NCBI GenBank assembly: GCA_964354495.1 | Contig: CAYHAA010000001.1 | Location: forward strand, 517,049 to 549,048 | Source: an uncultured archaeon | Lineage (GTDB): Archaea > Asgardarchaeota > Thorarchaeia > Thorarchaeales > Thorarchaeaceae | DNA: 32,000 bases | Reading direction: 5' to 3' | Part shown: positions 1-32,000 of the stretch, one piece after another | Layout: the number at the start of each line of letters is the position of its first letter | Numbering within the stretch: the stretch's first letter is position 1 | Made by a program: the position numbers and the translations under genes | Notes under the pieces: generated by a model | The model's input: the letters and a program-made list of their open reading frames with translations, nothing else | Told to the model about the DNA's origin: nothing | Database searches by the model: none

Positions 1-783
1 CGGGGAAGCATCATCTGTGCCACTCACAATTCAGCAAAATCCTACCTTGACCAGACTGGAGTCGGAGTCCTTTCTGACCAATGGCGTCCACTGATTGACA
101 GCCTATTGATGACACCTGTTGACACTTCTCTCTCTGTCGTGATAAAGGCTGATGACCGAGACTCGTCGGTGGACATGATGACCATTGGCGTAAGTGTCGT
201 AGACGGTTCATATGAGGTGCTCCAATCCTCGATCGTGAATGGAAATGTATCTATCGAACTAGTCATAGAGTCCGATACTCTCGTGACACCGTACATCAAC
301 AGCCTCCTCTTCAATCTAACATCCGAATCAGAATCACTCTTCTCACCACTAGTCATGCTCTCAGGGTCGGCTGGCGGATTCATGAGAATCACGAGCGCAT
401 CATTGGATACCTCAATAGTCCGTGTCGGCCTTCTCCATAATGAGCAGATATCCGGTCAATTCACGCTAGAAGGATTTGCGCTCGCAACTGATGTCTTGAT
501 AGGCTTCCGTTATTCCTCTGGTCTGTGGTTTAATTTCACGCTTCCAGGTATCGAGGGTCTCTATGAGTTTCTCATTACTCCCGCAGGGTTTCCTGCAGGT
601 AATTATGATGTCTATGCTATCGCCAGAGGTGCTGCAGCGTATACGACCGAGCTGAACTTCGCTACACTGTCGATCATTGAGGATAATACAGCAATCATTA
701 TGGGAATCGGACTGGTGGTTATTGCCATTGCAGTTATCTTGGTCATGAGAAAAATGAGAGATAGAAGAGGTTTTGAATCATGA
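1..783 (+). CDS. C-terminal fragment of a membrane-anchored surface/secreted protein (5'-truncated by the window edge)
   Basis: Frame 1 has no stop from base 1 to TGA 781-783, so the ORF extends upstream of the listed TTG at 106. It is beta-rich and ends in a hydrophobic helix (AIIMGIGLVVIAIAVILVM) followed by a basic tail (RKMRDRR). Confidence 0.75.
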   Translation, partial: RGSIICATHNSAKSYLDQTGVGVLSDQWRPLIDSLLMTPVDTSLSVVIKADDRDSSVDMMTIGVSVVDGSYEVLQSSIVNGNVSIELVIESDTLVTPYINSLLFNLTSESESLFSPLVMLSGSAGGFMRITSASLDTSIVRVGLLHNEQISGQFTLEGFALATDVLIGFRYSSGLWFNFTLPGIEGLYEFLITPAGFPAGNYDVYAIARGAAAYTTELNFATLSIIEDNTAIIMGIGLVVIAIAVILVMRKMRDRRGFES

Positions 784-2060
784 GAGTAGTAATAGTTGGC
801 TACGGTCCTGGTGGAGCAGCTGCAGCAATTGCAGCAAGGATGTTCGATCCCGAAGCCGACGTAAGAATCCTGACTGAGGAGGTTATTGACGCCCACAAGA
901 AACCAGGTGCCTCGCTTGCTTTGGAGTTCCCAGATACAAAGGATCTATCAATCAACGACTGGTCCATAAGCTCACTTGAAAAGAAACGCATCGATGTTGT
1001 CACTGGTACGAGCGTCATTGGCGGAAATCCGAAGTCAAGAACGCTCAAGGCAAAGAACGAGCAGGGCAAATCGACAGTGAAGTATGATTGTCTCATCTTA
1101 GCCACTGGAGGCATTCCGAATGTCCCAGAGATACCAGGAACTAATCTGCTTGGCATATTCACGATTCAGAACATGGCTGACACAAGCGAGATTGGCAGAC
1201 AACTCTCACAAATGAACAAGGTTGTCATTGTCGGTGCTGGATTCAGTGGTCTTGAAGCTGCAGAGAGACTGATTGCTCTTGGCAAAGATGTGCACATGAT
1301 TGTCCGTTCACGTCTCATGAGAAGGCAACTGGAGGATTCGATGAGTGATGAACTCCAATCAAGGCTGCCCGAGAGCCTCAGGATGCACTTTGGTAATTCT
1401 CCAACAGCGGTTTGCGGCGACAAACGCGTTCAGGGTATTCTTCTTGGAGACGAACAGATTGATGCGGATGCTGTTCTTTTCATGACTGGCGTCAGACCCA
1501 ATACAGCTCTTGCTCAACAACTTGGTACCAATATTGGTAGTCTTGGCGGAATTCTCGTTGATGAGCAGATGCAGACCTCTGTCAAGGGCATCTTCGCTGT
1601 GGGGGATTGCGTAGAGATGAAGGACTCGTATACCGGATTCAATCTTCTTCTTCCGGTTGGCAGTGTCGCAGCGAGAGCGGGAAAACAAGCTGGCGTTGCG
1701 GCAGTGGGAGGCACCAAGATATACGGAGACACATCAATGCGACTTCAATACGACAGAATCTTTGGAAATGATGTTGTCTGTGTCGGTCATTCCTCGACTA
1801 GCGCTAAGGACTTGGGTGTCAAGACGAAAGTCCAGTATGTTGAGGATCCTAGTGAGTTTAGCAAGGCCGCGCTCGTTATCGGACCAAGGGGTCAACTGAT
1901 TGGCGGACAGGTGATAGCCCCTAGACAAGGTGCTCGGCTTGGATATGAGATTTTGGAACGTGTTGAAAGCAAAGCCAAACTCAAGACTCATCCGCTTCTT
2001 AAGCCGCGTCATGAACGGCTTCGCGATTTTCTTGAATCCACTTTCGGCCCTATTCAATAG
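780..2060 (+). CDS. FAD-dependent pyridine nucleotide-disulfide oxidoreductase family protein (CoADR/NADH oxidase fold, atypical)
   Basis: FAD motif VIVGYGPGG, ATGG motif, NAD(P) motif VVIVGAGFSGLE and the FAVGDC motif. ATGA overlap with the upstream gene. The usual redox Cys near residue 42 is absent. Confidence 0.88.
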   Translation: MRVVIVGYGPGGAAAAIAARMFDPEADVRILTEEVIDAHKKPGASLALEFPDTKDLSINDWSISSLEKKRIDVVTGTSVIGGNPKSRTLKAKNEQGKSTVKYDCLILATGGIPNVPEIPGTNLLGIFTIQNMADTSEIGRQLSQMNKVVIVGAGFSGLEAAERLIALGKDVHMIVRSRLMRRQLEDSMSDELQSRLPESLRMHFGNSPTAVCGDKRVQGILLGDEQIDADAVLFMTGVRPNTALAQQLGTNIGSLGGILVDEQMQTSVKGIFAVGDCVEMKDSYTGFNLLLPVGSVAARAGKQAGVAAVGGTKIYGDTSMRLQYDRIFGNDVVCVGHSSTSAKDLGVKTKVQYVEDPSEFSKAALVIGPRGQLIGGQVIAPRQGARLGYEILERVESKAKLKTHPLLKPRHERLRDFLESTFGPIQ

Positions 2061-4941
2061 ACGGTGGGGGTACCTCCCACTCATCCTGAGGTTCTTCCAC
2101 TTTGGGCTTGGGTTTTCTCCCGGAGCCGTATTTGAGCCATCCGACATATGTCAGCCCGATGCCCACCACACCAAGCAACGTGTAGACAACAGCCTGAATG
2201 AACACATCATCTGCTGCATTCACAGGCACAAGAATCGTCTTTTGGAATATCTTGATATTGCCCCCTGTATCAGATGCCTCCACTTGGATTGAGTAGAATC
2301 CTCCACTACTGAATGCAAATGTCGTTGAGAACTTGTAGCCTTGGTTCTCTGTTACTACGCCTGTGAGGTTTGTGTTTCCGGGTCCGATGATGTCAATCGA
2401 TACACTCTCTAGATCATCATCAAAGACATATGCAGTAATGTTCGCAGGTTCGCCGAACTCCCCCATGTTCATTTCAACATCATAGATTCTGGGGGCGTCA
2501 GGGAGAATTGCCTCGGCGAGGTTTCTGAGTAGTCCTAGGTTATCTGCTCCAAAACGAATTGCGTCGGCCAATATATCATCATAGAGCGTCGAACCATCCG
2601 AGATGACAAATACATGGCCGTTTCCATACTCTGCAGTGGCCACAATCGCATGATTCTTAGATGAGTCCGCCCAGAACAACCCCTTTGCATTTGAGATGCT
2701 TGGTTCAACGTGGAGTGTGCTTCCTTGGACAATGTAAAGACTCGTCACTCCCTCCATTAGTGAAACATTTTCTACTGCGCTTCCGAGATCAGCATCGTAT
2801 AGCAGTCCAGAGCCTCCGGGACCATCACCTATCCCGTTTTGTTCGCACTGTATGCCAAAGGGTTCAAGTATGAGGTTATAGGATTCTATTCCAAATGTCG
2901 CAATATGTGTTGTATCATTCCAGAACTCTGATAGTACTAAGAGAGTTCCACCATTTTCAACAAACCCATGCAATGCTGCAATCTCAGAATCAGAATATGC
3001 TGTTTCAGTATCCATGATCATGAAGACATCTGAGCTGGAGATTGTGCCAAGGTCAATGTAGCTCCTTATGAGATCACTAGGACTTCCGAATTCTGTGAGC
3101 AGCATGCCTCGCTCTCTTAGGTATTCAGTGAAGTACCCAAAGTAGGACGGGTCATCGATGTCTCCAGTCAGCCCAGTTGAGTGGTGCTCCATATCAACCA
3201 TCAGTCTCCCACCAAAGAGAGTAATTCTGAACTCAATATCGATTGTAGCGATTGTCGTGCTCTCCACACTCAAATTCAACGCTCCAGTGTAGAGCCCTGC
3301 ATTCGTAAGAGGCAGGTCATCAGGAATATTCAGGTAAATGCCGAAGTGCGAATAGCCAGAGATCACTGAGACCTGTCCGATATTCGTTTCCACATATTGG
3401 CTTGCATTTCCCGAAATCGTGATGCTGGCTGTTCCAGCTTGCACAGTGGAAATGACAGTGATATTCTGAGGTGGTCTGTCGTCTCCTACAATCAATACCT
3501 GTGAGCTCCAAGGGAGGGTAGGGAACCGTCTTGGCGTCATGATGGTTATGTCACGTGCAGAGTCATTCAGGGTCTGAGAAGCTCGAGTAACATTGACCAG
3601 ACCCCACCCCTGAAGCATTGGATCAAGGCCTAGGTCCGTGGATGACAACATCAGTGCTGTCTTTGCCTCTTCCGGAGTCAGCACAAGATGTTTCTGTGCC
3701 AACAGCGCAACAGCGCCTGCGACCATGGGAGCTGACGCTGATGTTCCTGACCAGACTGTGTAGTTGTCGCCGTATTGTGTGAAGTTGTAACTGAGATACT
3801 CACTAGCAATCGCATCCTCGCCCCTTCCCGAAACAACATAGTACCCAGGTGCGACGACATCTGGCTTAGCCATGTATCCTTTGGGTTGTGAAACAGTTCT
3901 CCAGACTGGACCTACACTACTGAATGCAATGACTCCCTCAGTTCCCGATGATGCTCCGACCGTAATGACCTCTTCTGTGATTCCTGGCGAGTTGATGGAG
4001 AACGCCTGTGGTCCTGAATTTCCAGCGGCGACTACTACAGAAATGCCCGCATCAACGGCGTTTCGACAGGCTACTACGGAAGGTTCGACAACGAAACTAC
4101 CGTCTGCCCATTCGCCACCTAGACTTAGGCTTATTACATCTGCGTCGCTATCAATAGCAAACTCGATGCCCTGTGCAATGACTGAGTCATCACCAGAACC
4201 CTCATTATCGAGAACCTTGATGGAAAGAATGCTCGCACCAGGAGCCATACCTGTGAGATTGCCACCGCTTGCTGTGCCATCCCCTGCCACATTCCACGTG
4301 CATGCAGTACCGTGACCATTGTCGTCGTAGGCATCGATGCCGTTGGCAGGTGTCATATCATCTTGTCCATTGATGAGGTCCTTGAATCCAATCAGCCGGT
4401 TCTCTAGATCTGGATGATTTCCGTCCACTCCGCTGTCCAACACAGCGACAACAATACCGCTTCCATTGAATCCCTGCTCCCACAAGCCATTGGTGTCCAT
4501 GATTTCAGTGAAGTGTACATACTCATTTCCATTTGCAGCCAGCACAAACCGCAGGTCTGCTGCTTGAGAGGTAATCTGTCTGTTCATGTCTAGTGTCAGC
4601 GCTATCATCTTGGAGACATGAGTAAGCTTGGTGATTTCATCGCTCCTCACATATAGCGAGACCATTGGCATGATATGGAATGCATGTCTTATCTGAATGC
4701 TGCTAGCCTTTGACATGAGAATTGAGGCAGTCATCTCTTCTGGAGTGCTTCCTTCAGGAAACAACGCGACAAGTGGCATTACATCATCTGATTGAGACCC
4801 TGCTAAGGCAGCAATCAAACTTGCGCTCATGAAGGTGTCCAGAGTTGAATCTGCGGCACTAGATTTCCATACAGACACTGGTGAGAACATCAATGTCAAG
4901 AGAATTAAGAGAACGATGGCGGGTCTACGAATCGCTGGCAT
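2050..4941 (-). CDS. Membrane-anchored S8 subtilase with a C-terminal GATase-like (DUF4350/IFT52-type) domain; site-1-protease-like architecture
   Basis: Signal peptide ([15 protein letters not shown]), prodomain, catalytic triad VAVLDSG / GHGT / [11 protein letters not shown], oxyanion AAGNSGP, an alpha/beta domain at about 2570-3210, a C-terminal TM helix and a short charged tail. The ORF could start at 4971 or 4959; 4941 is preferred because a GGAAGG RBS-like sequence lies about 9 nt upstream. Confidence 0.92.
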   Translation of the reverse strand: [963 protein letters not shown]

Positions 4942-5128
4942 TGCTGCGTGTCCTTCCATGTCGTCAGCCATCAGTACAAAGATAAGGCTTTTCTTCCATG
5001 CTAGTCAGCTTTGGCAAGCTGCTGCTTCGAAGCTCGGGAATGCCGAGAAGGAAGAACAAATCCTTTCAGGTCCACTTATCGATGAGGCTGCATTAGGACA
5101 TCACAATCAGAAATCGGAGCGCATGAGA

Positions 5129-5419
5129 ATGGCAACAAAAACATACACATACGAACGTCGACTTCAACTCAAGCATTTCTTTGACGACCGTGGATCGGGT
5201 CAGACGAGAAGAACGTGGCTTGAGATTCAGCTTGCCATGCCTGAGAAGACTACAGAAGGATGGATCAATGATGGAAAGGTCCGACTATCAATCGGTGAGG
5301 ACCGTGATGTAAAAGGTTCGTTCCTTCTGTCCGTTGATGAGGCAGTCAGATTGGTCAAGAGCCTCGATATGGCAATTGAAGATCACGAAGCTGAGAAAGT
5401 CAAACTTTGGAGAGAGTAG
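5129..5419 (+). CDS. Small hypothetical protein (96 aa), possibly PC4/Whirly-like beta-sheet plus helix fold
   Basis: ATG at 5129 with GGAG at 5116-5119. Amphipathic beta-strand pattern followed by the helix SVDEAVRLVKSLDMAIE. The longer ORF from 4829 overlaps the divergent protease and is unlikely. Confidence 0.75.
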   Translation: MATKTYTYERRLQLKHFFDDRGSGQTRRTWLEIQLAMPEKTTEGWINDGKVRLSIGEDRDVKGSFLLSVDEAVRLVKSLDMAIEDHEAEKVKLWRE

Positions 5420-5555
5420 TCACAGCTGAAGCCCTTGTATCTGGTTCTTAATGGGAAACAATCTCTTCTTCCCTCTTTGTGCTCTCACAGTTTTGCCAGA
5501 ATAGTTTTAACCTAGCATATGCCTATCCTATCGATATGAGTTGGGAGGCCCTCCA

Positions 5556-6647
5556 ATGACTGTTTCGGCTGTTGTATCAGGCTTTCAATCACTAGTTGCT
5601 CTTGGCACACCGATGGATGATATTCTCGCTATCGGTATTTTCGCGCTACCACTTGCTGCTCTAGGAATCATTCTTCTGATCTATCAGCGACACCTTCCAC
5701 AGAATGAGCTCAAACGCAATCTCATGGTGGTATCTGGTATCATCTGCCTAGCAGCAACTTCTCTGGGCGTCCTCTTTGCGGCTTCCAGTGGACTTCCCTG
5801 GGGGGGTTTTGGGTCTCGGGAAACATTCTCACGAGGGCTGCAACTGCTTGTAGATCTATTCTTCGGATCAGTTCTGTTTTCTCTCCTGTACCTTCTCGGA
5901 TGCGTGGTCTTCTTTGCACTTCTGGCTCACTTTATCATTGCGGCTCCAGAACCAGATCTGGTCAGTCTGAGAACAGAGATGAAGGCGGCCAAGGAAGAAG
6001 CCAAACTTAGCAAGGAAGCTCTTCAGCGACTTGAGGTGGACAACAAGCGACTCAATGAATTCCTCTCCGAGAAAGAGACATCACTAACATCTCTTGAGGG
6101 GGAGCTTGAAACAATTAAGGCAGAGATAAGCGAACGTGAAGGGTCGATATCTCTGATGGAAGAACAACTCAAAGCAAAAGCAGGGCCTTCAGGAATTGAA
6201 GGTTCGCTTCAGACTCAAATTCAGCAAAGGGATGCGACCATCGTCTCTCTCCAGTCCGAAATCGCAGACCTAGGCCTCAAGCTCGAGAGCACCAAGGTCA
6301 AGCTCCCACCCGCACGAGATGACCGCAAGTTGGCGGAGCTTGAGAAAAGCCTGCAGAATAGTCAAGCTAGATGGATTGACTTGACCCGTCGTGCTGAAAC
6401 TGCTTCGCAGGTTTCTGACAGTGTCATCTCTGACTTGGTCGAGCTGATTTCACAGGTCAAGGCCAGCAAGAAAGACGAGCCAACAAAACAGACACTGATC
6501 ACGCTCATCGAGGGTCTTGGAAGGTCCATGACTAGAGTTTCCCGAGAAGTCGGAGATGTTCGGACTGACGAACCGAAGATTGAGCTGATTGGTGCCATTA
6601 TTACGACCAACGAAATAGTAGATGCTGTCAAGAAAGTGATTCGTTAG
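5556..6647 (+). CDS. Three-TM membrane protein with a long coiled coil
   Basis: GGAGG RBS at 5544-5548 before ATG 5556. Three hydrophobic segments lie in the first ~125 aa, followed by ~170 aa of E/K/L-rich heptad-like sequence and a helical C-terminus. Confidence 0.85.
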   Translation: MTVSAVVSGFQSLVALGTPMDDILAIGIFALPLAALGIILLIYQRHLPQNELKRNLMVVSGIICLAATSLGVLFAASSGLPWGGFGSRETFSRGLQLLVDLFFGSVLFSLLYLLGCVVFFALLAHFIIAAPEPDLVSLRTEMKAAKEEAKLSKEALQRLEVDNKRLNEFLSEKETSLTSLEGELETIKAEISEREGSISLMEEQLKAKAGPSGIEGSLQTQIQQRDATIVSLQSEIADLGLKLESTKVKLPPARDDRKLAELEKSLQNSQARWIDLTRRAETASQVSDSVISDLVELISQVKASKKDEPTKQTLITLIEGLGRSMTRVSREVGDVRTDEPKIELIGAIITTNEIVDAVKKVIR

Positions 6648-6789
6648 TAGATTAAGGTGGCGTACCACTCGCTGTGTTCAAGAATCCTTAGGCACTCTCG
6701 CTAGTACAATTCTTGCACAATGCTTAATAGCACGCTAATCGCTGGTCGAAGCTAATCACACTACCCGTGGAGAACGCTGAAGAGGAGAT

Positions 6790-6825
6790 AGCTAGTCCTA
6801 CTGTGACTAGCTTGGAAGTTTTTTT
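6790..6825 (+). terminator. Hairpin plus T-tract (putative terminator or attenuator)
   Basis: AGCTAGTC-ctactgt-GACTAGCT perfect 8-bp stem, followed by T7 at 6819-6825. Confidence 0.4.
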
Positions 6826-6907
6826 GCGTACAGAGGATGCCATCTTTTTTTGATGGTATGTCTCTGTTCGCGTTGTTCTCTACTAATGCGTGAGGAGAAA
6901 ACGAAAC

Positions 6908-9900
6908 ATGAACAACCTGAAGAAAAATTCGGTGTTGTTGTTGATTGTCATCATGACCCTTAGTATGGTGATGGTGCCATTCACACCAACGACACAAGTA
7001 AATCCGCAGGTTGCAACACCGCAGGTGTCAACTCCTGAGCAGGTCATGCAAGATCTGGATAAATATATCCAGGAGAGGAGTTTGACAGGCCCGCTGGACT
7101 CAGTTCTATCTGCCTATCTTGAGACAGGCACTTTCCCGAGCAGTGTCCCAAAGAACAATGCTGGAGCGATGGGAATTATCGTTACAGTTGAATCTGACAC
7201 TGACATGGCCGGTCTCGAAGAGATAATCGATGTCAACTGGAAGGTTGACCTTGGCGCTATGAAACTTGTAAGCGCATTTGTAGGCAGCACAGATAATGTA
7301 CTAGCTCTAGCAGACTTCGATGGTGTTGTGGCTGCATATGCGGACAGTCTTAAGACTGAAGTCACAACTGGCATAGAACCCAGACCAGTGACAACTGCAG
7401 ATACACCACACGATGAGGTACCAGATGCCTATGTAGTAGACGACTGGATCGGTGCAACTACAGTGAATCTTTTGGGATACGAGGGCGAAGGAATGAGAGT
7501 TGGAGTCATCGACACTGGTTCGGACTTCAGTATTCCCGACCTTGTAGACGCAGTCGACATCGGGGCTGATGGCATGCCAACAAGCTATGACCCAACAGGC
7601 TATGGCTTCGGTTGTCTGCTCTACAGAGTGAACGCCACAGCTGTGAATGCTACGACTTGGCTAGGCGCTTCATCATGGAACCTGCTGAGCTACCTGAAGG
7701 ATGGCAAGTACTATGTTGACTGGTCAAGCATGGGCGCAGCAGCAAACTACGTCAATGGTGGTGGTCCTCGTGTCAACAACCAAGGTGGTCTTGTGAACTT
7801 GGACTGGTGGACCTATGGTTACCTCGCCGCATGGTGGGGCAATGCATACCAGAACCAGGCAAACCTGACTGACTTCTATGAAACAGTCATGAGACAAGAC
7901 CAAGAGTTGCCAAACCCGAACACGACTATGAGCAGCCCACTCTCTGGTGGCGCTCGCTACTACACCATTGGGTACATTATGCAGCAGCGCAGCAATCCAT
8001 ACATGAAGATCTTTGCGACAGCAATCGTGCTTAACGGCACAACGATCGTCGTGGACTGGAACACAACTCGTGCTCACACTGACTTCTGGAACCTGAACAT
8101 CAACTATGGTGTCTGGGACTTCAATGACACAGCCGCATGGGACTACTACGAGGCAATGGGTGACTGGAGCTTCGTCGATGACCTTGAGGCTGGCAAGTAC
8201 TACAAGAAAGATGGTACTACAGAACACTCGGTTATGTATAATGACTGGCCAGATGGCCGGTTCGGATTGGGTGTACTGGCACACTGCTGGGAAATGAACA
8301 TCTTCGGACTTGGCATGATCAATGGCATTGGCCTCAGTGGTCGTGCAATTGGTATCATGTATGACGGCAACGCACACGGCACATTCGTTGCAGGTCAGAT
8401 TGCAAGCCGAGGCTTAACAGACTACCCAGTTGGCTTGAACGGAACACTCCAGAGACTAGTTGGTGTTGCTCCGCAAGCGACTCTCATGGGAGTCATGGCA
8501 ATTGGCATTTCCAATGAGTTCAACTCCATGTTCTACGCAGCTGGATTCGACTTCGACGGAAGTTACTTCTCGTGGAACAATGAGAGCGCTCACCAGATGC
8601 AGATCACAAGCAACTCTTGGGGCTGGTCTGGCAACCAGGACAACGAGCTATGGGCTATCTATTCGCTCATCTATGCAGCTATTGCCACACCTGGATACTT
8701 CGATGAAGACTATCCTGGTATGGTCCAATGCTTCTCGTCCGGCAACTCAGGTCCGGGCTATGCAACAGTCGGTGCTCCTGGAGCTGCTCAACTCATCCAC
8801 GTTGGTGCAACAACCAGCTACCATACCTTCGAGAGCTCGTATGGGCCCGACCAAGGCTTTGACCAGTTGGCCAGCTTCTCATCGCGAGGACCTATGATTC
8901 TTGGCTATCCCAAGCCTGACATCGTTGCTCCAGGGAACAACGTCTTCGGACTATTCCTTCACTATGACAGGATATTCCTAGGCATCAATGACGATACGGC
9001 TATCTACGGTGGTACATCAATGGCCTGTCCTCTTGCTGCTGGTGCAGCGGCACTGATGATAGAGGCATACAATGTTACCAACGGAGTAATGCCACGTCCT
9101 GACTACATCAAGACGGTAATGCAGAGCACTGCGGTGGATCTTGGAATGGATCCTCTGGCTCAAGGTAACGGTCGCCTGGATGTTGCGGCTGCTGTCGATT
9201 ACATCCTAGGCAACGATGGTGTGAGATGGCACAACACAGACTCGAACGCCAATTGGGGTATCGAGTACGGCGATGCTTGGGCATACCAGATGAACCCATA
9301 CGACGGTGACGCATTCATCAATGACACAGTACCGGCAAACTATGCTGACATGAACCTCTACTTCGGCACTGTTGCGCCTGGTGGCACGGTCAGTATGACC
9401 TTCCACGGAACGCATGCCGACGGTTCTCCAGTTACATTTGCCGAATACACTTGGGCTCCGACATACTTCGAGTTCGATCAGCTCATTCAGTTCACATACC
9501 AAACATCCATCTACAACGAGTCGACCTCTACGGGTTCGCCTTCAACTAAAGCTGGATGGTTCGAGTTTGCTGATGTTATGGACTCCTCTCAACTGAGCGA
9601 TTTCATGAACGCGAAATATGTCACAATCCACATCTCTGGCGAGGAGGCGGTCTTCTATGACGATAGCATGTGGGCCTTCGTCTTCGACTGGGATGACACC
9701 AACGTGACAAATGGCGTACCCGACTACTACAACCCGACCACTGGGCAGGGTGATGAACTCACCAGATGGCAGTATGGCGGTGGTACAGCACAGAACATCA
9801 AGATGGATCTATGCCATCCCGATGGCATTGGAAACCTCTTCCCGAACACGGGTATCGTCATGGTCCATGATGACAACATCTGGAGTTGGCCCTACACTGG

Positions 9901-11728
9901 CGGCAACCTCCTTGATGTGAAAATAGTCCTATGGACCGAGGTGCCTGACGCTCAGATAGCACTCGGCATTAATCCTGCTGGCGGCATCTTTGCGAACCTG
10001 ACAGTCGCTGCCACGACAGACTATGGTATCCACCAAGGATACATTGTCGTGTACGAAGGTCCTGAGTTTGTGGACAGTATTCCATACACCTTCGACGTCG
10101 TTGCTGAACTAGCAACACACGATGGTTCAGGTGTGGAGCTTGCTAACGGAGCAGGTGATGTGTGGACTCCATACGATCCCGCTCGCGTCAACGCAGGTTG
10201 GGACACCTACTACGAGTCATGTGACTATGGTTCATACATAGTCGACATAACCGATGTTGCAGTGAGGAATGTTGTTGTCAGAGTAGAATGGACTAACCCA
10301 AGTACAGATATTGACGTAGCCCTCTTTGATATCTCAGGACTCAGCTTTGGTAGCACCGCAGGTGCAGACAAGGCTACTGAAACTTCATCCGTGGCTATAG
10401 TTGCAGTAACTGAACCAATGCGGTTAATCATCTACACCATTGTGAACTGGCTTGAAGGACCATTGCCTGAGAACTATGTTGTGACCATCTATGGCTACGA
10501 CGAGAACCTACCCTCGCCTGAGCTGCAGCTGACCTACTACTCGAGAGACGTGCCAACAAAGACACCTATCTCTGGTGGCGGCACTGCTGCTGGTGACCAC
10601 GTCATACTGAACGCAACTTGGACCTATCCTGCGGTCGGTGGTATCCCGGAGTTCATAGTGACTACCACAGAGATCAAAGTACTATATGGTGCGCTATTTG
10701 ATTCTGGTGATCAGCCACTTACGAACAACTTGGGAACCAATCCATTCAGCGGTACAATCAACCCTGATGCATTCGCTTGGGAGACCGTCCCAGTTGGTAT
10801 AGGTGATGTTGCACGAGTTGTCGTCGACTTCACGAACGGTGACTGTGACATCATGGCTTGGTACTCGACAACAGATATGGGTTCCAGGACATATGCCAAC
10901 AACCTCTTGGGCGCTCAGATGGCCACAGGAGCTCATCCTGAAGTTGGCTCCTTCACTGTGACTCAGACAGGCAATGTGGAGTTTGGTATCTTTAACTACG
11001 ACAACGCAGCAGGTACATACCGATTGACAGTTGACACCCGACTTGGTCTCGAACCAGATCGTGTGGATACTGACACAATCGAGATCGATACCTACTACCT
11101 CATGGCGAACGCTACCTACTCAGTCCTCATTGACAGTGATACTGGTACGAATATACACTACATGCTGGAGATACCCGATATCTTCATCGGTAACTTCTTC
11201 GCGCCAGTGGTGACTGTTGATGTGCCTGATGAGATCAGCACCAACTACTTCAACATCACATGGTCCTCCTATGACAGGAATGCGGATGACGTGAACTACT
11301 ACGCGCTCTTCTTGAGCAACGATAACGGTGAGTCGTACCAACTGATACAGCAGAATGGTACCCAGCCATTCTACTTGTGGAATGCGTCTGGTTGGGCCGA
11401 GGACACCTACAAGGTCAAGGTCCGTGCCTATAGCCTCGACTTCACGAACTTCACAGCCTTAGGCTTTGACGATGGAGTCTTGTGTGGAGTGGACAACCCA
11501 CCCACGAGCTACTGGCCCGGTGACTTTGCTGATGGCTTCTCTGCTTCATTCGATGCAGGAGATGTCCCACCAGTGACCACACCAACGACTACAACAACGA
11601 CCACAACCACAACCACAACAACCACACCGCCATCCGGCGGCATTGACCCATTGTTGATTGGCTTAGTTGGCGGTATTGGAGTAGGTGTTGTCATCATCCT
11701 CATCCTCTTCCTGATCAGGAAGAAGTAG
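6908..11728 (+). CDS. Large pyrolysin-like S8 serine protease, cell-surface anchored
   Basis: Signal peptide after MNNLKKN and GAGGAG RBS at 6892-6897. Triad VGVIDTG (Asp codon 7511), NAHGTFVAG (His codon 8375) and GGTSMACP (Ser codon 9017); FSSRGP and KPDIVAPG motifs. Beta-rich C-terminal domains, a Thr-rich linker, a TM helix and an RKK tail. Many N-x-S/T sequons. Confidence 0.93.
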   Translation: MNNLKKNSVLLLIVIMTLSMVMVPFTPTTQVNPQVATPQVSTPEQVMQDLDKYIQERSLTGPLDSVLSAYLETGTFPSSVPKNNAGAMGIIVTVESDTDMAGLEEIIDVNWKVDLGAMKLVSAFVGSTDNVLALADFDGVVAAYADSLKTEVTTGIEPRPVTTADTPHDEVPDAYVVDDWIGATTVNLLGYEGEGMRVGVIDTGSDFSIPDLVDAVDIGADGMPTSYDPTGYGFGCLLYRVNATAVNATTWLGASSWNLLSYLKDGKYYVDWSSMGAAANYVNGGGPRVNNQGGLVNLDWWTYGYLAAWWGNAYQNQANLTDFYETVMRQDQELPNPNTTMSSPLSGGARYYTIGYIMQQRSNPYMKIFATAIVLNGTTIVVDWNTTRAHTDFWNLNINYGVWDFNDTAAWDYYEAMGDWSFVDDLEAGKYYKKDGTTEHSVMYNDWPDGRFGLGVLAHCWEMNIFGLGMINGIGLSGRAIGIMYDGNAHGTFVAGQIASRGLTDYPVGLNGTLQRLVGVAPQATLMGVMAIGISNEFNSMFYAAGFDFDGSYFSWNNESAHQMQITSNSWGWSGNQDNELWAIYSLIYAAIATPGYFDEDYPGMVQCFSSGNSGPGYATVGAPGAAQLIHVGATTSYHTFESSYGPDQGFDQLASFSSRGPMILGYPKPDIVAPGNNVFGLFLHYDRIFLGINDDTAIYGGTSMACPLAAGAAALMIEAYNVTNGVMPRPDYIKTVMQSTAVDLGMDPLAQGNGRLDVAAAVDYILGNDGVRWHNTDSNANWGIEYGDAWAYQMNPYDGDAFINDTVPANYADMNLYFGTVAPGGTVSMTFHGTHADGSPVTFAEYTWAPTYFEFDQLIQFTYQTSIYNESTSTGSPSTKAGWFEFADVMDSSQLSDFMNAKYVTIHISGEEAVFYDDSMWAFVFDWDDTNVTNGVPDYYNPTTGQGDELTRWQYGGGTAQNIKMDLCHPDGIGNLFPNTGIVMVHDDNIWSWPYTGGNLLDVKIVLWTEVPDAQIALGINPAGGIFANLTVAATTDYGIHQGYIVVYEGPEFVDSIPYTFDVVAELATHDGSGVELANGAGDVWTPYDPARVNAGWDTYYESCDYGSYIVDITDVAVRNVVVRVEWTNPSTDIDVALFDISGLSFGSTAGADKATETSSVAIVAVTEPMRLIIYTIVNWLEGPLPENYVVTIYGYDENLPSPELQLTYYSRDVPTKTPISGGGTAAGDHVILNATWTYPAVGGIPEFIVTTTEIKVLYGALFDSGDQPLTNNLGTNPFSGTINPDAFAWETVPVGIGDVARVVVDFTNGDCDIMAWYSTTDMGSRTYANNLLGAQMATGAHPEVGSFTVTQTGNVEFGIFNYDNAAGTYRLTVDTRLGLEPDRVDTDTIEIDTYYLMANATYSVLIDSDTGTNIHYMLEIPDIFIGNFFAPVVTVDVPDEISTNYFNITWSSYDRNADDVNYYALFLSNDNGESYQLIQQNGTQPFYLWNASGWAEDTYKVKVRAYSLDFTNFTALGFDDGVLCGVDNPPTSYWPGDFADGFSASFDAGDVPPVTTPTTTTTTTTTTTTTTPPSGGIDPLLIGLVGGIGVGVVIILILFLIRKK
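11576..11626 (+). repeat. Poly-threonine linker (ACN codon repeat)
   Basis: TTP followed by 14 consecutive Thr codons using ACG, ACT, ACA and ACC. Confidence 0.9.
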
Positions 11729-11753
11729 GTCGACTGACATAGCCTTAGTATAA

Positions 11754-11785
11754 AGGGGGCTACTGCCCCCTCCCCCTTCTTTTTT
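11754..11785 (+). terminator. GC hairpin followed by a pyrimidine/T tract after the protease stop
   Basis: AGGGGGC-TACT-GCCCCCT stem-loop, then CCCCCTTCTTTTTT, 26 nt after the stop codon. Confidence 0.6.
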
Positions 11786-11891
11786 GTTTCAATACCAGTG
11801 AGTGAGGAACAGGTCAATGAATATACTAGGAAACAGCTCGCACTTGAACTGGGCTCGGTCTGACTGAGTCTATTAGGAATGTGGCTGCAAT

Positions 11892-12422
11892 CTAGAATGA
11901 CTCGTGGATGACGACTTCTTTCATTGCCCTTCGAACAGGCTTGAGTGGTATCTTTCCCATCGCCCTTCCTACTGGAATGATAGCTACTGGACGCATTGCC
12001 ATAGGAATGCTTAGTGCACTCACAACTAGCTCCTCGTTAAAGGCACCAATCCAGCAAGTGCTATAGCCCAGAAGATGCGCCGCCAAGAGCAGGTTCTCTA
12101 CCAGTGCAGCAGTATCTTGGATTGCGTATAGCTCGCGTCCTCTCTCACCATATCTCTCAGCTGACTCCTGTGGAACAGCGCATACAACGAGGACAATTGG
12201 CGCCTGTGCAAGGAAAGTCTGACCGCCGGCTGCTGCCGCTAGCTGTTCTTTCATCTCTTGACGCTTCACTAGTATTACTCTCCATGGCTGTCTATTTCCA
12301 GCACTTGGAGCGCTGAAGCCAGCCATGAGAATCTCTTCAATGTCTGCATCTGGGAGTGGCTCATTTGAATATCTCCTGATTGACCGCCTCTCCTGAATTC
12401 TCTTCAAACAACTGTCACTCAT
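11892..12422 (-). CDS. Nitroreductase family protein
   Basis: RRSIRRY, APSAGNRQPW and GYSTCWIGAF motifs. Abuts the upstream dehydrogenase with a 0-nt gap. Confidence 0.93.
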   Translation of the reverse strand: MSDSCLKRIQERRSIRRYSNEPLPDADIEEILMAGFSAPSAGNRQPWRVILVKRQEMKEQLAAAAGGQTFLAQAPIVLVVCAVPQESAERYGERGRELYAIQDTAALVENLLLAAHLLGYSTCWIGAFNEELVVSALSIPMAMRPVAIIPVGRAMGKIPLKPVRRAMKEVVIHESF

Positions 12423-13412
12423 TCATAGCACCTCTGGATTAACGATGTTTGGAGGCCGCGCACCCGATAGGGCAGCTCGAAGATTCTCTGCACACATCTT
12501 TGCCATGGTGGACCTTGTCCGAGTGCTTGCGCTTCCAATGTGTGGAAGCAGAACAACATTCTCCAGCTCAAGCAGTGGACTATCCATCCTGATTGGCTCT
12601 TCGGCAAAGACATCGAGACCTGCTGCTGCAAGACGTTTTGAACGAAGTGCTTGGTATAGCGCCTCTTCATCTACCACCGGGCCTCTTGATGTATTCACTA
12701 GGATTGCATTTGGCTTCATTTTTGCGAGTTCAGTCTTGCCAATGAGATGTTTCGTTTCGGGCGTAAGGGGCACATGAAGAGTCACAATGTCTGAGTTTCG
12801 AAGAAGAGTGTCCATGTCAACACTGTGTGCACCTAGGTTCTCCTGCAAGCCCTTGTCTGCCTCCGTGGGAAGTGATGAATATAGAATCTTCATGTCAAAT
12901 CCGCATGCGCGTCTGGCAACAGCGGTTCCAATTCTGCCAAGTCCTATGATGCCTAGAGTGGCTCCATGGATGTCCGAACCAAGTAGGAGTTCTGGACCCC
13001 AAGCAACCCTCCAGTCGCCCCTCCGGACGTACCTATCTGCTTCAACGATTCTTCTTGATGCTGCCATGATCAATGCCCAAGTCAAGTCCGCTGTCGTTTC
13101 GGTTAGAACTCCGGGTGTGTTGGTCACGATGATTCCTCTCTTTGTGGCAAACTTGAGGTCGATATTATCGTAGCCCACAGCATACTGTGCTATCACCCGC
13201 AAATCCGGTAGCCGCTCAATGACATCTGCACTGATCGGGTCCGACAGGAGGGTCACCATACCATCACACCCTTTTCCATTCTCGATTATCTGTTCCTTTG
13301 ATGGAGGCATCTCACCTTGCCATACTGAAGCATCGTAATCTCGTCTGATTATCTTCAGTCCATCATTCGGTATCCTTCTGGTCACGAAGACGCGTTTCTT
13401 CAATTGCTGCAC
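12423..13412 (-). CDS. gyaR: Glyoxylate reductase / D-2-hydroxyacid dehydrogenase
   Basis: VFVTRRIP, YAVGYDNID, TNTPGVLTETTAD, GIIGLGRIG, LVNTSRGPVVDE and PHIGSA motifs. Confidence 0.9.
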   Translation of the reverse strand: MQQLKKRVFVTRRIPNDGLKIIRRDYDASVWQGEMPPSKEQIIENGKGCDGMVTLLSDPISADVIERLPDLRVIAQYAVGYDNIDLKFATKRGIIVTNTPGVLTETTADLTWALIMAASRRIVEADRYVRRGDWRVAWGPELLLGSDIHGATLGIIGLGRIGTAVARRACGFDMKILYSSLPTEADKGLQENLGAHSVDMDTLLRNSDIVTLHVPLTPETKHLIGKTELAKMKPNAILVNTSRGPVVDEEALYQALRSKRLAAAGLDVFAEEPIRMDSPLLELENVVLLPHIGSASTRTRSTMAKMCAENLRAALSGARPPNIVNPEVL

Positions 13413-13565
13413 CGACTCCTGTTGAGCGATTTATCATTATACTGTTCTGCTTCTTTAATGCTGCTGTGTAAACGAGGAACTCTCTGAAGATACTGACAAG
13501 AATGCTTGGACCCTGCATCTTATATTCAAAGGTTGTTGATGCCCCCATGTGGTTGTGAGTCTGCA

Positions 13566-13877
13566 ATGCCCGCCGAACTACCAAACAGCGCACTGATGGT
13601 TCTAAGCAGTCTTACCTCCGACGGCCCCATGACTCCCAAGACAATCATAAGTCGCATTGATCTGCCAGCCCGCACAATAACGTTTGCTCTTCATGTACTC
13701 CTTGAAGAGAAGATAGTTCGAAGAGTGCCCAACTTGTTTGACATGCGCCAACCCTACTATCACGTCGATACTGAGCGGATCAGGGAGCTGCAACTCGCCT
13801 TCAAGGTCGACCGCGTGACCCGTTTACAGACCGAGATACGCCAGGGCAGTCATCAGGGAAGCACATTCAACAGATAA
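13566..13877 (+). CDS. Small winged-helix (MarR/TrmB-like) DNA-binding protein, paralog 1
   Basis: GPMTPKTIISRIDLPARTITFALHVL helix-turn-helix with wing PNLFDMRQPYY. Start placed at ATG 13566 by alignment with the paralog. Confidence 0.85.
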   Translation: MPAELPNSALMVLSSLTSDGPMTPKTIISRIDLPARTITFALHVLLEEKIVRRVPNLFDMRQPYYHVDTERIRELQLAFKVDRVTRLQTEIRQGSHQGSTFNR

Positions 13878-13898
13878 TGATCTGTACTTCCGAAAAGG

Positions 13899-13927
13899 AT
13901 ATTATGCAATATTGAGTAAGCACTCAA
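13899..13927. promoter_or_regulatory. Two adjacent inverted repeats upstream of wHTH paralog 2
   Basis: ATATT-ATGC-AATAT (13899-13912) and TTGAGT-AAGC-ACTCAA (13912-13927). Confidence 0.4.
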
Positions 13928-14029
13928 AAGTGGGCCATAATGCTGTGACCTTATCTCTTATATTGCTATCAACGCAAATGCAACACGGGGACAGAAAGAC
14001 CCGATTAGTTTAGGGATGGTACAGAGCAG

Positions 14030-14296
14030 ATGTCTATTGAACTTCCTCGTAGTGCAATCATTGTTTTGGACCGTCTGACCTCACAAGGACCAATGACTCC
14101 AAAAGCCATCAGCAGCATGGTGGATCTGGCTCCTCGGACAGTTAGTTTTGCGCTCAGGAAACTCATGGGTCAGAGACTCTGCAGGAAGATACCCAATCTC
14201 AATGACATGAGACAACCCCTCTATGCCGCTGATATGGAGCGCGCGAGAGAACTCAGGGCAAGATTCGAGCACGTCTTCAGGCAAGTGCTGGTATGA
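14030..14296 (+). CDS. Small winged-helix DNA-binding protein, paralog 2
   Basis: Collinear with paralog 1: ELPxSA, GPMTPK, DLxxRT, FAL and PNLxDMRQP. Confidence 0.88.
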   Translation: MSIELPRSAIIVLDRLTSQGPMTPKAISSMVDLAPRTVSFALRKLMGQRLCRKIPNLNDMRQPLYAADMERARELRARFEHVFRQVLV

Positions 14297-14426
14297 GCAG
14301 TACAGGGCTTTTTCCCGCAAGGACACCTCCTTTCAAAGCCTTCTATCAACATATTCAAAGTAGAACTGACAAGTGATGACTAGGTTAATATTCCGACGCT
14401 TCAAGCGCAGTCGCGAGTGACTACTG

Positions 14427-14612
14427 ATGGCACACGAGGGACTCGTCCTGTTCATGATTGCCCTGGGCATGCTCCTCCTGTTGGGATTCTATCTTGGACC
14501 GAACAGAGAAACAAGGCTTGTTAAGCGAAATGAGGGGAGAATCATGCTCGTCCCCTCCGCGCTGATCATGTTTGCCCTCGCAATTATTGTATTCAGTGGC
14601 GTGCTGGGCTAG
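14427..14612 (+). CDS. Small two-TM membrane protein (61 aa)
   Basis: Two hydrophobic helices separated by a basic loop (PNRETRLVKRNEGR). Fills the gap with no overlap. Confidence 0.7.
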   Translation: MAHEGLVLFMIALGMLLLLGFYLGPNRETRLVKRNEGRIMLVPSALIMFALAIIVFSGVLG

Positions 14613-14614
14613 TT

Positions 14615-15580
14615 CTATGGATACGCAAGACTGACAAGTTTACAGAAGACAGCAGCAGATACGATGTCTGCTGTTGTTCCAGGATTAAGCAAGTTCCCCT
14701 CTTCCCGCAGGGTGTCATCTAGCCTGACCATTAGCTCCACAGGTTCGCTCACATCAGACCAATTCTGCATTGTCTTCTCAGCCAGACTTCGGACCTCTTC
14801 TGCTCGTGCTCTTCCAGCTTTCTTGATAATCAGTCCATCGGGTCGCTTTGATAGGAGCCAGACAAAGGAACGAACAATAGCTTCTTCCAAGTCATCCAGA
14901 GATTGAGATATTTCAGTAATGAATGGATAGGCCTCTCCCAGAACTAATCCGAAATTGCTGGTCCACTCTCGACTTATCTCGTCAATGTCTGAGGACAGGC
15001 TGAAGAGGTCCACAAGCTTGAGGCCATCCATCATGACATTATCAATTGCAGCAGGATTGTCAAAATCGTATCTCCTATGGATGTCAGACCATTCAGGATC
15101 CTCCTTTATCCTGCGACCACCTGGTGTAGAGCGGGCGAAGGCTCGGTACAGTCCAATAGTATCTTCTACTGTCGTTCCCTCGATGACTCTTCGAAGCCAA
15201 TTCCGCACATTTCCTGTTGAGAAGTGTTTGTCCTCAATCAGGCTTGCAGCCATAGCCACTGTCAGAGGCACGTACAGAAGAATAGAGCCAAGGATTGTAT
15301 TCCTCTCATTGAGACCGGTCAATGATTCCGATACGCAGGTTTCAATGAGTCCGCCCAGACCAGCTTCCTCTGGAGTCAACTTGTGTTTTCCGATTCTGAC
15401 ACCCCTTGAGGCGCACATATGGAGTCCTCTGGACATCATTGAAGCACTAGCAAGAAAGTGCCTGTATTCAGTATCTGAGAAGCGTGCACTTCGATTCACA
15501 TTTCCAGGTTTTGGGGCACTTGCTTCAAGGAGCAACGAAAGCTGACCGAGTTCTGCCAATCTCCAAGTGATGTCGCTCAT
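14615..15580 (-). CDS. CitG family (triphosphoribosyl-dephospho-CoA synthase-like) protein, archaeal type
   Basis: LLEASAPKPGNV at the N-terminus, NTILG, and LNPGTTADIVSAA at the C-terminus. Confidence 0.87.
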   Translation of the reverse strand: MSDITWRLAELGQLSLLLEASAPKPGNVNRSARFSDTEYRHFLASASMMSRGLHMCASRGVRIGKHKLTPEEAGLGGLIETCVSESLTGLNERNTILGSILLYVPLTVAMAASLIEDKHFSTGNVRNWLRRVIEGTTVEDTIGLYRAFARSTPGGRRIKEDPEWSDIHRRYDFDNPAAIDNVMMDGLKLVDLFSLSSDIDEISREWTSNFGLVLGEAYPFITEISQSLDDLEEAIVRSFVWLLSKRPDGLIIKKAGRARAEEVRSLAEKTMQNWSDVSEPVELMVRLDDTLREEGNLLNPGTTADIVSAAVFCKLVSLAYP

Positions 15581-15678
15581 TGGGGTGGCATAATATCATA
15601 CTCCGTTTAAGATTCTCGGTGGCCCCCATATGGAATAAGTGTAAATAGAAGATTACAGCAAATCCGCATGGTTGTATA

Positions 15679-16008
15679 ATGAGCCTCCCTGCCCGTATCT
15701 CATTTGCGCAAATTGGCATTCTAGTGTCCATCATTGTCTACATTGCAGTAAGGGGAATCTTCGCAATGATCAATTTTGGTCTACTATGGACTCAATTCGG
15801 CGGGTGGTTGGCCATCATACTGCCCTTGCCGCCTGTGATCGTTTTGGGCCTTACAGCCTGTGTTGTTTCATATGCGTTCACATACCTAGGTCTCTGGATG
15901 ATGGACAGTGACTACTACATCTTAGGGGCGATTACAATAATCCTTTCTGTAATCGTCATCCCTGGGGGGCTGGGCACGTACAGTTGGTTCGGATTCACGG
16001 TCGGTTAG
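15679..16008 (+). CDS. Small multi-pass membrane protein (109 aa)
   Basis: Three to four hydrophobic segments. Divergent from the CitG gene and convergent with the sirtuin (4-nt overlap). Confidence 0.65.
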   Translation: MSLPARISFAQIGILVSIIVYIAVRGIFAMINFGLLWTQFGGWLAIILPLPPVIVLGLTACVVSYAFTYLGLWMMDSDYYILGAITIILSVIVIPGGLGTYSWFGFTVG

Positions 16009-16751
16009 TATTTAGTGATTAGAGGAACTAGCTCAGTCGCTCTCCCCGTCAGAATAATGTCTGCAATGCCTTCTCTATTCAAGCCCCTCAAATTGACAAG
16101 AATCACTTTCGCTCCTGATTTCTTGGCGATCCGTGGAAGAATTGCAGCGGGGTATATTGAGAGGCTTGTTCCAATTACCAGCATCAGGTCTGCATTTCGA
16201 CAGAGAGCTACAGCGTTTTCCATCGGGATTTCTGGGAGAGGCTCTCCGAAGAGGATTGCCTCCGACTTGAGAACACCTCCGCATTTATCACACTTAGGCG
16301 GTATCTCACCTTTGGCTACTCTCTGATGTACCTTCTTCCCTACATACTCTGCCTTGCATCGAGTACAGTATGTCCTGAGATAGTTGCCATGTAGTTCAAT
16401 GACTTTCTTGTTTCCAGCAAGTTGATGCAGGTTGTCAATATTCTGAGTAATTATGCCCTGGAGTTTTCCATCTGCTTCTAGCTTGGCAAGAGCCCGATGC
16501 GCGGCATTAGGAACCGCCTTAATGATGGTCGCTGCTAATTCACGCCCCATTGTCCAGAACCTAGTAGGGTCTCTCTTGAAACTGTCCAAGGTGGCGTATT
16601 CATGAGGATCGTATCTTTTCCAGAGACCTCCCTCAGATCTGAAATCTGGGATTCCCGAATCCACACTTATTCCTGCTCCAGTGAGAGCAGAGATTCTATT
16701 GGATTTGGAGATGAGTTCCTTTGCCCTCTCGATATCGATATTGATAGTCAT
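16005..16751 (-). CDS. cobB: NAD-dependent protein deacylase, Sir2 family
   Basis: GAGISVDSGIPDFR, ITQNIDNLH and ELHG motifs, Zn ribbon CTRC...CDKC, FGE and GTSL. Start placed at ATG 16751 with a GGTGA RBS. Confidence 0.93.
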   Translation of the reverse strand: MTINIDIERAKELISKSNRISALTGAGISVDSGIPDFRSEGGLWKRYDPHEYATLDSFKRDPTRFWTMGRELAATIIKAVPNAAHRALAKLEADGKLQGIITQNIDNLHQLAGNKKVIELHGNYLRTYCTRCKAEYVGKKVHQRVAKGEIPPKCDKCGGVLKSEAILFGEPLPEIPMENAVALCRNADLMLVIGTSLSIYPAAILPRIAKKSGAKVILVNLRGLNREGIADIILTGRATELVPLITKY

Positions 16752-16982
16752 TTCACCTAACACATGTTCATTCCAACTAGAAGAGGTTTTCAATCTTTGG
16801 CTACTTATCTTCATTGTCCTTCCGCTGTCGAAAGGTTTTTCTTTGCTTGGCCAAGGTGTGACGTGAGTCATCAAGGGGAACAGTGGACAAGGAGCCAGTC
16901 CCCGACCGGCCTTAGTGTCGGTTTCCTTTCTATATAGTCCTGCTAGTCATCTTCACGCAAAAATAGGCAGAGTGGACTTAAC

Positions 16983-17597
16983 ATGTCTGAAAAAGAAAAT
17001 GAGAATCATGAGATGGAGATTGACATGTCTGATGACGGTCTTGACTCTGAAGAAATGATTGAAATCACACCTGAAAACCCTGATGTGAAGGATCTTGAGA
17101 GGGAACGACAGCGTTCAAGGGATCTGTTTGACAGACTCCAGAGGCTCCAAGCTGAGTTTGATAACTACAGAAAGCGAATGGACGCGCGGTTTTCAGAAGC
17201 AACAAAATTTGTCAGCGAAGGCATACTCCTCAAGATGCTGGATGTCTACGACAATTTGCTTCGTGCTCTTGAGATTGACTTTGGCAAGAACACAAAGAGT
17301 GCTGAGGACGGCATCAAGGCAATACGACAGCAGATGGAGAAGATACTCACCGCCGAAGATGTTAGACCAATCAAGTCAGTTGGTCTGCCCTTCGACCCCT
17401 ACTATCAACATTCTGTTGGCATCCATCAGGACCCGAAGGTACCCGATGGAATTGTTGCTGAAGAATATCAAGTTGGGTATATGTTAAAAGAGAAGGTGTT
17501 ACGACCGGCTATAGTATGCGTGAATAGACACAGAGTTCCTGACAATGATGCGACTAAGAGTAAGAGTGAGAAGACACACAAGGATAGTGAAGTATAA
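16983..17597 (+). CDS. grpE: Nucleotide exchange factor GrpE
   Basis: [19 protein letters not shown] and [17 protein letters not shown] motifs; directly upstream of dnaK. Confidence 0.95.
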
Positions 17598-19486
17598 TGG
17601 CGAAGGTTGTAGGTATCGATCTTGGAACAACATATAGTGGCATTGCATATATGCTGGCTGGAAAGCCAACTATGATTCCAAATGCTGAAGGACAGCGAAT
17701 TACCCCGTCCGTTGTTGGAATCACACCCAAGGGTGAAGTTGTTGTTGGCGAGCTTGCAAAGCGACAAGCTGTGTCAATGCCTGAAAGAACAGTGCGTTCA
17801 ATCAAACGCAAGATGGGACAAGACTACAAAGTCAAGATAGGTGACAAGGATTATGCTCCTCAGGAAATCTCGGCCATGATTCTTACCAAGTTGAAGCGTG
17901 ATGCTGAGGCATTCCTGGGTGAACCAATCAAACAGGCTGTGATTACAGTTCCTGCCTATTTCAATGACAGTCAGCGACAGGCAACAAAAGATGCTGGAAA
18001 GATTGCTGGCCTGGAGGTCTTGCGTATCGTGAATGAGCCAACAGCGTCGGCACTTGCCTATGGTCTGGATAGGAAGGAGGAGGTCAAGATTCTTGTCTAT
18101 GATCTCGGGGGTGGTACTTTTGATGTGTCAATTCTCGATATTGGTGAGGATGTCTATGAGGTTCTTGCAACCAGCGGAAATACGCAGCTCGGTGGAGATG
18201 ATTGGGATAAACGAATCATTGATTGGGTTGTTAGAGAGTTCAGGAAGTCGACAGGAATGGATGTAACAAAAGATCTCTCTGCAATGCAGCGTATCCGTGA
18301 TGCATCTGAACAGGCTAAGATTGAACTCTCTACAGTCCTGAAGACAACAATCAACCTGCCCTACATCACAGCAGACCAAAGTGGTCCGAAACATATCAAC
18401 CTTGAACTCACCCGTTCTCAATTGGAGAAGATGACCGACGATCTAGTTCAAGCGACAATGGGCCCTATTAGGCAAGCTCTCAGCGATGCGAAGTTGGAGC
18501 CCGAGCGCCTCGACAAGATTCTGCTTGTCGGTGGTGCAACAAGAATGCCGATGATTCAGAATTCTGTTAGAGCGATGTTCGGAAAGGAAGGTGACAAGAG
18601 TATCAATCCTGATGAGGTCGTTGCTCTCGGAGCCGCTGCTCAAGCAGGAGTTCTTACTGGTGAAACCAAGGAGGTCGTGCTTCTTGATGTCACTTCTCTG
18701 ACACTCGGTATCGAGACTCTGGGAGGCATATCGACTCCACTGATTGAACGCAATACAACAATTCCGATTTCCAAGAGCAAGATCTTCTCAACAGCGGCTG
18801 ACCATCAGACAGCCGTCGACATCCATGTGACTCAGGGTGAGCGCAAGATGGCTGGTGATAATATGACTCTCGGCCGATTCCAGCTTGTGGGAATTCCACC
18901 AGCGCCTCGCGGCGTGCCAAAGATAGAAGTGTCCTTCGACATCGATGCTAACGGCATCGTCAATGTAAAGGCAAAGGACCTTGCCACAGGCAACGAGCAG
19001 TCCATAACTATCACAGCAAGCACCAATCTGTCAGACGCAGATGTGAAGAGAATGGTTAAGGACGCAGAGAAGAATGCTGAGGAGGACGCAAAGCGATTCG
19101 CTCAGATTGAAACCAGGAACAATGCTGACCAGATGATATACCAAGGAGAAAAACTTGTCAAGGACATGGGTGACAAAGTTCCAGCTGATCTCAAGAAGGA
19201 ACTAGAAGCCAAGTCTGAGGATGTCCGAAAGTCGATTGAAGCCAATGATTATGAAAAGATGAAGTCCGGGACTGACGAACTTCAGCAGATAATCTTCAAG
19301 ATATCGGAGAAGGTCTATGGTTCTGCAGGCCCTGGAGCTCAAGCTGGCGGAGCTGGCTTTGATCCCTCGAAAATGGGCGGTTTCGATTCTTCTAAGAGGA
19401 GTGGCACAAAGAGCAAGAAAGGACCAAAGCCTGACGATTCCTCTGACGAGGATGTAGTTGACGTGGACTTTGAAGATCTAGATTAG
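17597..19486 (+). CDS. dnaK: Chaperone DnaK (Hsp70)
   Basis: [48 protein letters not shown] and [15 protein letters not shown] motifs. Confidence 0.99.
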
Positions 19487-19509
19487 TCCTTCATAGTGAG
19501 GTGAGCTTC

Positions 19510-20547
19510 TTGGCTGAGGATGATTACTATGATATGCTTGGCGTTGGAAGGAATGCAACCCAAGATGAAATCAAGAAAGCATATCGAACGCTTGCCAAGA
19601 AGTATCATCCTGATCGTAACCCCAATGACAAAGCAGCGGAGTCGAAACTGAAAGCTATCAACGAGGCTTACAGTGTCCTTGGAGATCCTGAGAAGCGCAC
19701 TAAATACGACCGGTGGGGAACAGCAGATGAGCAAGGTATTGACATGGACAACTTTGGTGACATGTTCAGCTCAATCTTCCGCGGGTTTGGTGGTTTTGGT
19801 GGGTTCGGAGGCCGAGGTGGACCTTCGGGACCCGAGCCGGGGCAGACACTTCGGATTTCAATCGATCTTACCTTTGATGAAGCCTTCTTTGGCATTGAGA
19901 AGGAAATTGCATTCAACAGGAAGATACATTGTGAGACCTGCAAGGGATCGGGAGCCGCGAAAGGTAGTGCAGCCAAGACCTGTCCAACGTGTCGTGGTCA
20001 AGGCCAAATCGCTCGGTCGATGGGATTCCTGAGCGTCGCCCAGACATGTCCTACATGTGGTGGAATTGGCGAGACTGTTGATACGCCTTGCCCTGATTGT
20101 AGAGGTCAGGGTCTTCGGAGTGAGCGCCGGAAGACTACGCTGCCAGTTCCTCCCGGCGTTGAAGATGGGCAGGGTATAAGAATTCCAGGCGGCGGAAATG
20201 CAGGTGCTCGAAGAGGACCCTATGGCGATCTCATTGTCATGTTCAGTGTTGCGCCTCATGAGAAATTTGTTCGACGAGGGCTACACGTCTACATGGAGCA
20301 CGAGATACCATTCTCTCTTGCAGTGCTGGGTGGTGAAGTAGAGGTACCCACGATGAGGGGACTGAGTAAGATGAAAGTCTCCCCGGGCACTGAGGGTGGA
20401 ACATTGTTCCGAATGAAGGACAAGGGCGTTCATGCGGAAGATGGTCGTCGAGGTGACCAGCTCGTCCGAGTCAAGATTCAGATTCCTCGGAAGCTCTCGA
20501 AGGAACAGAAGGAGTATCTCAGCAGGTTCTCAGAGGTCTTTGATTAG
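19510..20547 (+). CDS. dnaJ: Chaperone DnaJ (class A)
   Basis: J-domain with HPD, G/F-rich region and four CxxCxGxG repeats. Start is TTG 19510 (GAGGTGA upstream) or GTG 19501. Confidence 0.97.
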
Positions 20548-21113
20548 AACTTCAGAGGCTTGCAGAGGCAGGCCTTCATTCTGAGTTTGGGAAACGCATG
20601 AGTGTTTGCTGGTTGTACGATCCATGCGGTATCTGCCCCTTTTCCTGTTCCAGCGATGCACACCACATCACGGTCTGTGGGAATGAGTCCAGCATCTGCG
20701 GCCATCATTGCAATCTCAGCGCAGACCTTTGTTCCCTGACCAAACGTGCGAAATGCTACTGCGATAATCTCGGTGGGCTGCCACCCCCCCAGTTCCACTC
20801 TGATTCCTCTGGCAACCCCTGCAAATGCGTGAGTTGCTGTGAGAATACGTGCTCCTTCATTGATGATTCTCTCTCGCTGGTCATCCTTCAATTCATTCTC
20901 ATTCGGAGCAGCGAAGCCTGCTTGGTGTGACACAACAATGACAGTCTTGTTTTTGAACCTCTGCGCTGCCTCTAGCCCCGTTGCTCCTCCGGTCGATGCC
21001 ACAACGATGTGCTCAACAGATAGATTGTCCATGAGGAATTCATTCACGACTGAGAGGACTTTCTGTGTGTTTGCCTGCGATAGCTCATCAAAATAGTAGG
21101 TCTGGACTCTCAT
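20544..21113 (-). CDS. Pyruvate kinase alpha/beta (PK_C-like) domain protein, uncharacterised archaeal family
   Basis: YFDE..x[32 protein letters not shown] and GTGKGADTA motifs. Confidence 0.85.
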
Positions 21114-21152
21114 GATACTATTGGTGCACCTGCCTCTACTTGAGGCTTCCTT

Positions 21153-21599
21153 CTAGGGTTTTCCAATCTGCCTGGCTCGTACAAACCACTCGATGACCGC
21201 GAACACCATCAATACAACAACTGCAAGAGAGAAATCGACTGCTCCATCTGTGATAGTTGAGACGATCCATGCTGCTAGGACGACAACAATAAGAGCTGCT
21301 ACCAAACGAATCGCATAATACCGGATTCGACCAGAATTGCCTGCTTGCTCAGGTTCGTGGACCTGCTCGATTGCATATTCTTCAGCTATTTCCTCGGGTG
21401 TGCCAACGTCATCAAGGACCTCTTGAATCAGACTAGACTGGCTTTCATCTGGATTGCTCCTAATCTTGTTGTTCAATGCCTCGTAAATATGAGATCGGAG
21501 ATCTGCCATCAGATCTTCAGCGGCAAAGTTGTCAGGAAGAAGACGGGACGTCTTCTTGATGAAATCCTCAATCATTCTCTCAGTTTCGCCACTAATCAT
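21153..21599 (-). CDS. HAAS-domain membrane protein (PadR partner)
   Basis: DLRSHIYE...VLDDVGTPEEIAEEY signature followed by two TM helices; overlaps the end of padR. Confidence 0.85.
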   Translation of the reverse strand: MISGETERMIEDFIKKTSRLLPDNFAAEDLMADLRSHIYEALNNKIRSNPDESQSSLIQEVLDDVGTPEEIAEEYAIEQVHEPEQAGNSGRIRYYAIRLVAALIVVVLAAWIVSTITDGAVDFSLAVVVLMVFAVIEWFVRARQIGKP

Positions 21600-22020
21600 G
21601 TCCTAGAACCTCCAGTTTTCGAAAGATATCTCTGACAAGCACGGTCAGTTGTCTATAGACTCGGTCTCCCTCTCCGGTCAGGACGTACACCTTTCTGCTC
21701 GGCCCTGAATCAGACTTCTCATCGTACACATTGAGGAGCCGCTCCTTGCGAAGTCTATGGAGAATAGGATACAGGGTTCCTTCCTTTACTTGAAGCAGTC
21801 CGTCTGTCTTCTCCTGCAACTCACGGGCAATGCCATATCCATGAATCCCTGACTCGTGATTTTTCACAATTGCCAGGATCGCATATTGAAGGACACCTCT
21901 TCTGAATTCTACTCTCCATGTGTCCTCAAAGCTGGGTCCTCGTTGCAATGGATGCAGTCCTCTCAGATCCTGAGAACGTGTTTCTGTATATGCCTTAAGG
22001 TTGTCTATTTCAGACGACAT
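21592..22020 (-). CDS. PadR family transcriptional regulator
   Basis: HGYGIAREL, VKEGTLYPILHRL and GPSRKVYVLTGEG motifs. Start is ATG 22020 or 22029. Confidence 0.93.
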   Translation of the reverse strand: MSSEIDNLKAYTETRSQDLRGLHPLQRGPSFEDTWRVEFRRGVLQYAILAIVKNHESGIHGYGIARELQEKTDGLLQVKEGTLYPILHRLRKERLLNVYDEKSDSGPSRKVYVLTGEGDRVYRQLTVLVRDIFRKLEVLGHD

Positions 22021-23401
22021 TCGTGTCATGGCGTCTCACATGGATAAGAGCCCTAAACTCCCTCCAGAGCGTCGAGGAGTACTGCCTTGGCTCTCTTATC
22101 AGTAAGTAGAAGAATGAGGCGACGAACCTTAGAACACAGCTTAGCATGAGCATTATGAATACTGTCTGCCTAGAATCGTGGATAATGAGCAGGATTGACT
22201 GTCCGAGAAGACCTGCAAGAAATGATCCCAGGAGGTATACGATGCCAGTGAATGTATTGAATACTGCAATGTGTGCGCCCCTCTCTGAGGCTGGAGCGAC
22301 GTCATAAAGGTATGCAGTGATGGCATTGAATGCTGAGGCAGTGCAGAATCCTGCAACCACATTGGCGATGTAAACGATCCAGACATTCCATGCTAGGGCA
22401 TACAGAACTGGGACTACAAATAGGAGTCCACGACCCACCAGTATCAAGGGTTTTCTGCCAATTCTGTCGCTTAGCCTACCGAAGGGCACAGTGAATATGA
22501 CTGTTGAGGCCGTCATAATGGCTGAAGCGAGGGCAATCTCCAATATTGAATTCTGCAGCCAGTCTCGTTGGACAATGATGAAATACGGCCATGCCATGGA
22601 CATCGCAAATGAGAAGAAGACAGCAACAAAACAGAAACGACGGAAATCCCCTGGCCTTGAAAGTAGCTTGAATATTGGAGGGAATCGTTTTGGTCCGTCA
22701 CGCTTTCGAGCTTTCTCACGAATTCCTAGAGAGAGTACTGATGTTGAGATTCCAATGACAGCTGTGAGAAAGAACGGAATGTAGTATGCTTCCCGCCAAG
22801 CATCTACGGATGGAAACAGGACAGTGCCTATGCAGCCAAATGATGACCTCAAGAAGGAAAGGATGCCGGGCATACCGGCAAGGAATCCGGAAACTAGGGT
22901 AGCGAGAAGCGAGGCAATATTTGTTATCAGTCCTAATTTTCCTAGTTCGTCTCCTCTGTTTTTCTCGCCCATGAGACACCCGATTAGTGATAACCAGGTT
23001 GGAATCTGAACACTAAACAGAATGGACTGAATCGCATACATGATTATCATGTCAAGTGGAGTTGCTGCCCACAGGAATAGGTAAACGCATGCAAGCCCCG
23101 ACATTATTCCAAATGCAACGAATGCTTTTGCGTGTCCGGCTCTGTCTGATGCTGCCCCCCATGCTGGTTGTAGAATAGTAGGCGCGAAATCTCCCACACT
23201 CCTGAATATGCCAAGCTGTGCGAAATTCAGTTCGCCATACAGGTTTGTCTGCATATCAACAAGATATGTCTGCAGGAAAGGTGCATGAAGACCTAGAGCA
23301 AATTGAGTCAGGGCTCCCACAGCGATCGCTCTCGTGGGGAGCTTTTGTTCCTCAATTGCTTCACAGGTTTCTTCGGTCAAAGGATGTTCTCCTTGAAACA
23401 C
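22010..23401 (-). CDS. MFS transporter
   Basis: About 12 hydrophobic segments and MFS motif A copies (WGAASDRAG, FGRLSDRIGRKPL). Confidence 0.93.
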   Translation of the reverse strand: MFQGEHPLTEETCEAIEEQKLPTRAIAVGALTQFALGLHAPFLQTYLVDMQTNLYGELNFAQLGIFRSVGDFAPTILQPAWGAASDRAGHAKAFVAFGIMSGLACVYLFLWAATPLDMIIMYAIQSILFSVQIPTWLSLIGCLMGEKNRGDELGKLGLITNIASLLATLVSGFLAGMPGILSFLRSSFGCIGTVLFPSVDAWREAYYIPFFLTAVIGISTSVLSLGIREKARKRDGPKRFPPIFKLLSRPGDFRRFCFVAVFFSFAMSMAWPYFIIVQRDWLQNSILEIALASAIMTASTVIFTVPFGRLSDRIGRKPLILVGRGLLFVVPVLYALAWNVWIVYIANVVAGFCTASAFNAITAYLYDVAPASERGAHIAVFNTFTGIVYLLGSFLAGLLGQSILLIIHDSRQTVFIMLMLSCVLRFVASFFYLLIREPRQYSSTLWREFRALIHVRRHDTNVV

Positions 23402-23508
23402 GTTGGCGCTCTGTCCCCCTATTAACTGTAATTCTGGTTTCCAATGCTTGAAACGTCAATAACCGTCAGACTATTATTGCATCAAGCTCAACTTCTGAGT
23501 GTTGAAAG

Positions 23509-24618
23509 ATGCTGGGAGAGTCAGTATATAGGTCGAGATTGGAACAAATCCAGAAGCAGTTGGACACAGCCGGTGCGGATTTTGCGCTTCTAACTCCCGC
23601 TCCTAGTTTTCAATACATAGCTGGATACACCTACAATATGAGAGAGCGTCTTGTGGCTCTTGTGATTCCGAGAGGTGCGGAACCTGAGCTCATTGTTCCA
23701 GCTTTTGAGGCATCTGATCACTCCTCGCACACTTGGGTCAAGGGAATAAGATCCTGGACGGAGGATGAAAATCCATACCTGATGATAGCAGATGCAGTTG
23801 GAAAAGGCGGCAATGACTTCACAGTCATGCTTGATGACAGTCTTCCTCTGGGTGTTTATTGGTCACTCGAAAAGGCCTTTGACGGCTTCAAGAAGGCAGT
23901 GTCGATTACACCTGCGATTGACGCTTTGCGAATCTCAAAATCCGAGGATGAGATTGCTTTGATGCGGAAGGCAGGCCACATCATTGACGAGGCCATGATG
24001 AAAGCCTTCAGAGATGCGCAGATTGGGATGACTGAGGTGCAGGTTGGTCAGATAGTGCAACAAGAAATTCTTCGGCAGGGTGCTGCTCCCAGTTTTGGTG
24101 CCATTCAATTTGGGAGGAATAGTGCACTACCTCACGCGGATTCGAGTATGAGAGAGCTGAAGCGAGGAGATGTTGTCCTGATGGACTGCGGCTGCTCAGT
24201 CGATGGATACAATACTGACATGACTCGTGTTGGAGTTGCAGGAAAGCCGTCACCTGAGATGGAGCTAGTCTACTCTGTTGTGCGGAAAGCCGAAGAAACT
24301 GCGATTGAGAGTATCTCTTCCAGAATGGTCTGTGGCATTGCAGATGGAATTGCTAGGCGTGTCATAGAGGCGGCAGGATACGGTGACTACTTCACTCATC
24401 GTCTAGGTCATGGCATTGGACTTGAAGTCCATGAACCCCCCTATCTTGTCCGCGGCAGTTCGGCAGAGCTTGGACCGGGAATGTGCCATAGCATCGAACC
24501 TGGTGTCTATTTCGAGGGCAAGTTCGGCATGCGAGTAGAAGACCTTGTCTGCATCCGACAAGATGGGCTTGAGGTCATAACCTATTCTCCAAAGGACTTG
24601 ATAATAATGGACCTCTGA
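23509..24618 (+). CDS. Xaa-Pro peptidase (M24B, prolidase/aminopeptidase P)
   Basis: Creatinase-like N-domain; metal ligands in MDCG, TDMTR, HGIGLEVHE, IEPG and RVED. Confidence 0.93.
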   Translation: MLGESVYRSRLEQIQKQLDTAGADFALLTPAPSFQYIAGYTYNMRERLVALVIPRGAEPELIVPAFEASDHSSHTWVKGIRSWTEDENPYLMIADAVGKGGNDFTVMLDDSLPLGVYWSLEKAFDGFKKAVSITPAIDALRISKSEDEIALMRKAGHIIDEAMMKAFRDAQIGMTEVQVGQIVQQEILRQGAAPSFGAIQFGRNSALPHADSSMRELKRGDVVLMDCGCSVDGYNTDMTRVGVAGKPSPEMELVYSVVRKAEETAIESISSRMVCGIADGIARRVIEAAGYGDYFTHRLGHGIGLEVHEPPYLVRGSSAELGPGMCHSIEPGVYFEGKFGMRVEDLVCIRQDGLEVITYSPKDLIIMDL

Positions 24619-24621
24619 TGA

Positions 24622-25242
24622 CTAGTCGTGGGCTTCGCTATCAGATGGAGACTCATCGTCCTCGGCATCCTGTGAAGTGCTTTCTTCAGTTACCTTCTCT
24701 TCTTCTTCTGAACGTTTCTTCATTGCTTCAGCAGATTGTCTAATGAGTTCAGTCATAATCACGGAGTAGACGGCTGGAAGTGCGGCATCTGTATCGGTCC
24801 TCTCTCTGAACTCCTGTTCAGCAAGTTCTCTCGCCTCTTGGAGAACCTGTTTGTTGATCTCTCCCTGCCCAACGCCAGGGCAGTCCTTGCTGCTTAGATA
24901 GTATTTTTCTCCATTATACTCAAGCGGATAGGTGCGGCATGAGATGGGTCTTGAGTATCTGACCTCGCAGCCATTGGCTTTCTCATTGAAGAAGATGCAA
25001 CATGTGCTTTCAGCCTCTCCCTCTAGGGGTTTTCGCGCTGTTTCCAAGGATATAGAATCTTCCTCACTCTCAGGCAATCTCAGTGATACGCCTGGTAGGA
25101 TACTCATGAGATAACCCTGCGTGTTCCATCTGCCCAGATCTCCTAGTGTGATATACACGTGGGATCGGATATGGCAGGCTCTTGTCGTACATTTCTGTTC
25201 GAGGCATTTGAAGTTGTACTTAGATTTCTCAGACATCTTCAT
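24622..25242 (-). CDS. YkgJ family Cys-cluster (putative Fe-S/Zn) protein
   Basis: N-terminal Cys cluster, then CCIFF...GC...RPISCRTYPL...CPG, and an acidic tail. Confidence 0.85.
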   Translation of the reverse strand: MKMSEKSKYNFKCLEQKCTTRACHIRSHVYITLGDLGRWNTQGYLMSILPGVSLRLPESEEDSISLETARKPLEGEAESTCCIFFNEKANGCEVRYSRPISCRTYPLEYNGEKYYLSSKDCPGVGQGEINKQVLQEARELAEQEFRERTDTDAALPAVYSVIMTELIRQSAEAMKKRSEEEEKVTEESTSQDAEDDESPSDSEAHD

Positions 25243-25409
25243 CACCGAAACTCAATATCCTGTTCTTGGCGTTATCATACAGACTTTAATGTTTTCGAAA
25301 TAGCTAAAGCATCTTCGACTCTTTCCTCTGTCGGCAGGTTTTTGTGCAGCCAGAAGGCGGGTGATGCTCGCTTCAAAGATAACATCTGTCTTGATTCGGA
25401 GTACTCAAA

Positions 25410-25607
25410 ATGGCTCAGAACTCTTACTACGACAATGATATCAAGCACGTCCTGATAGCGCTCGGTAGCTCTTCTGGGAATCTACCCAAGAAGGATGTCA
25501 AAGCCAGATTGGTTCAATACGGCCCGAAGGTCATGCGCTCCATGATTGCAGTCATGGCAGCGCAAGACGCACGAGCCAAGGCTTTGCGGAACAGCGGAGG
25601 CTACTGA
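25410..25607 (+). CDS. Small protein consisting of a stand-alone Cation_ATPase_N-like module
   Basis: Aligns without gaps to the N-terminus of the adjacent ATPase (VLxxLxSS..L.......RLxQYG; 12 of 34 identical). Stop is 2 nt before the ATPase start. Confidence 0.7.
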
Positions 25608-25609
25608 AG

Positions 25610-28351
25610 ATGGCCGAGTCATGGCACGCTCTGGAAACTGAAATGGTCCTTGATATGCTGGATAGCTCCCCTGAGGGTCTGACCCAGGATGAAGCGACAG
25701 TTCGCCTTGAGCAATATGGGCTTAACGAGATTGCGATTGCAAAGAGAGGCTCCGCAATTCGGATGTTCATTAGACAGTTCTCAAACATTCTCACTATTAT
25801 TCTTCTTGTGGCTGTTGTAGTTTCTTTTGTCGTAGGAGAAGCAGTAGATGCTGCTCTCATTCTGGTTATTGTGCTCATTTCGGCATTGCTTGGCTTTTCT
25901 CAAGAATATCGCGCTGAGAAGGCCCTAGATGCTCTACGGGGGATGCTCACTCCCACCTCGATTGTGGTCAGAGATGGACGACCTATGGCGGTAGCAAGCA
26001 AGGAGATTGTACCAGGGGACATCTTAACTCTGAAGGAAGGAGATCGACTTCCTGCCGACGGTCGCGTGTTAGAGTCTTTCAACTTGAAAATAAGTGAGGC
26101 GGCAATTACCGGAGAGTCTGTTCCTGTACAAAAGAGCACACCAGTTCTTCCTGATGATACCCCGCTCGGTGACAGACGCAACATTGTGCTCTCCGGCACT
26201 GAAATCATCTACGGGAAAGGAACCGCCGTTATTGTGTCAACCGGCTCGAACACCGAGTTCGGCAAGATTGCAAGTCAGGTCGCCACTGTGACAAAGGAAA
26301 GCACTCCCCTTGAGAAGCGAACTAGGGAGATCGGCTTTTGGTTGGGGACCATTTCACTGTCAGTGTGTGGCATCGTCATAGCCATTGGCCTCCTAAGGGA
26401 GTTTTTCATTAGCGGTTTCATTGATCCTAATTTTGCTGTCCAGATGCTACTGTTCGGAATCGCACTTGCCGTGGCAGCAGTCCCGGAAGCATTACCCGGG
26501 GTTGTCACCGGAAGCCTCACAATTGGAATGCAACGCATGGCTCGTCAGAATGCCCTGGTCAGAAGAATGTCAGCAGTAGAAACATTGGGTTGCACTAGCA
26601 TCATCTGCTCGGATAAGACTGGCACGATAACGCATGGGGAGATGACAGTCAGAGAGGTATACCTCAGCGGCGCAACTCTAGGCATTGAAGGTGAAGGGTA
26701 TGCCCCTGTGGGTAAGATTGTTCCATTTGACTCAGACGAATCGATTCTAAAGCAGGATCGGTTTCGCATGTTGATGGAGGCATGTGTTCTCTGCAATGAT
26801 GCACGGCTCGAGCAGGCTGAGGGCCGCTGGAAGGTGCTGGGTGACCCGACTGAGGGCGCCTTGATCGTTCTAGCAGAGAAGGCCGGTATTAGTTCAGAAC
26901 TCCTTAGGTCTCAGCATCCCCGTATTGGTGAGGTTCCATTCAGTTCAGATAGAAAACGGATGAGTACCTTGCACTCAACTGCGATTGGGACCACTCTGGT
27001 GTTCACCAAGGGCGCTGCTGAAGTTGTTGTGGAGAGATGCAGCCACGTTGCTGTTGATGGGAGTCGCGAGCCGATGACGCCTACTATTCATGACGCCATA
27101 CTTGAGAAGACGTCCGATATGGCGGTTCGAGCTCTTCGAGTTCTCGCTCTTGGCTACTGTGAAACTGGGCTTCTTGATATGACTGATGAGGATGCTGTAG
27201 AGTACAACCTAACCTTCCTTGGTCTTGTAGGAATGATTGATCCGGCCCGGAAAGATGCAATTGACGCGATTCAGATCTGTAAATCTGTGGGCATCCGCCC
27301 AATCATGATAACTGGTGACCACAAACTGACAGCAGTTGCGATTGCAAATGAGGTTGGAATTCGTCAGCCTAATGACTTGGTCCTGACAGACCAGGAATTG
27401 CAGGAGATTTCTGATTCGGACTACGTGAATCTCGTTGACAAGGTCACTGTCTATGCACGTGTGTCGCCATCGAGCAAACTCAAAATAGTTCAGGCTTGGA
27501 AACGACGCAACGAAGTAGTGGCAATGACTGGCGACGGAGTCAACGATGCTCCTGCGTTAAAGCAGGCTGACATAGGTGTCGCTATGGGTATCACTGGCAC
27601 TGATGTCACGAAGGAGGCTGCTGACCTTGTGTTGGCTGATGACAATTTCGCGACAATCAAGAATGCAATCGAACTCGGTCGCTGGATATATGACAATATC
27701 AAGAAGTATCTTGCCTATCTGCTGAGAGCTAATCTCATCGAGATCATAGTATTGTCCGCTGTTGTCCTCATTGGTTATCCACTGCCATTGCTTCCGGTTC
27801 AGGTGCTTTACATCAACCTTGTGACAGATGGACTTCCCGCTATTGCACTCGGACTGAGCCCCCCTGATGTGGACATCATGAAGAGACCGCCCAGAAACCC
27901 GAATGAGAGCATATTCTCTAAGGATGTCAAGCAGTTCTTTCTCATCACAATACTTGTTCAGGTTCCCTTGTTCCTGTATGTCTTCTTAACCATGGCTCCC
28001 CTCGGAATGGTAGAAGCCCGTACAGTCCTATTTTACCTGTTCGTGTTCTGCGAGCTGACTCTGGCTCTGACATGTAGGTCGCTGAAATACACAATCTTGG
28101 AGACGCGACCTCATAGACTGCTGGTAGGTTCTATCGTCTTCAATGTGGTCCTGACCGTAGTCCTCTTTGGCTTCGTCCCTGGTGCGGCAGAAGCCTTTGG
28201 CATCGGCCCATTGAGTCTCATGGGTATTGAGATAATCATTGGCGCTTGCCTGATATCACTCCTGGCTATTGAGGGATTGAAGATAATAACTCGCAGGAAG
28301 AGCAATAGCAGCACAAACAGACTCAATACGATGATGACAATCGATTCGTGA
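25610..28351 (+). CDS. P-type ATPase, type IIA (Ca2+-transporting, SERCA/SPCA-like)
   Basis: [18 protein letters not shown] phosphorylation site, [20 protein letters not shown] and [10 protein letters not shown] motifs; about 10 TM helices. Confidence 0.96.
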
Positions 28352-28393
28352 GCACTGGAACAACACTGAGCTGATAGGAGTTGGTCAGAGGCA

Positions 28394-29245
28394 CTATGAG
28401 GGCAACCTCTTCTCCAACCACGCTACCAAATCAGCCATGACTTGATCCTTCTCAGGCTCAACATGAAGTTCGTGATAGAGGCCCTCATAGAGTTTCCATG
28501 TCTTATCCTTCGAGGACAGCCTATCGAAGAATACCTTGTTCTTATTCGGATCAGTCGCTTTGTCAAGACCTGCTTGCTGAAGCAGGACGGGGAGTGTGAT
28601 TAGTGATGCAGAATTGAATGCATCTTCTGATGCTCTGAAACCTTCAATGCCAAACCTCGCTGTGACTCTCTCGAATCTCAAGGGGTCAGTTTCATGGTCT
28701 TTTATCACACTGGGGCTCCTGCTCAAATCGCTGTAGTTCAGGTCGCTGTCGAAGTATCTTTTGATATTCAGGATGGAGAGAAGATGCCCTGCAAGGCGTT
28801 TGCCAGTACCAATATTAAGTGTTTGACTGACTGCTGGCACTTGAAGTATCAGGCCATCGATGTCTCGAGGATACTTGGCTGCATACCTGACTGCGTTAAC
28901 TCCTCCAAGCGATGACCCGAACAGGAATGTAGTCTTGTTGAGGTATCGATCCTTTGCCTGCATAATCAGATTCTGAATATCCTCGATATATTCATCGAAG
29001 CTCATGACATGTCCTTTCAGGGCGGAGTAGTGCCCAAAACCACGCATGTCCGGTATGAAGACGGCCAGTCCCTGTTCCGCAAAATACTGTCCTATGTTCT
29101 TGAAGTCGCCAGCATGGCTACCAAGACCGTGGATGACTATCAGAAGAGCCCTCGGGTTGTTATTATCAGGGCGCCATACTGCCAGAAACATACTTGTTCC
29201 GTCATATCCGATGTACTTTGTTTCCTCATACTGCATGACTGCCAC
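28394..29245 (-). CDS. Alpha/beta hydrolase, lysophospholipase/monoacylglycerol lipase family
   Basis: IIHGLGSH-type oxyanion segment, DMRGFG, nucleophile GSSLGG and YEGLYHELHVEP. Confidence 0.9.
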   Translation of the reverse strand: MAVMQYEETKYIGYDGTSMFLAVWRPDNNNPRALLIVIHGLGSHAGDFKNIGQYFAEQGLAVFIPDMRGFGHYSALKGHVMSFDEYIEDIQNLIMQAKDRYLNKTTFLFGSSLGGVNAVRYAAKYPRDIDGLILQVPAVSQTLNIGTGKRLAGHLLSILNIKRYFDSDLNYSDLSRSPSVIKDHETDPLRFERVTARFGIEGFRASEDAFNSASLITLPVLLQQAGLDKATDPNKNKVFFDRLSSKDKTWKLYEGLYHELHVEPEKDQVMADLVAWLEKRLPS

Positions 29246-29337
29246 TGCACGCTAGTAGCGAGTATCTACTATTTATCTTAGTGCAATGAGGGGAGAGGGA
29301 TGATCCTGAGGGTATGCAGCTGCTGCACCAGACTTTG

Positions 29338-29501
29338 ACAAAGTTGGACACTTCTTAGATGAATGTTCGAGCGATCGCGTAGGCGTTTATATATCCGGGT
29401 CCAAAGACAGGACTCTGAGGTTGACCGGACACACACTCGACCTCGCAGAGTGACCCAGTGCCGTTCTCCTGGGTGTACAAGACTCAGGTGTCCAACTTTG
29501 T
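29338..29501. repeat. 14-bp perfect inverted repeat enclosing a structured 136-nt spacer
   Basis: ACAAAGTTGGACAC at 29338-29351 and GTGTCCAACTTTGT at 29488-29501. Confidence 0.8.
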
Positions 29502-29536
29502 AAAACTTACAATGAACGGTCATCTCGGTAGTAAGC

Positions 29537-30418
29537 CTAGAATCTCATCGGTTTTGGCTCATCGCCTGAATAGTCATAGAAGCCTCTTCCAGACTTTCGA
29601 CCTAGCCATCCTGCTCTGACCATCTTCCGTAGCAGCGCCGGTGCCCTATACTTACTGTCTTTGAACTCATCGACAAAGTAGTCACTGATGTAGAGTGCTG
29701 TATCGAGACCAACGAAGTCGAGCAATGTCAATGGACCCATAGGCCAGTTAAGACCCAGTTTAATCCCCAAATCCATGTCCTCGACAGTTGCCACACCCTC
29801 TTGAATGGCAAAGATTGCTTCATTGAGTGCTGGTACCAGTACCCTGTTGACAGCAAAACCCGGTGCCTCGTTGACTATCACAGTCTTCTTTCCGACCTTG
29901 TGCGAAACATCCTCGATTACTTTCACAGTGGCATCCGCAGTTGCCTGCCCCTTTATGATCTCCACGAGACCCATGACTGGAACTGGATTGAAGAAGTGCA
30001 TTCCTATGAATTTCTCAGGTCTCTTCGTGACCGCTGCCATTTGGGTGATACTGATACTGGAAGTATTCGAAGCGAGTATGGCACGTTCGGGTGCTGCTCC
30101 ATCGACTTCCTTCCAGGTGTCTAGTTTCAGCTTGACAACCTCAGGAATTGCTTCAATAACCAGATCAGCATCCTTCACTGCGATCTTCAAATCGAGAACA
30201 CCTTTTACTCGTCCCAAGATTGCATCTGCTTCGTCTTGACTCATCTTGCCCTTGGAAACTCCACGACCAAGATTCTTCTTGATGGTTGCTATTCCATTAT
30301 CTACGAATTTCTGTTCAATATCTCGCATTTTGACTTCATAGCCAGCCTGTGCGCAGACATGGGCTATTCCATTTCCCATCTGTCCGGCGCCTAACACTGC
30401 AATCTTTTTGATTTCCAT
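29537..30418 (-). CDS. hbd: 3-hydroxybutyryl-CoA dehydrogenase
   Basis: VLGAGQMGNGIA, VIEAIPE, ASNTSSIS, GMHFFNPVPVM, PGFAVNR, PMGPL and LGRKSGRGFY motifs. Confidence 0.95.
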   Translation of the reverse strand: MEIKKIAVLGAGQMGNGIAHVCAQAGYEVKMRDIEQKFVDNGIATIKKNLGRGVSKGKMSQDEADAILGRVKGVLDLKIAVKDADLVIEAIPEVVKLKLDTWKEVDGAAPERAILASNTSSISITQMAAVTKRPEKFIGMHFFNPVPVMGLVEIIKGQATADATVKVIEDVSHKVGKKTVIVNEAPGFAVNRVLVPALNEAIFAIQEGVATVEDMDLGIKLGLNWPMGPLTLLDFVGLDTALYISDYFVDEFKDSKYRAPALLRKMVRAGWLGRKSGRGFYDYSGDEPKPMRF

Positions 30419-30536
30419 GATATCGCCTCATAGCATGAATACGAAACGCCACTCGTTCGATGCTGCCACTAAATATGTCTATTGATTCAAGGCTCGAATC
30501 TTTCAAAAAGTGAACTCATGAGAGTGCAATGGATGT

Positions 30537-31166
30537 TCATATTCTCTCATACCTGAATGTGCAACGTTTGTCCCCTGATGCAATGGTTTCGTTGCGGGTG
30601 AATCTTATCCAGGTATCGACAATGCTAGCAAGAATGCCATCATACTCGCAGAGGATTGGCCCCAATTCAGGTCTCCCTGCTTCTCGCAGGATATCAAAGT
30701 AGAAGCATCTCTGAATGTCAAATCCGAATTTCTTGTCGTTTTTGTGGACCTCAATTAGCTTGAAGAACTCGTTCTCATAGTTTGCCTTGTTCCCCCTTTG
30801 TACCCATTCCATGAAAGCATTCCATGAGTCTTTGCTCTGCTTGAAACTGGCTGTTTCTGTTTCAAAGAACCCCAGCAACATCTCTCTATAGATGGCCAGA
30901 ATTGACTTCCTCAGTTGCGAATACGATGCTTTGACTTCTCTGAGCACATCATCAACGGCCATTACAAAGAGCGTGTTTATGCCATGCCTCTTTGCCAGTG
31001 GATTAGGCATCATCTGGCTGTAGTTGTTGTAGTGAATCCTGAACTGCCTCTCATACAGCTTATGCAGGGCATCTCCTTTCTGCTGGCCAAAGAGTCTGAT
31101 GAACTCCTTTCCTGCCAGATCAGAAAAATAACCAATGAGTTGCTGAGATTGAGATTCCTCGGTCAT
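30537..31166 (-). CDS. L-2-amino-thiazoline-4-carboxylic acid hydrolase (ATC_hydrolase) family protein
   Basis: FDIQRCFYFDILREAGRPELGPILCEYD and TRNETIASGDKRCTFRY signature. Confidence 0.85.
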   Translation of the reverse strand: MTEESQSQQLIGYFSDLAGKEFIRLFGQQKGDALHKLYERQFRIHYNNYSQMMPNPLAKRHGINTLFVMAVDDVLREVKASYSQLRKSILAIYREMLLGFFETETASFKQSKDSWNAFMEWVQRGNKANYENEFFKLIEVHKNDKKFGFDIQRCFYFDILREAGRPELGPILCEYDGILASIVDTWIRFTRNETIASGDKRCTFRYERI

Positions 31167-31967
31167 CGTACTCCGTCTTCTTTGCGGTTGCTAAAGGAGT
31201 TTGGGATACTTGCATGTTTCTCGCGGATATCACTCTTGCGATGAGTGGTCACCATGTGGTCAGATCCATGGTCAGTCCAGCTCAGAAGGGGCATATCATG
31301 TGACCACCCCATGATGGGTCGTGAATCATTATGACTACGGACAATCAAACACGCAATCGAAATCTGAAACACGGATATCACAGGTACGTCCAGACTGCTG
31401 ACGCCTTAGCCCATGCCTATGCCTATAGGAGGTAGGTGAATGGTTTGTACTAGGATGTCAAAGAGAAATTCATACGCAACCTCCACCCTCGCAATTACTA
31501 CTATGCACTTCAGAAGGTAGTCCACCGTGACAGGCTACGACTCCACTTCTCTCAGATGCGGCTTTAGAATGGTCTATGCAAAACACCCAACACTCTCAAT
31601 AGTCCACGAAACAAATATTTGCGCACTGGAATATGTTTATAATAAACCGATTATGGAATTTGGTTTGTCCAACAAACCTTATATGCGCCCTGGTCACAGC
31701 AGCTGCTGTAAATGTTGATGGCGCAGTAGGGGCCTCCGATAAGTCCTAATGTTCCTACCAATGGCTACACCGGAAAAATCTCCTATCTCCGCAGCGGTCC
31801 CAGCCGTGTAATCTAGGGGCCGCTGCCTCAAAATGGATTGCTGACAAAGATGAAATTCAATATCACCAACCAATGGCAGAACTCGATTAAGCAAACCACA
31901 GAGGCTAGAATTCACATTGACGTTACTTCTTCTCAAGAGCACACATACTTAGGGGAGTGAAAGAATC

Positions 31968-32000
31968 ATGACTCTACTGAAATCATTTCTCGGCTTGCCA
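31968..32000 (+). CDS. Possible start of a gene running off the window
   Basis: GGAGTGA RBS-like sequence at 31954-31960, ATG at 31968, open to the window end (MTLLKSFLGLP). Only 11 codons are visible. Confidence 0.3.
   Translation, partial: MTLLKSFLGLP

Follow-up and report, generated by a model that had tools for sequence, protein, structure and literature searches.

A membrane-tethered subtilase of Thorarchaeota with the domain order of eukaryotic site-1 protease

Site-1 protease (S1P, also MBTPS1 or SKI-1, and SBT6.1 in plants; PDB 8UW8, 8UWC, 9CSD) is a eukaryotic subtilase in which an S8 catalytic domain is followed by a P-like beta-sandwich, a GIFT domain, a transmembrane helix and a short cytosolic tail. 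The glycan at N515 of S1P is structurally essential, and the S1P partner SPRING has been described only in eukaryotes (PMC11231238). Residues D312 and D315 of the S4 pocket, together with D339, are known from PMC12067269. A comparable prokaryotic enzyme is Tk-SP of Thermococcus kodakarensis (PDB 3AFG, 9UES), which consists of an I9-type prodomain, an S8 domain and a packed C-terminal beta-jelly-roll, at which its solved chains (539 and 427 residues) end. GIFT domains form a clan with a class-I-GATase-like fold that comprises IFT52, OST48, GldG/ABC_transp_aux and DUF4350. In IFT52 (PDB 5FMR, 5FMS) the GIFT domain stands at the N-terminus of a cytosolic protein that has no protease fusion, and in the bacterial GldG/ABC_transp_aux/DUF4350 members it is joined to a different enzyme or to an ABC system. 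Homologues of WBP1 (OST48) among Asgard archaea have been reported only from Heimdallarchaeia including Njordarchaeales (PMC10307638). A literature search found no paper that reports an S1P-like layout in Asgard archaea.

The window analysed here, a stretch of 32,000 nucleotides from a thorarchaeal contig (GenBank CAYHAA010000001.1), encodes such a protein (Table 1). A first-pass annotation made from the DNA alone had placed it at 2050-4941. It lies in a single minus-strand reading frame, in which 4941 is the second in-frame methionine (Met11) and which extends to 4971. Both starts are possible, and Met11 opens a canonical signal peptide. The proposed series of domains from signal peptide to tail is borne out by the reading frame, Pfam, AF2 models and hydropathy taken together. 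Pfam places Peptidase_S8 at residues 170-457 (E 1.9e-56), and the protein shows the subtilisin fold with the Asp-His-Ser order and oxyanion Asn of peptidase family S8; triad and oxyanion Asn are invariant across 71 sequences. The prodomain is supported by a relative that matches Inhibitor_I9. Residues 640-800 match DUF4350, IFT52_GIFT and MBTPS1_4th weakly, and the fold and motifs of the GIFT clan are present. The AF2 models are confident (pLDDT 86.7 at full length and 87.6 for residues 465-935) and place the beta-sandwich at residues 476-584, the GIFT domain at 588-821, the Ig-like sandwich at 828-915 and the transmembrane helix from 923 onwards; hydropathy gives an N-terminal signal or anchor and one C-terminal transmembrane segment, and the ectodomain carries 13 N-x-S/T sequons. 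The motif at the end of the tail is found in most Thorarchaeota orthologues and is replaced by a cytoplasmic zinc ribbon in other subfamilies.

Table 1. Features of the subtilase gene and its neighbours (window positions; residues refer to the 973-aa product).
Feature	Position	Strand	Remarks
Whole ORF, type-I membrane-anchored subtilase zymogen	2050..4971	-	973 aa + stop
N-terminal signal peptide region, residues 1-40, hydrophobic core 16-37	4852..4971	-	hydropathy; AF2 helix 16-29, low pLDDT
Prodomain, subtilisin I9-like beta-alpha-beta fold, residues 46-135	4567..4836	-	AF2 superposition on ProN-Tk-SP from residue 46
Flexible prodomain/S8 linker, residues 136-149, probable autoprocessing region	4525..4566	-	pLDDT < 50; family alignment
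S8 catalytic domain, residues 150-470	3562..4524	-	
S8 active-site codons	D179 4435-4437; H220 4312-4314; oxyanion N318 4018-4020; S411 3739-3741	-	
Post-S8 beta-sandwich, residues 471-586	3214..3561	-	counterpart of Tk-SP C-terminal beta-jelly-roll and S1P P-like subdomain
Sequon N503-I-T505, in beta-sandwich	3457-3465	-	aligned with S1P N515 glycan site
GIFT / class-I-GATase-like alpha/beta domain, residues 587-826	2494..3213	-	
Ig-like beta-sandwich stalk, residues 827-917	2221..2493	-	AF2 model, Foldseek
Single transmembrane helix, residues ~923-946	2134..2205	-	AF2 model; hydropathy
Cytoplasmic tail, basic stretch, then EWE[LV]PPP[SA]IE at extreme C-terminus	2053..2133	-	
Divergent neighbour, 368 aa, ~3 N-terminal TM helices, long coiled coil	5541..6647	+	
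Giant 1612-aa membrane-anchored S8 subtilase, Thr-rich stalk, C-terminal TM	6890..11728	+	

The best match of the full-length model among solved structures is human S1P (Foldseek, 9CSD_A, E 4.6e-40, 768 columns), and 8UWC, which covers the S1P prodomain, S8 and P-like parts, gives a TM-score of 0.71 against it. It had been claimed in the first-pass annotation that the likeness to S1P continues collinearly beyond the catalytic domain, and a Foldseek comparison of the post-catalytic region had been suggested as a check. When the model of residues 465-935 was used as query, S1P came out on top (E 2e-14) in the PDB and in the Swiss-Prot AFDB, with model residues 9-361 aligned to S1P 479-877. The collinearity is upheld through S8, the P-like sandwich, GIFT, the transmembrane helix and the tail, and AF2, Foldseek and hydropathy together give an order of parts, from signal peptide to short tail, that is common to both proteins. 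In the ESM-Atlas feature space the clusters closest to residues 150-830 are those of eukaryotic S1P (score 0.95, 193 of 256 features), which rank above the Thorarchaeota cluster of the subtilase itself; a feature search with residues 150-470 returned generic bacterial S8 clusters only and no S1P. Superposition of the whole model on S1P is loose (TM-score 0.48, rmsd 7.8-10 Å), and the GIFT domain is therefore either oriented differently or mis-predicted. The two proteins differ in further respects: no S1P alignment reaches the Ig-like domain ahead of the transmembrane helix, the subtilase has one prodomain without conserved R-x-aliphatic-x processing sites, and its tail bears an acidic and proline-containing motif whereas that of S1P is only basic.

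At the sequence level one family profile yielded a single collinear alignment to S1P residues 296-774 (179 bits), and another aligned in one stretch to residues 192-731. The profile alignment runs unbroken from S8 into GIFT across both domain junctions, two linker prolines that hardly vary, P480 and P487, stand opposite P486 and P499 of S1P, and the N503 sequon pairs with the N515 glycan site. The segment pairings proposed in the first-pass annotation were returned identically by HMMER. Two of the S1P strings quoted there (41 and 36 letters) agree with PDB 8UW8/8UWC, and a third, 'RILWDQYH', really reads RVLWDQYH; this check was bounded by the printed alignment, and the quoted S1P string 'GGGRIVLYGDSNCLDDS' lies past its end. 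A profile built from diverse family members over the post-catalytic region matched S1P 605-857 only, that is, the GIFT domain (E 5.5e-14). The beta-sandwich alone gave no significant sequence match to S1P, its likeness being structural only, and a PDB search with the single sequence 465-935 gave no matches. The P-like model of S1P, PF23094 (MBTPS1_3rd), did not match the subtilase at E <= 1 and exceeded its cut-off in 0 of 301 Asgard genomes. PF23090, the model of the fourth (GIFT) domain of S1P, scored 11.8 bits on the subtilase (E 0.16), below the cut-off of 27. Of the 29 family representatives, 17 matched it at E <= 0.01 (best E 7.8e-9), and the family GIFT domain scored higher against ABC_transp_aux and IFT52_GIFT, which were matched by 29 and 25 of the 29. 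With the S8 domain alone, S1P ranked behind Tk-SP and dozens of subtilisins, and S1P was absent from the 55 PDB matches of a Heimdallarchaeota member at E <= 1e-15. These proxies of orthology (S8 affinity, PF23094 and GIFT scores) are negative.

Within Thorarchaeota the S8+GIFT subtilase family belongs to the core genes, with a match in 69 of the 76 genomes of the subtilase's own taxonomic family. The survey of Asgard genomes that had been recommended showed relatives to be widespread (181/301), and the family spans at least nine Asgard classes and some Bathyarchaeia, its named members coming from Thor-, Odin-, Hel-, Njord-, Heimdall-, Baldr-, Ran- and Asgardarchaeia and from Bathyarchaeia. 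Among the S8+GIFT relatives retrieved from 1.84 billion representatives, all that bore a source name were archaeal, mostly Asgard, and none was bacterial. An architecture common in bacteria and non-Asgard archaea, together with an S1P that branches apart from the Asgard sequences, had been named in advance as evidence against a tie to S1P; the architecture is not confined to Asgard archaea, since Bathyarchaeia MAGs carry it. The subtilase belongs to an archaeal superfamily of the layout S8, beta-sandwich, GIFT and transmembrane helix (Asgard classes, some Bathyarchaeia), which is the closest prokaryotic counterpart of the S1P/MBTPS1 body plan that we found. The best overall explanation, in which we have fair confidence, is a catalytically intact, N-glycosylated, type-I tethered cell-surface subtilase whose fusion origin is probably shared with S1P.

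Alternatively, a Tk-SP-like subtilase could have gained a prokaryotic beta-sandwich/GIFT/Ig/transmembrane module independently, so that the likeness to S1P would reflect the same building blocks and the enzyme would be one of several tethered exoproteases feeding a peptide-fermenting archaeon. We consider this unlikely, although several observations point that way. In its S8 and beta-sandwich part the subtilase resembles Tk-SP much more closely than S1P. The beta-sandwich+GIFT/DUF4350 module is common in bacteria on unrelated enzymes (GH88, VWA, gingipain, S49), and such a bacterial pair fits better (TM-score 0.54, 4.5 Å, ~320 residues) than S1P (9-12 Å). This genome also employs the module elsewhere, both in S8 proteins and in proteins that lack S8. 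GIFT, Ig and transmembrane parts together mirror the entire layout of OST48/WBP1 (PDB 8B6L_N, 6EZN_G) rather than S1P; OST48 has no protease part and its sequence likeness to the subtilase is weak (profile E 2e-3). The lack of a PF23094 match and the nearby giant surface subtilase, which is syntenic in 4 of 6 loci, are likewise in agreement with independent assembly. However, the continuous S1P profile alignment over both junctions with its matched prolines and sequon argues against it, the restriction of named S8+GIFT fusions to archaea, mostly Asgard, fits vertical descent to eukaryotes, and one would not expect a protease of purely nutritional function to have a conserved tail motif or zinc ribbon.

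A closer relation to S1P can also be considered. The prodomain/S8 linker contains RFVL, and acidic residues (E287, D290, E296) crowd the loop equivalent to the S4 loop of S1P. In the closest orthologues NQAII, SQAVV or EEFIV stand in place of RFVL, which is thus not conserved. In the alignment W288 and V295 stand opposite D312 and D315 of S1P, and S319 opposite D339, so that the S4-pocket and P1 residues of S1P are not conserved in the subtilase. At least two further S8+beta-sandwich+GIFT paralogues are encoded in the same genome, and there is consequently no one-to-one relation with S1P. Bacteria are already known to carry out intramembrane proteolysis in two steps (DegS/RseP, SpoIVB/SpoIVFB). 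M50 proteases, for which the first-pass annotation had recommended a survey of Asgard genomes, are encoded at three loci in this genome, but these carry no information because all 14 of 14 control genomes have them, and neither an M50 gene nor a membrane-bound transcription factor was found within the window. The suggestion in the first-pass annotation of an ancient S1P/S2P pathway gains no support from these findings. That the gene is a true orthologue with S1P specificity (P4 Arg, P2 aliphatic) making the first cut before an M50 site-2 protease is highly improbable: the collinear architecture, the top structural and feature match, RFVL, the acidic loop, the M50 loci and the constant coiled-coil neighbour speak for it, but the site and the pocket residues are not kept, the S8 domain is not especially close to S1P, and the M50 and paralogue findings oppose it as well.

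For the tethered surface subtilase that we prefer, the sequence shows a Sec signal peptide for export of the ectodomain and a C-terminal helix as its membrane anchor. The I9-like prodomain presumably serves as folding chaperone and inhibitor and would be removed autocatalytically within the linker, as the analogy with Tk-SP, subtilisin and S1P suggests. Superposition shows a core of prodomain, S8 and packed C-terminal beta-jelly-roll of the archaeal Tk-SP type (phmmer, E 8.7e-53). The match to Tk-SP ends at model residue 576; nothing in the solved Tk-SP chains corresponds to the GIFT domain, Ig stalk, membrane anchor and cytoplasmic tail. The Vpr-type S8 peptidase of Bacillus (PDB 8JMW) differs by an insertion of ~120 residues inside its S8 domain (chain residues 355-476); its match likewise ends at the beta-sandwich, at chain residue 700 and model residue 584, and it lacks a GIFT part. 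To the core of the subtilase are added, as a module whose fold the model shows, GIFT, Ig-like stalk, transmembrane helix and conserved cytoplasmic tail. Following the cryo-EM structures of S1P, the GIFT domain probably buttresses loops near the S4 side of the cleft and thereby restricts substrate access. The enzyme most likely cleaves extracellular or surface-exposed proteins near the membrane. The gene for the coiled-coil protein adjoins that of the subtilase in all six Thorarchaeota loci examined, from five genera; this conserved synteny and the conserved tail motif or zinc ribbon argue for a specific cellular role over bulk digestion, and maturation or shedding of surface proteins is slightly favoured.

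The superfamily and S1P probably share the origin of their domain fusion. Their common domain order suggests that this body plan may be older than the eukaryotes. Tentatively, and as a possible rather than a probable course of events, we propose that the fusion of S8, P-like, GIFT and transmembrane parts arose once in archaea and passed through an Asgard ancestor to the first eukaryotes, where it became S1P. If so, S1P would count as an Asgard-derived eukaryotic signature protein that had so far gone unrecognised, and the Thorarchaeota gene would be a surviving member of the family from which it arose. The GIFT modules of eukaryotes (S1P, OST48, IFT52) would, by the same reasoning, trace to surface proteins of Asgard archaea.

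The subtilase is encoded on the minus strand by one open reading frame of 973 codons (window 2050-4971). The first-pass annotation had placed its start at 4941, which is the second in-frame methionine (residue 11) and opens a typical signal peptide; the frame itself reaches 4971. The anatomy read from the sequence, from a signal peptide and prodomain to a single transmembrane (TM) helix and short tail, was borne out by the reading frame, by Pfam and by two AlphaFold2 models built from family alignments, one of the full-length protein (pLDDT 86.7, pTM 0.78) and one of residues 465-935 (pLDDT 87.6). Pfam Peptidase_S8 matches over its full length at residues 170-457 (E 1.9e-56), and residues 640-800 give weak, sub-threshold matches to DUF4350, IFT52_GIFT, ABC_transp_aux and MBTPS1_4th. 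With D179, H220, S411 and the oxyanion residue N318 invariant among 71 aligned sequences of the wider family, the enzyme is predicted to be catalytically active. Its ectodomain carries 13 N-x-S/T sequons. It is a real, conserved, active-looking and membrane-tethered surface protease, in which a core like that of the Thermococcus kodakarensis subtilisin-like protease Tk-SP (prodomain, S8 and beta-jelly-roll) is extended by a GATase-like alpha/beta (GIFT) domain, an Ig domain and a TM helix.

Domains of the subtilase (residue numbers), features of its surroundings (window positions) and paralogues in the same genome
Feature	Location	Strand	Description
Prodomain	residues 46-135		AlphaFold2 models
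Disordered linker	residues 136-149		AlphaFold2 models
S8 domain	residues 150-470		AlphaFold2 models
Beta-sandwich	residues 476-584		AlphaFold2 models
Alpha/beta (GIFT) domain	residues 588-821		AlphaFold2 models
Ig-like sandwich	residues 828-915		AlphaFold2 models
TM helix	residue 923 onward		AlphaFold2 models
Cytoplasmic tail	after TM helix		27 residues
Oxidoreductase	780-2060	+	convergent with subtilase gene 2050-4971 (-)
Membrane/coiled-coil neighbour	5541-6647	+	368 aa, about three N-terminal TM helices, long coiled coil
Giant S8 subtilase	6890-11728	+	1612 aa, signal peptide, poly-Thr stalk, C-terminal TM, 20 sequons
grpE-dnaK-dnaJ operon	16983-20547	+	
Paralogue	contig 10		660-aa frame, weak S8 match, sandwich and GIFT
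Paralogue	contig 4		1466-aa frame with S8, sandwich and GIFT, and about 400 additional residues between S8 and sandwich
Paralogue	contig 1, 612-618 kb		679-aa frame, sandwich and GIFT module, no detectable S8

In the eukaryotic secretory pathway, the site-1 protease S1P (MBTPS1/SKI-1) initiates signalling such as that of SREBP and ATF6. Cryo-EM studies describe the mature enzyme as a Peptidase S8 domain joined to a P-like beta-sandwich (residues 479-616) and a GIFT subdomain (residues 617-998), followed by a TM helix with its tail (PMC11231238, PMC12067269). The segment pairs by which the first-pass annotation had likened the subtilase to S1P are exactly those that a HMMER alignment gives, and of the five S1P strings given there, the four that were compared with the human S1P sequences of the PDB are present, with RVLWDQYH in place of 'RILWDQYH'. 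The likeness indeed extends beyond the catalytic domain. In a Foldseek search with the model of the post-catalytic region the best PDB match is S1P (9CSD_A, E 2.1e-14), and S1P is again the best match among the Swiss-Prot AlphaFold models, where the rat, mouse and human proteins and Arabidopsis SBT6.1 all match and model residues 9-361 align to S1P 479-877. In the PDB the full-length model likewise matches S1P best (E 4.6e-40, 768 columns, 21% identity), and it reaches a TM-score of 0.71 against 8UWC, in which the prodomain, S8 and P-like domains are resolved.

At the level of profiles, the full family profile gives a single unbroken alignment to S1P 192-731, running from S8 through the sandwich into GIFT, and a profile starting at residue 272 aligns without a break to 296-774 (179 bits); a diverse profile restricted to the post-catalytic region also matches S1P (E 5.5e-14). 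In the profile alignment two linker prolines that are nearly invariant in the family, P480 and P487, stand opposite P486 and P499 of S1P, and the sequon N503-I-T505, which lies in the first of the core strands of the sandwich (window 3457-3465, minus strand), pairs with N515-V-T, whose glycan lies at the S8/P-like interface and is required for S1P folding (PMC11231238). A sequon occupies the N503 column in 48 of 71 family members, but among the 29 most divergent it is present in only 8. In the ESM-Atlas feature space, the clusters nearest to residues 150-830 are those of eukaryotic S1P (0.95, 193/256 features), which outrank even the subtilase's own Thorarchaeota cluster. No other prokaryotic protein found in this analysis comes as close to S1P in architecture as the subtilase.

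In the post-catalytic region the likeness is seen by profiles and folds only, since single-sequence PDB searches with residues 465-935 and with residues 425-600 returned no match. Sequence searches rank Tk-SP and dozens of ordinary subtilisins ahead of S1P, and S1P is absent from the 55 PDB matches at E ≤ 1e-15 of a Heimdallarchaeota member. The sandwich of the subtilase gives no independent sequence match to S1P, and PF23094, the Pfam model of the S1P P-like domain, finds nothing above cut-off across 301 Asgard genomes. The S8 domain alone retrieves only generic bacterial S8 clusters in the feature search; the top rank of S1P for residues 150-830 therefore stems from the combination of domains. 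The Ig domain is covered by no alignment to S1P, and the GIFT-Ig-TM portion mirrors the layout of the entire OST48/WBP1 protein.

A word-indexed search listed more than 150 close homologues among its matches, every one of them from a Thorarchaeota or 'Promethearchaeota' MAG. When 1.84 billion representatives were searched with a profile, 673 matched, the best 150 of them archaeal or unnamed only, and about 40 representative clusters show the layout of signal peptide, prodomain, S8, sandwich, GIFT and TM. Clusters with this S8-sandwich-GIFT-TM architecture are archaeal in every case where a source name is given; many are unnamed, so that this tally covers named clusters only and bacteria are possible among the rest. 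Named clusters come from Thor-, Odin-, Hel-, Njord-, Heimdall-, Baldr-, Ran- and Asgardarchaeia, and two come from Bathyarchaeia/Thermoproteota; the layout thus extends beyond Asgard archaea, and its prevalence outside them is judged from the names in the source records. The Bathyarchaeia/Thermoproteota proteins (clusters of P0185 and P0253) carry several extra Ig domains. A Bathyarchaeia fragment used as query against genome contigs found no relative. The protein family is widespread in Asgard archaea: in a GTDB survey a match was present in 69 of the 76 genomes that belong to the same taxonomic family as the window, and in 181 of 301 of the phylum. At least two further S8-sandwich-GIFT proteins are encoded in the same genome (contigs 10 and 4), and several more of its reading frames match the GIFT part only.

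The alignment is continuous across both domain junctions and the distribution is largely Asgard, which makes a common origin of the S8-sandwich-GIFT fusion in S1P and the archaeal family plausible, at a likelihood that we judge to approach, without passing, an even chance. The strongest rival is independent assembly of an S1P-like layout from common prokaryotic modules. The pair of beta-sandwich and DUF4350/GIFT is present in many bacterial proteins, fused to unrelated enzymes, and these give Foldseek E-values equal to or better than that of S1P and a rigid-body fit (TM 0.54, 4.5 A over about 320 residues) that is better than that of S1P. Neither orthology of the subtilase to S1P, as the first-pass annotation had proposed, nor an S1P-like function is demonstrated. 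An RFVL tetrapeptide at the prodomain junction was considered as a conserved autoprocessing site of the S1P type and rejected because even the closest orthologues do not conserve it. The S4-pocket residues D312 and D315 of S1P align to W288 and V295, with acidic residues in the neighbourhood, and D339 aligns to S319 (PMC12067269); together with the unconserved RFVL this leaves S1P-type specificity without support at the level of sequence. The proposed pre-eukaryotic S1P/S2P two-cut pathway gains no support either: genes for M50 (site-2) proteases occur elsewhere in the genome, but they are universal in the control genomes and their presence is uninformative, and no gene of the window points to a site-2 protease or to a transcription factor bound to the membrane.

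At its very C-terminus the subtilase carries the motif EWE[LV]PPP[SA]IE (window 2053-2085, minus strand), which most of the Thorarchaeota orthologues share, even where overall identity falls to about 50%; in relatives of the Odin/Baldr type (about 1250 aa) a cytoplasmic zinc ribbon follows the TM helix instead. Tail motif and zinc ribbon suggest a cytoplasmic partner and some link between the protease and the cytoplasm, and the conservation of the cytoplasmic tails may be a sign of transmembrane regulation. A block of a hypothetical gene, a pyridine-nucleotide-disulphide oxidoreductase, the subtilase and the divergent membrane/coiled-coil protein is kept in all six Thorarchaeota loci compared, from five genera, and the giant subtilase is syntenic with the S1P-like gene in four of them. 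The membrane/coiled-coil protein could be a partner or substrate of the subtilase. Its identification as LMBR1 was rejected, as the Pfam match lies below cut-off and the sequence is that of a TM anchor followed by a coiled coil. The 3' ends of the oxidoreductase and subtilase genes overlap by 11 bases (window 2050-2060), and this tail-to-tail order is kept in related loci. What appear to be ordinary housekeeping genes follow farther along the window: the grpE-dnaK-dnaJ operon, as well as genes for an M24 peptidase, an S33 aminopeptidase-like hydrolase and a P-type cation ATPase.

A phylogenetic survey of 2019 suggested that the S1P lineage arose within eukaryotes (PMC6713707), and we found no paper linking Asgard archaea to S1P. 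If the membrane-anchored three-domain ectodomain of S1P pre-existed across Asgard archaea, a protease of the secretory pathway would join the eukaryotic signature proteins with archaeal roots, and the family would offer a simple, SPRING-free prokaryotic model for the contribution of the P-like and GIFT domains to a subtilase. Whether or not the likeness is convergent, the archaeal surface proteases of this family form a class that is conserved, abundant and unstudied.
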